This document shows, piece after piece, positions 1 to 64,000 of a stretch of DNA of 64,000 nt (the first letter of the stretch is position 1; every line of letters starts with the position of its first letter). This DNA comes from Escherichia phage fp01, in sequence record NC_048731.1. One strand, 5' to 3'. Made by a program: the position numbers and the translations under genes. The notes under the pieces were generated by a model. The model saw nothing but the letters and a program-made list of their open reading frames with translations, ran no database searches and was not told where the DNA came from.

Positions 1-827
1 TCCTCATCTGTTGTCTCAATCCAGATCATGACGATAAACACCCAAGTTTGCGTATTGATCCTGAAACAGGTATTATGCACTGCTTGAGTTGTGGCTTCGG
101 TAAAGGTATACCGAGCATTTACCATTATTTTAATGAGACTCAGTACCGACAGTCTCCAAGACTATCGCAGGTACGTAAAAAGATTTCAGAGATTAGGAAT
201 GGATCTACGAATCTTGCAATTCCTGAATCTGCTTACCTTTTCGAAGGTGATTTCCGAGGTATAAGTTCTAAGACCTTGAAGAAATATTTTGCTTTCCAAC
301 ACCAAGCAGACTGGGAAGGCAGAATTGTATTCCCAATCACAGATGCTGTTGGACGCAATATCCTATTTTTGGGTCGTTCTATAAACAGTTCTGCCCCTCC
401 TAAATACTTAGTAAAACCAAAACAAGTTTCACCACCGATTTTCCCTGTACGATATAATACTCCAGTTCTTATTCTAGTTGAAGGTATCTTTGATATGCTG
501 AACCTAGAGGATAATGGTATAGACTATGCTTCTTGCTGCTTTGGCACACATCAGTTCACCTCAGATAACATTGCAGATAAGTTCAGTCCTTATATTATTG
601 CTGGTGTTAAAGTTGTTGTTATCTTACTAGATAATGATGCTTCTGGTAATAAGGCTGCACAAGCATTGGCCAAATTAATTCGTACAAAAACGCGTTTAAC
701 ACCTGTAGTTGCTAACTTTCTTCTACCAGAAGGCAAAGATCCAGGTGACTTAAACAAAGATGAAATTGATATGTTAGCAAAACGTATTGAAATTTTAGTT
801 GCTGAATCGCTTAAAGATTTGGTATAA
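1..827 (+). CDS. DNA primase, C-terminal part (5' end lies upstream of the window)
   Basis: Frame is open from nt 3; CHC2-type zinc-finger motif 'HDDKHPSLRID...HCLSCG' and TOPRIM-like acidic motifs 'VEGIFD', 'LLDNDASGNKAA', 'KDPGD'. The TTG at 48 in the ORF track is not the real start. Confidence 0.6.
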   Translation, partial: LICCLNPDHDDKHPSLRIDPETGIMHCLSCGFGKGIPSIYHYFNETQYRQSPRLSQVRKKISEIRNGSTNLAIPESAYLFEGDFRGISSKTLKKYFAFQHQADWEGRIVFPITDAVGRNILFLGRSINSSAPPKYLVKPKQVSPPIFPVRYNTPVLILVEGIFDMLNLEDNGIDYASCCFGTHQFTSDNIADKFSPYIIAGVKVVVILLDNDASGNKAAQALAKLIRTKTRLTPVVANFLLPEGKDPGDLNKDEIDMLAKRIEILVAESLKDLV

Positions 828-828
828 T
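799..828 (+). promoter_or_regulatory. sigma70-type promoter upstream of DNA polymerase gene
   Basis: 'TTGCTG' + 18 nt + 'TATAAT' followed by AT-rich 'ATATATTGG', same style as other early promoters in the window. Confidence 0.4.
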
Positions 829-889
829 ATATTGGTAAGTTAGAGAAGAAACACTGAAGTTATACTTACTTACCAAGAGGAGATTAAAT

Positions 890-3457
890 TTGAAAATCGC
901 AGTAGTTGATAAAGCTCTAAATAACACTCGTTACGATAAACATTTCCAGCTATACGGCGAGGAAGTTGATGTATTCCATATGTGTAACGAGAAGTTATCT
1001 GGTCGTTTGCTTAAAAAGCACATTACTATTGGAACACCAGAAAACCCATTTGATCCGAATGATTATGATTTTGTTATACTAGTAGGTGCTGAACCTTTCC
1101 TGTATTTCGCAGGTAAGAAAGGCATTGGTGACTATACTGGTAAACGTGTAGAGTATAATGGATATGCTAACTGGATTGCGAGTATCAGCCCAGCCCAGTT
1201 ACACTTTAAGCCTGAAATGAAACCAGTTTTCGATGCAACAGTAGAAAATATCCACGATATTATCAATGGTCGTGAGAAGATTGCAAAAGCTGGTGATTAC
1301 CGTCCTATTACTGACCCTGATGAGGCGGAAGAATATATCAAGATGGTGTATAATATGGTTATCGGACCTGTCGCATTCGACTCCGAAACCTCAGCACTAT
1401 ACTGTCGAGATGGTTATCTGCTAGGTGTTTCTATATCTCACCAAGAGTATCAGGGTGTATATATCGATTCTGATTGTCTCACAGAGGTTGCAGTATATTA
1501 TCTCCAGAAAATTCTGGATAGTGAAAACCACACTATTGTTTTTCACAACTTGAAGTTTGATATGCACTTTTATAAGTACCATCTGGGACTTACTTTTGAT
1601 AAAGCACATAAAGAACGCAGGCTCCATGATACTATGTTGCAGCATTATGTTCTAGATGAGCGTCGTGGTACTCATGGCTTGAAATCTCTAGCAATGAAGT
1701 ATACCGATATGGGTGACTATGACTTTGAACTAGATAAGTTCAAGGAGGATTACTGCAAAGCACATAAAATCAAGAAAGAAGATTTCACCTATGATTTAAT
1801 TCCGTTTGATATTATGTGGCCTTACGCTGCGAAAGATACTGATGCCACCCTACGTTTGCACAACTTCTTCTTACCAAAAATTGAGAAGAATGAAAAACTT
1901 TGCAGCCTGTATTATGATGTCCTAATGCCTGGTTGTGTATTTCTCCAGCGTGTTGAGGATCGTGGTGTACCTATTTCTATTGATCGTTTAAAAGAAGCAC
2001 AGTACCAGTTAACCCATAATCTGAATAAAGCTCGTGAGAAGCTGTATACTTATCCAGAAGTAGTTCAGCTAGAGAAAGATCAGAATGAAGCGTTTAACCC
2101 AAACTCTGTTAAACAACTCCGTGTTCTTCTGTTTGACTATGTTGGCTTAACTCCAACAGGTAAATTGACGGATACTGGAGCAGACTCTACAGATGCAGAA
2201 GCTCTGAACGAATTGTCTACGCAGCATCCAATTGCTAAGACTCTACTAGAGATTCGTAAGCTGACTAAGCTGATCTCTACTTACGTTGAGAAAATTCTTC
2301 TGAGTATTGATGCAGATGGTTGCATTCGTACTGGCTTCCACGAACACATGACTACTTCTGGTCGCCTGAGTTCTTCTGGTAAACTGAACCTGCAACAGTT
2401 ACCTCGTGATGAATCTATTATCAAGGGCTGTGTAGTAGCTCCTCCCGGGTATCGTGTAATCGCATGGGACTTAACAACTGCGGAAGTTTATTATGCTGCT
2501 GTTCTATCTGGCGATAGAAATATGCAACAAGTATTTATCAACATGAGAAATGAACCAGATAAATACCCGGACTTCCACTCTAACATCGCACACATGGTAT
2601 TTAAGCTCCAATGCGAACCTCGTGATGTTAAAAAGTTATTCCCAGCTCTGCGTCAAGCAGCTAAAGCAATCACCTTTGGTATTCTATATGGTTCTGGCCC
2701 AGCTAAAGTAGCTCATTCTGTTAACGAAGCTCTTCTGGAGCAGGCTGCTAAGACAGGCGAACCGTTTGTAGAATGTACGGTTGCAGATGCTAAAGAGTAT
2801 ATCGAAACTTACTTCGGTCAGTTCCCGCAGCTTAAGCGTTGGATTGATAAGTGCCACGATCAGATCAAGAATCATGGATTTATCTATAGTCACTTTGGTC
2901 GTAAGCGTCGTCTGCACAATATCCACTCCGAAGACCGTGGTGTTCAGGGTGAGGAAATCCGTTCTGGATTTAACGCAATCATTCAGTCTGCTTCTTCTGA
3001 TAGTCTCCTTTTAGGTGCTGTAGATGCAGATAATGAGATCATTTCTCTTGGCCTAGAACAAGAGATGAAGATTGTTATGCTGGTTCATGACTCCGTAGTT
3101 GCTATTGTTCGTGAGGATTTGATCGACCAATACAATGAAATCCTGATTCGTAATATTCAGAAAGACCGTGGTATCAGTATTCCTGGCTGTCCGATTGGTA
3201 TTGATTCAGATTCTGAAGCTGGAGGTTCTCGTGACTACTCTTGTGGTAAGATGAAGAAGCAGCATCCATCAATCGCTTGTATTGATGATGATGAATATAC
3301 CCGCTATGTCAAAAGTGTGTTACTTGATGCAGATTTCGAGTATAAGAAACTAGCTGCAATGGATAAAGAGCATCCAGATCACAGCAAATACAAGGATGAT
3401 AAGTTTATTGCTGTATGTAAAGATTTGGATAACGTGAGAAGGATTCTCGGTGCTTGA
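890..3457 (+). CDS. DNA polymerase, family A with 3'-5' exonuclease domain (T5 DNA polymerase-like, 855 aa)
   Basis: Exo motif 'VAFDSETS'; Pol I motif B 'RQAAKAITFGILYGSG'; motif C 'LVHDSVV'. Apparent TTG start preceded by 'AGGAG'. Size matches T5 DNA polymerase as I recall it. Confidence 0.85.
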   Translation: MKIAVVDKALNNTRYDKHFQLYGEEVDVFHMCNEKLSGRLLKKHITIGTPENPFDPNDYDFVILVGAEPFLYFAGKKGIGDYTGKRVEYNGYANWIASISPAQLHFKPEMKPVFDATVENIHDIINGREKIAKAGDYRPITDPDEAEEYIKMVYNMVIGPVAFDSETSALYCRDGYLLGVSISHQEYQGVYIDSDCLTEVAVYYLQKILDSENHTIVFHNLKFDMHFYKYHLGLTFDKAHKERRLHDTMLQHYVLDERRGTHGLKSLAMKYTDMGDYDFELDKFKEDYCKAHKIKKEDFTYDLIPFDIMWPYAAKDTDATLRLHNFFLPKIEKNEKLCSLYYDVLMPGCVFLQRVEDRGVPISIDRLKEAQYQLTHNLNKAREKLYTYPEVVQLEKDQNEAFNPNSVKQLRVLLFDYVGLTPTGKLTDTGADSTDAEALNELSTQHPIAKTLLEIRKLTKLISTYVEKILLSIDADGCIRTGFHEHMTTSGRLSSSGKLNLQQLPRDESIIKGCVVAPPGYRVIAWDLTTAEVYYAAVLSGDRNMQQVFINMRNEPDKYPDFHSNIAHMVFKLQCEPRDVKKLFPALRQAAKAITFGILYGSGPAKVAHSVNEALLEQAAKTGEPFVECTVADAKEYIETYFGQFPQLKRWIDKCHDQIKNHGFIYSHFGRKRRLHNIHSEDRGVQGEEIRSGFNAIIQSASSDSLLLGAVDADNEIISLGLEQEMKIVMLVHDSVVAIVREDLIDQYNEILIRNIQKDRGISIPGCPIGIDSDSEAGGSRDYSCGKMKKQHPSIACIDDDEYTRYVKSVLLDADFEYKKLAAMDKEHPDHSKYKDDKFIAVCKDLDNVRRILGA

Positions 3458-3947
3458 TTTCAAATTGCCCGTATATGCTTTACGGGCGTTTGTATCAATT
3501 GAGCAAGAGGGTGATTATTCCGTAATTACAACAAGGTATAATAAATATGTGCTAGATAACAGGAAGTTGCCTGGCACGTTTTCTCAACGTAGGCTTATTC
3601 TATTTGAGAAACGGAAAGAATTACCCTACAAGCTCTACCCTATTAGAGGTAGAATATCAATGTTGTCTCAATTAGTTGGGTCAAAGCGTAGCCAATTTAT
3701 AGATTCTGATGGAAATCTTATTAACTGGAAGAAAACTACATTCTATGATGTTGTCACCTCTAAAGTTTTGCATTCAGCTAGAATTTATAATGGAAAATAC
3801 CAATGCTATGTAGCTAAAGTTCCATACCCATTTGTATTATCCTATGTTCCAGCTTATATAAGCTATATTCTGGTAAATAATAGCCCTGTTATTTACCAAG
3901 TCCATCAAGAGGAGCCTGAAATTCCTAGACTTAGAATAAAATTATGA
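3450..3947 (+). CDS. hypothetical protein (start uncertain; possible internal ATG near 3660)
   Basis: Open frame between polymerase and helicase genes; no recognisable motif. Confidence 0.3.
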   Translation: MLDFKLPVYALRAFVSIEQEGDYSVITTRYNKYVLDNRKLPGTFSQRRLILFEKRKELPYKLYPIRGRISMLSQLVGSKRSQFIDSDGNLINWKKTTFYDVVTSKVLHSARIYNGKYQCYVAKVPYPFVLSYVPAYISYILVNNSPVIYQVHQEEPEIPRLRIKL

Positions 3948-5296
3948 AAGTTGTTATATCTAATAAAGCCTATTTCAAGCCCGATGATGAACTTTGGGAT
4001 TATTGTAGTAAGCAAACCACTTATCACATAGAGACAATGACTAGTAAATACCCTATTATGTATAAGAATAGTGGTGTTGTTGCCAAAGAGATTAAGTGGA
4101 TTCCTATCACTCGTCTAGATTTATTAGATGCTAAAGGAGTAAAATACGAATTAGTCGATAAACGCACATTAGCTCCGGCAGATATACCAAAACCTAAGTT
4201 CAAGCTGCGTGAAGAAGATCAGCTTCCAATATACGAAGAATGCGATGATACCTGTATTATTAATGGTAAGCCTGGATTTGGTAAAACTATCCTAGCCCTT
4301 GCACTTGCGTATAAATTTGGCCAAAAAACTCTGGTAATATGTACGAATACATCCATTCGTGAGATGTGGGCAGCAGAAGTTCGTAAATGGTTTGGGTTTG
4401 AACCGGGTATCATAGGTTCTGGGAAATACAATATTGATCCACCAATTGTAGTCAGTAATATTCAAACAGTGAATAAACATGCGAATAATCTTTCTAAAGT
4501 ATTCGGTACTGTTATAGTTGATGAAGTTCACCATTGTGTGGCTACAACTTTCACTAACTTCCTAGAAATATCATGTGCTCGCTATAAGATTGGACTATCC
4601 GGTACATTAAAAAGAAAAGATGGTCTACAAGTTATGTTCAAAGATTTCTTTGGATATAAGATTTTTAGCCCACCGGTTAATAATACTGTTGCACCTACAA
4701 TCCATAGGTACTCTGTACCTGTTGAGTTATCAGGAAATCAGAATGTGCCATGGGCATTACGTGCTAATGATGTGTACAATCATCCTGAGTATCGAGAAAC
4801 TATTATAAACCTAGCACATTTATATGTGAATATGGGGCATAAAGTACTCATTGTAAGCGATAGAACAGAGTTAATCCAAACAGTACTAGAAGCTCTTGCA
4901 CAGCGTGGTGTTACAACTTATGAAATTATAGGGGCAACCCACTTAGATGACCGATTAAAAATCCAGGAAGATATAGCAAAAGGTGGACCTTGTGTACTTG
5001 CAGCAGCTCAGAGTATCTTCTCTGAAGGTATTTCCCTTAATGAGCTATCTTGTTTAATAATGGGAAGTCTTATTAATAATGAATCTCTCATTGAACAGCT
5101 TGCAGGACGTGTTCAACGTATTGTCGATGGTAAACTCGACCCTATTGTTGTAGATCTAATCATGAAAGGTGGTACTGGGCTAAGACAGGCTTCTGGACGT
5201 ATGGCAGTATATCGTAACAACGGGTGGAAAACTATTACCACGACTCCGGAGAAAGCAGTTCAATTAGCTAAAATTGCATTTGGCAACAGCTCATAA
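3944..5296 (+). CDS. SF2 DNA helicase (T5 D10-like)
   Basis: Walker A 'NGKPGFGKT', Walker B/DEAH-like 'VDEVHH', later 'SGT' and Q/R-rich helicase motifs; ATG at 3944 overlaps the upstream stop. Confidence 0.7.
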   Translation: MKVVISNKAYFKPDDELWDYCSKQTTYHIETMTSKYPIMYKNSGVVAKEIKWIPITRLDLLDAKGVKYELVDKRTLAPADIPKPKFKLREEDQLPIYEECDDTCIINGKPGFGKTILALALAYKFGQKTLVICTNTSIREMWAAEVRKWFGFEPGIIGSGKYNIDPPIVVSNIQTVNKHANNLSKVFGTVIVDEVHHCVATTFTNFLEISCARYKIGLSGTLKRKDGLQVMFKDFFGYKIFSPPVNNTVAPTIHRYSVPVELSGNQNVPWALRANDVYNHPEYRETIINLAHLYVNMGHKVLIVSDRTELIQTVLEALAQRGVTTYEIIGATHLDDRLKIQEDIAKGGPCVLAAAQSIFSEGISLNELSCLIMGSLINNESLIEQLAGRVQRIVDGKLDPIVVDLIMKGGTGLRQASGRMAVYRNNGWKTITTTPEKAVQLAKIAFGNSS

Positions 5297-5308
5297 ATGA
5301 TGTATAAT
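5280..5308 (+). promoter_or_regulatory. sigma70 promoter (T5 early type)
   Basis: 'TTGGCA' + 17 nt + 'TATAAT', followed by 'ATATACATAAATTTGAGAGAG', which resembles the downstream region of the classical T5 PN25 promoter as I recall it. Confidence 0.45.
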
Positions 5309-5379
5309 ATATACATAAATTTGAGAGAGAAAGTTTCGGATTGATAAGAAAGTCCGAAGCAGAAAAATAAAAATTTTAG

Positions 5380-5409
5380 TTGCTAAATTCTCTCGAAATC
5401 TAGTATAAT
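5380..5409 (+). promoter_or_regulatory. sigma70 promoter (T5 early type), tandem copy
   Basis: 'TTGCTA' + 18 nt + 'TATAAT' followed by 'ATATACATAAATTCGAGGAG'; near-duplicate of the promoter at 5280-5308. Confidence 0.45.
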
Positions 5410-5793
5410 ATATACATAAATTCGAGGAGAAAACAAAAATTAAATTCTTCGATTATGAAAAGCTATACTTACTAGCTAGAGGAAATTCCGACCTAATTAT
5501 TAAGCTATTCAAAAGAATGCTTACAGAGCCTGATGCTCACCAACTATTGGTCGGTTCCTCATTCATTTTGAATGAATCAACTATTGTTGATAATCCAAAT
5601 AAATTGTCTAATAGACAACTGGCAGAATATCTAGGAATTTTAAGTCTACGAAATTATGCCGAATACAAGTTTACAAACGATCCTAGTTTGGACATGCAAT
5701 ATGTTCCAGTATGGATACCACGTTTAGTAATCGACACTAACCCACTAATCGCAATTAACAAATCGAAATTAATCTTTAAAGAGGAAATAAAAT

Positions 5794-6567
5794 ATGGCTA
5801 AGTCTTGGGGCGAAACTACTGGCGGTTCTAACGATAAAATCGAATTCCTGAAGTTCAACAACGGTATCACTCGTGTTCGTATCGTTTCTGGTGTTCTTCC
5901 ACGTTATGTCTATTGGCTGACTAATAAAGAGGGTAACGTAGCTCCTTTTGAATGTCTCCGTTTTAACCGTGACAAAGAGAGCTTTGTTCGTGGTAAAGCT
6001 GATCCAGTTCATGAGATGGGCTTCTTCGAGAAAGAGCTGGATAAAGATGGTAATCGTGTTCCGCTGAAACCGAAGAAAAACTATATCGCTTTTGTTATTG
6101 ACCGTTCTGATAACAAACTGAAAGTAATGGAAGTCAAGGCTACTATTCTGAAAGGCATCCAGTCTATCATGAAGCAGCTGAGCCTGGCAACTCCGTTTGA
6201 TATTGATATTTCTATCGAGAAAAAAGGTAAAGGTTTCGATACTGAGTATGATGTACAGCAGATTGCTGCTATGCAGTTCCAGATTAAGCTGCAAGATCCT
6301 AACAGTGCGGAATCTAAGCAATATGCTGCGGATGTCGATCTGATCGGTGAAGCTATGTGTGATGAAGATGGCGACATCATTAAGTTCGAAAAAGTTCCTT
6401 CTCTGGAACAAACCTATCCGGTTCCTACCTATGAAGAGCAGAAAGAAGCAATTCAAGCCTTCATGGAGGGTCGTGAGAATAAAGATGATGATGCCAAATC
6501 TGGTAATAGCAATGCAGGCTCCCAGAAAGGTATTGACTCAGAAGCTGCAAGCGATCTGGACGACTAA
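5794..6567 (+). CDS. abundant early protein with acidic C-terminal tail, possibly ssDNA-binding protein
   Basis: Strong RBS 'AAAGAGGAAATAAAATATG'; codon usage visibly biased toward major E. coli codons; C-terminus 'DSEAASDLDD' is SSB-like; followed by a strong terminator. Function is inference. Confidence 0.55.
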   Translation: MAKSWGETTGGSNDKIEFLKFNNGITRVRIVSGVLPRYVYWLTNKEGNVAPFECLRFNRDKESFVRGKADPVHEMGFFEKELDKDGNRVPLKPKKNYIAFVIDRSDNKLKVMEVKATILKGIQSIMKQLSLATPFDIDISIEKKGKGFDTEYDVQQIAAMQFQIKLQDPNSAESKQYAADVDLIGEAMCDEDGDIIKFEKVPSLEQTYPVPTYEEQKEAIQAFMEGRENKDDDAKSGNSNAGSQKGIDSEAASDLDD

Positions 6568-6574
6568 TAAATAG

Positions 6575-6598
6575 AGGGGCTTCGGCCCCTTTCTTTTT
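6575..6598 (+). terminator. rho-independent terminator
   Basis: Hairpin 'AGGGGC-TTCG-GCCCCT' (UUCG tetraloop) followed by 'TTCTTTTT'. Confidence 0.7.
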
Positions 6599-6603
6599 AA
6601 CCA

Positions 6604-7581
6604 ATGAGAATATTATTTAGTGCTGATCATCATATCAAACTAGGACAAGATAAAGTTCCAAAGGAATGGCAGAAGCGTCGCTTCCTGATGCTAGGAGAAC
6701 GGTTAAATGATATATTCCATAATCATAACTGTGATCTTCATATTGCTGGTGGTGATATACTTGATGTTGCCGACCCGTCGTCAGAAGAAATAGAACTGCT
6801 TGAACAGTTCATGTCAAGACTTGACCATCCAGGCAAAATCTTTACTGGAAATCATGAAATGTTAACTAAAACCATTTCATGTCTATATCATTATGCAGGA
6901 GTTATTAATAAAGTAACGAGCGGGAAGTGGGAAGTAATTACCAAACCATATCGTTCCCCTGAATTTGATATTGTTCCATATGACGAAATCCATAAATCTA
7001 AGTGGAAACCATCTGAATCAAAACTATGTTTCACGCATGTTCGTGGTGAAATCCCTCCACATGTAAAACCAGAAATTGATCTAACTAAGTATAACTGTTA
7101 TGATACTGTAATTGCTGGCGATTTACATTCTTATACTAATAGCCAGACTATCGGATCTACTAGACTTCTCTACCCAGGGTCTCCATTAACTACATCGTTC
7201 CATAGAGAACGCACAAAAGGTACAAATGGTTGTTTTATCGTTGATACCGACACATTAAAAGTAGAATGGATTGAACTCGGTGATTTACCACAACTGATTC
7301 GTAAAACAATCGGAGCCGGTGAAGAGATGGAACCTAGTGATTATGATCGTGTAGTATATGAAGTTACTGGTGACGTTGTTCAATTAAAGTCAATCAAAGA
7401 CTCTGATTTATTAGATAAGAAGATTAACCATCGAGTTACTAAAGACGCTAAGTTAAATCTTGTCGATCTTGATATGTTAGGTGAACTTGAACTTTACTTC
7501 CGTGAAGTCGAGAAGCTATCTCAAGGCGACATTGATAGAATCTTGGCTAGAGCTGCGAAATATGTCAAAGATTACAATTAA
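6604..7581 (+). CDS. Mre11/SbcD-like metallophosphatase nuclease (T5 D13-like)
   Basis: Calcineurin-like phosphoesterase motifs 'ADHH', 'GGDILD', 'TGNHE'. Confidence 0.75.
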   Translation: MRILFSADHHIKLGQDKVPKEWQKRRFLMLGERLNDIFHNHNCDLHIAGGDILDVADPSSEEIELLEQFMSRLDHPGKIFTGNHEMLTKTISCLYHYAGVINKVTSGKWEVITKPYRSPEFDIVPYDEIHKSKWKPSESKLCFTHVRGEIPPHVKPEIDLTKYNCYDTVIAGDLHSYTNSQTIGSTRLLYPGSPLTTSFHRERTKGTNGCFIVDTDTLKVEWIELGDLPQLIRKTIGAGEEMEPSDYDRVVYEVTGDVVQLKSIKDSDLLDKKINHRVTKDAKLNLVDLDMLGELELYFREVEKLSQGDIDRILARAAKYVKDYN

Positions 7582-9400
7582 GACACTAAAATTTAGTAAC
7601 GTTATGTCTTACGGTAAGGACATCGTAATTCATTTCGATAAGAATCCAGTTACTCAACTAATTGGTGGCAATGGGCTAGGGAAATCCACTATTGCTACTG
7701 TTATTGAAGAATTGTTTTATAACAAGAACTCACGGGGTATTAAGAAGGACGCCCTGTTCTCTTGGTCTACTCCGAAAAAAGAGTATGATATGCACGCTTA
7801 CTTCTCGAAAGATGAAGATGAGTATGAATTGCATAAAGTAGTTAAATCAACTGCTAAAGTAACTCTTATTAAGAATGGAGAAGATATTAGTGGCCACACG
7901 GCAACTCAAACATACAAGATGATTGAAGAGATTATGGGTGGTGACTTCCAAACATTCACCAAACTAATTTATCAATCAGTGGGTTCCAATCTAGACTTTC
8001 TAAAAGCAACAGATGCAACACGTAAGGCTTTTCTTGTCAACTTGTTCAATCAAGAACAGTATAAAGAAATGTCAGAAACTATTAAGGCTGACCGTAAAGA
8101 AATAGCAAATACCTTAAATAATTTGCAGGGCCAAATGGCTGTAATTACGAAGATCCTTAATGGAAAGAATAATCTGGGAACTTTGCAGGAACCTGTAGAA
8201 GTACCGGAGTTTGATGAAGAGCCATTAGCACAAGAACTTACTGAATCGAAAATTAAGGCGGCATTAGCCAAGTCTCAAGAGGCTAATATTACTAAATTGC
8301 GTAATTTGGACAAAGCTGTACAAGTTGCCGAACAATCTTTCGAACCTTTCAAAAATTTGCCCGCGCCTACTGACCAAAACGAAGAGATCTCAAGTGTTAC
8401 GCGTGACCTAACGATTGTGACCTCACGTGCGGGAGAAGTTAAGAAACGTTATCAGAAGTTCAAGCAAGAGGCTTCAAATACTGAATGTCCTACTTGTGGT
8501 ACTCATCTGGATACAACTGCTGCTCAAAAAGCAATGGATATGGCTAGAATAGAATATGACCCTCTGTTCAAAGAGAAGCAATCTCTTGAAGCTAAGCTAG
8601 AACAGTTGAAGAAAGAACAACTTGAGTACGTTGCGTATACTAGAGCAAAGGATGCTTTGGATAAAGCAGTGGCAGCTAGAGACGAGTTCAAAAATTCAAT
8701 GAGTGACGCCTCTTTTGAAGAACTCAATGTGCAAAACCTACAGGTGCAAATCCGACAACTAGAACAGGAAATAGCTGATGGCCGTTCTAAGGTTGCAATT
8801 GCCAAAGAGCATAATGCAAATGTCGAATTAGCCAATGCAAAATATAAAGCGAAACTAGAACAGATTGAGAAAGCTGAGGCAGAAATGTCTGAGATTACTT
8901 CCAAACTGGATGAAGTATCAGAAGCTGTTTCTGATCTAGATATTCTGATTGCTGCATTGAAAAATCTGGTAGGGTATAAACTAGAACATAGCGTGAAAGT
9001 ATTTGAAGAGCTTATCAATAAATACCTTTCCATTATGACTGGCGGTAAGTTCGCACTTGGATTTGAACTTGATGAAACAAAATTACAAGTAGTAATCTTC
9101 AATGATGGAAACCGTACTAGTATGGAGAATTGCTCTACTGGTCAGCAAAGTCGAATCAACCTAGCAACTCTGTTAGCTATTCGAATGCTACTAACATCTA
9201 TTAGTAAAGTTAATATTAATCTTCTATTCCTTGATGAAGTAATTAGCTTTATTGATACGAAAGGACTTGACACCCTTGTTGAATTATTAAATGAGGAAGA
9301 AAGTCTAAATTCTATCATTGTTTCTCATGGGCATACGCATCCATTGGCCCATAAGATTACTGTCAAAAAAGATGCAGAAGGATTTTCCTACTTAGAATAA
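7562..9400 (+). CDS. Rad50/SbcC-like ATPase (T5 D12-like)
   Basis: Walker A 'GGNGLGKST', long coiled coil with zinc-hook-like 'CPTCG', ABC signature 'STGQQSRINLA', Walker B 'LLFLDEV'. Likely start is ATG at 7562 (MSKITIK), not 7481. Confidence 0.75.
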   Translation: MSKITIKTLKFSNVMSYGKDIVIHFDKNPVTQLIGGNGLGKSTIATVIEELFYNKNSRGIKKDALFSWSTPKKEYDMHAYFSKDEDEYELHKVVKSTAKVTLIKNGEDISGHTATQTYKMIEEIMGGDFQTFTKLIYQSVGSNLDFLKATDATRKAFLVNLFNQEQYKEMSETIKADRKEIANTLNNLQGQMAVITKILNGKNNLGTLQEPVEVPEFDEEPLAQELTESKIKAALAKSQEANITKLRNLDKAVQVAEQSFEPFKNLPAPTDQNEEISSVTRDLTIVTSRAGEVKKRYQKFKQEASNTECPTCGTHLDTTAAQKAMDMARIEYDPLFKEKQSLEAKLEQLKKEQLEYVAYTRAKDALDKAVAARDEFKNSMSDASFEELNVQNLQVQIRQLEQEIADGRSKVAIAKEHNANVELANAKYKAKLEQIEKAEAEMSEITSKLDEVSEAVSDLDILIAALKNLVGYKLEHSVKVFEELINKYLSIMTGGKFALGFELDETKLQVVIFNDGNRTSMENCSTGQQSRINLATLLAIRMLLTSISKVNINLLFLDEVISFIDTKGLDTLVELLNEEESLNSIIVSHGHTHPLAHKITVKKDAEGFSYLE

Positions 9401-9403
9401 AAC

Positions 9404-9886
9404 ATGGCTGTAGATAGTAGAGAGAAAGGTAAACGTGGTGAATATCAGGTAAGAGATATTCTACGTGAGCGTACAGGTCTTGAGTGGGAACGTGTTCCTG
9501 GCTCTGGTGCTTTTGGCCAGAGCCACGGACTAAAAGGTGACATCTACCTTCCACCACAAAGCGGACACATTAGTAGATACTGCTTCGAAGTTAAGTGGTA
9601 TAAAGATGATAATATATCAAGTAATTTATTTAATGTTGGTGAATCCACTCTAGAGAAGTGGTGGCAGCAGTGCTCACGTGAAGGTGAGCAAATGAACTCC
9701 AAACCTGCATTAATATTCAAAAAAGACAGAGGACAGTGGTTAATAGCTTTGGATAGCTCAGACCCGATGGTTGACAACTTAATGAGTCGTACCCATATGG
9801 TGTTAAATAAGAAAGACATGGAAATCGTAATTGGTTTATTTGAGCCGTGGCTACATCATGCATCTGTTGAGGACTTAATTAAATAA
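9404..9886 (+). CDS. hypothetical protein, possible PD-(D/E)xK-type nuclease
   Basis: Candidate 'GDIYL...FEVKWYK' D...ExK arrangement; placed between SbcC-like and flap endonuclease genes. Weak. Confidence 0.4.
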   Translation: MAVDSREKGKRGEYQVRDILRERTGLEWERVPGSGAFGQSHGLKGDIYLPPQSGHISRYCFEVKWYKDDNISSNLFNVGESTLEKWWQQCSREGEQMNSKPALIFKKDRGQWLIALDSSDPMVDNLMSRTHMVLNKKDMEIVIGLFEPWLHHASVEDLIK

Positions 9887-10761
9887 TGAGTAAATCCTGG
9901 GGAAAATTTATTGAAGAAGAGGAAGCTGAAATGGCTTCCCGTCGTAACCTAATGATTGTCGATGGAACTAACTTAGGCTTTCGCTTCAAGCATAACAATA
10001 GTAAAAAACCATTTGCCTCAAGTTATGTTTCCACTATTCAGTCTCTTGCAAAATCTTATTCTGCTAGAACTACAATAGTTTTAGGAGATAAGGGGAAGTC
10101 TGCATTCCGCTTAGAGCATTTACCTGAGTATAAGGGTAATCGAGATGAGAAATACTCTCAGCGTACGGAAGAGGAGAAAGCGTTAGATGAGCAGTTCTTC
10201 GAGTATTTGAAAGATGCTTTCGAATTATGTGAAACTACGTTCCCAACTTTCACTATTCGTGGTGTAGAAGCAGACGACATGGCAGCTTATATTGTTAAGC
10301 TCATCGGGCATCTATATGATCATATTTGGCTAATTTCTACCGATGGTGACTGGGATACTTTATTAACTGATAAAGTATCTCGCTTCTCTTTCACAACACG
10401 TCGTGAATATCATCTTCGTGATATGTATGAGCATCATAATGTTGACGATGTAGAGCAGTTTATCTCCCTGAAAGCAATTATGGGTGATTTAGGGGATAAT
10501 ATCCGAGGTGTTGAAGGTATTGGGGCAAAGCGTGGGTATAATATTATTCGTGAATTTGGTAACGTTCTGGATATTATTGATCAGCTTCCACTGCCTGGAA
10601 AACAGAAATATATACAGAATTTAAATGCTTCGGAAGAATTGCTTTATCGAAACCTAATTCTGGTTGATTTACCTACCTACTGTGTGGATGCTATTGCTGC
10701 TGTAGGTCAAGATGTATTAGATAAATTTACAAAAGATATTTTGGAGATTGCAGAACAATGA
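9886..10761 (+). CDS. flap endonuclease / 5'-3' exonuclease (T5 D15-like, 291 aa)
   Basis: N-terminus 'MSKSWGKFIEEEEAEMASRRNLMIVDGTNLGFRF' and overall sequence match what I recall of T5 5'-exonuclease; conserved acidic clusters 'VDGTN', 'GVEADD', 'STDGDWD'. Confidence 0.85.
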   Translation: MSKSWGKFIEEEEAEMASRRNLMIVDGTNLGFRFKHNNSKKPFASSYVSTIQSLAKSYSARTTIVLGDKGKSAFRLEHLPEYKGNRDEKYSQRTEEEKALDEQFFEYLKDAFELCETTFPTFTIRGVEADDMAAYIVKLIGHLYDHIWLISTDGDWDTLLTDKVSRFSFTTRREYHLRDMYEHHNVDDVEQFISLKAIMGDLGDNIRGVEGIGAKRGYNIIREFGNVLDIIDQLPLPGKQKYIQNLNASEELLYRNLILVDLPTYCVDAIAAVGQDVLDKFTKDILEIAEQ

Positions 10762-11204
10762 TTAAAATTAAATTAACTCATCCAGATTGTATGCCTAAGA
10801 TTGGTTCCGAAGATGCTGCAGGTATGGATCTGCGAGCATTCTTTGGTACTAACCCTGCTGCAGATTTACGTGCTATTGCACCAGGCAAATCCCTAATGAT
10901 TGACACCGGTGTCGCGGTGGAAATTCCGCGAGGTTGGTTCGGTTTGGTAGTTCCTCGTAGCTCTTTAGGTAAGCGTCATTTGATGATTGCAAATACCGCG
11001 GGAGTGATTGACTCAGACTATCGTGGAACTATTAAGATGAACCTGTTCAACTACGGTTCTGAAATTCAAACTCTGGAAAATTTTGAAAGACTTTGTCAGC
11101 TGGTAGTAGTACCACACTACTCAACTCATAATTTTGAAATTGTTGACGAACTAGGGGAGACTGATCGTGGAGAGGGTGGCTTTGGAAGTTCGGGAAGTAA
11201 ATAA
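10758..11204 (+). CDS. dut: dUTP pyrophosphatase
   Basis: dUTPase motifs 'AGMDLRA', 'VPRSSLG', 'GVIDSDYRGT', 'RGEGGFGSSG'. Confidence 0.85.
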   Translation: MIKIKLTHPDCMPKIGSEDAAGMDLRAFFGTNPAADLRAIAPGKSLMIDTGVAVEIPRGWFGLVVPRSSLGKRHLMIANTAGVIDSDYRGTIKMNLFNYGSEIQTLENFERLCQLVVVPHYSTHNFEIVDELGETDRGEGGFGSSGSK

Positions 11205-11228
11205 TCTACATATCAAATAAATAATAAA

Positions 11229-11260
11229 CCCCAGAGGGATATCCCTCTGGGGTTTTCTTT
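11229..11260. terminator. bidirectional rho-independent terminator between converging modules
   Basis: Hairpin 'CCCCAGAGGG-ATAT-CCCTCTGGGG' flanked by A-run upstream and 'TTTTCTTTTATT' downstream. Confidence 0.65.
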
Positions 11261-13389
11261 TATTGAGGTACTATCTGTACCTTTAATTGCTTGAGTTCTT
11301 CTTCTAAGTCTTCAATCCTTTTAATAAGATCTTGAACAACATGCATAGTATCAAGAAGCATTGGAGTTGTATCAAGTTCTTTTTGTTCCTGTTCTGCCCC
11401 ATTGTTATCATAGAATTTTCTAGTTTTAACATAAAGCGGTTCTATAACTTCTGTTTCCTGAGCGATAACACCTCGTCTTATACGTTGAAGATTATCGTTA
11501 TTATATATGAATGTCACAAAGTTTAGATTTTTGATGTTTTCTAAAGCTTTTTCAACAGTTGTATTTTCTATAGAATGTTTAAGGCGCCTATCTGAAGTTG
11601 CATTCTTTTGTAAAGTGTATGTTTCTTCTGATCCTGGTTGCCATTTGTGGAAAAAAATATCGGAATTTAATGGTTGAATACCGACACGAACTCCATAAGC
11701 GTTATTAGCATCGCCAGCAATATGCCATACGGATTGTGCAAAAGATGTTCCGTTGTGATGAATCATCCCCCAGTGACACGAAGTCTTATAACCACCTTGA
11801 CTAGATTGGGCACCACTAAGAAGACTATTAAAAGCGTAATTTGCTCCAATAGCCTGGTCTTCCGCGCTAAATGTACCTTTAGTAAAACCTGTTTCACTCC
11901 AAGCCATCATAGTCCCATATCTTGCTCTATATCGATCGCTACTCAGCGTACCTGTGTCATCAAAGGCAAGGTCTTTTGTCACCCCTTTTGTCTTGTTGTA
12001 TACAGACAGAATCGCATAATAAAGGCCATCCATGTATGCATCGCATCGCAATCCTGCATCCGCTTCAACAACGGTGCCGATTTTGTATTGGGCCTTTACC
12101 TGTCCTGACAATGCCTTTACGCCAGAGCCTGGGCGGACAGCATCAGCATTCATTACACTCCAAGACGTATTCGCGGCAACAAAGCCACCAGAGGCACGAA
12201 TCACCCAAACGCCGACAAAGTTGCGCGGAACGATTTCTGCTGCTGAACGACCATAAACAGGACTGCAGCGAGAAGCGTCAAAGTTGGTTTGTATGTACCT
12301 TGAACCAGAGCCAACCGCAGCAGGAGCGTCCCCCGAAGTTATCGACTGAAAAGCACCGTTAGTTGCCACTTGGCTTGCTAAAGAAGCCAATGTCACCATT
12401 GTGTGCGGCGCTGCGTAAGTTATATTTGGAGCGCCTGATTCAGACACAACCCCGTTGGACGATGAATTCCCGCCGTCACCCCTGCCAAATAAGGCCTGTA
12501 TGGAACCAGTTTGAACACCGTTCCTGTCAGGCACTCGAAACGTTGTTGTTCCGTTACCCAAAGAATATTTACCACGCTTTGATGCGTCAGCAAGCCATTC
12601 CGCATCTGAAATCGGCGTAAGCATTTGCGCATATGCCCAAAGCTCAGGCCAGTCAGCCCTGTTAAGAAGCTGCCCATCAGAAACCACCTCATACGGTTGA
12701 ATATACGCACGGCTATCTCGAAGATGGAAATCACCGACACCGTAGTTCATCACGCCATTCATTGTGGGTCCTACTGTGCCAGTATTAATTTTGTTCTCCA
12801 CCCAACGCTTAGTTACAGCATCATAATCATTAACGGGGTCTCCCGCAAGGGGGGTAGATCCAATAGGACGAACATTTAACCACGCAGCTGCGCGATCTGC
12901 TAAATCTGATAAATTATTTTCAGTCAATAGGCTTTCGTCTTTTGTTGGCACATTATAACTTTGTCTAAAAGCTTCTTTTGATACTACTCCAGTACCCCCT
13001 TGTTCTATAGAAAGTGCAGTGGTTAAACCTGTTAAAGATTTAATAGTTGAGTTGGCACCATCCATGTCTATACTAGCAAATCTTGACCATGCAGTCCATG
13101 AACTGTAAAAAGATCTACTATATATCTCATTACTATTATAAGGTAAGTAAATTTGAGTACAAGAAGTTGCTAAATTGCTTGCATTATTTTTTAAAACTAG
13201 TAATGTACCTGCAGCCGCAACAGGATAGTTAAGAGAAGTAGGAGAGTTAGCATTTTCAGATTGCCAATACTTTCCATACACACTCCCATCAAGTGTATTT
13301 AAATTTGTTCCTGTAGTAATTAAACCATATACAGGTAAAGCGGCTACATCAGTAGCCTTTAAGTTAATTTTATCAATTCTAAGAGCCAT
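11260..13389 (-). CDS. L-shaped tail fibre distal protein with C-terminal intramolecular chaperone (auto-cleaving) domain
   Basis: C-terminal ~110 aa ('KHSIENTTVEKALENIKNLNFVTF...EDLEEELKQLKVQ') resembles the S74-type chaperone domain found at the end of T5 pb1 and other phage fibres; body is Gly/Ser/Thr-rich. Confidence 0.65.
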   Translation of the reverse strand: MALRIDKINLKATDVAALPVYGLITTGTNLNTLDGSVYGKYWQSENANSPTSLNYPVAAAGTLLVLKNNASNLATSCTQIYLPYNSNEIYSRSFYSSWTAWSRFASIDMDGANSTIKSLTGLTTALSIEQGGTGVVSKEAFRQSYNVPTKDESLLTENNLSDLADRAAAWLNVRPIGSTPLAGDPVNDYDAVTKRWVENKINTGTVGPTMNGVMNYGVGDFHLRDSRAYIQPYEVVSDGQLLNRADWPELWAYAQMLTPISDAEWLADASKRGKYSLGNGTTTFRVPDRNGVQTGSIQALFGRGDGGNSSSNGVVSESGAPNITYAAPHTMVTLASLASQVATNGAFQSITSGDAPAAVGSGSRYIQTNFDASRCSPVYGRSAAEIVPRNFVGVWVIRASGGFVAANTSWSVMNADAVRPGSGVKALSGQVKAQYKIGTVVEADAGLRCDAYMDGLYYAILSVYNKTKGVTKDLAFDDTGTLSSDRYRARYGTMMAWSETGFTKGTFSAEDQAIGANYAFNSLLSGAQSSQGGYKTSCHWGMIHHNGTSFAQSVWHIAGDANNAYGVRVGIQPLNSDIFFHKWQPGSEETYTLQKNATSDRRLKHSIENTTVEKALENIKNLNFVTFIYNNDNLQRIRRGVIAQETEVIEPLYVKTRKFYDNNGAEQEQKELDTTPMLLDTMHVVQDLIKRIEDLEEELKQLKVQIVPQ

Positions 13390-13398
13390 TTTAACTCC

Positions 13399-13704
13399 TT
13401 ATGCCCACATGCGAACAGGTGTTTCTGGGTTTACTATAAATTTATCTAGTATAGAGAGATCAAAATCATCAATATTCATAATACGCAGATTAACGTGATA
13501 TCCTTCTTGCACTACATACTCAATATCTTCTATATTTTGATACTCTGTTAAGGGTTTTGCAGGCTGACTGATAATACCGATAAAATCAATACTGACATTT
13601 TCACAATATAAACTACCTGTTTCTTCATCTAAACTAAAGCCAAATTTTATCAAATTAATTTTCATTTCATCAGCATTAGTAAATTTTAGATATAAATCTT
13701 TCAT
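13399..13704 (-). CDS. hypothetical protein within tail-fibre locus
   Basis: Compact ORF between the two fibre genes; no motif. Confidence 0.4.
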   Translation of the reverse strand: MKDLYLKFTNADEMKINLIKFGFSLDEETGSLYCENVSIDFIGIISQPAKPLTEYQNIEDIEYVVQEGYHVNLRIMNIDDFDLSILDKFIVNPETPVRMWA

Positions 13705-13750
13705 TATAGAATCCTTAATTTTATGGGAACATTATATAATATTCCTGTAC

Positions 13751-15654
13751 TTACCGTAAGCCATTAATTTGATCATTATTTAAAGCCCTATACCATACTC
13801 GGAAATTCTTAATATGATATACAAATTTAGAAGGGGTAGGAGATGGTGATGCACCTAACCTAGACGGAATACCTGTCAAACTCACGGGAGTACTAGTAGA
13901 TTTAGCAGTTTTACCATTAAAGAAATTACTAATCTCATTCCCTGTTATTTTTTGAGCATAGGTCATAGGAGGTAGACTTTCTATATCTGGAATAGCTAAG
14001 GTTGGCCCTGTACTAGATCTATATGTTCTTATAGTGGCATTATCAGCGCTATCACAGCGGCAGATAATGTCATACTTAGAACCTCTTACTTGCATAACTT
14101 CTACATAACTAGTATAAGGTCGTACTTTACAATTAAATTCAAAAGATACTGTGCGCTCAAAGTAGTCCGCCAGGGTTCTATAGCCGGCATTATCTGGTAT
14201 ACACCACCATTCATCTGCTGTTCTAGTAGTGGTGGTATCAGTGCTATTACGGATGTAAGAAGTTGGAGCTATGCCTTCCTCAACCTGTATACCCCAAATG
14301 TAGAAACCAGAAACACCATCCCCCTGGTAGACAGTAGTATTGGTATTTTTAGCCATCTGGAGTCTAAATATAGTGCTTCGACTTTCAGTGGCTGCAAAAG
14401 AAACCCAAATTCTATATATACCTCCAGTTAATCTCTCATACCCCCCTCTAATATTACTAGCAGAACCACTTGTAGCAACAGTTTCATTTTTAATATCAAA
14501 AAACATACCAACAGTTGTACCGGAAGCTACACGTAGATATACTAAACGGTTAGCGGTATCATCTTTAACATAAGCAGAATAGCAATAAAAAGTATCAGCA
14601 GTCAAAGATATCCATTTATCGTTGCAGTAATGCTCGCCGTCATTGGTATTCTCGGTAAACTTAGTCATCAACATTTCGCCAGTCGGGCACGCCGAAGCAT
14701 TAGGAGTTGTAATAACTAGACTACCTCCAGTAATTGCTTCTGAATTAGTATATAAATTAGTGCACTGAGACTCCATTAATAAACCTTGCTTTTCAAATCT
14801 AGGTTCATTAATATCTGCAAAACACATTTTACCACTTTTATCTATATAACTGGCGGTAGTTGAGCGAGTAAAATTTGCAGATTTTGTTGGCAATTCCAGA
14901 GTTACATCATTAATTGTTGCTAAATCGTAGGGGGCCATACCAGATAATAATCTCATATCATCAGTTAAAGGTACCCAAACATCCGGATAAGGGACAGGTT
15001 CATACATAATAATACTAGCAGCAGAAGCAGCGGCGGCAGCTTCAGAAGCTTTAGCATTAATTTCAGAAGCTTTAGCGTTAGTCTCTGAAGCTTTAGCATT
15101 AGTCTCAGAAGNNNNNNNNNNNNNNNNNNNNNNNNNNNNNNNNNNNNNNNNNTTTTACTTGCTAATGCATTAGTTTCGCTAGTAGCAGCATTAGTTTCCG
15201 AGGTTTTAGCTTTGGTTTCACTAGATTTTGCATTAGTTTCTGATGCTTTTGCATTAGTCTCGGATGTTTTAGCCTTAGTTTCACTAGCTTTCGCATTAGT
15301 CTCAGATACTTTAGCTGCTGCGGCTGATGCTGCAGATCTATCCGCTGATGCAGCAGATTGAGTAGCAGATGTAGCGGACTGAGTGGCAGAGGCTTCAGAA
15401 GCTCCAGCAGAAATAGCAGCTTCCTGTTCAGAATCCTTAGCATTAAGTTCTGAAGTCTTAGCAGCTATCTCAGAAGCTTTTGCAGCTGCAGCAGATTTAG
15501 CCGTAGCCTCAATAGAGGATACTAATTCACTTGCAGTAATAGAGCTAATAGAATTACCTAGAGTTACAGTATATCTAGGAAATTTACTAGCAGTAGCTTT
15601 AGTATCATCAATATTTAATATCTGTTGTACAATAATCTTAGTAGTTACTGCCAT
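13751..15654 (-). CDS. L-shaped tail fibre proximal protein (interrupted by assembly gap; true length unknown)
   Basis: Reading upstream of the Met at 15007 in the same frame stays open through the 21-nt repeats to the gap; beyond the gap the N-terminal part starts at 15654. Track ORFs 13751..15007 and 14965..15654 are therefore one gene. Confidence 0.55.
15040..15310 (-). repeat. tandem 21-nt repeats encoding 7-aa units (SETNAKA-like)
   Basis: At least 10 copies of 'GCATTAGT(C/T)TC(A/G)GA(A/T)GCTTTA'-like units on the plus strand, encoding 'ASETNAKASETKAKTSETNA...'. Confidence 0.8.
15112..15152. other. assembly gap (41 N)
   Basis: Run of n inside the tandem-repeat region; length is not a multiple of 3, so the downstream frame in the track is artefactual. 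Confidence 0.95.
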
Positions 15655-16076
15655 TATTTAGTTACCCCATCACTGATAAATACTTTACCCTCCATTATGC
15701 GAAAGGAGCTAATTGCAGATCCTACAACATCTCTAGTCATGATTATATCATAGTATCCTGCTAATCGCTGACGGGGGTTATACTTATCTCTATCTTTAGA
15801 TGCTTTAGCTCCTAGATTTTCCACGGATTCTACTGGCAAACTTATAGCCACAGCCCCCTGGGCAGCATCAATAATATTAGTAGTAAAGGATGCTAGGGTT
15901 TCTGCGTTCTCTTCTAGACTACTTTTTATAACACCTCTTAGAGAATACCCCGTTAAATTAACAGGGGTATTTGTAGGTGGGTAAGTACTATCATCAACAT
16001 CTAAGAACTGCATCATTAAACCATATGGTACTTTCTCATCTATTACTAAGTCTATAACTCTATTTTCAGTACTCAT
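15654..16076 (-). CDS. tail collar protein (T5 p132-like)
   Basis: 140 aa; sits between baseplate genes and the fibre gene as in T5; assignment by order and size. Confidence 0.45.
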
Positions 16077-16079
16077 TAT

Positions 16080-18152
16080 TTACCTTATATGGATGTACCC
16101 GTTTTGCAGGTCTATCTTCATTCTGTAATAGGCTTCCGGGTTGGAGGATAGTGCTGCTGCACGATCATATATAATATTTACACCGATTTGGGATAGGAAA
16201 GCATTACCAGCAACTATTTTACTAGCAGTTACAGTACCATTAACTATCATATCACCGTGTAAGACCATAGCAGGGCTAACCCATGCCGAGCCATTCCATT
16301 GTCTAGTAAATGCTGTTTGCGGAGCATTACTATTAAACTCAGTTAATACATCGTATTTAACAGGCGGGGAACCAAAATTACTTTGGAAGAAGGAGTTAGC
16401 ACGACTATCGTCCCATCCTCCTAATCCGGCCACTCCAAGAGAATACATGCCCGGACCTCTCTGGCCATCCGCACCAATAGTACCTTCAGTACCACTCCAC
16501 TGAACAACATCCGCCCAACTAGTACCTTCCAATAATTTATTTGTAACAGGGTCTAGAGTACCAGTTGTAGCATAAATATTCTGAGTCATATCAGTACGGT
16601 TAGGTGGTGTTTTAGACCATCCAGGAGGCGGATAATCTTGCTCCAATGGTTTTGCTGGCAAACTTTTACCAAGTTTATAAACAAATACTGTTTGTTTACC
16701 CTGCATCCCAGTACCAATATCTACGTCTCCATTAGGAGTACCAATAACAACTCCACTAGAAATACGAAGAGTATCGCCATCATAGCGTATCCACTGAGTA
16801 GCATTACCTATATCTAACTTTGGCTTAGCAGAAGTGTTATCCATTCCCATCCAGATACCAGATTTTGTATCTCCCCAAGTTTTACCTTGAGTATAGATTG
16901 CCGGGTTATCTTGGCCAGTTAGATTAGTCATTACAAAGTTAGCAGCATTGATAGTTTTAGTTATAATACTACCATCAACGTTAACTATCTTTTTAATAGG
17001 GTCGAAAGATATTGGTGCTTTTCCTTCTGCATCTAGGAGGCCTATATTAATAGCACCAGTAGCAGCATCGATTAAAAATGTTTGCTTCCACGTGGAGCCA
17101 TCTTTGATCTTACCTTTAATATACGCATAGTTTACTTCTATACCAGTTTCATTAACAAAGCTATTATCAAGATGGGTGTCCTCATTTAGTATAAAAGTCT
17201 GTACTGCAGAATCTGTAACATCTTGAGCATTTGGCCCCCACGCTATAGAGGAGACCTTAAATTTATGCTCAATTTTCCACGGAAACGATATAATAGTTGC
17301 CGCTTGTGCAGCACCTACGTTAATTTTTTGGGCCTTAGTCCATCCAGTTCTTGCAAATTCTGTGGAATCTATATAAGAAACGACAAATTCCCGAACATTG
17401 GCTCCAGATCCCCTATTCCACTCCCACTGTACACGAAGGTCATATCTCTCTTTACCATCTGCAATTCTTGCAGCCTTGAAGGTAATATTGCTAGGAGCAG
17501 TGGGCGGTACAAAGTTATACTCTACAGTAAGAACTTTAGAAAATTCAAAGTATCCAGAGGAGTCTACCGTTACACCATCAGGCATAGTAACTTGCCCTGA
17601 TATGCGTACTTTATAATCACCAATAGGGACACCACCAAATCTAATAGTGGGGGATAACGGACCTACATAATATTTTACCCACGTACTATTTGAAGGTTGA
17701 GTACTTTTTAACTCAATAGTACAGTAGCTTGCTTCACCAGTTGTTTCTACGACAACTATCGGTGCACCTACCCCAACATCCACAGGTTCTGATTCAGATC
17801 TTGCTGCAACAATTGTTGGCTTCTCTTTTGTCCTAAAGTTAGTCTCATTAGAGAGATTGATACCAATCTTAGCCTCTAACAGTTCAGAATCAATAATAGA
17901 GTCGTAAAAAGCCCCTTGAATCTCATAAGAGGTTGAAGGGGTCAGATTATTAATCATTACGAAGAAAGTATCTATACCAGTATAATCACGTCTATCTATA
18001 CTTTCTCCTGTCTTTAACCAAAAAGATCTGCCAATAACGTCATAGTCAGTATATATAGAATGCTGGACATATGCCATTGTATATCCAGTCATTATACTAT
18101 TTAAGACCATTTTGGCTGGTGCATTATTCGAAATCATTAAATGGATGCCCAC
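16080..18152 (-). CDS. baseplate tube / central fibre protein (T5 pb4-like)
   Basis: 690 aa, Gly/Thr/Ser-rich beta-rich composition, downstream of hub gene. Confidence 0.45.
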   Translation of the reverse strand: MGIHLMISNNAPAKMVLNSIMTGYTMAYVQHSIYTDYDVIGRSFWLKTGESIDRRDYTGIDTFFVMINNLTPSTSYEIQGAFYDSIIDSELLEAKIGINLSNETNFRTKEKPTIVAARSESEPVDVGVGAPIVVVETTGEASYCTIELKSTQPSNSTWVKYYVGPLSPTIRFGGVPIGDYKVRISGQVTMPDGVTVDSSGYFEFSKVLTVEYNFVPPTAPSNITFKAARIADGKERYDLRVQWEWNRGSGANVREFVVSYIDSTEFARTGWTKAQKINVGAAQAATIISFPWKIEHKFKVSSIAWGPNAQDVTDSAVQTFILNEDTHLDNSFVNETGIEVNYAYIKGKIKDGSTWKQTFLIDAATGAINIGLLDAEGKAPISFDPIKKIVNVDGSIITKTINAANFVMTNLTGQDNPAIYTQGKTWGDTKSGIWMGMDNTSAKPKLDIGNATQWIRYDGDTLRISSGVVIGTPNGDVDIGTGMQGKQTVFVYKLGKSLPAKPLEQDYPPPGWSKTPPNRTDMTQNIYATTGTLDPVTNKLLEGTSWADVVQWSGTEGTIGADGQRGPGMYSLGVAGLGGWDDSRANSFFQSNFGSPPVKYDVLTEFNSNAPQTAFTRQWNGSAWVSPAMVLHGDMIVNGTVTASKIVAGNAFLSQIGVNIIYDRAAALSSNPEAYYRMKIDLQNGYIHIR

Positions 18153-20986
18153 TCCACAGACTGTTCTCCATCATCTCCTTCCGCTCTAATACGAAAATAT
18201 AGTTTTCTATTGATTCCTAGAGCATCACTATTATGAAGAGCAAAATCTGCCTTATTATACATTAATAAATAGTCATAAGTATACTGATTTTCAATACGTA
18301 CACTTCTTAGCATTCTATTCTGGGAATCATAGATTTCCAGAGTATAGAATATACTTTCTATTATATCTTCTTCTGGTATCCTATCCCAAGCTAGTTTTAC
18401 ATCTGGGCCTACAAATTCAGTTACATCCCCAGAAGCCGTATTAGTTACCCTAAAATTAGATACTACGCTTAGGTTTTTAGCAGAGTTAAGTTCTATAGAT
18501 AATGTTACTGGAGAACTTCTCCTACCATTTATATCCACAGCCCTTATTTCAAATATTGCTAAACCTGCAGGCTCTCCAATTATCTCTTGGATCATGCGTT
18601 CATTGGGATTTGTTTCTAGTTGCTGCACAATATAAGGCTCAGCATGACCGGAATGCACGATAGAGTAATAAACTACGTTATTAGTTAAACTTGGAAGCCA
18701 GGATAACTCACCATTTTTTCCTATGGAACCAACTAAACCACCAGGTGTAGGAGTATATTTAAAATCTCTAGGAGGAAGAACATTGTTACTAATATCTGGT
18801 ATATCATTACCACTATTATCTACTTGATCAGAGTTGATAAATACATCTTCCCCATACTCCTGTAGAGTAACATTTATCTTTCCTTCCCTAGAGTTTTCGA
18901 CTTCATCTACTAAAAAGTACTTCTTATCCCATCCGTAACGGTCGTATGTAAATGCAATAGCATCATTAGGCTCAATACCAATGAATTGATATGGTAAAGA
19001 AAATGAGAGGGTTCTAGAATACCTAGATTTCTTAAGTTCTCTGTCTGCAAAACTTCTAGCAGTATAGTAGTTAGTTATATTTGCAAAAGATAATTGTAAT
19101 TTTTTGTCTAAATTTTTATCTTGCTCTTTATATCTAGAGTTATAAAAGGTAATAGAGTTAGTTTTCCAGCTAAGAGCTGGGTCTACGATAGATGCTTGAA
19201 CTGAGTTGAATTTATTTCTACCAGTAGTATCTGATAGCTCTAAATCACCATAAGTATCCAGAAAATTAATTTCTAATGGAGTATTAGAATATTTTTCTAC
19301 AGTAATCCTATATTGACCCGATAAGTTGTTAATAGCCCCACCGTAGGATTCTAGTAAACCTTGAACATTTTTAAATACTGATTCAGATGTATCTAGAATA
19401 GTATTCATTTGTACTATTTGTCTATTTTCTGCTAATGGATCAGTCCACCCAACATATCTCCAGTATGGCTGCCAGGATACTTGGTAGGATTCATCTATAA
19501 TATCTAGGATAGCAGCTTCTTGTACCAATTGTTGGAGAGGGAACTGATCAATAGCAATGTTTGCACCATACCTATCTGAAGTTAAGTAGTCAAGTGTTTG
19601 CCAAATACCATTTAAACTAGTACTATTAGCAGTTACTCTACCATCAGAATGGTAGATTTTTATCTTCTTACCCTGAATCTCAGCACTAACTTCTGGAATC
19701 TCAGTTCTATTTTCATTAATAGTAAAGCGTACTACCGCGTATGCAGTATCTAATAGTTTATATCTAGCATCCCAGTACTCAGGCCCATTACCGTTCATAC
19801 TTTGGAGATAGAACCCACGCTCCTTCGCTATATTTACTAATACTTCAGAAGCCGTTTGATCAGCTTTTCCATGATAAGTCCAAATCCTTATATCACCATT
19901 ACCATCGTTATATTTATATTCCTGGCCATGCACAGAAGGACTACTAGAAGACATTCCTGATGCTATTCTCTGCATGGTGTCTCCTGCTACTTTTTTAACA
20001 CCGAAACAGGTTCTAGCAGAGCTATCATTAGAGTCCATACAAATCATAGGGTTATCCCCGAAGGAAAAGTCAAGAAAACCGTCTATCTCTCCTTCAGCAA
20101 AAGCATATACTACGTAAACTATATTAGGATTGTGTAATTCCGTATCCGCAAAAATAGGTATTCCCGGTATTTTCTGTACACCATAAACTACTGGTATATA
20201 CTTAGCAGCAAGGTTAAAATCTATATCTACTTCTTTAGTAACAGTCTCATAATACTTTTTAAGACTATAACTTCTAGATAGTCCAAATAGCTTTTTCTTA
20301 GACTTTAGCTTGTATCTTTCTTCCTGTACCTGATACTTTGCTAGAATAGAGATACTTTTATTGGCGTGAAAGAAACCGTAGTCTTCTTGGTACTCAAGTC
20401 TTTTAGCCCCATTAGATGGAAGTAATTGTCCTGCTACAACTTCAAGCCCTCTATGAGAAGCATCATCAGTAAATCTACCATTAACCCTATCAAAATCATA
20501 GAATTGGTTAGAACAATTCCAAGTAATTGTGGAGGTTCCAACTCCCGAAGTACTAATATTATCCTTAATACCTCCACCAGTAATTCTACCTCTAAAGTAT
20601 AATAAAGGCCCATTTGTGTCTGGGTCTACAGGTAAAATAGAACCATCCTCTGTAATAATTGCTTGATGAATTGATACTAGTCTATCTAAAAAGGACACAC
20701 CATTCTGCACTAATTTCAGTACTTCATCCTGCGCTGTACCTGTAATAGTAAAAGATAGGCTGCCAATAGATAAATCTCTATTTTGTTTATGTGTGCTAAT
20801 AGACTTAACTTTACCGGCCTGGTACAGAATACCGTTATATAGTACATCTCTAAAATAGTCAGTTAAGTAAATAAAAGCAGTACTAGTACCAGTAGAGCCG
20901 GGTAATTCTAGAGAAATTAGACTAGCAGTTTTTATTCTGCTATTATTTTTTAAGTAGTTTCTAGCACTATCTAATATTTTTTTCAT
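18137..20986 (-). CDS. baseplate hub protein (T5 pb3-like, 949 aa)
   Basis: Large protein directly after Dit-like gene; size matches T5 pb3 as recalled. Confidence 0.55.
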   Translation of the reverse strand: MKKILDSARNYLKNNSRIKTASLISLELPGSTGTSTAFIYLTDYFRDVLYNGILYQAGKVKSISTHKQNRDLSIGSLSFTITGTAQDEVLKLVQNGVSFLDRLVSIHQAIITEDGSILPVDPDTNGPLLYFRGRITGGGIKDNISTSGVGTSTITWNCSNQFYDFDRVNGRFTDDASHRGLEVVAGQLLPSNGAKRLEYQEDYGFFHANKSISILAKYQVQEERYKLKSKKKLFGLSRSYSLKKYYETVTKEVDIDFNLAAKYIPVVYGVQKIPGIPIFADTELHNPNIVYVVYAFAEGEIDGFLDFSFGDNPMICMDSNDSSARTCFGVKKVAGDTMQRIASGMSSSSPSVHGQEYKYNDGNGDIRIWTYHGKADQTASEVLVNIAKERGFYLQSMNGNGPEYWDARYKLLDTAYAVVRFTINENRTEIPEVSAEIQGKKIKIYHSDGRVTANSTSLNGIWQTLDYLTSDRYGANIAIDQFPLQQLVQEAAILDIIDESYQVSWQPYWRYVGWTDPLAENRQIVQMNTILDTSESVFKNVQGLLESYGGAINNLSGQYRITVEKYSNTPLEINFLDTYGDLELSDTTGRNKFNSVQASIVDPALSWKTNSITFYNSRYKEQDKNLDKKLQLSFANITNYYTARSFADRELKKSRYSRTLSFSLPYQFIGIEPNDAIAFTYDRYGWDKKYFLVDEVENSREGKINVTLQEYGEDVFINSDQVDNSGNDIPDISNNVLPPRDFKYTPTPGGLVGSIGKNGELSWLPSLTNNVVYYSIVHSGHAEPYIVQQLETNPNERMIQEIIGEPAGLAIFEIRAVDINGRRSSPVTLSIELNSAKNLSVVSNFRVTNTASGDVTEFVGPDVKLAWDRIPEEDIIESIFYTLEIYDSQNRMLRSVRIENQYTYDYLLMYNKADFALHNSDALGINRKLYFRIRAEGDDGEQSVEWASI

Positions 20987-21597
20987 AGACTTTCCCGTAA
21001 ATTTAATGAGATGTTGGAATATGTTCCGTTATTATTTAGTGTAGATCCAAAAGCATCACCATTCATGAGTTTTGTTCTAAATAGTATTCCATTAAATACT
21101 GGCTTCTCCGCTCCAGTAGTAGTTATAAATAAATCAGGGTATAAGTTTATAGACCATGTATTACCTGATTTGTTAAATGATGTTATTTTATATACTTTTG
21201 GGTGGTTAGACAGCTTAAATAGATCCCCCGGTTTTGGAGTACCTGTAAGAAGTCCTTTTGTATCCATAGTTACATTAGAACCCTTCTGTCCAGCAGGTAT
21301 ATTTACTAGACTAGTATTACCTCTAACTCTAAAAGCTTCGTATTGGGGTAATATAACATCTATGTAACCACCAGTCCTTTTGTATTCTAGAATAAAAGCA
21401 TCTAGAACACTATATTCATCTGGAAATAATTCTGGATAAGAAATATTTATACCCCAGTATTGAGCAGATACCTTAACTTCGTTAACTTTACCATTTGGTA
21501 ACTCATCACGAATTACTGGGTCATTATCAATCAGGTTAACACTTTCGAATCCTAAGCCTGAAAGTTCTGGATTCGTGTATGGGTCTGGTAATCTCAT
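20983..21597 (-). CDS. distal tail protein Dit (T5 pb9-like, 204 aa)
   Basis: Immediately downstream of the tape measure gene; size matches T5 pb9. Confidence 0.5.
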   Translation of the reverse strand: MRLPDPYTNPELSGLGFESVNLIDNDPVIRDELPNGKVNEVKVSAQYWGINISYPELFPDEYSVLDAFILEYKRTGGYIDVILPQYEAFRVRGNTSLVNIPAGQKGSNVTMDTKGLLTGTPKPGDLFKLSNHPKVYKITSFNKSGNTWSINLYPDLFITTTGAEKPVFNGILFRTKLMNGDAFGSTLNNNGTYSNISLNLRESL

Positions 21598-21680
21598 AGT
21601 TAATTTCTCCTCTTTAATAACAATATTATAATAGTATTAGAAAATTTTATCAAGAAATTTTTATTTTTCCATAAAGAAAA

Positions 21681-21699
21681 GGAGGACTCAAAGTCCTCC
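21681..21699 (-). terminator. hairpin after tape measure gene
   Basis: 'GGAGGACT-CAA-AGTCCTCC' followed on the minus strand by T-rich 'TTTTCTTTATGGAAAAATAAAAA'. Confidence 0.5.
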
Positions 21700-21706
21700 T
21701 CCAGTT

Positions 21707-24700
21707 TTAAGAATTTCCTAATGTTTTCAGACTAGCACCGTTCTCATTCAGAGCTAATTCTACTGCGTCTCTTAGAGCACTACTATTACTAGAAGCAAAC
21801 TCTCTAAAACTTGCAGCATCCATAGCACTAATATTCAGGATGATAGGTCTTCCTGAAGTTGAGTTAGATGAGGTTTTTAGCTCATCATTAGGTGTAGCTT
21901 TCATAGGAACCATAGGGGTAACTACTTCTGTACCATGCTCACCCATTTGATAACTAACCCCAGGGTACATATTACCGCCTTCAGCACGAGGAACGAAAGA
22001 GTTAGCACCACCTATACCTTTATCGCCTCTGATATAAGATAGTTCACCTGCATTAGCAGACATGGACACATCTATATTCTTCTGACGTTCTCCTAAGGTT
22101 AGGTAACTAGTTGTATCCGCTCCAGAATCTGCAATAGAAGACATACCAGATGCAGAAGATGCTTGAGCAAGAGCTAAGGCACCTGCTAAACCTGCCGCCA
22201 CCATCAAAGGAATAGAGAACGGGTACGGTACAGCTGTCGCCGCTTGCATTACAGCTACTGCAGTTTGGATGATGATCTGCTTCTTAGCTGCGTCTTGTTG
22301 AATCTTCAGTTTTTCAGCTTCCAACTTCTTCAACTTAGCTTTAGATGCTTCTGATTTACCATCACGTTTCTGCTCTGCTGCAATAGCCTGATCAATTGCA
22401 CTAACCTGCTGACTAGTACTATACTGAATCACAGAAGATACAGCTTGCATACCTGCTGCGATCGTGGAAGTAGTATCTAGTGATTTCATTGAGAACTGAA
22501 TCATAGCATTAGTTAAATTACCCATGCTTTGAGCCACAGCAGTTGCTTCTGAGTTTAGCTCAGATAACTTAGAGATTGCCTGATCATAAGAGGCCATCCT
22601 ATTTCCCATATCAGCAAAATCTTTGTCTTTTCCAGATAGTCCAGTTGTAGGAGTATACACAGCACCTAAAGAAGACCCAACAGAAGCTTGCATTTGAGCA
22701 TTACGTTGTGCTGTTAAAGCCGCTATCTGAGCCCTTGTCTTGGCTATTTCAGCATTCCAACGCATCTGCTCATTAGCGTTACCTTTAGTAAGTTCCTTCA
22801 TCTGAGTATAAAAGTCTAACTGCATTTCCATTTTTTGCATTTCCCCTGCCAGAGGGAACATTGAAGTTAGAGTATTTTCAAAGGCTTCCTGCCTTTTACT
22901 GGTCATTTCAGCTTGCTGATCTTGGCGGAATTTCCAGATTTCACGTTCAATTTGGGCTTGAGCACGTCTTGATTGTTCAGCTTCTTTGTGTTTATCTGCT
23001 TGCTTAGAGTACCACTCATACTTTTCTTTTTCAATGGTCAATTCAAGATTTAACTGTGCTAGACGATACTGAGTATCTGTCATAGTACGGTTATTTAAGA
23101 GAGCTATCTCACGATCTACACCCAGGATTTTATCTGTGTAATCCTTGACCTTCTTCTGAGCTTCCATACCCTGATTGGTAAGTTTAAGTTTCTCCAGCTG
23201 AATTTTTTCAATTTCTTTCTCAACAGCTTTATTTCCCTGGTTTGTTTGAAGAACACGGCGTAAAGCAGCTTCTTGCTCTTCTAACTGTTGCAGCTCTAAA
23301 CGTCTACCAGCTTCCTGAGCTTTTTCTTTATCCTTAGTTTGGTTATATACATCAGCTATCTTCTGTTGAACTGCTAACTGGTTCTTAGTCTCATTACCAG
23401 TTAGTTTAACGTACTCAGATAAGGCCTGAGACGCAGTTTTCATTTCAGACAGAGTATTGTAACCTAGGTTAAGATTTTTAACGTATTCATCAGCACTCTT
23501 ACCAGTACCTAGAGATAGAGATTCTATGTTTTTTATAGCATCTGCTAAAGTAGCACTAGTTTTAGCAGCAGTATCTGTATTCTGAGCAACGTTCTGTATA
23601 TCATTAGCTAAGTCACTAGCAGTTTTCTTAGTCTGATTGTACGCTTTCTGCTGCTCAGTTAATCCTTTTAATACAGTAGAGTTAAAATCGTATACAGCAT
23701 CAGGATCAGTAGTGTCTCTTTGTAGATTAATTTGCTTCTGAAACTCTGGACTAGCCTTTGCAGCAGCAGCCCCAGCAGCTTGATACGCTGATTTCCAAGC
23801 ATTTAGGTTCTCTGTAGAATCCTCTACTTCCTTACCAAGTCTAGTTACTTGTAGACCCATAGCTGCAGTTTCTGCTACAAATTGCTTATTGGCCTCCGAA
23901 GCACCTGCTGCTGCAAGACCAACAGGAATACCTTCACCAACTTGACGTATAGCTAGTTTTGTATAGAAATCTGCTTGTTCCATTCGTTTATCGAACTCAG
24001 ATTTTAGCTTATTACGCTTATCAAGAGATTCCTTATACATATCTAGAGCTTTATTATAGCCTTCTTCAGAGGCAGCTAAACTTAAAGCAACAGCACCAAC
24101 ATTGGTAGGGTCTATCTGTCTATTAGTTTTTTCTTGGGCCCTAGCTGCTTCAGCAGATATAGAAGCCTGAGATGTATAAAATACTGTGTTGATAGCATCA
24201 ATTACTGGCCCTAAATATTTAGCAGCAGCTTGTTGTATTTTTCTTAGTGCAGCATCTGCATTAGCAGCAAATTGCTCCCACGGAGTTGCACGTAGTACTT
24301 CATCTAGGTAGCCAAATCGCTTAGTAGATTCAGCAATTACCGCGTTAGCGTATGCTTGTTGTTTCTGGAAGGTAGTAAGACTATTAACATTATATGTTAT
24401 ACCTGTGTTTGCAGCATTTAACTGTTTAACATAATCAGCGTATGCGTCATTAAGACGGATAGTGACACCAAGTTCATCCAGAAGTTCGATTTCTTGTTTA
24501 GATACGCCCTTAATTACACGGTTAAGTGCATCAGTCATATCAACGCCAAGAACAGCAGCCGCACGACGAGCTACTAAACCAAATTTATTAAGTTGTTCGG
24601 CATCAAATCCATAAGCGGATGCTGAAGACGCCTGTCTCATTGCTTCCTCAAAAGAAATAGCATATCCAGCAGCTTCTTGTAGCGATCTAGCAAGGGTCTG

Positions 24701-25390
24701 AACAGGAGTACCTGTCTGAGTACCTACTATAACACCAAATTTTTCTAGACGATTTAGCTGATCACCTAGTTTAAGTTGTTCAAATGCTGATTGCAAAACG
24801 AAGATGTTGGAAGCAAGAGCTGCGTACATAATAGGTAGACTACCACCGATCTTAGCCATTGCCGCAAAATCACGAGTTGCACCACGTGCTGAACCAGAAG
24901 TATTACCAATAGCTCTAGAAGCTCTACCAGCGGCACCAGCAGTATCATTAAAACCCCTAGCTGTGCCACCTAATGCTCTATTAGTATCATATAATCTATC
25001 CTGGACTTTTTCTGTTGCAGCTGCAACATCATTACCCATTGTTTTAACAGATCTAGAAACTCCATCGAATCCAATTTCTAGTTTATCTGTTACTTCAATG
25101 AGCTGGATAGCCAGGTAATCTAGCTTATCACCAATACCGTCAATGGATTTAGTGATACCAGCCATACCCCTACTAGCTTGCATTTTAGTAAGACTTTTCG
25201 CTGCTCTGTCTGCTGCCCTCTCAATGGAATAAAGAGTTTTGGGCATTTTACCTAACTGCTCATTTGTCAGTTCGGAAGCAGCAGCAGCGTTTTCTAACGC
25301 ATCAGATACGTTTTCAATAGACTTTGCAGTACGAGTTGCCCCCTTCTGTTTAACGTCTATTAATAATTCTCGTATTAGCTTATCAGTCAT
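21707..25390 (-). CDS. tail tape measure protein (T5 pb2-like)
   Basis: 1227 aa, Ala/Gln-rich, extended coiled-coil-like composition; largest gene of the tail module. Confidence 0.85.
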   Translation of the reverse strand: MTDKLIRELLIDVKQKGATRTAKSIENVSDALENAAAASELTNEQLGKMPKTLYSIERAADRAAKSLTKMQASRGMAGITKSIDGIGDKLDYLAIQLIEVTDKLEIGFDGVSRSVKTMGNDVAAATEKVQDRLYDTNRALGGTARGFNDTAGAAGRASRAIGNTSGSARGATRDFAAMAKIGGSLPIMYAALASNIFVLQSAFEQLKLGDQLNRLEKFGVIVGTQTGTPVQTLARSLQEAAGYAISFEEAMRQASSASAYGFDAEQLNKFGLVARRAAAVLGVDMTDALNRVIKGVSKQEIELLDELGVTIRLNDAYADYVKQLNAANTGITYNVNSLTTFQKQQAYANAVIAESTKRFGYLDEVLRATPWEQFAANADAALRKIQQAAAKYLGPVIDAINTVFYTSQASISAEAARAQEKTNRQIDPTNVGAVALSLAASEEGYNKALDMYKESLDKRNKLKSEFDKRMEQADFYTKLAIRQVGEGIPVGLAAAGASEANKQFVAETAAMGLQVTRLGKEVEDSTENLNAWKSAYQAAGAAAAKASPEFQKQINLQRDTTDPDAVYDFNSTVLKGLTEQQKAYNQTKKTASDLANDIQNVAQNTDTAAKTSATLADAIKNIESLSLGTGKSADEYVKNLNLGYNTLSEMKTASQALSEYVKLTGNETKNQLAVQQKIADVYNQTKDKEKAQEAGRRLELQQLEEQEAALRRVLQTNQGNKAVEKEIEKIQLEKLKLTNQGMEAQKKVKDYTDKILGVDREIALLNNRTMTDTQYRLAQLNLELTIEKEKYEWYSKQADKHKEAEQSRRAQAQIEREIWKFRQDQQAEMTSKRQEAFENTLTSMFPLAGEMQKMEMQLDFYTQMKELTKGNANEQMRWNAEIAKTRAQIAALTAQRNAQMQASVGSSLGAVYTPTTGLSGKDKDFADMGNRMASYDQAISKLSELNSEATAVAQSMGNLTNAMIQFSMKSLDTTSTIAAGMQAVSSVIQYSTSQQVSAIDQAIAAEQKRDGKSEASKAKLKKLEAEKLKIQQDAAKKQIIIQTAVAVMQAATAVPYPFSIPLMVAAGLAGALALAQASSASGMSSIADSGADTTSYLTLGERQKNIDVSMSANAGELSYIRGDKGIGGANSFVPRAEGGNMYPGVSYQMGEHGTEVVTPMVPMKATPNDELKTSSNSTSGRPIILNISAMDAASFREFASSNSSALRDAVELALNENGASLKTLGNS

Positions 25391-25413
25391 GTTTTATTTT
25401 TCCCAATAAAAAA

Positions 25414-25438
25414 GGCTCTGGGCAAATCACCCAGAGCC
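25414..25438 (-). terminator. hairpin plus T-run upstream of tape measure gene
   Basis: 'GGCTCTGGG-TGATTTG-CCCAGAGCC' (minus strand) followed by 'TTTTTTATTGGGAAAAATAAAAC' then ATG. Confidence 0.55.
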
Positions 25439-25473
25439 AAGCCTCATCGTGGAACGCCCATTGGAGGAAACTT

Positions 25474-25842
25474 TTATCGTGCACGAGATTTAGCATGTGG
25501 TTTAACGTTAGGAATCCTTCCGTTTTGCGGTTTATGCTTCTCAGCACGTTTACGTGCAGCGTCTACAGCTTTAGCATCAAATATATTGATAATGTGTAGA
25601 ACAAATTCTTTTTCTATAGGATCAGTAATCCCATAAATATCAAATAAAACACCTAATGCAGCCTTATCCTTACCTATAAAAATAGGAAAGTCACCCGGTA
25701 TGAAACAATCAATTAGACTGTTATAAATATTCATACTAATAGATACAATAGGTGGAAAATCTTCGAGTTCAACGGGCATAGCCTTTGGATCAGGTTCTAT
25801 ACCCATTGACTCGCAAAGTATTAAATATTGTTGTTTAGTCAT
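25474..25842 (-). CDS. hypothetical tail assembly protein
   Basis: 122 aa, between tail tube and tape measure genes where chaperones usually lie. Confidence 0.35.
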   Translation of the reverse strand: MTKQQYLILCESMGIEPDPKAMPVELEDFPPIVSISMNIYNSLIDCFIPGDFPIFIGKDKAALGVLFDIYGITDPIEKEFVLHIINIFDAKAVDAARKRAEKHKPQNGRIPNVKPHAKSRAR

Positions 25843-25903
25843 TTTAGATGCTGAGCTTTTAATACATTTGTCTGCAAAATCAGCAACAGCATCTAGGAGT
25901 TCT

Positions 25904-26308
25904 TTACGCTTTTGGGCTACGAAAAGTGTCTAAGTGGAACACTGTCTGGTTGATCCAAGAATCAAACGCAGCAGAGTTCTGCATGAGCATTACAGCATTA
26001 TCGCGGCTAAAAGGAACCTCAGTAGCAGGATCAGCATCTGTTTCAATCAGCATCAGTTTTTCAACGTCACCAACAGTTAAGCCAGTCCAACCTTTAATAG
26101 CTGCGTCAACAAAGGCTTCAATGAACTTATCATCATCCTGCACCTGAATCAAAGTACCGTTAACCCATTCATCGCGTTTAGCAGAAGAAATAACACGTTT
26201 AGAGGTAGCACGAGACATATAGTTAAGTTCTAGTTTAAAGTTCGGCATACCTGGGTAGGAAAGAGTAATAGTACGAGTATCAAGAGTAATATCTTTTAAA
26301 TTAATCAT
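25904..26308 (-). CDS. putative tail assembly chaperone
   Basis: 134 aa, position only. Confidence 0.35.
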   Translation of the reverse strand: MINLKDITLDTRTITLSYPGMPNFKLELNYMSRATSKRVISSAKRDEWVNGTLIQVQDDDKFIEAFVDAAIKGWTGLTVGDVEKLMLIETDADPATEVPFSRDNAVMLMQNSAAFDSWINQTVFHLDTFRSPKA

Positions 26309-27204
26309 TTTTTAATTTCTCCAAAGAAATCTATTCTCACTGGGTCTGAAGAAGCAGTAGGTATAATATCCCACTCAACTCTATACACATCTGAGAACTC
26401 TAGGCGTTTTGTAATACGTGCTGAAGGAAAATCTATAGAAATATTATTATTTCTTATCGTTAAAGGTACATCTGTCTCCGGTTCTATATTATAAACCATA
26501 TCTCCTGCAAAACGTTTTAAGTAGTATAGAGAAATGGTTGCCGAAGCATTCATTTCAGTTACATAGGCTCTTTTATTATTATAAATTTTATTTATATCAA
26601 AAACACTCTTATCCTCTCTCCAGGAGCACTGCTGTTGGAAAGATAAAGAGGCAGAAATAAGACCGGGTAAGATGCTGCCATTAGTAGAAGCCATTACTGG
26701 GCTGTAAGACATTACTTCACCCTGTATAATAGAAGCTGCTTCTCTATATGTAGATACTTCTGAGAATTTCCCAGACTCAATACCAACATTAAGAATTGGT
26801 ATGTTCTTATCTAAAGAAAAATCTACTGTAGATACATAACAGTTTTCAAAATATACACAGTTATTATCTTTGTTTACTATATAGATATTGAACATAATAG
26901 GTTCAATATTACTACTATATAGCGGGAGTAAGAAAGTATTACCTTTTCTATCAAAACCTAACCATTCAAAGAAGTTAGCCTCAGTAAGAGTATTACTGAA
27001 ATTTACTGCTAAAGAGATAGAAGAGGGGGTTTGAGCATTTATAATAGAGTCTGCATAGTTAGTTCTACGATGAACAGTCCTACGAAGAGTCTTGAATTCC
27101 TCGTAGGAAGTCTGTATATCATAGTTTGATAGGGCATCAAAATGAAATGCCCTACCATCATACTCAACTATAACTTTTGACTCTCTCATTAGAGAGTAGT
27201 ACAT
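26305..27204 (-). CDS. hypothetical tail protein
   Basis: 299 aa directly downstream of the major tail gene. Confidence 0.4.
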   Translation of the reverse strand: MYYSLMRESKVIVEYDGRAFHFDALSNYDIQTSYEEFKTLRRTVHRRTNYADSIINAQTPSSISLAVNFSNTLTEANFFEWLGFDRKGNTFLLPLYSSNIEPIMFNIYIVNKDNNCVYFENCYVSTVDFSLDKNIPILNVGIESGKFSEVSTYREAASIIQGEVMSYSPVMASTNGSILPGLISASLSFQQQCSWREDKSVFDINKIYNNKRAYVTEMNASATISLYYLKRFAGDMVYNIEPETDVPLTIRNNNISIDFPSARITKRLEFSDVYRVEWDIIPTASSDPVRIDFFGEIKK

Positions 27205-27208
27205 TTAA

Positions 27209-28618
27209 TTAGCCACCAGAACTAGTAACTGTAATGCTCTTAGTACCTTCTACACCAGAACCATCTTTAGCAACAGCTTTAACAGTAACCTCTCCAGTCT
27301 TAGTAGTATCCGCAGTTAATAGACCAGATTCTGGATCAATTGTAGCTGCATCACCACTAGAAATAGACCAAGTTACAGCACTATTAGTAGCGTCAGGCGG
27401 AGTTACTTCAACAGACATCTGTAAAGTATTGCTATTCTCCACTGAAGTGACATTACCAGCAGATTTAACTGTGATTGATTCAACTAGTTTTGGTGGAGTT
27501 TTAGCGCCATCTCCTGTAGCAATCAGATTAGCCACAGTGGTTTTAGTATACTTGTTAGAGAAACCAAGATAACCCTCATCACCCGTATCCAAATCTGTAG
27601 GGATAGCTTTAAACTCTACTGAAGTACCAAGTACATCATCAGTCTCAATAGTAGGAATGTTAACATGCGCCTGTTTAGCAACTAACACAGCTGCCGGACG
27701 TTCATCATCGTATTCACCACCAAGGATAAGTGCAATCTCAAACTTGTTAACTACCTTAAGAGTTTTAATTAGATCTTTATATAGCTCCATAGATCCTAGA
27801 GCTTTATCGTTAAGGTAAGCTGTCAGAGAACCAGTTAGTTCAAATGCGCCAGTAAATGAACCGATCGGAATATTTACACGGGACATAATATTCGGGGTTA
27901 GATACGTGATGTTATTATTAATGGTGAAAGTACCACCAGTAATAGGGATATCATATGCCTTATCAGAATCCATATCCTTAATTTTCAGGATAGTCAATTT
28001 GTTCTTGATATAAGAACTCTGAATAGTCATATAAGTTTCATCATCAATACCTACCTCATCTGGATCAAATGGTTGCGCATCCAGAGGAATAAGCTGATTA
28101 CCATTACCAGACCAAGTTACACGACCAATATCCTCAATATCAACGTTAACTTCTGCCTGGTTGATCTGGCAAGAGTCGATGTAACTCCATGCTTTGTCAG
28201 TCAGGATGTAGATATGCAGCATTGCCAGTTCGTGGTACGCGTTATCTTTAAAGTTAACCATAAAATTGGTTTCGTTATTATGTGCTCCTGTATCACCTTC
28301 TAGGTTAAGAGCTTTACCACTAGAAAGAGCATGCCATAACATATAGTCAGGGACAATCTGTTTGTTAGTAGTTTTATCTTTATATGGCAGGATATAAGTA
28401 GAGAAACTCCACTCAGCCGCGTTTAAAGAGTCGTTAAAACGTTTAGAACCACGAGTTGGACGCGGACCAGCTTCATTAACAGTAATATCTGTTGAGTTAC
28501 TGTCCTGACCCCAAGAAATATCATCCTGAACTAGAATCTCTTGCGTGTTGGTCTTATCATGACCAGTCTTAACCGTAGACACGAAGATTCGAGTATTACG
28601 TAATAGTTGTAAAGACAT
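27209..28618 (-). CDS. major tail tube protein with C-terminal Ig-like domain (T5 pb6-like)
   Basis: 469 aa; C-terminal ~90 aa 'ITVKSAGNVTSVENSNTLQMSVEVTPPDATNSAVTWSISSGDAATIDPESGLLTA...' is BIG2/Ig-like. Confidence 0.7.
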   Translation of the reverse strand: MSLQLLRNTRIFVSTVKTGHDKTNTQEILVQDDISWGQDSNSTDITVNEAGPRPTRGSKRFNDSLNAAEWSFSTYILPYKDKTTNKQIVPDYMLWHALSSGKALNLEGDTGAHNNETNFMVNFKDNAYHELAMLHIYILTDKAWSYIDSCQINQAEVNVDIEDIGRVTWSGNGNQLIPLDAQPFDPDEVGIDDETYMTIQSSYIKNKLTILKIKDMDSDKAYDIPITGGTFTINNNITYLTPNIMSRVNIPIGSFTGAFELTGSLTAYLNDKALGSMELYKDLIKTLKVVNKFEIALILGGEYDDERPAAVLVAKQAHVNIPTIETDDVLGTSVEFKAIPTDLDTGDEGYLGFSNKYTKTTVANLIATGDGAKTPPKLVESITVKSAGNVTSVENSNTLQMSVEVTPPDATNSAVTWSISSGDAATIDPESGLLTADTTKTGEVTVKAVAKDGSGVEGTKSITVTSSGG

Positions 28619-28644
28619 TTAATTATTTTCTCCTAATCTGTAAC

Positions 28645-29130
28645 TTATCTGCGAAGTGACCTACGTGGAGGCTGATACCTCACTGTTACATTTATTTCTG
28701 CTAAACCATATGGGGCCAGTAGACCCTCATCTGTACTAACTGATGTAATGATCATATCAGTTGCCTCACATGGGAAGGTCGATCCATTAGGTTTACTAAC
28801 AGTATATTCTAAATTTCCACCTGTGTCAATAACGGTTTTTATATCCGCTACGAGTTTTTCAAGTTGCTCTTGAATGTCTGTTTTCTCTTTATCGTACACC
28901 AGGATTGGAAGTTCTAAAAACATCCACTGTTGGCCTGAAGGAAGATACTGCCCAGTTTCAGTTCCGATATGAACTGCCACATAAGGAAACTCTCGTATTT
29001 CCTCAAATTTATAAGTTTGACGAGAAACGTTTCCATATAGGTTATTAAAATATTCGTCAGGTTGAGAACCGTCCAACTGTTTAGATATACGGTCAACCAG
29101 AGCTTGTGCAATACTTGTTCTATGATCCAT
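28645..29130 (-). CDS. tail terminator / completion protein
   Basis: 161 aa immediately upstream of the tail tube gene. Confidence 0.45.
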   Translation of the reverse strand: MDHRTSIAQALVDRISKQLDGSQPDEYFNNLYGNVSRQTYKFEEIREFPYVAVHIGTETGQYLPSGQQWMFLELPILVYDKEKTDIQEQLEKLVADIKTVIDTGGNLEYTVSKPNGSTFPCEATDMIITSVSTDEGLLAPYGLAEINVTVRYQPPRRSLRR

Positions 29131-29133
29131 TTA

Positions 29134-29901
29134 TTAGGTTCCTTGATTAACCTTGATTTTATATCTAGAGTGAATCAGGTCTCTTGCAGCTTTTGCTATA
29201 GCCTCACCAATAAGTTTTTGGGGGTTTCTAGCACCAGGATAAGGTCGTAGAGATAGTCCCCTATAGGTAGATACTGCAGGGTTGAATACAGAATATGGAC
29301 GAGTCATATAATTATACGTTACGTTTAATTCAGGAGAACCTTTACTAGTTTCAGAATCACGGAGCATAACATCTTTAATTTTTAAAGAGTTTGCAAACCT
29401 GCCAGTTCTAAATTTTAATGGAGCTCCTGTCTTTTTCATATCCTTTATTAAGTACTCTTTAGCAACTATCTCTAGTATAACCTTCATATTGCTATTAGAC
29501 ACGAAACGTCCGGAAGCACCTGTTATTGCACCTGAGTATCCATCCTCTACGTCTCTAGGATCCCCAAAGTTTACCTGCACTCTGCCTGTAGAACGTTTTT
29601 TACCTACAGCGGATTTTTTGCCAGCAGTTGCCTGTATAAGATTTTCTAGAGCACCTAAATCCCCAGAAAGATCTAAACTAGAGGATACCGCTTTTAGTAT
29701 AGAGGCTGTTCTAACATCAAGAAGATCTTGTGATACGGGTTTTGAAAACTTAAAAGATACTTGAGCAACAGTACCATCTCTGGTAGGATCTTTTAACCCT
29801 GTTTCAACAGAGTATACAACAGTATTCTTATTATTTTCAGATCGTCCTGCAGTATCTAGCTGCTCTTTAATAATCTGTTTAGCTAGATCGGAAAGAGACA
29901 T
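29134..29901 (-). CDS. hypothetical head-tail joining protein
   Basis: Position between capsid and tail genes. Confidence 0.4.
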   Translation of the reverse strand: MSLSDLAKQIIKEQLDTAGRSENNKNTVVYSVETGLKDPTRDGTVAQVSFKFSKPVSQDLLDVRTASILKAVSSSLDLSGDLGALENLIQATAGKKSAVGKKRSTGRVQVNFGDPRDVEDGYSGAITGASGRFVSNSNMKVILEIVAKEYLIKDMKKTGAPLKFRTGRFANSLKIKDVMLRDSETSKGSPELNVTYNYMTRPYSVFNPAVSTYRGLSLRPYPGARNPQKLIGEAIAKAARDLIHSRYKIKVNQGT

Positions 29902-30413
29902 TATACTCTCCTATACACTTCAATAATAGTACGAATATGCTCTGGAATACCAGACTTAGTGCTATTGAAGGTTACTGTTTCACCACCAATTGTTTTAGCT
30001 TGGCGGTAATCTTGTTTGTGCCAATGATCTACTAGCATACATGCTGCAAGTTTGAGATCTTCAGGTATTGGATTGAATCCACCTTGTGTATATGCTACAT
30101 CCATATAACCTTCTGGAGGATTAAATTTGAGAAGGATAATACCGTCAGAGTATAGCTTATACTGCTCTGGGTCAATCTCATTATCATTAATCGTCACTTT
30201 AGTTACGGAAGTAGCAGATGGTGAACTCAGAAAATATTTCCTACGTGTAGGTTTTGTATTGATTAACTGGTCTACCGCATCAGCATCATCCATGCCTAGA
30301 AGGCTTGTAATCAGCGCATTGGCAGCAGTAATCATCATTTCTACACCAGACTCTAATTCAGGTCGTTTTAAACTACCGTATAATCTATAATCTTCGGCTG
30401 TGATGATTTGCAT
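29901..30413 (-). CDS. hypothetical head completion / connector protein
   Basis: Position; start follows the shared intergenic cassette. Confidence 0.4.
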   Translation of the reverse strand: MQIITAEDYRLYGSLKRPELESGVEMMITAANALITSLLGMDDADAVDQLINTKPTRRKYFLSSPSATSVTKVTINDNEIDPEQYKLYSDGIILLKFNPPEGYMDVAYTQGGFNPIPEDLKLAACMLVDHWHKQDYRQAKTIGGETVTFNSTKSGIPEHIRTIIEVYRRV

Positions 30414-30433
30414 TTATTTTTCCCAATAAAAAA

Positions 30434-30451
30434 GGAGAGCCGAAGCTCTCC
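30434..30451 (-). terminator. hairpin plus T-run after major capsid gene
   Basis: 'GGAGAGC-TTCG-GCTCTCC' (minus) followed by 'TTTTTTATTGGGAAAAATAAATG'. Confidence 0.55.
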
Positions 30452-30472
30452 TTATCGGCTGAAAAGCCTGTA

Positions 30473-31849
30473 TTAAGACGCAGCGTAAGCACCAGATACA
30501 ACGCCATTACTAAAGTAACGTTGCAGGTTAACACGCTGAGTAACGTAGTACGCATCACGCTGTTTACCAGCTTGGCGCTCACGTTCAACAGTAACAGCGC
30601 GCTGACGCGGCATTACGAAGTTATCTTTATAAACAATAACTGCGAACTCTTTATCTACTGCTTTAGCTGGGAAGTACTCAGAAACTACAACCGGCAGACC
30701 ATAAATACGACCAACCTGACCTTGCAGTTTAACAGCATCGTTACCAACCTGGGCAACATCCTGCCATTCTTCATCTTCTAGCAGGTCGTAGTAAGCATCC
30801 ATAGATACGATCAGTACCAGTTTGCTCAGTTTCAGACCATGACGGCCAAGTTTACGACGCAGTTTAGAAATAGTTTTAGCAGTTACCAGAACAGTACCAT
30901 CAGCTTTAGCTTCAGTAGTAACTTTAGCACCATCGTCTTCAGCCAGTTTCAACAGACCTTTCGGTTTACCAGTACCATCACCAGTCATAAACGCTTCTTC
31001 GATAGAAACAGCATGTGCTTCAATCAGACGCTTACGCAGCAGAGGCAGCAGAGAGAAGATTGCATCTTCTTCAGTTTCATCAGTGATGAAGGATTTAGCA
31101 GCCAGTTTGTAGGTTTTAAAACTAATTTCAGTTAAAGTACCCTTAACTTCTTCACCAACAGTAGCATCAGTACCATATGAACCAGCATCTACCCAAGTAG
31201 CTTTTCCAGCTTCAGGCTCAACCAGCATAGTAAGAATTTTGCTGGACATTGGCAGTTCATCGAACAGTGCACCAACTACTAACTCTTTCTGCAGGTCACG
31301 AAGAATACGGGTAGAGAAAATAGTTTCATAGTTTTCACTGGAAACCTGTACAGAGGAAGAGGTATTAACAGCTTTAACGTGGGCCTTACCATGTTCAGTT
31401 TCAAATACGTCCTTCTCCATCATATAGGACAGAAGAACTAGTTTTTCAACTTCATCTTCAAAAGCTTCCTGAGTACCGTACAGTGCTTTAGCTACACTAT
31501 CACCAACGAAGGAACGACCTTCACGAGCTGCTAGCAGAGATTTAATTTCATCCTGAAGACCAACAATAGTTTCCTGCTGTTTTTCTACAGTCTGTGCAAA
31601 CAGTTCTGCGCTCTTCTTGGATTTTTCATCCAGGGACTTAACCAGCTCCAGAGCTTGTTCCAGTTTCTGACGATCTTCGCCAACTGCTTTAGAAACCAGG
31701 TCATTCATACGAGCCAGTTCTTTTTCTTCCTGCTCTTTACGCATACGTTCAGCTTCGGCAGCTTTCTGAGCAGCGGTCAGACCTTCCAGAGATTTAGCCA
31801 GATCACCCAGACCAAGTTCTTCTTTCAGCTTATTAATATCAATAGTCAT
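30473..31849 (-). CDS. major capsid protein with N-terminal scaffolding (delta) domain (T5 pb8-like, 458 aa)
   Basis: N-terminal coiled-coil 'KLKEELGLGDLAKSLEGLTAAQKAAEAERMRKEQEEKE', then HK97-like body; lies after protease gene. Confidence 0.8.
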   Translation of the reverse strand: MTIDINKLKEELGLGDLAKSLEGLTAAQKAAEAERMRKEQEEKELARMNDLVSKAVGEDRQKLEQALELVKSLDEKSKKSAELFAQTVEKQQETIVGLQDEIKSLLAAREGRSFVGDSVAKALYGTQEAFEDEVEKLVLLSYMMEKDVFETEHGKAHVKAVNTSSSVQVSSENYETIFSTRILRDLQKELVVGALFDELPMSSKILTMLVEPEAGKATWVDAGSYGTDATVGEEVKGTLTEISFKTYKLAAKSFITDETEEDAIFSLLPLLRKRLIEAHAVSIEEAFMTGDGTGKPKGLLKLAEDDGAKVTTEAKADGTVLVTAKTISKLRRKLGRHGLKLSKLVLIVSMDAYYDLLEDEEWQDVAQVGNDAVKLQGQVGRIYGLPVVVSEYFPAKAVDKEFAVIVYKDNFVMPRQRAVTVERERQAGKQRDAYYVTQRVNLQRYFSNGVVSGAYAAS

Positions 31850-31866
31850 TTTTAAATAATTCTCCG

Positions 31867-32499
31867 TTATTCTTTAACGTAGCCTAAAGCTATCGCAAGT
31901 TTTTCTAGTTCAGAAAGATTACGTTCTTGAGCTGGGACAGCTTTAGAACTTATTGCAGTAAAAGATTTGCGCCATTCAGTATAATCATGACCATTCATAC
32001 TCTTAGCGAGATTGAATGTTGAGTCTTGATTACAAGGTACAGAAACTACCGAAACTTCGTATAGTTCTAAATCTTTAATAATAAATATATCAGTAGCTTC
32101 ATCCCACTCTGCATCTAGGCAGCGGAATCCGATACTAAAAGTTTTCAGTACACCGTTTTTAATTAGTGAAAAGATAGCCGGATCAGAACTTTCATAGATC
32201 TCGCATTCGATTTCGAGACCCATTTCAGTAGGATTAAGATCAATACACTTGCCGATTGGACGACGATGGTCGTGTCCGAAAAGAATAATCGGGTTTTTCA
32301 TGTAGTTAGCAAGTGCATTAGATGTTTTCCATGCCGAAGCAGGAATCACATCACCAGCACGATCTTTACTAATTGTATTAGCAAATCCACGGATTTTTAC
32401 AACACCCTCTTTGGATTCGCTATCAATAGATTTAATATAAGCATCTAAATGAACCGGTGCTGATTTTAACTTATTATAGTCAATCGCAGCGTTTGTCAT
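31867..32499 (-). CDS. prohead protease (T5 pb11-like, 210 aa)
   Basis: Position between portal/decoration and capsid genes; size. Confidence 0.65.
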   Translation of the reverse strand: MTNAAIDYNKLKSAPVHLDAYIKSIDSESKEGVVKIRGFANTISKDRAGDVIPASAWKTSNALANYMKNPIILFGHDHRRPIGKCIDLNPTEMGLEIECEIYESSDPAIFSLIKNGVLKTFSIGFRCLDAEWDEATDIFIIKDLELYEVSVVSVPCNQDSTFNLAKSMNGHDYTEWRKSFTAISSKAVPAQERNLSELEKLAIALGYVKE

Positions 32500-32502
32500 T
32501 TA

Positions 32503-32985
32503 TTAGCCTCCAACACCGGGATTAACAGTAGCCACACACTCGTTAGAAGTAATAGAAACGGATTTACTATCCGTTACCACAACTTTATAAGTGCCAGCAT
32601 CTTCCGCAGCAGCTGTAGCTTTGTTAAAGTTAGGACCAGTAGCACCACTTAGCGGGGAACCATCTTTAGTCCAAGCATAAGTATAAGGTGCTGTACCTCC
32701 AGTAACTGTTACACCAAGATTAATTGCTGCACCAGTTTCAACTGTTAGAGTTTTAGCTAAATTTTTAGTGAAGGCTAGAGCAGGTACTGCTGGACCAGCC
32801 TTACCATAAGCCTCTACAAATTTCTTCCATACTTTGCGGTTAGTATGCGCAGATGAAAGTCCTAGTTCTCTACGCAGAAAAGCATAGCTAGGAACATATT
32901 TATGCGCAGCAACCGTAGCAAAGAAGATATGAGATTCTGGTAGTTTTTCACCAAAAATGGTCTTTAGACCACTATAATCAATCAT
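32503..32985 (-). CDS. capsid decoration protein with Ig-like domain (T5 pb10-like)
   Basis: C-terminal 'VTVTGGTAPYTYAWTKDGSPLSG...GTYKVVVTD' Ig-like repeat. Confidence 0.5.
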   Translation of the reverse strand: MIDYSGLKTIFGEKLPESHIFFATVAAHKYVPSYAFLRRELGLSSAHTNRKVWKKFVEAYGKAGPAVPALAFTKNLAKTLTVETGAAINLGVTVTGGTAPYTYAWTKDGSPLSGATGPNFNKATAAAEDAGTYKVVVTDSKSVSITSNECVATVNPGVGG

Positions 32986-34199
32986 TCTTTATCTCCCTCG
33001 GTGGAACCTTGAGGTCTACCACCTTCTTGACCGGATACGCCTGTTGCAGAACCAGCGACGTTAGCAGGAATACGAATCTTATTCATCTGCTCATCATCTA
33101 AAGGCTCAAGGTTCAGCTCTAAACGAGCTTCGTTACCAGTTATAATACCATTATTAACCAATGAGGTTAAATGTTTAGCCTCAGATTCTTTATCTGGTGT
33201 TAATGCAGCTACTTCCTTAGTATTAGGAGTAATCTTATAACCAAAAAAGAAAGTAAGAGAACTAGTCAGCTTGTTCAGCATAGGGATGATAGTCATATAA
33301 TAGAACAGTTCGATATTTGGTCGAATGTTCGCATTATTACCACCATCAAGTAGCACTTGCGGAACACCAAAGGCTAGACAGATAGATTTATTAAATCCTT
33401 CAATGTCTTCCTTAAAGTCTAGATCTTTAAAAGAGGATATTTGGGAGTACGGTTTAGCTTTCATACCACCATCTAGAATCAGGACAGAGGACTGACCAGT
33501 ACTAGGATTATAATCTAGTTGCAATTCTTCTTGTTTACGCTCACGCAATTTCTTGTTCAGGATTTCATCCGTCTCAAGAATAAGACCAATCACGGTTCCG
33601 TTATCGAGGAATTTCTCTTTAAAGTTAAGCATCTTAGAACGCTTCTCAAGAGAATCAATAACAGTAGCAACACGAGATTGTCCAGAAATTTGAGAATTTG
33701 TGCCGCACACGTAACTGTTATCCTTTATAAAGATAATCTCATCTACGCGATAGTCTATCTGATTATTAAATATAAATTTTTTGATAAACTTATTGGCATC
33801 TGCCTCTACTTGCATTAGTGCAGCAGGGACATGGTAAAGTGCTGTGCCATCCCAATAGATGTATGCACAACCTTCAAAGAGTAGGTCAGTGACTACAAGT
33901 CTACGGAATGTGCTTATATCCATGAATGGATTAGGTCGTACATTTAAGAGAGTGTCTAGAGTCTTTGTCTTGATGCCATTGGCATATGTGACAATATTAT
34001 ATTTATCTCCGACAGTATAAGAACACTCCGCCGCACTATCTATAACCATATTAGCAGTTCTATTGAGAATCTCAATTTTACTGTAGGCTTGTCCAGTGGT
34101 AAAAGGCTTACGGTTAGTGCGATGACTAACTGGTTCCATGTCTCTTATAATACGTTGACCCGGATTTAGCTTTTCAGTAATCCAGCTTTTAAAACCCAT
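32982..34199 (-). CDS. portal protein (T5 pb7-like)
   Basis: 405 aa downstream of terminase large subunit; size and position. Confidence 0.7.
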   Translation of the reverse strand: MGFKSWITEKLNPGQRIIRDMEPVSHRTNRKPFTTGQAYSKIEILNRTANMVIDSAAECSYTVGDKYNIVTYANGIKTKTLDTLLNVRPNPFMDISTFRRLVVTDLLFEGCAYIYWDGTALYHVPAALMQVEADANKFIKKFIFNNQIDYRVDEIIFIKDNSYVCGTNSQISGQSRVATVIDSLEKRSKMLNFKEKFLDNGTVIGLILETDEILNKKLRERKQEELQLDYNPSTGQSSVLILDGGMKAKPYSQISSFKDLDFKEDIEGFNKSICLAFGVPQVLLDGGNNANIRPNIELFYYMTIIPMLNKLTSSLTFFFGYKITPNTKEVAALTPDKESEAKHLTSLVNNGIITGNEARLELNLEPLDDEQMNKIRIPANVAGSATGVSGQEGGRPQGSTEGDKE

Positions 34200-34636
34200 T
34201 ATAAGAACCTTGCGAATCCTGATTTTGTTTCAGTCTTGACTTGTGTCTTTTCTTGAGGATTCTGTAATTTGTCTTTCTGCTTTTGAACCCACACTTTTTG
34301 CTTATTAGCAGAAAATAAGGGAGGTTCTTTTGTGTAAACCTTATGTAATAATTGGTGATGGTGTACACAAAGGGTAACAGTGTCTTCTACTAGCTCATGC
34401 CTGTATCGATCATAGAATGCCGTCCTATTTGAAAGGACTGTTTCTTCGTCAGTGAAATCCAGTTGGAGTTCTTTAGCAAATTTTTTAACTAGTAGAGACA
34501 CCGTATGGTAATGATGAAGCTCTAATTCTTCAGCACAACCGCAGATAGCACATTGAGAGTCTTTTTTATATTGACTTTTTATTCCGTCTCTCATAAGGGA
34601 TATAGCATCGCGTTTATATTTTACATTGCTTGCCAT
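34199..34636 (-). CDS. HNH endonuclease
   Basis: 'CAICGC...ELHHYH...LCVHHHQLLH' Cys/His HNH-type motif; likely start 'MASNVKYK' with 'GAGGAG' RBS. Confidence 0.5.
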   Translation of the reverse strand: MASNVKYKRDAISLMRDGIKSQYKKDSQCAICGCAEELELHHYHTVSLLVKKFAKELQLDFTDEETVLSNRTAFYDRYRHELVEDTVTLCVHHHQLLHKVYTKEPPLFSANKQKVWVQKQKDKLQNPQEKTQVKTETKSGFARFL

Positions 34637-34750
34637 AGTGTTCTCCTCAACTGTATGAATATAGTATACATAATCGTATCGAATTTGTAAAGGGGATTTT
34701 AAAATGCAGGAATGGGATACCAACTGAGTAGTATCCCATCCTATACTTAT

Positions 34751-36067
34751 TTATTTACCACGGGAAATAGAGTAAATTCCATAGCGCAGAGCATCACAAA
34801 GGTGAGAGTTAGCATCATGACGTGGTTTTTCACGTGATAATTTCTCTTCGCCTTCTTGGAAATCCCACTTGTAGTTCTGCAATGCATGGATTAATGAAGA
34901 GCATGAAGCGTCTACAATAATCTTACCCTGTTGGAATAGTGCTTGTAAACATGCTAATCCATCTAGGACAGATTTTTTAGCTGGAGCTGATGCAATTTCA
35001 TGTTCGTAAGCTAAGTCCTGGCGGAACTGAGCTGCCGCGGAATCAACGAAGATACGATCTACGTTATAACGATCTATACAGTGCTGAATATACGCAGCAT
35101 GCTGAGCTGTAGTTTTCTCTGCCTGCTGGTACTCTTCTAATACATAGTAAGTATCTGTATCATAATGATACTTGATAGTAAGAACTGCTGTAGGATCACG
35201 ATAACCAACGTCAATGCCAAGCAATGTTTCGAATGCTTCATCATCTTTAAAGAAGTGACGCATACCTTTAAGGTCTTTAACATGATCGATAGCATTAAAG
35301 GTATCAAAGATCTGACCTTCGAATACAGAGAAGTCAGCCTCATATTCCTGACGGAAGTAGTTTTTACTAACAGTACGACGTGCTTCTTCGATGTCATTCA
35401 GGTCAGCACGTGGATTATCACGATATGTACCATGAATAGACACCCAGTTAGGTAATGTATCATCAAATCCATAGGCATAAAACTCTTTAAACCAGTTACC
35501 ACCACGAGGAGTAGAGATAAATAGAGCCTTAGAATTAGGTTTATCTAGAGTAGGGCGCAGCTGAACCCTAAAGGCATCACCACCCACATCGGAAATTGCC
35601 GCCTCGTCAAAGATGATAAAATCATATGAACGTCCAACTGCGGAGTCCGCCTGAGCCGCAGAAGCTAGTTTAAATAGAGAACCATTAGCTAACTCAATCT
35701 CTTTATCTTTAGCATTCTCACGTTCAGTTTGCAACCCATACTTCTTAATAAGACCACGAATCTGAGACCATCCGATATTGGCCAGTGAGTAGTTAGGGGC
35801 AACTACTAGCACCTTCACATTAGGTTCCAGCAATTTTAGGAACCCAAGTGTATATGCTATAAAGGATTTGCCTACACGACGTGACACACACGCCGTTACA
35901 AAACGATGTCTAGGGTCCTCTAAAGCATTAATAATTGCTATTTGAGGACCATTAGGTGTAATACCTTCTTGCGCTAGTATTCCTGAAACCGGTAGACGAA
36001 AGAAACGTTTGTCTATTCCGAAATCAATAACATCTACTGTATTAACGTAGGGTCTTGATACTTCCAT
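34751..36067 (-). CDS. terminase large subunit
   Basis: Walker A-like 'SRRVGKSF', Walker B 'DFIIFDEAA', C-terminal RNaseH-like nuclease acidic residues; 438 aa. Confidence 0.85.
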   Translation of the reverse strand: MEVSRPYVNTVDVIDFGIDKRFFRLPVSGILAQEGITPNGPQIAIINALEDPRHRFVTACVSRRVGKSFIAYTLGFLKLLEPNVKVLVVAPNYSLANIGWSQIRGLIKKYGLQTERENAKDKEIELANGSLFKLASAAQADSAVGRSYDFIIFDEAAISDVGGDAFRVQLRPTLDKPNSKALFISTPRGGNWFKEFYAYGFDDTLPNWVSIHGTYRDNPRADLNDIEEARRTVSKNYFRQEYEADFSVFEGQIFDTFNAIDHVKDLKGMRHFFKDDEAFETLLGIDVGYRDPTAVLTIKYHYDTDTYYVLEEYQQAEKTTAQHAAYIQHCIDRYNVDRIFVDSAAAQFRQDLAYEHEIASAPAKKSVLDGLACLQALFQQGKIIVDASCSSLIHALQNYKWDFQEGEEKLSREKPRHDANSHLCDALRYGIYSISRGK

Positions 36068-36549
36068 TACTTCTTACCTCCAGTAGCTAGGGAAGTAATT
36101 AAGTCCATGTAGTTTTGATCCCCAGCTCCAGCAATAATATTATTCTGGATGTTGGTCTGATTGGCTGGAGTACGGGCTGCTGCCTTCACTTTCTCCAGTT
36201 CTACCATCATTTTCATTTCTTCCATCTTCATCTTGTGTGCCTTCCAGAGAATATCCATAATATCCTGGTCAGAACCCATGCCGGTTTCTTCTAGCTCCTC
36301 TAGTTTACGCTTGATAACTTCATCCAGAACACCAAATAAACGATCTCTGTTACGGAAACCACTCTCCATAAAAATATCATTTAAGTAGTTCTTAACTTCA
36401 CTACGATTCATAATATCTCGAAAAGCAATTTCGGACATCCCAAGACTACGTGCGGCAGAAGGCACATCGCTGCCGCACTGTAAATAAGCTTCAATCACAT
36501 CCATCCCTTCAGGGGACATAAGATCTGGTACTAATACATCATTTGCCAT
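36067..36549 (-). CDS. terminase small subunit (putative)
   Basis: 160 aa immediately upstream of and coupled to the large subunit gene. Confidence 0.5.
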
Positions 36550-36559
36550 ATTTCCTCCT

Positions 36560-38317
36560 TTAGGTAAGGCGTTGAACTGTTACTCTTAATCTAGGTAGGA
36601 AAACCGCACTACCTAAACTTACGTGCATAACTACCCCTAACTCTACATTTCCATTTCCTAGATTTTTAACTGTATATGTGAAACTATTTCTACTTAGTGC
36701 ATTATTAGGTGTGTATCTAAATGCAGATGTAGTATGAAATGGTACTAAGTAACCTACAGGTAATGTTAAAATCTGGTGGAATATTGCATCTCCATTACTA
36801 TAGCTATAAGCCCTTCTTCCCTGCACCTGAAATACACCGTTATTCCATGTATTAGCCGGAACACCAGCACAATTAAGATTACCAGATATAACTTCAGTAG
36901 TAAGAATAACGGTAGCATTACCTCCTGGAATTCCTAGTCCAATAGTAGATAGAGCCACGTATCTGTCTCCAGTTCCGGGGTAGTAAGGGGTAATATCATC
37001 CCCCATGTAAGAACTACCAACATTTCCACTAAAAAGTCTCAGAGGAACTGAAGAAGGCCCCCAAACAACACCATGTTCATTACCAATAGTATTATTACTT
37101 GAGTTTACGTACCATTGCTTACCCGCTCCGAATTTGTAAATACTAATTTGAGACTTAGCCCCTCCATAGTCTACGGGAGACCATAAACTTCCATTACTAG
37201 AGCCTACAAGTTCGCACCTTGCAGTGGTATCTCCAAAGGCTCCAGTGTACGCTGCGTTATTTCCGACGTATTCCATATCTGGCCTATAGCCTAAGTTACC
37301 AAAAGCATTCTGGTTAATAAACTTATATCCAGTATTCGGTAAACTAACCCCTTTTATAGTAAAATTAGAGGGGGAGATAAGAATATCTGAACCAGTAAAA
37401 GGATTACCAGAGATACCCATATTACCATTAGAATACCTCAGATTAAGTACATACCAAATAACCTTAGTAGGAGTTATGTTATACCAATCCTGTAATATTG
37501 TAGCATTACCAGATTGATTAGCTAAATTAGTTGTAGAACCCCTACAAACAAATCTGTTACCTCCATCGTGGTACATAGTATTTACGCTACCAGGAAGACC
37601 TTGTCTTACCCCGCCATACCCACGTATGTTAGAGCTACAAACATAGAACCAATCGTGTCCTCTGTGTGCTGATCCTAAAGGAGACATCCATCCCGGATCC
37701 CAGTAATATGGATTATTACCATCTATAGGTACTGTACTACTATTAGTAGGAAAACCCAGCTGTGCAAAAGCTTCTGCAACAGTAATACCTACTGGAGCTC
37801 CTGCACCTGGCCTAACTATACCATGATAAGTACTATGTAGGGTGGTCCCACCAGTACCATTTCTAGAGATAGATTCTTCATGCCCTATAGATGGGTTATA
37901 GTTATATGTGCCAGATGCCAGGCTATTACCAAATGCAAATCCACTAGTTTGGGAAACGCTAGCAAAAGATCTAAAAGGATCTGCTTGAGTGGCAACTATA
38001 GTTTGACCTACTTTACTCTGAGTACCATTAAGAAAAGCCCTATGAGTACCATTAATCTCAATAGCAGTTAGTATAACTCTACCTGGGTCATTGGATTTAA
38101 TATTTATTATGTCAGAGGGCATCTGACATACAAAAAACCCATTTCCAGCATTTCCTAACCCGGCCTCATAAGTACCATCAACTAGGACAAATGGCATATC
38201 ACTATGAAAAATACTATTGGCATTTGGACTATAGTGACGATTAATGTCACCCCCAGATTCAGTATTTAAAGATAGTACGGTCTTACCATCGCTATATTTT
38301 CCAGCGAAAAAACCCAT
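36560..38317 (-). CDS. receptor-binding tail protein (T5 pb5/Oad-like)
   Basis: 585 aa Gly/Asn/Ser-rich beta-type protein at the end of the late module, divergently paired with an Llp-like lipoprotein gene as in T5; 'AGGAG' RBS. Confidence 0.55.
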
Positions 38318-38402
38318 ATAATCTCCTATTATAAAAATGTATTTGCTTTCATCCCTCTATTTTGCTATAATAGATTCATAAATTAGAAATGGAGAGATAA
38401 AT

Positions 38403-38669
38403 ATGAAAAAGTTTGTGATTGCACTAGTTGCCGCAGTTATGTTATCTGGTTGTGCACCTGCTCCCAAACCATTTTGTACTGGATTTGTAAAATCTTTTGG
38501 TGGTGCGGGAGAAGAACATTACGGTCTCAAGATTCAAAAAGTTCGTATTAAGGGAGATCGCTTCCCAGTAGTACAGCTCCGTACTAAGTTTGGGTGGTGG
38601 GATCTCAGTCAGTTTGACCTTAAATATGGTGATTGTAAATTTAAACTAGAGCAATCTAACTACCTGTAA
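38403..38669 (+). CDS. llp: superinfection-exclusion lipoprotein (Llp-like)
   Basis: Signal peptide with lipobox 'LSGC'; small size; divergent from the receptor-binding protein gene. Confidence 0.6.
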   Translation: MKKFVIALVAAVMLSGCAPAPKPFCTGFVKSFGGAGEEHYGLKIQKVRIKGDRFPVVQLRTKFGWWDLSQFDLKYGDCKFKLEQSNYL

Positions 38670-38844
38670 TTAGTATAAAGCAAAAAGACATCCAAGTAAA
38701 CTAAATTTTTTATTTTTTGGATGGTATATTGGCAGAAACCACTATGCAAGAAAAGTAGAAGTCCTTCTAGGAAGTCACGAGTATGGTTGGTTATGCACAA
38801 ACTATAAAATATTCCAAATACAACATTTACGGGGCACGAAAGTT

Positions 38845-38973
38845 ATGTCAAATAAAAGAAAGAGCAGACGCGGAGAAGTGTATGATAGCTGGATAAATAG
38901 TTTTGGGTTCGGAACTATCTTATTCTTTATTTTCGTAGGTTTTTGGTTAGCAGCTATGGCGGGGTGGATTTAA
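38845..38973 (+). CDS. small membrane protein (42 aa)
   Basis: 'MSNKRKSRRGEVYDSWINSFGFGTILFFIFVGFWLAAMAGWI'; stop overlaps next start (TAATG). Confidence 0.3.
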   Translation: MSNKRKSRRGEVYDSWINSFGFGTILFFIFVGFWLAAMAGWI

Positions 38974-39077
38974 TGGGAGTAGTAATTATTGTTTTACTAA
39001 TTATTGTAATTCTAGGGCAATGTGTCTTGGATAACCACTTAGCTCGTATTGAACGTAAGCTGCGGGAATATAAATAA
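38973..39077 (+). CDS. small membrane protein (34 aa)
   Basis: 'MGVVIIVLLIIVILGQCVLDNHLARIERKLREYK'; start/stop overlaps with neighbours. Confidence 0.3.
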   Translation: MGVVIIVLLIIVILGQCVLDNHLARIERKLREYK

Positions 39078-39322
39078 TGTTTAGTATTATAATTGCTTTT
39101 ATTATCGGGATACTCGCGGGAGTTTTCGGGACGACTGCGGCAATCAACAAGCATCGTAAATATATTGCGGGAGTGACGCGGGAGATTGCGGAAAGGGAGC
39201 GGAAGTTTGACGAGAAACGTGCGGAGTTTGAGCGAGAGTGGTCGGATGGATCTCGGGCGTCGCGGAAGAGATTCCGTGAGTTCAGGCCAGAACACAGGTT
39301 TGATGACCCTTCTATGCGCTAA
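39077..39322 (+). CDS. small membrane protein with charged C-terminal tail (81 aa)
   Basis: N-terminal TM helix 'MFSIIIAFIIGILAGVFG', Arg/Glu-rich tail. Confidence 0.4.
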   Translation: MFSIIIAFIIGILAGVFGTTAAINKHRKYIAGVTREIAERERKFDEKRAEFEREWSDGSRASRKRFREFRPEHRFDDPSMR

Positions 39323-39436
39323 TTTGACTTTTGCCAAATTTCATAAGATTACACATGGAGGTGTGCCCAGTGGGTTGGGGGAGAATACTTAGTCTGCTAA
39401 CCGCCACCCCCGTTACTATTACCTTGCTAACTGTTT

Positions 39437-39471
39437 CATCCTGTAACCATTTTAATTACAGGATGAAACTA
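39437..39471. terminator. strong hairpin (13-bp arms) downstream of dmp-like gene
   Basis: 'TTTCATCCTGTAA-CCATTTTAA-TTACAGGATGAAA' perfect inverted repeat. Confidence 0.45.
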
Positions 39472-39486
39472 TGTCAACTTTAATTA

Positions 39487-40221
39487 TTACGCAACTTTTA
39501 ATTTCTCAATATATTGTTGCGGGCTGCAACTATATTCTGCGCGTTCTTCCTCGGTCATACTTTCCCAACATAATTTCAAACGATCGGCTAGGAACTGATA
39601 ATCATTATCATCCTCGAGGGATTCATCAATAAAGGTTCCGCCTATCAATGCCACGCCGATTGATAGAATATCATTAACGGCTTGCGCATCTAGCGTTTTA
39701 AATCCATATGACGCAGCCGCTGATAATACACCTTTATGATCATCAATCATTGTAAAATCAGCGTTCGGATATAGCTGTTTAAATAATTCAAAGTAATAAC
39801 TTTTGTATACTGCGTCCTTGCTGTGGTATATCTCGCTAACCTTATCAGCCTCAAAATATTTATGCAGTGTATCGCGGGAAAATACACGGATATTACTATC
39901 ACCACGCCCGCGCAATCCTTGTTTGCGCAAATAATAATAATCCGACTTGCTCATCAGCCGAGCGGTGCAAATAATGTTTAAAGTATTTGAGTCATTCATA
40001 CATTGGCGCATATATTCCACCAAAGGTAATAAGGTGTCTTGCATTATTAAATCATGTTTACACGCTTCATTTTTATACTTATTTAAATTTAAATTCCCGT
40101 CGCTATCAAAGCAAGGCGCTACACGATGGAAAGAATTAATGATAGTGCCGTCCAGATCCCAAATCATGACGCGGGAAATATGCGGGAAATTACGGGAAAT
40201 ATTCATAATAGCTTTATTCAT
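39487..40221 (-). CDS. dmp: HAD-superfamily 5'-deoxyribonucleotidase (T5 Dmp-like)
   Basis: HAD motif I 'IWDLDGTI'; 244 aa; sits downstream of the A1-like gene in the GC-richer island. Confidence 0.6.
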   Translation of the reverse strand: MNKAIMNISRNFPHISRVMIWDLDGTIINSFHRVAPCFDSDGNLNLNKYKNEACKHDLIMQDTLLPLVEYMRQCMNDSNTLNIICTARLMSKSDYYYLRKQGLRGRGDSNIRVFSRDTLHKYFEADKVSEIYHSKDAVYKSYYFELFKQLYPNADFTMIDDHKGVLSAAASYGFKTLDAQAVNDILSIGVALIGGTFIDESLEDDNDYQFLADRLKLCWESMTEEERAEYSCSPQQYIEKLKVA

Positions 40222-40300
40222 TTGTTACGTTCTCCATTAAAGGGATGTAGTTTATCCAGCACTGCCCGCTATTTATAAGCGGGCAATAATAAATCAACTA

Positions 40301-40693
40301 TCAAAGACCATAAGCCAAAGCATCGGCGATAAAACTAATATCTTCGCCGGATATATGGGAACGAATACCCGCGCAGATATACACCTTTGCGCTTGATAGC
40401 TGATCATCAAAGCAAGCCGGACAAGGCGCGACAACTGCAAACGCAAGGCCAGCTTTCACGGCGTCAATGATAATCGTTTCTTGTTTCACCGTATCAACAT
40501 AAACGCCTGCGGCCTTGATGTAACTACTTGCGCGGCCTTGCGTATAGGCGAAAGTCGTGATCTGTAGCGCCTCATTAAATTCGATTAAATCATCAACAAC
40601 GTGACCGGCCTCAACGTGATACCGCTCACCATTAGAATAAACCAGAACGATTGAGGATTGAGCGCGATCGAATGGAATATTTTGCTTTTTCAT
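40301..40693 (-). CDS. hypothetical protein with HxE...PCxxC motif
   Basis: 'YHVEAGH' and 'APCPACF'; start 'MKKQNIPF' with leader 'TTAAATTAATTGGAGTTT'. Confidence 0.5.
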   Translation of the reverse strand: MKKQNIPFDRAQSSIVLVYSNGERYHVEAGHVVDDLIEFNEALQITTFAYTQGRASSYIKAAGVYVDTVKQETIIIDAVKAGLAFAVVAPCPACFDDQLSSAKVYICAGIRSHISGEDISFIADALAYGL

Positions 40694-40759
40694 ATTTATA
40701 AACTCCAATTAATTTAATAAGGGGCATAAGCTGGAAGTATTTCCAGCTTATAAATTTAA

Positions 40760-42424
40760 TTATGCGAAAAATTTGCCGTTTTTAAAGTCAATCAAAGTGC
40801 GTTGCCCGTTGGCGTATGTAATTAAATGCGTTTGCGTCCAGCTTGACGCGCCAACGTTGTAACCCATATCCAGACTACCAGCTACGCCAGCGGTATAAAC
40901 GCCGCCATAAATGCTAGCGGTGTGAGTGTGTCCGGTGTTTAACTTGCCCAATTTCTTAAACTGCTTAGGATTGCCACGGCTGCCGTTTATGCCGTTATGA
41001 CCGTGTACACCACACTCAATGCCTGCAATTTTGAATGATTGATCAGTCGTTAGGAAAATCGCGTTAAACTCGCAACCTGCGACGCTACGCAGCGCATAAT
41101 CTAGCACGTTGAAAGTATCGTCATGATTACCGATTGCCGCGTAAATTGCAGCATTAAGGCGGTGATATAGTTCCGCATTGGCTGGGTCGTCTTTAATGTT
41201 AGCATTACGATCATCAAGCCAACGAGATAGCGCCAAATCGTGATTCGATTCAACAATGATCGTTTGACTAAAATCACGCTCCATCGATTCCAGCACGCGC
41301 CCGGTATCGATAAGATCATCAATAACCTTATCCCGTCCGGCTGCATACTGTTTCGCTAGAAATACACCGGAAGCGCGGTTATGATGATTGCGCGATGTAA
41401 AATCATGCACGTCATGGATAAACTGATATTTAGGCTTGAGAATATCAAGCAAACTATTGTCGCCAGCCCATGACGCTGCGGCGCACTCCTCATCTAATTT
41501 TTCGGCGTGAATGTCACCATACTGTAAGCCTAAAACATGCCCCGATGTTTCATAGCATCCGGCGGGAGTAGCGCAAACATTCAGATCATAAAACACCCCG
41601 CTTTCATCCATTGTTTCAAGCTGGCGAACAAAAAATTCACCGTCCTCATCGAACTCGACAATCAGCGCACCAAAGTTATGAAGTGCTTCCGCTTTCTGTC
41701 CTGCTTTCTGCTGAATGTAGTTTTTGAGTGTTGCCGTTCCGGTTGAATACATGCGGCGCACCACTTCACCTTTTAAAGCTGGGACGCTTTCGGCGGTGAT
41801 TTTAGCGTGACCAATTGCCAGACCCTCGATATTTAAAGCCGTTGCAGTTTCTGCAAATCCAGAAAGCGGATAATCTGCGGTTGGCAAAACATTAATTTCA
41901 GCCATGAAAGCAAAACGGCGGTTATTTAAAAACACGTTTTTGCTGCAAATATACTTATCAAAAGCGGAATCATATTTGATTCCGTCAGCACCTTCCCCAT
42001 TTTGGAATCCGTTTTTATTATAAATATACTTAGAAACAAGCAAATCAGCGCCGATAAATTTGGCATATTGTTCAAGCGAGGACAAAAAGTTTTTATGCGG
42101 GAAAGTATTATTCTGAATCGATGTAATAATAAAGCGTTTGCCTTGTTTTACTTCCCACTGTTCCACGGTACTAGAAACAATTCCAGCCGCTTCGGGGCGC
42201 TCATCGTTTTTAATGGCTTTTACCGCTTTCGCCGCTTTCGGTTTAGCTGGTTTATTTGCTTCCAGCCAGTCGCAGATAGCGGTTGAATGTTTTGCAGTAT
42301 CGTAAACCGCTTTTGATATATCGTCGCAGACCTCCAATTTAGTAGCGCGCAGACGTTTACCATAGAAATTAAAGTCAGCGGCTAGTTTCAGGATAGCGGT
42401 TTGTTTTTCTGCGGAAAAAATCAT
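40760..42424 (-). CDS. A1: pre-early A1-like protein with metallophosphatase (Mre11-like) motifs
   Basis: ~554 aa from 'MIFSAEK'; 'GDIHAE', 'ESNHD', 'GHNGINGSRG', 'TGHTHTA' phosphoesterase motifs; size and position match T5 A1 as recalled. Confidence 0.65.
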   Translation of the reverse strand: MIFSAEKQTAILKLAADFNFYGKRLRATKLEVCDDISKAVYDTAKHSTAICDWLEANKPAKPKAAKAVKAIKNDERPEAAGIVSSTVEQWEVKQGKRFIITSIQNNTFPHKNFLSSLEQYAKFIGADLLVSKYIYNKNGFQNGEGADGIKYDSAFDKYICSKNVFLNNRRFAFMAEINVLPTADYPLSGFAETATALNIEGLAIGHAKITAESVPALKGEVVRRMYSTGTATLKNYIQQKAGQKAEALHNFGALIVEFDEDGEFFVRQLETMDESGVFYDLNVCATPAGCYETSGHVLGLQYGDIHAEKLDEECAAASWAGDNSLLDILKPKYQFIHDVHDFTSRNHHNRASGVFLAKQYAAGRDKVIDDLIDTGRVLESMERDFSQTIIVESNHDLALSRWLDDRNANIKDDPANAELYHRLNAAIYAAIGNHDDTFNVLDYALRSVAGCEFNAIFLTTDQSFKIAGIECGVHGHNGINGSRGNPKQFKKLGKLNTGHTHTASIYGGVYTAGVAGSLDMGYNVGASSWTQTHLITYANGQRTLIDFKNGKFFA

Positions 42425-42518
42425 AGTAATAAACTCCATTAAAGGGATAAAAAACGTTTGTTATTGGCAATATTGCCAGATATAACGCCTTGAATAATAG
42501 GCGTTATAATTTGCAACA

Positions 42519-42716
42519 TTAATTTAAAGGCATAAGGCTAGAACTAACACCACAAACAACGGCGGCAATAAAACAAATCAGACCTAAACGCTTCGCTAAC
42601 TTAGATTTGCGTTTAAAATAATACGAATCTAAGTCATTTTGAAAATATGCGAACAATAACGAGGCCGCCATAATAAATAGTCCTAGAATCAGCGATTCAG
42701 TAGGGTAAAAGATCAT
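42519..42716 (-). CDS. small two-TM membrane protein (65 aa)
   Basis: 'MIFYPTESLILGLFIMAASLLFAYF...LICFIAAVVCGV'; leader 'CCCTTTAACTGGAG'. Confidence 0.4.
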   Translation of the reverse strand: MIFYPTESLILGLFIMAASLLFAYFQNDLDSYYFKRKSKLAKRLGLICFIAAVVCGVSSSLMPLN

Positions 42717-42745
42717 TTTAATAACTCCAGTTAAAGGGAAATTAT

Positions 42746-42765
42746 AGTGGGGAATAATCCCCACT
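42746..42765. promoter_or_regulatory. perfect inverted repeat between A2-like and small membrane genes
   Basis: 'AGTGGGGA-ATAA-TCCCCACT'. Confidence 0.35.
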
Positions 42766-42773
42766 AGTTAAAT

Positions 42774-43181
42774 TTATTCACCTGCGGCCTGTTTTACTTC
42801 ATCGGCAACGCCTAACAACTGCGCCACGGCGTCCAGCGTTTCCAGTTTCGCGCTTTCAAGGCTTGCCAGATCATCGGCGTCTTTGATAATGCCGGAATCA
42901 ATAGCGTGTTTTGCAATTACTCGCACATAATGAGCCTTGCGGATTGAACTGCCGCCGCCAACTTTGCGCGGCTTATCGCTTTTTTGATAGGCTTTCGCGC
43001 TGGTCAATTTTGAGCGAACGGATACGGGAGAAGTCGCGCCCACTGCCTTTGCAATCTCTTTCAGGCCGTCGCTATTTGCAAATTCTAAACCGTTTTCGTT
43101 GATTAACTGCTGATACAGGGTAACAGCTTTTTGGGTGTTGTCTTCATTCCAAGTGAATTTTGCGGTTTTTGCGTTAGTCAT
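42774..43181 (-). CDS. hypothetical pre-early protein (A2-sized, possibly DNA-binding)
   Basis: 135 aa, Lys/Ala-rich; upstream of the A1-like gene in the same operon; leader 'TTAAATTAATTGGAGTTT'. Identity with T5 A2 is a guess from order and size. Confidence 0.3.
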   Translation of the reverse strand: MTNAKTAKFTWNEDNTQKAVTLYQQLINENGLEFANSDGLKEIAKAVGATSPVSVRSKLTSAKAYQKSDKPRKVGGGSSIRKAHYVRVIAKHAIDSGIIKDADDLASLESAKLETLDAVAQLLGVADEVKQAAGE

Positions 43182-43279
43182 GGTAAAAACTCCAATTAAT
43201 TTAATTTAAGGGATTAGATTAACTAATGTTAATCGTTATAACCCTCCTTATTCTAGGAGGGTATAAAGTTAACACTAAT

Positions 43280-43531
43280 TTATAATACAGCTTCCCATTT
43301 TTCGTTGCGTTGAACAACCTTTACAACATCGCCTGATTTAACGCGAACGTTATAAACGGTTTTGCCGTTGTTACTGCGTTCTGTTTCAGCGTATACCGCG
43401 TCGATTGTATCGAACGGCATAAGCGCCGCGCCTTTAATACGTTCGGCCTTTCCGGTTAATTCATCCGTTTTAGTAACGAAAGGAATAAAAACGGATTGAC
43501 CAATTTTAGGCGTGGTAATAACGTTTTGCAT
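43280..43531 (-). CDS. hypothetical protein (83 aa)
   Basis: ORF with 'GGAG' RBS. Confidence 0.45.
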   Translation of the reverse strand: MQNVITTPKIGQSVFIPFVTKTDELTGKAERIKGAALMPFDTIDAVYAETERSNNGKTVYNVRVKSGDVVKVVQRNEKWEAVL

Positions 43532-43762
43532 AATATAGACTCCAGTTTATTCAGTGGATTGTTCCGCATTACCTGCTAGAAAATAACAGGTAATAAGAAA
43601 AAATCCGCTCGCCATTATAAAATCAAATTAAAGAACTCCACGCGGGCCGCTATATCCCAGTTAGGGGGCGAGACACATTATGGTAAGTGCCGACCGTCAA
43701 ATTGTATCAAGTTATCGCTCTTTTCGAACTGGGTATATCTTAAAAGCCCATCGGCTAGGTTG

Positions 43763-43963
43763 TCAAACTATTTTTTGCAGTTTTTTATGATTTTCCTTCA
43801 GGTCAATCATAATATTACGCCAGATCATTTCTAAACCTTGCTGGCGCCCTTTCTTGTACTGCGTGAAGCGGTATTTTACCGATCTTTGCGCTACTGTCAA
43901 TAATTTTTTAGTTTCGCTATCCAGTGCCTTGCTAGGTTTACCAGTGATCAATAGAGTTTGCAT
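43763..43963 (-). CDS. hypothetical basic protein (66 aa)
   Basis: ORF; coupled to an upstream 52-aa ORF by TAATG overlap. Confidence 0.35.
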   Translation of the reverse strand: MQTLLITGKPSKALDSETKKLLTVAQRSVKYRFTQYKKGRQQGLEMIWRNIMIDLKENHKKLQKIV

Positions 43964-44121
43964 TATTTGAGATCCTCCAAAGCGTATAAACCTTTGCCAT
44001 CATTGCAGATTATTACTGCTTCTGAATAGGTGGCATGATATTCGTTTGCCGCTTTTACCCATTGCTCGATCTTTTCGATCGTGTCGTGGGTAGCTGGATG
44101 ATCGTTATATATTGTTTGCAT
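43963..44121 (-). CDS. hypothetical protein (52 aa)
   Basis: ORF 'MQTIYNDHPATHDTIEKIEQWVKAANEYH...' translationally coupled to the next gene. Confidence 0.25.
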   Translation of the reverse strand: MQTIYNDHPATHDTIEKIEQWVKAANEYHATYSEAVIICNDGKGLYALEDLK

Positions 44122-44583
44122 ATCGTCGATTCCTTATAATGAATAAGTTTACCGCCGATAGGCTTTTAAGATATACCCAATTTTTAAAGAGCGCGGCGGT
44201 AAACTCCCCGCCGTGTAGTTCGTCATTGCCGCCCTACGAGATAAATAATAACAAACAACGAAAAAGGCGCAACCTTATATTTGTAAAGAAATGTAAAGAC
44301 AAAATCCACCGGACACCGTGCGGCGATCTGGGCGCGACGGCCTAAAATTAAAAGAAACGGGCGCGCGAATACCACAAAACACAGCAGATAAGCAAGTAAT
44401 TTTTTCATTTATATTTGCTTTGCCCTACTTGACAAAATCTAAAAAGCTCGTGGCGACGATAAACGACGTGGCCCCTTATGATTGGATGGCTAAAAACTTT
44501 ACTGCGTTCTGGGGCGTTTCAGGCCGCTTATTTTCGACTTAACAAATCATTAACAAACGCAAAATTGAAAAATAGTTGGAAAA

Positions 44584-44609
44584 GGTCTTGACTTTTAAAA
44601 ATCAAGACC
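44584..44609 (-). terminator. hairpin downstream of HNH gene
   Basis: 'GGTCTTGA-(10 nt)-TCAAGACC'. Confidence 0.4.
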
Positions 44610-44633
44610 AAATGACTTAATTTATTAAATTAA

Positions 44634-45152
44634 TTAATTGACAATTCCAAATTCAGCTTTTTTAGTTTCAAGCCATAATAATAACTCTTGTAAATCATAA
44701 CCTGACTTACTAACACGCTTGTTAGTAATAGGATTCTTAATTTGAGCAGTCAAATAGTCACGCCCGTAACTATCACGGGGGCGAACTTTATTAACGTAAA
44801 TGTTTTTAGGGATACCATTAGCACGCTTACAGTTTTCATACTCACTAGGAGTACGATTATAATTATTCTGCGAACTATCAACCGCGCGAAGATTCCAGAT
44901 GTTATTATTACGAGTGTTACGATCGATATGATCAATCATTAGCTCGCTATCTATACCGCCATTCATTATACAAAAGATAATTCTATGTACTTTTAACTGT
45001 CCCATGCCTAATAGTTCAACTTGCCAATAATTACCATTTAAACCACCTGCGACGGCGTGATCTTCCCGCCAACGTAAAAATGATAACGCTGTTTCATCAT
45101 AATAAAAGTAACTATTAAAAAGATCATAATCTATATCTTTATATTTACCCAT
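44634..45152 (-). CDS. HNH homing endonuclease
   Basis: 'IDHIDRNTRNNNIWNLRAV' HNH motif; gene is markedly AT-richer than its GC-richer surroundings. Confidence 0.65.
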   Translation of the reverse strand: MGKYKDIDYDLFNSYFYYDETALSFLRWREDHAVAGGLNGNYWQVELLGMGQLKVHRIIFCIMNGGIDSELMIDHIDRNTRNNNIWNLRAVDSSQNNYNRTPSEYENCKRANGIPKNIYVNKVRPRDSYGRDYLTAQIKNPITNKRVSKSGYDLQELLLWLETKKAEFGIVN

Positions 45153-45717
45153 TGTTATAGTTTCCTTATGTTATTAATTTAATCTCTATTATATTATATC
45201 AAAACAATTAGCAGACTAGCTAATGAGTTTTTCAGGTTTAATTAGCAGACTCATAATCACTCTAAAAACCTATTAGCCAACTAACTATATTTTATTATAT
45301 AATAACTGTATAAATTAGTTAGTGAGAACCACTATCATTTAAGTTACCCACAGCCTTATACATTTTGTAAAATAATTTGACACAATAGGCGGCGATATGA
45401 GGGCTTTTACACAGACTTATCCACAGGTTATTCCACTGTATAAATATACAGGGTAAAAAGGTAGTGTTAACAACTGCAATCAATTTTAAGCGGCCTAAAA
45501 CGCTTTCTAACGAGCTAAACGCTGCGGGGTAGTATTAAAGTAAAGCCTTCACCCGTCGGCCTGGTGGCTTCGCCGTGTCTTGCTCTTTACTACACCGCTG
45601 CGCGGTTAGCATAAAACTAGGTGTTAGGCAAGGAAAATAAAAAAGTAAAATAATCTTTGCCTATGCTAGAAAATTACCCTTATCATTCACTCACCGATTA
45701 ACGAGGGAGGCCAACAA

Positions 45718-46704
45718 ATGCGGCTATATAAACCAGATAACGCAACCGTCTTAAAAGGTGCGCTGCGTAACCTGCTGGACGGTAGCAGAACAACCAGCAT
45801 TAAACATTTTGTTTTCAATATTGAAACTATTCATCAAAACTTTTTTGATGATTATGATGCTTACAATATGAATAGTTTTCTACCGTTATATAAGCAAGGG
45901 GCAACGCTTGTTTTATATAATCAGGATTATCAATTACTTACTAGTAGGGGGCCGGATACTGATTTCATAGTCGTAAAAGGCAACACAGTAAAAGCCTATG
46001 ATACTGGGGCGGGCTTAGAAGTTTTTTCAATAGAAAACTATGAAGCCAATGATAATGATCTTTATGACGTAGAAAATTTTCTTGATTCATTTTGGCGTTA
46101 TTTATCAGTTGGCTGGAATCGGTCGGATTCTGATGGGTATCGTTTTGCGGCTATAATGGCCTTTGATGATAACGGTAATTTTTTGCTACCGTCGGAGTTA
46201 TATAATCGGGTATATGAAGGCGATATTGTTGACGCCGGATTTTCTTTCGAAAGGGAAGAAAGTATTGACAGTATAGAAAAACATGCTGTAAATTCTAACA
46301 CTAAAAGCGTTCACACTCAAACTACTGAAAACAAAGGAAAAAATGCCATGACCAAGATCGCTAACATCGTTGCCGCCAATAAGTCTGCCGTTGTAAACGC
46401 TGCAAAACTGGAAGCGGGTAAAATTGCACTGACTCAAATTACGAAAGTAGCGGCTAAAAAAGCACCGTTCATGATCAAAGGCTATATTGATACGCCGATT
46501 GGTCGTGTAGTGATCGCTAACCTGCTGAGTGTAGCGGTTGACCAGTACGCCCCGAGTAACCAGAAAGCGAAAGCGGTAGCAGGGGCGGCTATGGAAGCGG
46601 CGATGTTGGAAATGGTGCAAAGTTTTAACATCGCTGAGATGATTGATGAAATGGTAAAAGGTATCGATATTTCTACTTTCACCACTAACACCGAAAGCGA
46701 GTAA
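45718..46704 (+). CDS. hypothetical protein, acidic N-terminal half and Ala/Lys-rich C-terminal half
   Basis: 328 aa; RBS 'GAGGGAGG'; first gene of a tightly packed plus-strand operon. Confidence 0.6.
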   Translation: MRLYKPDNATVLKGALRNLLDGSRTTSIKHFVFNIETIHQNFFDDYDAYNMNSFLPLYKQGATLVLYNQDYQLLTSRGPDTDFIVVKGNTVKAYDTGAGLEVFSIENYEANDNDLYDVENFLDSFWRYLSVGWNRSDSDGYRFAAIMAFDDNGNFLLPSELYNRVYEGDIVDAGFSFEREESIDSIEKHAVNSNTKSVHTQTTENKGKNAMTKIANIVAANKSAVVNAAKLEAGKIALTQITKVAAKKAPFMIKGYIDTPIGRVVIANLLSVAVDQYAPSNQKAKAVAGAAMEAAMLEMVQSFNIAEMIDEMVKGIDISTFTTNTESE

Positions 46705-46768
46705 TAATAACTAGCGGGGTAACAATCCCCGCTTTACTATTCCCTTGTTAATTAATAGGAGGCTAATT

Positions 46769-47086
46769 ATGCAGCTTAACAAAAAAATGCTAGAACAATT
46801 GCGGGGTAGAATCCAGCGCGATGACTACCCTCACATTAATTATTCTTCGGAAGTAGTAGACACTGCCGATTCATGGAAAAAAGCAGGTTACCCCTATGTA
46901 TGGCAACATGCAGAAAGCGCAAACGGATTCCATGCCTTTCGTGATTTAGGTCATGGAAAACTTTGCGTTTTTAAAGGTGAGTTATTAATAGGAGTATCAG
47001 AATCGGAAGTAATCACGGATGAGGTTGTATTCTTAGACAATGACCAATATGAAACAGGCAATCAGTTTTATTTTCCCGCTAATTAA
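46769..47086 (+). CDS. hypothetical protein (105 aa)
   Basis: Start 'MQLNKKM' preceded by 'TTAATTAATAGGAGGCTAATT'. Confidence 0.55.
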   Translation: MQLNKKMLEQLRGRIQRDDYPHINYSSEVVDTADSWKKAGYPYVWQHAESANGFHAFRDLGHGKLCVFKGELLIGVSESEVITDEVVFLDNDQYETGNQFYFPAN

Positions 47087-47100
47087 TAGGAGGCTAATTA

Positions 47101-47595
47101 ATGGCTGAAGAAAAATATGGCTTCTCACTGGGAGAAGTGAGCACGGCAAAACATGATATGATCATTTTAGTCGATTGTCATACTGGCTATTGCGGGGAAG
47201 GGAATACCGAGGAATATTTTGTTCCTGCTGGTACGGATCTAGACGCTTTCGCTCAGGAAATGGCTATTGATAATGCTTCTCGTTTTGGTAGCGATGGCTA
47301 TGAAGACGAGGAAACTGGCGAATGGTATGAAAATGAAAACGTATATGCGAGCCTTTATCATTATCAATTAAGTAAATCCGGCACATATGTAAACGGCGGC
47401 GATCCTATTAATTCCGTCATGAAATTAATTATTAAACACGGTGGCGTCGAGATAATTGATAACAAAGCGGTAATATATGCAAACCGATTAAAACAGCTTG
47501 TTTATATCCCTGATAGTACCCGATGGGATGAATACGCCGTTTTGCATGACGAATTGAAACGATGTTTCAATGTTGAAGCCTTACAAGTAGTCTAA
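47101..47595 (+). CDS. hypothetical acidic protein (164 aa)
   Basis: Preceded by the same 'TTAATTAATAGGAGGCTAATTA' cassette; Asp/Glu/Tyr-rich. Confidence 0.6.
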   Translation: MAEEKYGFSLGEVSTAKHDMIILVDCHTGYCGEGNTEEYFVPAGTDLDAFAQEMAIDNASRFGSDGYEDEETGEWYENENVYASLYHYQLSKSGTYVNGGDPINSVMKLIIKHGGVEIIDNKAVIYANRLKQLVYIPDSTRWDEYAVLHDELKRCFNVEALQVV

Positions 47596-47701
47596 TGTAA
47601 AGTTTTGTAAAGGTCGCCTTTTATGGTGGCCTTTTTTGCTATAATGCCTTTACACCGTTTGAGGACGGTTGAAAATTTTCCCAAAAATTTGGAGGCTTAA
47701 A

Positions 47702-47932
47702 ATGGTTGCTTATTCTTCTTCTGACGCTCTTTTCACTGGGAAAGGCTGGGTATCTAATCGCTGGATTATTCAAGAAATGGTGCAAGAATACGGCATTGCT
47801 AAAACTTACACTACCATTCAGGCGCTTTATGATAATGATCAAATCGATCAGCAAACGGCGGGCTTTTTGCTGGATACCCTGAAAGCGGAACACTGTACCA
47901 AAAAACAAGCGGCAAAAATTGTTTTAATGTAA
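47702..47932 (+). CDS. hypothetical protein (76 aa)
   Basis: ATG at 47702 with 'GGAGG' RBS; preceded by a 'TATAAT' element at 47639-47644. Confidence 0.45.
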   Translation: MVAYSSSDALFTGKGWVSNRWIIQEMVQEYGIAKTYTTIQALYDNDQIDQQTAGFLLDTLKAEHCTKKQAAKIVLM

Positions 47933-47981
47933 TTAATAACGGGGCGTTACTTTCGCCCCACTAACTAGGGGAGTAGTACAA

Positions 47982-48164
47982 ATGGTTATTTTTCGAGCTG
48001 TTCTAGCAGGTATCTTGGGCGCTATTTTGACCCTTTTCGCCACCGCGTATGGTATTCAGGATTCCTATTGCGGTTTGGTAAATACAAAACCAATGGTTAC
48101 TATTGGCGCTGGCATTGCTGTATTTTCTTATCTGCTAGGCTGCATGACTAGTAAAGGAGAATAA
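47982..48164 (+). CDS. small membrane protein (60 aa, two TM)
   Basis: Hydrophobic 'VIFRAVLAGILGAILTLFATAYG' and 'TIGAGIAVFSYLLGC'. Confidence 0.45.
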   Translation: MVIFRAVLAGILGAILTLFATAYGIQDSYCGLVNTKPMVTIGAGIAVFSYLLGCMTSKGE

Positions 48165-48166
48165 AA

Positions 48167-48379
48167 ATGATCCGCAACGTTTCTCTTGCACGTTCGAAAG
48201 GCTTTAAGCTGGTGGATGCTAACACGTTCGAGCGTCTTGATTGTAAAATCGAATATGTAGCACGTAACAAAAATGCCTTTCGTGTTACCGAGAAAAAATT
48301 TGACAAGCGCGGCAACGTGATCGCTGAAACGGTTAAACACTTTGCCACCTTTTACGCTGCGTTTCGTGGGGTGTTATAA
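48167..48379 (+). CDS. hypothetical basic protein (70 aa)
   Basis: 'AAGGAG' RBS; coupled to neighbours. Confidence 0.45.
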   Translation: MIRNVSLARSKGFKLVDANTFERLDCKIEYVARNKNAFRVTEKKFDKRGNVIAETVKHFATFYAAFRGVL

Positions 48380-48380
48380 A

Positions 48381-48725
48381 ATGGTTATTTATGAAGGCAA
48401 TCGTTTTGTTGCTAATTGCCGCCCGGCATTGTTAGCAAACTATTTAAATCAGCTTTCGCCAGCTTATAAGGGCGTTATTAATATTTATGAGGGCAAGGCA
48501 CATTATAAAATTAATGCGGTCGTTGCCCGTGAACTAGCATTTCAATTTTTGACCTTTGCATCTTGTGACGTTCAAGTTATGGGTGAAGCATTAATTGCGG
48601 AAAATGAAGAGGATTTTATTAATATTTTCCGCAAGGTATGCACCGAGCGCCTGATAATGAAAGGCGCGTATATTCAATCCACTGCGGATAGTATTGAAAC
48701 AGCGTTTCGAAAGGTGGCACAATGA
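48381..48725 (+). CDS. hypothetical protein (114 aa)
   Basis: ATG at 48381 directly after upstream stop. Confidence 0.5.
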   Translation: MVIYEGNRFVANCRPALLANYLNQLSPAYKGVINIYEGKAHYKINAVVARELAFQFLTFASCDVQVMGEALIAENEEDFINIFRKVCTERLIMKGAYIQSTADSIETAFRKVAQ

Positions 48726-48880
48726 AAAAGTTTTTAATAGCTGGCATGTTTCCTTTGTTGCCTTATGTAATTTGCTGGGCTTTATATGCTCATGGTGCTA
48801 GTGTTCCCGGTGTGGCTGCATTTGGTGTATCAGCGGGCTTTCTAGCCGGACTACTAGCAAGCGTATATTTACGCAAGTAA
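48722..48880 (+). CDS. small membrane protein (52 aa)
   Basis: 'MKKFLIAGMFPLLPYVICWALYAHGASVPGVAAFGVSAGFLAGLLASVYLRK'; ATGA overlap with previous gene. Confidence 0.4.
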   Translation: MKKFLIAGMFPLLPYVICWALYAHGASVPGVAAFGVSAGFLAGLLASVYLRK

Positions 48881-48899
48881 TTAACAACGGAGCGTTATT

Positions 48900-49094
48900 A
48901 TGAGCAATAAAATTATTGTAACCAAAACCAGCACAACGGTTGATGTTTTTTACGTGCCCGATACGCCGGAAAACCGACAAGCGGTCGAGCGTGGGGAATA
49001 TGATAAAGTGATTTATGATCACGATGGTTATTATCAGTATTTGGTGGATTCATATGGGGAGGAGGAAAAGATCACGCACCGACTACCGGACTAA
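48900..49094 (+). CDS. hypothetical acidic protein (64 aa)
   Basis: Last ORF before the repeat landscape. Confidence 0.45.
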   Translation: MSNKIIVTKTSTTVDVFYVPDTPENRQAVERGEYDKVIYDHDGYYQYLVDSYGEEEKITHRLPD

Positions 49095-49133
49095 TAATCA
49101 CGGGGCGCAACTATCAGGAAGTGCCCCCAATTC

Positions 49134-49158
49134 TCAAATGAGAATGATTCTCATTTGA
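49134..49158. repeat. perfect 25-nt palindrome
   Basis: 'TCAAATGAGAAT-G-ATTCTCATTTGA'; motif 'AAATGAGAATGATTCT' recurs at ~49650 and ~49700. Confidence 0.85.
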
Positions 49159-49360
49159 CCGCGCCCGCGATGGTTAGCCTGCTAATGGTTAGGGTGTTAC
49201 GTGTCGCCTTGTGTGATCGTTAGCGAGCTAACTAATTTTCAAGCCTCCTCCAATTTTGCCCTTGTTTTAGTATCCCCACCAAAATTAAACGCGTTAGAAT
49301 GCGTTTGAGGGCGTTTTAGCGGTATATTAGAATTATTCACTGCGTAGGAATACTGTATAT

Positions 49361-49460
49361 TTATCCAGTAGGATAAGCTGTGGATAAGTCTGTTGATAAC
49401 GCTTCAAAACGGCTAGGATTTTGTCAAGTCAAATCGTGCTGTTGATAAGTCTGGGGATAA
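49361..49460. promoter_or_regulatory. cluster of DnaA-box-like 9-mers
   Basis: 'TGTGGATAA' (perfect complement of TTATCCACA) plus 'TGTTGATAA' x2, 'TGGGGATAA', 'TTATCCAGT' within ~100 bp. Confidence 0.6.
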
Positions 49461-49485
49461 CTTAAATAATAGTGTTTCTCACTTC

Positions 49486-49740
49486 CGTTCTTAAATGCGA
49501 ATCATTATCATTTGCATTCCACTTCCTGAATAAGAATCATTCCACTATCTAAACGATAATCATTCCACTTCCTGAATAATAATCATTCCACTATCTAAAT
49601 AAGAATCATTCCACTATCTAAACGATAATCATTCCACTTTTTAAATGAGATTGATTCTCATTCCACTTTCTAAATGCGAATTATTATCATTCGCATTCCG
49701 CTTTTTAAATGAGAATGATTCTTATTATCATTCGTATTTA
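49486..49740. repeat. tandem iteron-like ~23-bp repeats
   Basis: About 8 head-to-tail units of 'CATTCCACT(A/T)(T/C)CT(A/G)AA(T/C)(A/G)A(T/G)AAT' with variants. Confidence 0.8.
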
Positions 49741-49762
49741 GCGCAGAGCAATTGCTCTGCGC
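49741..49762. repeat. perfect 22-nt palindrome followed by T-run
   Basis: 'GCGCAGAGCA-ATT-GCTCTGCGC' then 'TTTTGTG'; could act as a terminator or protein site. Confidence 0.8.
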
Positions 49763-49765
49763 TTT

Positions 49766-50369
49766 TGTGCAAAACCGACATTGCTCCACGGGTGTTACGT
49801 GCGGGCGTATGTGCAAATCCGACAGGATTTTTGGTAGTGTGCAAATCCGACCCGAAAAATTTTTATAGTGTGCGAATCCGACAATGAATTTTTCCAAAAA
49901 CTCCAGCAATCCGATGCTGCGCATCAATCCTGTGGAATTAACTAGAATATGTGCAAATCCGACATGAGTTTATTTGTGCGAATCCGACAAGATTTTTGTG
50001 ACTTCGATTGGAGGGTGTGTGATTGTGTGGGTTTGGGGAGAAGTTGAGAGAGCGAGGGAAAATTAGGGGAGAAGCTAGAGAGGCGCATGTTTGGTGCGGG
50101 GGCACCCGATTTGCGGGGATTTTGGGGAAGAGTTGAGAAGATTTGGGTTAATTTGAGATTAGTGGAGATAAAGTAAAATTTTATTAGCTAAATGGGGCAA
50201 AATAGCTTGACAAGTGAAAATTCTTGTGGCTCTAAAAACTCAGGCAATCATGGGCCTTCGGCCCGAAATAATGCTGCCATTTTCAAGAGATTATGTGTCC
50301 ATGAAAACTTAGGCAATTGTGCAAATCCGACCATAAATTTCTAGAAACACAATGTGCAAATCCGACAGT
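49766..50369 (+). repeat. eight dispersed direct copies of a 14-nt motif
   Basis: 'GTGC(A/G)AA(A/T)CCGAC(A/C)' at ~49767, 49811, 49840, 49871, 49950, 49977, 50320, 50353, all on the same strand. Confidence 0.8.
50000..50200 (+). repeat. purine-rich G-tract region with 3 copies of 'GGGGAGAAG(T/C)TGAGAG'-like unit
   Basis: Strong G+A skew on plus strand; G-runs 'GGG','GGGG','GGGGG' spaced by short linkers. Confidence 0.7.
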
Positions 50370-50914
50370 AAAATCCAGAAATGTGTTTTCAAAAAATGTT
50401 GTCTAGAAATAACCGCCCTCCCCATAACCGCCCTGTATTAAACCGCCTAGTATATGTTCCTAGAAACTTAGGAGAACCGCCCACTAGAAGTGTGATATCT
50501 CGTGAGTATTTCGTGAGAACTCTGGAGTTTCTAGGAAAGTGTTGTGCCATCCTAGCAGATGAGCGGCAACAGGTGTATCATCTTGAATGTAAATTATGTG
50601 GTCAAAAGTTTTACTTTTATTTTAAATATAAGATCCCCCAGGGTTCTCATATAGAGCTTTGCCCCCGCCAGAAGGTCTCGTGATGTTTCTAGCAATTTAT
50701 ATTAAATTACTTATTAACTTGTCCTGTCGCTCCGTATCCTCCGCTACAAGTTAGTAATTTTAAATTACTGAACCACCACACCTTCTGTGTGGCAACTCTA
50801 AATGGTTAATTCTATTAACTCATAGAGTTATGATAACATACATTTAGCTATCTGTCAACGAGAGTTTGTATTTGAGTCTCGGTACAGGTATTGTGCACCG
50901 AGACTTGCAGGATC

Positions 50915-51799
50915 TTACAGTAACTCTTGGTATGCTTTTTGATACGCCTCAGTGTCCGTAGGTGTACCTTTTGCAATGGCTATTAATTCATCTGTAATCT
51001 GAATATTCGTATTATAACGTGAGTGGAACTCGTCAGGAATTTCTAGATACCTATTGATGAATGCTGCAGCAAGCGGTGAAGCTACACCCATTTCTAGAAC
51101 CCATCCAACATGGTTTTCAAATTTCAGATAAGGAGAATCAGATGGGATTGGTGGGGTTACATCAATTTTCTCTGGTTCTTTTTCTGGAAGCAACGGATTA
51201 TTATATAATGCTTCATCTGGAAGCACAGATTTACGCTCTTTAAATATATAAGTTTCTAGATCAGATGCTTTAGATCCTGAGTATACAGCAAAGATGCTAG
51301 CTTTACCTTGTGATGCTCTAACTGGTAGATAACTAGTAGGATAGCTTCTTAATGCATCATGGAATGGACTTCCTGAATATTTGTACGTATCCCCATAGAG
51401 ATCGTCAATATTCATTCGTTCATCTTCAAAAATGTGAAATGACTTAAATGGTGGAATGGTGAAGTATTCCATCTGTAATCCATAAACTAAGAAACGATGT
51501 GCATATGCACTGATTTTTAAGACTGTGAATGCTTTTTCACCTTCTTTATGGGCATTGCCCTTTGAAGTAACTGGGTAACGTTTACAAAACATCTCTACTA
51601 GACGTTTCTCATTAAGACTAAGGGTGGAGTACAGTCGTCCACTTAACCCTATAAGTGCATCGAACATAAATGCTAGTTTATCTTTTTCTTCTTGGGTTAG
51701 TTCAGGAAACGGAAGTACTTTAGCATTAGGAACACTATTATTCTCCTTTGCCTTTACTTTGCCAGCATTTTGTCTTAGTTTATCTTTAAAGTTATACAT
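50915..51799 (-). CDS. hypothetical early protein (294 aa)
   Basis: Long ORF, first gene of the minus-strand early block after the repeat region. Confidence 0.55.
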   Translation of the reverse strand: MYNFKDKLRQNAGKVKAKENNSVPNAKVLPFPELTQEEKDKLAFMFDALIGLSGRLYSTLSLNEKRLVEMFCKRYPVTSKGNAHKEGEKAFTVLKISAYAHRFLVYGLQMEYFTIPPFKSFHIFEDERMNIDDLYGDTYKYSGSPFHDALRSYPTSYLPVRASQGKASIFAVYSGSKASDLETYIFKERKSVLPDEALYNNPLLPEKEPEKIDVTPPIPSDSPYLKFENHVGWVLEMGVASPLAAAFINRYLEIPDEFHSRYNTNIQITDELIAIAKGTPTDTEAYQKAYQELL

Positions 51800-51877
51800 T
51801 ATTTATCTCTCATTTTTAAGGTCTGGATGACCTTCTTTTTATTTTAGAGCCTCCGTAGAGGCTCATGTATTAGAGGA

Positions 51878-52492
51878 TTAGCTACCTCTCTTATCCTCGT
51901 CGATAACAGCTCCCAACGCCTCCATAATAGCATCTTCTAAGCTTCCATGCTTACTAGGATTATTAAAATGAATAGTACAAACAGAACTCCTAGAAACTCC
52001 AGCATCCGCAGGTGCTACGCTTCGCATATCAGATTCAAAAGCTTCTTGAGTATGTTTCAGCTGTACAGAAGGGCCGTAGTCTTCACCAAACTTATATGAC
52101 TGCGTACTACTTACCACACCCCCACAAGGAACATTGTGCATATCCGACATTAATCTTTTATCGGAGTTATTCAGCATTGAGATTGTCCCTGACTGCCACG
52201 GATCTCTAATAGTCACTGGAGTACTGGGGCGATTCACCTCGGTCTTCACAAGTTTGTACCCTGCATCGATTAATGCGTTAATTAGATTATCAGCCGGGAT
52301 GCGAGCCTTGCCAAAAATCTTACGAGCATCTTCGAGCTTATCCTCAAGATCTTTACATGCTCTAAGGTCATTGTGTGCAAATGTTAGCTTCATAGATTTG
52401 AATTGTACAGTAGCAGTTAAATCTTTAAAGCTATAATCCCATGTGTTCAGTTCATGATCTGGTACTACTTGAATAGGTTGTTGTGTAAACAT
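51878..52492 (-). CDS. hypothetical early protein (204 aa)
   Basis: ORF. Confidence 0.5.
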   Translation of the reverse strand: MFTQQPIQVVPDHELNTWDYSFKDLTATVQFKSMKLTFAHNDLRACKDLEDKLEDARKIFGKARIPADNLINALIDAGYKLVKTEVNRPSTPVTIRDPWQSGTISMLNNSDKRLMSDMHNVPCGGVVSSTQSYKFGEDYGPSVQLKHTQEAFESDMRSVAPADAGVSRSSVCTIHFNNPSKHGSLEDAIMEALGAVIDEDKRGS

Positions 52493-52677
52493 TATTTATT
52501 CTCCAGTTTGTCTAATAGCTTATGAGCTGCTAGATTATATTGTTCAAGTTCACGATTAAGGATTTGGTTTTCACACTTTAACTCTAGGTTCTCTTTATTA
52601 AGAAGATTGCTAATAAATAGAAGTGCTAGTATAATTAGCAAGGAACCTACGAGCATTAAAAGAAAAAGAGTTTCCAT
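52492..52677 (-). CDS. small membrane/coiled-coil protein (61 aa)
   Basis: N-terminal TM 'LFLLMLVGSLLIILALLFI' then coiled-coil-like tail. Confidence 0.4.
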   Translation of the reverse strand: METLFLLMLVGSLLIILALLFISNLLNKENLELKCENQILNRELEQYNLAAHKLLDKLENK

Positions 52678-53117
52678 TATTTTATCTCCATTCTTAACTT
52701 TGAAAACTTATTATACCAAACTATATGATTATCGTCAATTACAAATTTATGATAACATGCTGGTACGGTATAAGTTCCATAATCCGTGACACGCTGCACA
52801 ACCTTGTGTGCACACAGTCGACAACCATGCCCTTCTAAATGAGATCTAGCAGTTTGCCAGTAATAACCATCATGGTCCGGGCAATAGATCTCAACTTGCT
52901 GTTGCATTGTCTTATAATTTACACGCTCATACCCAAAGAAAGCTCCATGAGCTGCAACAGCTTTCTTGATAAATATAAGGTTTAATGCTTCTTGTTGAAA
53001 GTCGGGATGTAGCTGCTTAATCTTAGTTCTATTAATAGATCCATCCGATTTGATAAACCTATTTATTGGGAAGTTGTTAGCTTCCTCGATTAATAATTCA
53101 TTTACTTTTTCTCTCAT
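52677..53117 (-). CDS. hypothetical Cys/His-rich protein (147 aa from 'MREKVNE')
   Basis: 'CPDHDGYYW...HLEGHGCRLCAH' possible metal-binding motif; TAAtATG junction with upstream gene. Confidence 0.45.
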   Translation of the reverse strand: MREKVNELLIEEANNFPINRFIKSDGSINRTKIKQLHPDFQQEALNLIFIKKAVAAHGAFFGYERVNYKTMQQQVEIYCPDHDGYYWQTARSHLEGHGCRLCAHKVVQRVTDYGTYTVPACYHKFVIDDNHIVWYNKFSKLRMEIK

Positions 53118-53118
53118 A

Positions 53119-53343
53119 TTAGATATTCTCACAGCTAAGGTAGAAACATTCGTAAGCATCCCCAGTAAACTCTTTATCTTGTAATATACACTTAGCCTGG
53201 TCTTCTGGTACTCCAGCATCTAATAATTGTTGTTTACTTGGCTTTTCAGCGAATACCTTTACAAAATATTCACCATCCTGATTATACTCATTTATATCTC
53301 TAGTAAGGACATATACTTGCATTTGAAGTTCCTTGAAACACAA
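53119..53343 (-). CDS. hypothetical protein (74 aa)
   Basis: ORF. Confidence 0.4.
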   Translation of the reverse strand: MCFKELQMQVYVLTRDINEYNQDGEYFVKVFAEKPSKQQLLDAGVPEDQAKCILQDKEFTGDAYECFYLSCENI

Positions 53344-53376
53344 AAGGCCAGAACAATTAAGTCCTGGCCTCTAGAA

Positions 53377-53751
53377 TTAATGAAGTTGTTTACCACTTCT
53401 TAAAATAGTGGCCGTTTCCATAAGATTTAATGTTGTATCACGCTTTTTGATTTGTTTGTCGAGTTCATCGGTACGTTTGCCAATGTAAGCGTTAATAGCC
53501 ATATTCATAGCTGAGGCGAGATCTTCTTTGGTTATCTCTTCATCATCTAAAGCTAATTTAGCTAAAGAATCGAAAGTACTAGAAAGTCCTATAAGATCAG
53601 AAGCTTCCCCAGCCAAAATAGGATTTATATTATCTATTGTTACTTCTAACATAGAGTTAACAATATCTTCACCATCTATTAGACCAGATTCAATATTACT
53701 CTCCCACTCCTTCATCTGCTCCAGCAATGGATTTTTCTTTTCTGTCATGGT
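53377..53751 (-). CDS. hypothetical acidic protein (start uncertain)
   Basis: ORF; probable start at internal Met 'MTEKKNP'. Confidence 0.4.
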   Translation of the reverse strand, partial: TMTEKKNPLLEQMKEWESNIESGLIDGEDIVNSMLEVTIDNINPILAGEASDLIGLSSTFDSLAKLALDDEEITKEDLASAMNMAINAYIGKRTDELDKQIKKRDTTLNLMETATILRSGKQLH

Positions 53752-54157
53752 AAAGGTTTCCTGTGTCAGTTGGTAAGAAGGACGATTGAGCTTTAGGTGG
53801 ATGTTGTTTAGCAATCCAGTTAAGAATCAGCACACGACTAGGGACAATATCGGTATTATACCAGAAATCGTGAACCCATTGACGAGCATCCTCAAACTTA
53901 CCAAATTTATACGCTTTCTTAAACAATTCAAACCCAAAACAATCCGGCGTAAAGTCTACTTCACGATACTGAATTACTTTAGAACCCGTTAGATCTTGAA
54001 TTGCTGCATTAATTTCTGTATGGGAGAATTTTGTTTCGTGAAACTTATTAAAGAATCGGTAGTTGAAGCGTCCGTTCGTTTCGACAAATAACTGGATAAA
54101 GAGATCGTTAAATTGGTTATCAAACCAGTAATTCTGTAGTTGTTGTAGTGCTGTCAT
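53696..54157 (-). CDS. hypothetical protein (153 aa)
   Basis: ORF, aromatic-rich. Confidence 0.45.
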   Translation of the reverse strand: MTALQQLQNYWFDNQFNDLFIQLFVETNGRFNYRFFNKFHETKFSHTEINAAIQDLTGSKVIQYREVDFTPDCFGFELFKKAYKFGKFEDARQWVHDFWYNTDIVPSRVLILNWIAKQHPPKAQSSFLPTDTGNLYHDRKEKSIAGADEGVGE

Positions 54158-54354
54158 TTACGAACTCCGTTAATTGCCACGATGATGCCTTCGTACATAA
54201 AAGGAAGTAGTTCAGAAGTGTAGAAGATATTTTCCGTTATTCCTAGATGTCGAAAAAGTATATTAAATAATGCTGTTAGAAATACAATCTGAGGCAGTAA
54301 TACAAAATACTCAGTTACAATCTTTGGTGCCTGATAAACAAGACGTTTTATCAT
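54154..54354 (-). CDS. small membrane protein (66 aa)
   Basis: Hydrophobic core 'VLLPQIVFLTALFNILF'. Confidence 0.35.
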   Translation of the reverse strand: MIKRLVYQAPKIVTEYFVLLPQIVFLTALFNILFRHLGITENIFYTSELLPFMYEGIIVAINGVRK

Positions 54355-54453
54355 TGTTTTTAAGTCTCCTTATTACTTTGGCCTGCTCCACAATAATAAA
54401 AACTGCAAGCACTAATAGTGCTATTAGCCCCGCAGTAATTGGTACTAAATCAA

Positions 54454-54780
54454 TCATGGGAGACGCCATACGTAATTAGCTGTCTGTAGAGTCTTAGCAG
54501 TATCATCATGGTACATTACTACAGACTTTGGTGAATAGCTATCAGCTAGTTCTTTACGAATCATTTCACACTCTTCACCAGTATCAATATTTTTAACTAT
54601 CACTTTCATATTAAGTGGTGTTAATACAGAAAGTGGTTTCCAAGAGTCCTCAATTTCAATTCCTACCTTTTTCTCGATTAACATGAGAACTTCTAGTGTA
54701 TCATCTGGAATACTAATATTATTATTCACAAACTGTAATATCTCATGTAAGGTATTTAATTCATTAAAATTAAGCTTCAT
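54454..54780 (-). CDS. hypothetical protein (108 aa)
   Basis: ORF. Confidence 0.45.
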   Translation of the reverse strand: MKLNFNELNTLHEILQFVNNNISIPDDTLEVLMLIEKKVGIEIEDSWKPLSVLTPLNMKVIVKNIDTGEECEMIRKELADSYSPKSVVMYHDDTAKTLQTANYVWRLP

Positions 54781-55015
54781 CTTTAAGAATATCCTCTACC
54801 ATATCACAAGACTGTTGCAATTCATCCGCAATTCGTTTAATATCAGTTTTTGTTATTTTACCAATTAACATCACCAGTAACATAGAAAAGATAATAAGTG
54901 GGACTGGAATAACAAATAAAGCTACCTTAGCTACATTCTTTGGCGTCCATGTGTGGTACTTAGTAACCAGTACACCAACCACAATTAGATAAAACGCTAG
55001 AATAAACATCATCAT
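54770..55015 (-). CDS. small membrane protein (81 aa)
   Basis: Two hydrophobic helices. Confidence 0.4.
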   Translation of the reverse strand: MMMFILAFYLIVVGVLVTKYHTWTPKNVAKVALFVIPVPLIIFSMLLVMLIGKITKTDIKRIADELQQSCDMVEDILKDEA

Positions 55016-55293
55016 TTTTTAATCTCCGTAATTATCTGTGCACGCATTACTTTATTAGGTAGTTTTGTATTCCCAGCAATTGCTTCGATATTGTTTAGTT
55101 TTTCTTTTAGAATATCTGAGCGTCTCTGAGCTAGTTCAATATCTTGTTCTTGTTCTATTAAGCGGCAGTGAAGTCCACTATTAGTAGTAAGCATACTCTC
55201 TATATTTTTTCGCATGCTTACAATACCAATAATCCCCCCAATCGCTGCTAGTGTCATAAGAACTAGCAATCCAATGAGAATTTCTATAATCAT
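55012..55293 (-). CDS. membrane-anchored coiled-coil protein (93 aa)
   Basis: N-terminal TM 'IIEILIGLLVLMTLAAIGGIIGIV'. Confidence 0.4.
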   Translation of the reverse strand: MIIEILIGLLVLMTLAAIGGIIGIVSMRKNIESMLTTNSGLHCRLIEQEQDIELAQRRSDILKEKLNNIEAIAGNTKLPNKVMRAQIITEIKK

Positions 55294-55826
55294 TTATTTA
55301 ATTCCTCTAAAGTAGGTAATGGTTTTGTATGATCAAAAGTTTCTATAACAGCGGTAGGCCCATGTAGTTCTAAACGTAGTTCATTAGCTCTTTGAACTGC
55401 CAACTCTAAATCTAGGTATCTAAAGTAACCTCCGTGTACTGTAATACTTTCGGCGCTTCTGACCTGGACTCTCCATTGTTGTCGATCTTTTTTCCAGGTA
55501 ATTCCTAAGTACCCCGAATTAGATTGAGCGATTTTGCTACGATTATTCTCTTGGGACGTACAATCTTTTAAATTACACCACCTATTATCTTTTCTTATAT
55601 TATTTAAGTGGTGTACTAGATTTGGAATATACCCCTCCATGTACAAAAAGGCTAATCTATGGGCTGCGTATCTTTTTCTATTTATTCCAATAAATATATA
55701 ACCATCCTTATCAGGACTACCAGCAATACTACCTGCTTTACCTCGTCCTCTACTGACTTTCCTTATAAACTCGCCCGTTTCCGGGTGGTATTCAAATAAC
55801 TCTTTTAATCTTTCTTGTGTTAGCAT
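55290..55826 (-). CDS. HNH homing endonuclease with AP2-like DNA-binding segment
   Basis: 'VHHLNNIRKDNRWCNL' HNH motif; 'GYLGITWKKDRQQWRVQV' AP2-like. Confidence 0.6.
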   Translation of the reverse strand: MLTQERLKELFEYHPETGEFIRKVSRGRGKAGSIAGSPDKDGYIFIGINRKRYAAHRLAFLYMEGYIPNLVHHLNNIRKDNRWCNLKDCTSQENNRSKIAQSNSGYLGITWKKDRQQWRVQVRSAESITVHGGYFRYLDLELAVQRANELRLELHGPTAVIETFDHTKPLPTLEELNK

Positions 55827-56089
55827 TTTTTCTTTAATTGCTTGACTTCACGCTCAAAGCTAGCTGCTCGGCGTTCTGCCACTGCTTGATGCTCCTTAGC
55901 AAAGCGTGTCTCTTGTTTTGCTAAGTTAAAGGCCATAGCGTTCTTGTTAAGAGAATCGTACATCTTCTTCATCGCCGGAATAGACATTTTCATCAGTTGC
56001 CCCTCAAATCCTTGCATGTCGAGGAGAATTGCCAGAACGTTAGCCATTTCATTTTTAGTCATGTTTTCCATTAGAATTTCCTCTCTCAT
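55820..56089 (-). CDS. hypothetical protein (89 aa)
   Basis: ORF downstream of a PN25-like promoter with 'GAGAGAGG' RBS. Confidence 0.45.
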   Translation of the reverse strand: MREEILMENMTKNEMANVLAILLDMQGFEGQLMKMSIPAMKKMYDSLNKNAMAFNLAKQETRFAKEHQAVAERRAASFEREVKQLKKKC

Positions 56090-56103
56090 TAATTTATGAA
56101 CTT

Positions 56104-56132
56104 ATTATACAGAATTTTAAGGCTTAAAGCAA
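56104..56132 (-). promoter_or_regulatory. sigma70 promoter closely resembling T5 PN25
   Basis: Minus-strand 'TTGCTT' + 17 nt ('TAAGCCTTAAAATTCTG') + 'TATAAT' + 'AAGTTCATAAATTAATGAGAGAGG'. Confidence 0.6.
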
Positions 56133-56149
56133 CTGAATTTTTTAATTAC

Positions 56150-56578
56150 TTACCAATCGTTAACAACGCCGGAGAACTCAGAAGCAAAAACTTTTTCAAA
56201 TTTCTCTGCAATTTCAGGATGATCTTTGCAGATCAGCTCAATACAGGCTTCTGGAGTCATTCCTTCATCTTCAGGATCACCGTAGTATTTGTCCCAGAGA
56301 TCATCAGGAATGATGCGTTCAGCTAGATCTTGGAAATAAACTGCCTGGTAACGTGGGGCTTCTTCAGCAAAGAGTTCTTCGATCTCTTCATCAGCCTCAC
56401 CTCTGTAATCTGCCATTAATAGGGCATCAGTTGCGTAACATTCCCAGACCATCAAACGTTCAGAGATAGGATTAGACTTATCTTGAACGTAAGACTGGAA
56501 CAAGGTTCGGAAAGTTGCCTTAACTTGTTCAAACTTATCTGCTGCTGCGAAAACTAGAGCTTTATCAACTTTGTTCAT
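56150..56578 (-). CDS. hypothetical acidic protein (142 aa)
   Basis: ORF with own promoter. Confidence 0.5.
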   Translation of the reverse strand: MNKVDKALVFAAADKFEQVKATFRTLFQSYVQDKSNPISERLMVWECYATDALLMADYRGEADEEIEELFAEEAPRYQAVYFQDLAERIIPDDLWDKYYGDPEDEGMTPEACIELICKDHPEIAEKFEKVFASEFSGVVNDW

Positions 56579-56608
56579 TTTGATTCCTTCTCATCAATTT
56601 ATAAAGTA

Positions 56609-56637
56609 ATTATACAGAAACTTAAGCATTTTAGCAA
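56609..56637 (-). promoter_or_regulatory. sigma70 promoter (T5 early type)
   Basis: Minus-strand 'TTGCTA' + 17 nt + 'TATAAT' + 'TACTTTATAAATTGATGAGAAGG'. Confidence 0.55.
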
Positions 56638-56745
56638 ATAAAACTTTTAATTAAAATGCCTAATCCCGTGCCAATAGCAATACAAATGATTATAAGTATT
56701 GCTATCGCTTGTATGATTCGTTTAATAATAGCCTCGGTTATATAC

Positions 56746-57267
56746 TCAGACATTTAACATCCAGCTAGTTTTATCATGTGAAGTGTACTTACCACCCATG
56801 ATGTCTTCCAGGCGTACTGGTGATTTTGCATACTCGACACAAACATTAATATAACGAGGGTCTCCCATTAGCTCAAAGTGAGTATGCCCATGTAAGTTCT
56901 TTTTACCTCTCAGTTCCCCAGGGTGTATTGGAGCATGGGAAAGCCAGAAGTTTTTATACTTAACTAGTGATTGTACGTTATCTACAACCCCTATTAAGTC
57001 TTTGAAAGATAATCCTTCTCGTTCTAAGTCGTGGTTTCCCAAAACTAACGTAGTTCTAACATTGCCAAATAGTTTTTCGAACTTCTCCAAACCATTTCTA
57101 GATACAAATGCGTCTCCTAAAATATAGAATACTGTACGCTTATCTTTCATGGATGTAATAGTATCCATAATAAATTCATCATGCTCTTCCATAGTAGAGA
57201 AGATTGGTCTGAATTTAGTAATATTTGTATGCCCCAAGTGGAGATCACTCCAAAAGCGAACTTTCAT
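56746..57267 (-). CDS. calcineurin-like metallophosphoesterase (173 aa)
   Basis: 'SDLHLGH', 'GDAF', 'GNHD', 'HGHTH' motifs. Confidence 0.65.
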   Translation of the reverse strand: MKVRFWSDLHLGHTNITKFRPIFSTMEEHDEFIMDTITSMKDKRTVFYILGDAFVSRNGLEKFEKLFGNVRTTLVLGNHDLEREGLSFKDLIGVVDNVQSLVKYKNFWLSHAPIHPGELRGKKNLHGHTHFELMGDPRYINVCVEYAKSPVRLEDIMGGKYTSHDKTSWMLNV

Positions 57268-58130
57268 TAAAGAATCCTCTGTACACCGCAGCTATTATTT
57301 TTGTCTGTGGTAAATGTGGTGATTTTGCCAGTTTCATCGTTAACTTGCGCAACCGTCAACTGCCCGTTGAAAACACCGCCAGTATCCAGATAAACACGGT
57401 TTTTATAAAGAAGTGGGTAAGGAACTCCAGTGTGTCCGTGGAACACAAAATCTACCCCCTTAACTTCTGGCACTACGTTTATTAGTTCCACCGGCATCCC
57501 GGCATACCTTTTAAAGTATGGGTGATTTGCATCCTCAGACATATGGGAAAATACATCTTGAATAATATCACGATCCCATAGGCAAGCATCCATAAGACCT
57601 CCTAACCCATGATCTGTAGCATGTTCTAGTTGTACTACTAGATTGTCCCAATTAGGGATTTTTACTTCATCGCCACATTCTTTGTATTCAATTGGTACTG
57701 CGGCATGTGCTACACCATATTTTTTCCCTCTATGTAGTACAGTCATAAGTAGGGGCATTTTTTCAGCCATATCTTCGGCAATATTTTTAATGGTGTCTGC
57801 ATCTAGTTCATTCATAGCCCACATACCACCATTATACATCCAATTAGCCCAATCTCCTACAATCATAAATTGGTCATGATTACCACGTACACTGATAAAA
57901 CGTGGATTATACAGGAATTTGGCTAAAACTTGTAGGTTTTGTGTGCCTCGGTCTATTAAGTCTCCGACACATACTACGCAATCTTTTTTGCTATTATACC
58001 CAGCTAATTTCAACGCATCTTCTAGCAAATCATTGCATCCATGAATATCACCAACGAAAAACAAGTTGGCGTCATCCGGCACTACTAGAGTTTTATGTAC
58101 ATTAAATTCTTTTTTCATAATTATTCCCAA
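57267..58130 (-). CDS. serine/threonine protein phosphatase (PPP family)
   Basis: 'GDIHGC', 'GDLIDRG', 'GNHD' signature triad; 'HGHT' later. Confidence 0.75.
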   Translation of the reverse strand: MGIIMKKEFNVHKTLVVPDDANLFFVGDIHGCNDLLEDALKLAGYNSKKDCVVCVGDLIDRGTQNLQVLAKFLYNPRFISVRGNHDQFMIVGDWANWMYNGGMWAMNELDADTIKNIAEDMAEKMPLLMTVLHRGKKYGVAHAAVPIEYKECGDEVKIPNWDNLVVQLEHATDHGLGGLMDACLWDRDIIQDVFSHMSEDANHPYFKRYAGMPVELINVVPEVKGVDFVFHGHTGVPYPLLYKNRVYLDTGGVFNGQLTVAQVNDETGKITTFTTDKNNSCGVQRIL

Positions 58131-58366
58131 ATAACAGTTAAAATAGTTGTGCCATAATCATTAGATAGTTGGAGAGTATAACCCTCTTTATAGAGGGCTT
58201 TTATAGCTTCATAACTAATTTCATCACGATTAAACTGTACAAAAGAACCTCCAATCTCCACAGAAGAAACTATTCTCTTTTTAACATACTTATACGTTTT
58301 CTTCTTGCTCTTAAGGAGTGCAGCTCTATTTATCCTGGCTAAACGTTTTGCTTGTTCCGCTAACAT
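58121..58366 (-). CDS. hypothetical protein (81 aa)
   Basis: ORF with PN25-type promoter and 'GGAGGA' RBS. Confidence 0.45.
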   Translation of the reverse strand: MLAEQAKRLARINRAALLKSKKKTYKYVKKRIVSSVEIGGSFVQFNRDEISYEAIKALYKEGYTLQLSNDYGTTILTVIWE

Positions 58367-58393
58367 TTAATCCTCCAATCAATTTATATAAGT

Positions 58394-58422
58394 ATTATAC
58401 CAAAATTTTTAGCAAAAAGCAA
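58394..58422 (-). promoter_or_regulatory. sigma70 promoter (T5 early type)
   Basis: Minus-strand 'TTGCTT' + 17 nt + 'TATAAT'. Confidence 0.5.
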
Positions 58423-58431
58423 GTAAAATAA

Positions 58432-58457
58432 AAGCCTGATCAGCTAAGATCAGGCTT
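58432..58457 (-). terminator. rho-independent terminator
   Basis: 'AAGCCTGATC-(loop)-GATCAGGCTT' then T-rich tract on the minus strand. Confidence 0.55.
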
Positions 58458-58463
58458 TGTTTA

Positions 58464-58754
58464 TTAGTCCTCTGGATTATCATCCAGGAAATTTTTAATA
58501 GCTTCGTGCATAGTTTCTTTACGAAGCTGACGTCCAATCAGAATATGATTAGCTTCTACTCGACCATTAGGTAAGCGATCCGCCAGAACCACTACAGGAA
58601 CTTGGCGCACTCCAAATTTCTGCATTAATTCTGTATTATCAGTCTCTTTATGGATTTCCAAATTATAGTCACTGACTACTTTATCAAATACTGGCTCAAA
58701 CATTTTGCAAGGATTGCAAGTGGAACCTTTCAATAGATATACTAATTTACTCAT
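58464..58754 (-). CDS. thioredoxin/glutaredoxin-like protein
   Basis: Active-site-like 'CNPC' near N-terminus in a ~96-aa protein. Confidence 0.55.
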   Translation of the reverse strand: MSKLVYLLKGSTCNPCKMFEPVFDKVVSDYNLEIHKETDNTELMQKFGVRQVPVVVLADRLPNGRVEANHILIGRQLRKETMHEAIKNFLDDNPED

Positions 58755-59178
58755 AGTTATTAATGGCCTCTAAGAAGTTTTTCATAGTTTTTACAGTTGC
58801 GGTGCTCAGATCAAGATTTACACCCAAACACTCGGTTAGTGCTTCCTGATAAGGAGCCTTTAATCTGCCTTCTGGGACTTCTACCTTCTTATATTCTTTA
58901 TTTTTGACCTTTTTAATCATAGTCTCTAGTACAAGAAGAGGTAATTTAGCACCTTCAATATCAGTACCCAAAAGTTCAGTTAAAATTTTATTAAGATCAA
59001 GACGAGTTAACTTTTTGCCCTTAGACATAGATGCACCTACCTTTGTATCAATAGATTTTTCCGCTTTCTTTTCGAGCTTTTTGTACTCAGGAGAGTCATG
59101 ATCACGGAGTGCAATGTTTAGCTCGTACTGTGGTATACGAAAATGTTCCGCCATTTGAGTATAGAAACGATCAGACAT
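58747..59178 (-). CDS. hypothetical protein (143 aa)
   Basis: ORF. Confidence 0.45.
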   Translation of the reverse strand: MSDRFYTQMAEHFRIPQYELNIALRDHDSPEYKKLEKKAEKSIDTKVGASMSKGKKLTRLDLNKILTELLGTDIEGAKLPLLVLETMIKKVKNKEYKKVEVPEGRLKAPYQEALTECLGVNLDLSTATVKTMKNFLEAINNYE

Positions 59179-59213
59179 AATATATACCTCTCTCTTAACT
59201 AATTTATGTATAT

Positions 59214-59242
59214 ATTATATAATAACTAGGGCTAAAAGTCAA
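59214..59242 (-). promoter_or_regulatory. sigma70 promoter (T5 early type)
   Basis: Minus-strand 'TTGACT' + 17 nt + 'TATAAT' + 'ATATACATAAATTAG'. Confidence 0.5.
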
Positions 59243-59255
59243 CTACTTTTTTATC

Positions 59256-59672
59256 TTAATCTACTGCATGGATAAATCTTTTCCTAACTAGATACATAGT
59301 TATTGGGTAAATTGAGTACATAAGTATCGGGGAGAAAAGGGTGAAATAAGCTGTAACTCCCCCAGCTAACATCAAAGGTATTAATGCTAGAGTAAGGGCC
59401 ATAAGAATCATGCCGAATGAAACAGCCAAAGCTATGGATATAGGATTCTCTAGTTCCATCCATAGCCAACAATATTTCGTATCTCTATGGCAATTGCATT
59501 TACAAACGCCGAATGAACCCATAATTATATACTCTAGTCCGTGAATAACCTTTATTAATAAGCTATTTCGGGTAGTTAATGCAAGGATAGTAAAGACTAT
59601 CATTAAAATGAATACTACTAGACTTATTTTCCAGATACCTAGCAGCATCATAGTGAATAGTTCTGCAAACAT
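59256..59672 (-). CDS. multi-pass membrane protein with 'CKCNCH' motif
   Basis: Four hydrophobic segments; located just downstream of endolysin. Confidence 0.45.
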   Translation of the reverse strand: MFAELFTMMLLGIWKISLVVFILMIVFTILALTTRNSLLIKVIHGLEYIIMGSFGVCKCNCHRDTKYCWLWMELENPISIALAVSFGMILMALTLALIPLMLAGGVTAYFTLFSPILMYSIYPITMYLVRKRFIHAVD

Positions 59673-59750
59673 GGCTTTCTCCTATCTTCAAAAAATTATT
59701 AAAGCCCCCTTTGCCTAAAAAGGCGGGAATATTCCCGCCTCAGTTATTAA

Positions 59751-60164
59751 TTAAACTAGTTCTACATGACCGCCATCATAGGTACCACGTTTTATTTCAT
59801 CGTGATAGTCTCCCGAAGCATTCCAATCAGCACCAAAACGAAGTTTAATGCCTAGTTCTTTACCTGCTTGTTCAAAAGCCTTTTTAACTGCCCAAAATGC
59901 TTCTAAGTCATTCCAATCAATCTTGCCATTAATGTATGGAGCAAAATCAAGAGCATCCCCAGTAATATGCTTGCTTTTACTAGGATCTTTTAAAAATGAA
60001 GTACCATTAGCAATATTCTGGGCACTTTGTGCTACTGTACGAATACCCTGTACGATCGTGAAATCATATGGAGATAATTCTAAAGCTCTACGAGCTACTT
60101 TTTGTAGCTCTGGCTTAACGGTAGCTAATTGTTTTTCGCTATTTTTACCAAATTTAAAACTCAT
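59751..60164 (-). CDS. lys: endolysin, L-alanyl-D-glutamate peptidase type (T5 Lys-like, 137 aa)
   Basis: Sequence 'MSFKFGKNSEKQLATVKPELQKV...' matches T5 endolysin as I recall it; coupled to holin gene. Confidence 0.8.
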   Translation of the reverse strand: MSFKFGKNSEKQLATVKPELQKVARRALELSPYDFTIVQGIRTVAQSAQNIANGTSFLKDPSKSKHITGDALDFAPYINGKIDWNDLEAFWAVKKAFEQAGKELGIKLRFGADWNASGDYHDEIKRGTYDGGHVELV

Positions 60165-60817
60165 ATTGATCTACCTAAAGATCTCTGTTGTGGGGAACAG
60201 AGCTTTGTTAAATACTCGTTAAATTTCTCAGAATCGGCTGCATCTACAGGATTATCTTTCCAAGCAATACCAATATATCCAGCATAGATATTGTTTAGAT
60301 TGAAATACGGACAAGTGTATATGTAATTAAAAGTAACGTTCTTAAACGCAGGTATATTTAACCCCATGTATTTATTTACTTTTACACTTAAATCCGATGC
60401 GTAGTTAAAGCCTTCCAAGTGACGTCTATATAGCTCAGACGTTTTATTTACCGCTTTATCGGCCAAGTCAGCCCTATCTAATTGCGCATTGCTTTCCCAT
60501 GCAATAATGTTAGAATAATCATTAATGGCATCGGGTTTATACTTGACGACAAAAACAGCATCCGCACCCGTTTGAGAAAAGAGTACCATGCTTTTTTCTC
60601 TAGCTACATTAGGAAAGTTATCTATCCTTTGAGTTTGAACATCCTGTAGAACCGCAGACGTGGAGAAAGTCTTTAAGAATGACATCACCTCGCTAGTATT
60701 ACTAACAAATAAGAAAATAATGACAGCAACTAAGATAGTTAGCAGACGTTTAAGAAGCGATGCTGGATCTTTCGCTTCTTGGAGCAGTACCGTTAATAAT
60801 TGTAAGAACTTTTCCAA
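60161..60817 (-). CDS. hol: holin, T4 T-type (single N-terminal TM, large periplasmic domain, 218 aa)
   Basis: One TM 'LLTILVAVIIFLFV' then ~170-aa soluble domain; directly upstream of endolysin. Confidence 0.7.
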   Translation of the reverse strand: MEKFLQLLTVLLQEAKDPASLLKRLLTILVAVIIFLFVSNTSEVMSFLKTFSTSAVLQDVQTQRIDNFPNVAREKSMVLFSQTGADAVFVVKYKPDAINDYSNIIAWESNAQLDRADLADKAVNKTSELYRRHLEGFNYASDLSVKVNKYMGLNIPAFKNVTFNYIYTCPYFNLNNIYAGYIGIAWKDNPVDAADSEKFNEYLTKLCSPQQRSLGRSI

Positions 60818-60973
60818 TTGTAACCTCCTCTAACCAGTACCATTATACTAATTTTGGAGGAAAATTACAATGTGTTTTTAAAGATCACTTCTGGAGCATA
60901 AAATTTTGTCGTTGTCAAGAAGAATTTTAGATAAAAGAAAAGCCAGGGTCGTTAAACCCTGGCTTAAAATTAC

Positions 60974-61573
60974 TTACTCTTCGTTATGCTCCTCGGATTG
61001 AGGTAACTGGGCTTTATTATATTGCTCAGATCGATATTTTGCCAAGATTTCAATACGCTTATGGATTTCTTTGCTATCTAGATAGATATTTTTGTTGTCT
61101 TTTACCATCTCGTCGATTTCATCTATTGAGAAGAACGGATAGTAGACATCTAGCATCATATCTTCTACGAACTTGTTGTAAGATTCATAGGCTTTCTTGA
61201 TTTCTTGACCTTTCTCACAGAATCCGCCAGAGAACGTGTGTCCCATTAGCGTAGCATGTGGATGTACTACCCACCCATGACAGGATAGGAAAATTGTGCA
61301 GTAAGCAGAAGCACTAGGACCAACCAGATGTCCTATAACTGTTCCACGGCAATTAGCAATTAAGTTAGATAACTGTGCAGCAGTATCAACATAACCACCA
61401 GGGCCATTAATCATCAGATTAATTTCGTCGTCCTCATTTGCTTGCATAAGTACCATTGATAAATCACGGTATTCATCCGGCGGGCCTAATTCTTCATCAA
61501 AGAAAAAGGTATACTCATTAGATTGGCGAATGGAGTGAAACAGGTTAGTCTTTTCTTCTTTTTTATTAGTCAT
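60974..61573 (-). CDS. ClpP-like serine protease
   Basis: 'INGPGGYV' and 'GHLVGPSASAYCTIFLSCHG' resemble ClpP active-site regions. Confidence 0.55.
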   Translation of the reverse strand: MTNKKEEKTNLFHSIRQSNEYTFFFDEELGPPDEYRDLSMVLMQANEDDEINLMINGPGGYVDTAAQLSNLIANCRGTVIGHLVGPSASAYCTIFLSCHGWVVHPHATLMGHTFSGGFCEKGQEIKKAYESYNKFVEDMMLDVYYPFFSIDEIDEMVKDNKNIYLDSKEIHKRIEILAKYRSEQYNKAQLPQSEEHNEE

Positions 61574-61585
61574 AGCGATCCTTGA

Positions 61586-62338
61586 TTATCCAACTAGTGG
61601 TTCTAGCTCTAAGTCACAGAAGTTATAAACTTCTAGTTTAAGGTTATTGATACCATCGAATTTATTAACTAATTCGTGAGTAATATATTTTGCAGGAATG
61701 CCACTTTCAGATGGATGATCTGATTTAATAGTGAACTTCTGCTCAGCGGGTACTACATTTACTATCAAAGAATCCATATCTAAATGGTTTGTTTCTCTGA
61801 GTAGCTCTCCTTCATTGGGGAATCTAACATCTGTTATTACGGCGACGTCTGGGTCGTCTTTAGCGATGGATTGCTCCAGAATTATGAGCCAAATGCGTTC
61901 ATGCACCAGCTGCCTTCCTAGCTCTGTTCCTACGAGCTGTAACATTTTTCTCGGAGAAATAAATAAGCTATAAAGACCGTCTTCTTTATTCTCTGAGATA
62001 AGTTGTTGAGGATTAAGATATTTTTCCTCAAAAATAGGCCAAACGTACGAGAAGTCTTCAAACTTATCGATACCGTACTTAAACCACACATCTCTGGCTC
62101 GCTCCAGTTGAGATTGTGTGACCGTAAACCATTGGTCAACCTCTTTCCCCCTGCGCTCTCCTAGAAACTCTGGAGTTACACCGAGGATTACGGATGCAAG
62201 TTCATAAACGGGCTTAGCAAAACTATAACGACGGGGTAAACACGTTGGATACGTGTCATTACACCAATCGATAATTAATTTTGCAACGGTATCTTTTCCC
62301 GAACCAGCTTCACCATGTAAACCGACTAATACTGACAT
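61586..62338 (-). CDS. dnk: deoxynucleoside monophosphate kinase
   Basis: P-loop 'GLHGEAGSGKDT'; 250 aa; matches T5 dNMP kinase in size and position. Confidence 0.65.
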   Translation of the reverse strand: MSVLVGLHGEAGSGKDTVAKLIIDWCNDTYPTCLPRRYSFAKPVYELASVILGVTPEFLGERRGKEVDQWFTVTQSQLERARDVWFKYGIDKFEDFSYVWPIFEEKYLNPQQLISENKEDGLYSLFISPRKMLQLVGTELGRQLVHERIWLIILEQSIAKDDPDVAVITDVRFPNEGELLRETNHLDMDSLIVNVVPAEQKFTIKSDHPSESGIPAKYITHELVNKFDGINNLKLEVYNFCDLELEPLVG

Positions 62339-62691
62339 TAATCTTTCCTATTGTTAATTGGTGGATAGTAAACTAAGCAACGTTTTTCTTGTAAATCTTG
62401 GCGATAGAAGCAAACCATACCAGTCAGTCGTGAAATGTAAGAGTAAACTGCTTCCTCACATTTTGCTTTTGCATTCCAATCTTTATATGGTACAACAACT
62501 ACTACGCCATCTTCTCCATTTGTAGCTAATTTCTTTTCAAACTTAAAGTCAAAGCTACAAGGTTGAAGTCCTTTAGGCCAGTCTACATGAGCTTGCTTTA
62601 ACTCATGAGATGGCTCTGGTTTTATTTCTTCTGCACAGCCTGTGATTGTGATTGCGGCTGCGAGCAGTATTCCAAGTTTCCAGTTAAACAC
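62338..62691 (-). CDS. lipoprotein (117 aa)
   Basis: Signal peptide with lipobox 'ITGC'; Cys-rich mature part; overlaps upstream gene by 70 nt. Confidence 0.55.
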   Translation of the reverse strand: MFNWKLGILLAAAITITGCAEEIKPEPSHELKQAHVDWPKGLQPCSFDFKFEKKLATNGEDGVVVVVPYKDWNAKAKCEEAVYSYISRLTGMVCFYRQDLQEKRCLVYYPPINNRKD

Positions 62692-63071
62692 GCTAATCTT
62701 TCCTCGAACTCTTTATTCTGCTTTTTAGCAATTAATGTTACCAACCCAGGCTTTGCAGCTATAATATCTTGGCGACTAAGTGCTTTATCTAACTGCTTGA
62801 TCTTTTTGTCTAGATCTGCTTGCGAAATATTATTCATTGTGAAATACTGATTCATTCTAGTCTCACGAAGTTCACTTTCAGCTTTCACCTTATTAAGCGA
62901 AGTCTCTAGAGAAGAGATCTTTTTAGTAGCTACTGCAAGATCACCTGCTAGAGTCTCAACCTTATTAACTAAGTGATAAGCACCGAATCCGATGCCTATC
63001 GCTAGACCTGCTCCCAGGATAAACCACTTACCGTGCCATATTCCTGAAAGAAGTTTTTGTATCAAATCCAT
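62622..63071 (-). CDS. membrane-anchored coiled-coil protein (i-spanin-like)
   Basis: N-terminal TM 'WFILGAGLAIGIGFGAY' followed by heptad-rich periplasmic region. Confidence 0.45.
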   Translation of the reverse strand: MDLIQKLLSGIWHGKWFILGAGLAIGIGFGAYHLVNKVETLAGDLAVATKKISSLETSLNKVKAESELRETRMNQYFTMNNISQADLDKKIKQLDKALSRQDIIAAKPGLVTLIAKKQNKEFEERLACLTGNLEYCSQPQSQSQAVQKK

Positions 63072-63726
63072 GCGCTGCTAACCTGTCTTTATCTGATACT
63101 TTAATCATATCAGGCTCACCAGTTCCTAGTACACCGAAGATATACTGTTCGAGAACTTGGTGTAAACGGTATAAGTTACTTTCAATTTCCTGCCACGGAA
63201 TACCTGACTGATGGAAACGAATGTTAGTCTGAATCACGAAGTTACGAACATCATCGTTATCGTTCTTCTTGATACCTTTCACATATGCAATCGGTACACG
63301 CAGTTCGGATAAGATACGTTCTGCTTTAGGTTTTGCTTCAACGAGCAAATCACGCATTGTTTCACGAACATCTCCACGACTCTTATCCATTAAGTAAGAG
63401 CGAGCATGCAATCCCATCTCTTCCATTTTATCGAACATAGTGTCGAGATTAAACGTTTTGAAGCTAAATGCTGGATGCCAGCAGTACAGCTCGTGTAACC
63501 AGTAAACTTCACCTGCAACAAATAGTGGATTCACAAAATATTCGAAATCACCACGGAAAGATAGCGAACCATCACGAAATACCTGGCGACTATGCACGAT
63601 GTTCTTTTCTGCATCATCAGTTACTTTAACCAGTAGCTCTTCGGTTTTACGCTCCCAAACACGATCTGCATCAAATAAACTGTTCTGCAAATCATATACG
63701 TCGGCGAATTTAGAAATGATCCTCAT
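63028..63726 (-). CDS. hypothetical protein (232 aa)
   Basis: ORF with PN25-type promoter upstream. Confidence 0.5.
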   Translation of the reverse strand: MRIISKFADVYDLQNSLFDADRVWERKTEELLVKVTDDAEKNIVHSRQVFRDGSLSFRGDFEYFVNPLFVAGEVYWLHELYCWHPAFSFKTFNLDTMFDKMEEMGLHARSYLMDKSRGDVRETMRDLLVEAKPKAERILSELRVPIAYVKGIKKNDNDDVRNFVIQTNIRFHQSGIPWQEIESNLYRLHQVLEQYIFGVLGTGEPDMIKVSDKDRLAAHGFDTKTSFRNMAR

Positions 63727-63757
63727 ATTTAATCCTCTTGCCTCAATCTATAAACAT

Positions 63758-63786
63758 ATTATACAAAAGTTTGGGCATCTAAGCAA
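63758..63786 (-). promoter_or_regulatory. sigma70 promoter (T5 early type)
   Basis: Minus-strand 'TTGCTT' + 17 nt + 'TATAAT' + 'ATGTTTATAGATTGAGG'. Confidence 0.5.
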
Positions 63787-64000
63787 CTAAAATTTTATTA
63801 TAAAAATAGCCCAGTCGCAAAAGTGCAGGCTGGGCTTTGTCATTATTTGCTTTTGCTAGTAAGCTGACTTAGTGTCAATCTTATGTAATATTAGTTTCTC
63901 TAGCTTTGCGTAGTACCCCTGCATTTCTCCACAATTTGATGTCAGCAACTGTTTCTTTATATGGAGCAATGGTAGAACCAATTGGGCCAGCAACTAATAG

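Follow-up and report, generated by a model that had tools for sequence, protein, structure and literature searches.

Overlapping genes for a membrane-anchored protein and a lipoprotein in a T5-like phage: a probable two-component spanin of the T4 PseT.3/PseT.2 type

In the 64,000 nucleotides of Escherichia phage fp01 analysed here (the whole stretch is called the window below), a gene for a membrane-anchored protein runs out of frame into a gene for a lipoprotein. The question raised by this locus is whether the two proteins form a spanin or whether the lipoprotein is an exclusion or envelope-modifying factor. The first-pass annotation had read it as an overlapped i-spanin/o-spanin pair and had kept the second option open, given that the lipoprotein is large and Cys-rich rather than Pro-rich. 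The evidence presented here favors the spanin: with a probability of about 0.93, the pair is a two-component spanin of the T4 PseT.3/PseT.2 type from a T5-like phage. This T5-family, T4-type spanin is already known, and the finding is real but ordinary. The features of the locus are the following:

62622..63071, minus strand: i-spanin gene, ATG start, 149 aa; orthologous to T5.045, homologous to T4 PseT.3
62967..63023, minus strand: N-terminal transmembrane helix of the i-spanin, residues 17-35 (hydropathy maximum 1.77)
62664..62690, minus strand: CX7C motif at the i-spanin C-terminus, C128-L-T-G-N-L-E-Y-C136, inside the overlap
62622..62691, minus strand: 70-nt stretch shared by both genes in different reading frames
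62338..62691, minus strand: o-spanin gene, GTG start, 117 aa; orthologous to T5.044, homologous to T4 PseT.2
62701..62705, minus strand: GAGGA Shine-Dalgarno sequence for the o-spanin GTG, 10 nt upstream of it and inside the i-spanin gene
62635..62691, minus strand: lipoprotein signal peptide of the o-spanin with lipobox ITGC (residues 16-19, Cys19)
62377..62412, minus strand: C94...C105 pair of the o-spanin (MVCFYRQDLQEKRC), aligning with T4 PseT.2 C87/C98

The 70-nt overlap between the 149-aa and 117-aa proteins, the ITGC lipobox of the latter and the single N-terminal transmembrane helix of the former had all been described in the first-pass annotation. The overlap is confirmed to the nucleotide, the lipobox is present at residues 16-19, and residues 17-35 make up the one hydrophobic segment of the longer protein.

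Judging from nucleotide similarity, the source phage of the window is T5-like (Tequintavirus). A nucleotide search with the 4.1-kb neighbourhood of the spanin genes matched more than 400 T5-like phages, and the Tequintavirus genomes of Citrobacter phage Cit2 and Salmonella phage FGS009 are 98% identical to the window over this neighbourhood. The T5 counterparts of the pair are T5.045 (147 aa, compared with 149 aa here; 128/139 residues identical, 92%) and T5.044 (117 aa in both phages; 108/117 identical, 92%). They carry the same cysteines, their genes share the identical 70-nt overlap (22802..22871 in T5), and the downstream neighbours (dnk, ClpP-like, terminator, holin and endolysin) are the same. 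The T5 locus differs in the first ~10 residues of the i-spanin, which are unlike those of the window, and in the presence of the HNH homing endonuclease gene hegF directly upstream of the i-spanin gene. No such gene is found in the window, where the i-spanin gene overlaps a 232-aa ORF by 44 nt at the place at which T5 carries hegF. The T5 proteins have been classified before: Kongari et al. 2018 (PMC6139136) defined two T5 families of 10 members each, one for i-spanins and one for o-spanins, and gave 70 bp as the overlap of the T5 spanins. The overlapped architecture agrees with this published description and was the correct primary reading of the locus. The SpaninDataBase criterion for a family sets a minimum of 40% both for identity and for the share of the length that it covers, and both window proteins exceed this threshold for the respective T5 families. 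RefSeq names T5.044 and T5.045 "Rz-like spanin", and the original annotation of T5 notes their likeness to T4 PseT.2/PseT.3.

The T4 proteins fall in the same two protein families as the window pair. The i-spanin matches PHROG 739 "Rz-like spanin" (E 2.3e-37), as does T4 PseT.3 (E 1.3e-37), and PHROG 812, also an "Rz-like spanin" family, is the only one matched by the o-spanin (E 3.5e-30) and the one to which T4 PseT.2 belongs (E 5e-42). In BLASTP comparisons, the i-spanin is 28% identical to PseT.3 over 105 aa, with a common A-x-K-P-G-L-V motif, and the o-spanin is 29% identical to PseT.2 over 107 aa; the pairwise alignments span nearly the full length of the proteins. PseT.3 has the same N-terminal transmembrane domain (TMD) followed by a first helix with coiled-coil character, and PseT.2 has a lipobox, a W-P motif, a core made of a beta-sheet and then a helix, and a C-terminal C...C pair, and it is likewise not Pro-rich. 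C94 and C105 of the o-spanin align with C87 and C98 of PseT.2 (MVCFYRQDLQEKRC compared with M(I/T)CYYRQELKEDKC). In T4, each of these two cysteines is essential for lysis, pseT.3/pseT.2 complement a lambda RzamRz1am lysogen, and PseT.2 is described as folded, with a beta-alpha-beta organization, in contrast to Rz1, which is unstructured (PMC6139136). The T4 genes are located far from t and e (PMC6139136), which resembles the placement of the window genes away from the holin/endolysin operon. Nevertheless, the T4 pair is only 24-29% identical to the window pair and differs from it in several respects: its genes are "separated" (with a 4-nt overlap) whereas those of the window overlap by 70 nt, PseT.3 has no Cys whereas the window i-spanin has a conserved C-terminal CX7C, and PseT.2 has two periplasmic Cys whereas the window o-spanin has four, the extra ones being C45 and C78.

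The anatomy of the i-spanin is that of a protein anchored by its N-terminus. Residues 17-35 (FILGAGLAIGIGFGAYHLV) form the best 19-residue Kyte-Doolittle window (mean 1.77), and an equivalent TMD is found in T4 PseT.3 and in the eight other Demerecviridae i-spanins compared, although in Eos only with a re-chosen start codon. The polar region that follows is helical in a single-sequence AlphaFold model, which is all-helical and of low confidence (pLDDT 64). The periplasmic part had been called heptad-rich, a description that applies to the first helix, as the a/d hydrophobic periodicity is strong at residues ~31-70 (0.8-1.0, a value reached by 1.7% of shuffles). It does not apply to residues 84-126, where the periodicity is not significant when compared with shuffles. 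The C-terminus of all the Demerecviridae i-spanins compared carries the motif C-x-[TSV]-G-[NS]-x-x-x-C, which is absent from T4 PseT.3. The two Cys of the window i-spanin would be periplasmic and available for homotypic disulfide bonds, as would the four of the mature o-spanin. The tail that follows the motif (SQPQSQSQAVQKK) is variable and of low complexity, as expected from a by-product of the gene overlap.

The o-spanin has the anatomy of an outer membrane lipoprotein. Its signal peptide, MFNWKLGILLAAAITITG up to the lipobox Cys, is made up of an n-region with K5, the hydrophobic core LGILLAAAITI and the lipobox ITGC. The residues after the lipobox Cys are A-E-E; since position +2 is thus occupied by Ala, not Asp, and there is no inner-membrane retention signal, sorting to the outer membrane is expected. 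The mature protein has 98 aa, four Cys (45, 78, 94 and 105) and 7% Pro, so that its first-pass description as Cys-rich rather than Pro-rich was accurate. A large, Cys-rich and non-Pro-rich lipoprotein is not an anomaly in this context, as these are family traits of the T4/T5-type o-spanins (PHROG 812). The AlphaFold model of the o-spanin, obtained from an alignment of 19 sequences, has a mean pLDDT of 80, with values of 88-95 over most of the core, and consists of an unstructured linker (residues 20-35), a beta-hairpin (strands at 50-55 and 61-66) and, at residues 69-96, a long helix. This predicted structure appears to fit broadly the linker, beta-sheet and helix organization described for PseT.2; the short beta2 strand described for the T4 protein is not seen in the model. 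The best named structural matches of the model in the predicted viral structures of BFVD are labelled "outer membrane lipoprotein o-spanin" (Providencia phage PR1), "Rz1" (Shigella phage Sf25), "PseT.2" (Acinetobacter phage 133) and "O-spanin" (Pseudomonas phage AAT-1). The PDB sequence search returned no solved-structure relative of either spanin protein, and the Pfam-A and NCBIfam scans gave no meaningful match for either. The sub-threshold matches of those scans (FtsL, CNOT1 and MctB) were rejected as reflecting only a TMD-plus-helix composition. The Pfam accession PF26831 is precomputed on homologues of the o-spanin; the Pfam scan of the window protein did not return it.

The conservation of these features was studied among the relatives of both proteins. 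When 1.84 billion representative proteins were searched exhaustively, 20 relatives of the o-spanin were recovered, and a word-indexed protein search found only five close homologues. The alignment (n=20) comprises 15 representatives, T4 PseT.2, the window protein and three sequences from phage loci. It leaves out fragments, P0014, which is truncated, and P0017 (1429 aa, with seven short matched stretches), which was regarded as unrelated or of low complexity. Four residues are invariant (20/20), namely the lipobox Cys, W38, C94 and C105, and none of the aligned sequences has Asp at +2. C45 and C78 are both present in 15 of the 20 and both absent from the other five, and one is never found without the other, which is the pattern that an additional intramolecular disulfide would produce. 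At the level of the locus, the overlapped pair (by 34-88 nt) is present in seven other Demerecviridae (Sugarland, PSTCR5, DU_PP_V, KEY, Eos, KKP_3711 and T5), which span several genera and unclassified lineages and whose spanin proteins show 25-49% identity. In each of them, a TMD-bearing i-spanin is followed by an overlapping o-spanin, directly upstream of dnk.

The recurrence of the pair, with its TMD, lipobox and overlap, at 25-49% protein identity shows that both overlapping frames are coding. In the window, the nucleotides that encode the CX7C motif of the i-spanin also encode, in the other frame, M-F-N-W-K-L-G-I-L of the o-spanin. This dual use explains the unusual conservation, from genus to genus, of the "NWK" in the signal peptide of the o-spanin. 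In LmqsSP1, a 232-aa endonuclease gene (PHROG 681) lies between the spanin genes, both of which are intact. Since the genes no longer overlap in this phage, "NWK" is lost there (MHKIK). A similar arrangement has been reported for Shivani and phiR201, in which the spanin genes are ~700 bp apart with a homing endonuclease between them (PMC6139136).

The position of the pair relative to the other lysis genes also deserves attention. In order of transcription on the minus strand, the region is made up of the 232-aa ORF (PHROG 4243), the i-spanin, the o-spanin, a dNMP kinase, a ClpP-like protease, a hairpin, the holin and the endolysin. The elements that define the lysis region are:

60940..60965, minus strand: strong terminator-like hairpin, 11-bp stem followed by a T run
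60161..60817, minus strand: T-type holin (Pfam PF11031 Phage_holin_T, E 8e-114)
59751..60164, minus strand: endolysin, an M15-type peptidase (PHROG 465 endolysin, E 2e-54)

The endolysin also matches Pfam Peptidase_M15_4, weakly and below the curated cut-off. The holin start (60817) is 1521 nt downstream of the spanin genes, which bears out the earlier estimate of ~1.5 kb between the pair and the holin/endolysin genes. The hairpin at 60940-60965 closes the unit formed by orf232, the spanin genes, dnk and the ClpP-like gene, ahead of the holin promoter, and a terminator is annotated at the equivalent position in T5, Sugarland and KEY. As promoter-like sites are not in excess (15, compared with 15.5 in shuffles), only promoter and terminator sites that coincide with those annotated in T5 were used to read the operons. 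According to this reading, the spanin genes appear to lie outside the holin/endolysin operon, in a unit with nucleotide-metabolism genes (the dNMP kinase), and the unit running from orf232 to the ClpP-like gene is probably expressed early. In the spanin model, early synthesis would do no harm, since the restraint on spanins lasts until wall degradation. The order orf232, i-spanin, o-spanin, dnk, ClpP-like, terminator, holin and endolysin is kept in T5, Sugarland, DU_PP_V and KEY, and PSTCR5, Eos and KKP_3711 have the same order in this lysis region with partial or mislabelled annotation. The same set of lysis genes is found in two genome announcements of T5-like phages, those of Shivani (PMC4342426) and Sugarland. 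The pair completes the lysis set of the phage, which consists of a T-type holin, an M15 peptidase endolysin and T4-type spanins.

The comparison with lambda shows what is common to the functional class. Rz/Rz1 also pair an outer-membrane lipoprotein with a type II protein of the inner membrane whose periplasmic domain is helical; their genes have DNA in common, and cysteines occur in the periplasmic parts. Nevertheless, there is no detectable sequence similarity with the window pair, which has no Pfam match, including to the lambda-type spanin models, and Rz1 is fully embedded in Rz whereas the genes of the window only overlap. Mature Rz1 is a Pro-rich and unstructured protein of ~40 aa, in contrast to the 98 aa, 7% Pro and predicted folded core (AlphaFold model) of the mature window o-spanin. 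From the remote but consistent homology with T4 (24-29%), the anatomy and the synteny, we infer a role of the pair in the lysis caused by the window's phage; the interaction of the two proteins and their disulfide pattern are predicted from the accepted model of spanin action and from the work on T4. In such a scenario, the i-spanin would be held in the inner membrane by its N-terminal helix, with the N-terminus in and the C-terminus out, and would expose a mostly helical domain to the periplasm. The o-spanin would acquire its lipid at Cys19 and be sorted to the outer membrane, into the inner leaflet. The periplasmic ends of both proteins would bind to each other to form bridges threaded through the peptidoglycan mesh. 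Upon triggering of the T-type holin and degradation of the peptidoglycan by the endolysin, the freed spanin complexes would fuse or disrupt both membranes, and the outer membrane would thus be removed as the last barrier to phage release. C94 and C105 presumably behave as their T4 counterparts, with an intramolecular bond that isomerizes to intermolecular bonds.

Several alternatives may be opposed to this scenario. By itself or together with the membrane protein, the lipoprotein could be an early superinfection-exclusion or envelope-modifying factor that blocks the receptor, like T5 Llp/Cor. This idea draws on the early-looking unit that contains the lipoprotein gene, in a common operon with the dNMP kinase, on the larger size and lower Pro content of the protein compared with lambda Rz1, and on the fact that T5-like phages do encode exclusion lipoproteins, which are also small phage-encoded proteins with a type II signal peptide. 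Yet the o-spanin has no similarity to the Cor/Llp family beyond the signal peptide, to which the likeness is confined, and neither protein of the pair matches a PADLOC defence model. The o-spanin belongs to the family of T4 PseT.2, whose essential Cys pair it keeps, and across genera its gene is always paired with an overlapping i-spanin gene. Moreover, the window has an exclusion-type lipoprotein of its own:

38403..38669: Cor/Llp-type exclusion lipoprotein, 88 aa (PHROG 1119 "Cor superinfection exclusion protein", E 1.7e-26)
36560-38317: receptor-binding tail protein gene (PHROG 4815, E 4e-273)

The Cor-type gene is divergent from the adjoining receptor-binding protein gene, a layout which is the classical one of T5 llp/oad. 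It is set apart from the o-spanin gene both by its family (PHROG 1119, not 812) and by this position, and a search for lipoprotein signals throughout the window returned two proteins only, the o-spanin and the 88-aa Cor-type protein. The suggestion of an exclusion or envelope-modifying lipoprotein thus loses its support to the composition typical of PHROG 812, the T4-aligned Cys pair and the separate Cor gene, and we regard it as extremely unlikely.

Another possibility is that the pair derives from spanins and has become dispensable or redundant, or has gained an additional role linked to early expression, the outer membrane being disrupted mainly by another factor. The literature leaves some room for it: no direct genetic or biochemical test of a T5-family spanin pair was found in the searchable literature, where the search for T5 spanin tests included phage transposon-essentiality preprints, in which nothing on T5-like phages was found. 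In addition, the genes are placed outside the holin/endolysin operon, and Kongari et al. noted phages without spanins (PMC6139136), so that other routes of outer-membrane disruption exist. This possibility is nevertheless difficult to reconcile with the persistence of the lipobox, W38, C94/C105, the TMD, AKPGL and CX7C across Demerecviridae genera at 25-49% identity, or with the integrity of both genes even where a homing endonuclease splits them (LmqsSP1; PMC6139136). Besides, the window has no other candidate spanin, and no other lipoprotein except Cor. This possibility seems very improbable. A further reading keeps the spanin and departs from the studied paradigms: the Demerecviridae proteins could follow a more elaborate disulfide scheme, in which each heterodimer would carry three disulfides and activation would be under redox control, or, through early expression, could have an additional envelope role ahead of lysis. 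The reasons to consider the disulfide scheme are the conserved CX7C of the i-spanin, absent from T4, and the strictly co-occurring C45/C78 of the o-spanin, and we would give these conservation-based ideas a small chance.

The two-component spanin of the T4 type therefore remains the preferred reading, and the modestly new points of this analysis concern its details: the co-occurrence of the extra Cys pair in the o-spanin, the CX7C of the i-spanin, and the dual coding of this motif and the o-spanin signal peptide. These points could guide the mutagenesis of a spanin type on which the experimental work found is T4-based. Beyond correct annotation, the assignment matters little, and its use lies in curation, since many GenBank records of T5-like phages call one or both of these genes "hypothetical protein" or mislabel a neighbour. 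Many other records do label the two genes i-spanin and o-spanin, and some place the i-spanin label on the wrong neighbouring gene. Among the Demerecviridae compared here, the o-spanin of PSTCR5 is present and unannotated, and both spanin starts of Eos are mis-called.

The overlap between the i-spanin and o-spanin genes contains a short segment that is read in two frames.

62664-62691, minus strand: dual-coding stretch of the i-/o-spanin overlap, two reading frames

One frame of this segment encodes the i-spanin residues C-L-T-G-N-L-E-Y-C, while the other encodes the start of the o-spanin, M-F-N-W-K-L-G-I-L. The 'NWK' of the o-spanin is kept across Demerecviridae genera and lost where the i- and o-spanin genes stand apart. 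Since its conservation follows the overlap and ends with the separation of the genes, the sequence comparison suggests that the constraint on 'NWK' comes from the CX7C motif of the i-spanin.

The spanin pair is flanked or split by homing endonuclease genes in some relatives. In T5, hegF lies directly upstream of the i-spanin, and in LmqsSP1 an HNH gene lies upstream and a 232-aa endonuclease is encoded between the i- and o-spanin. Unlike these loci (L011 4746-5243 in T5 and L007 1842-3443 in LmqsSP1), the corresponding region of the window (62622-63110) has neither a flanking nor a splitting endonuclease gene. Correspondingly, the i-spanin differs over its first ~10 residues and the o-spanin in the n-region of its signal peptide.

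Another reading frame overlaps the i-spanin gene by 44 nt in the window.

63028-63726, minus strand: 232-aa ORF (PHROG 4243; T5.047)

In the T5-like relatives that were compared, this ORF precedes the i-spanin, although in PSTCR5 a shorter ORF of 133 aa takes its place. T5 and LmqsSP1 have a homing endonuclease gene between the two; in the others the ORF is directly upstream. It had no match in Pfam or NCBIfam. Its label in MT577844, 'i-spanin', is wrong, and no family match was found to support 'DNA polymerase III subunit epsilon', its label in DU_PP_V and JLBYU40.

The records of two relatives have gaps in the annotation of the spanin genes.

L005 (Providencia phage PSTCR5) 3770-4096: o-spanin, 108 aa, lipobox IVGC
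L009 (phage Eos) 2130-2573 and 2501-2824: spanin genes with misplaced annotated starts

The PSTCR5 o-spanin is wholly unannotated. In Eos, the annotated i-spanin start falls downstream of the one that would include the TMD, and that of the o-spanin is 24 nt too far downstream, which shortens the signal peptide.

Two divergently oriented, adjoining genes lie elsewhere in the window.

36560-38317, minus strand: receptor-binding tail protein, 585 aa (PHROG 4815)
38403-38669, plus strand: Cor-type lipoprotein, 88 aa (lipobox LSGC; PHROG 1119)

The lipoprotein matches PHROG 1119 with E 1.7e-26; this family is annotated as 'Cor superinfection exclusion protein'. The pair has the same classical arrangement as T5 llp/oad. 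By homology and position, the lipoprotein gene is the Llp/Cor-type exclusion gene of this phage.

Just downstream of the endolysin gene lies a very hydrophobic ORF, whose T5 counterpart, T5.039, is annotated with four TM domains.

59256-59672, minus strand: 138-aa hydrophobic ORF (PHROG 5944)
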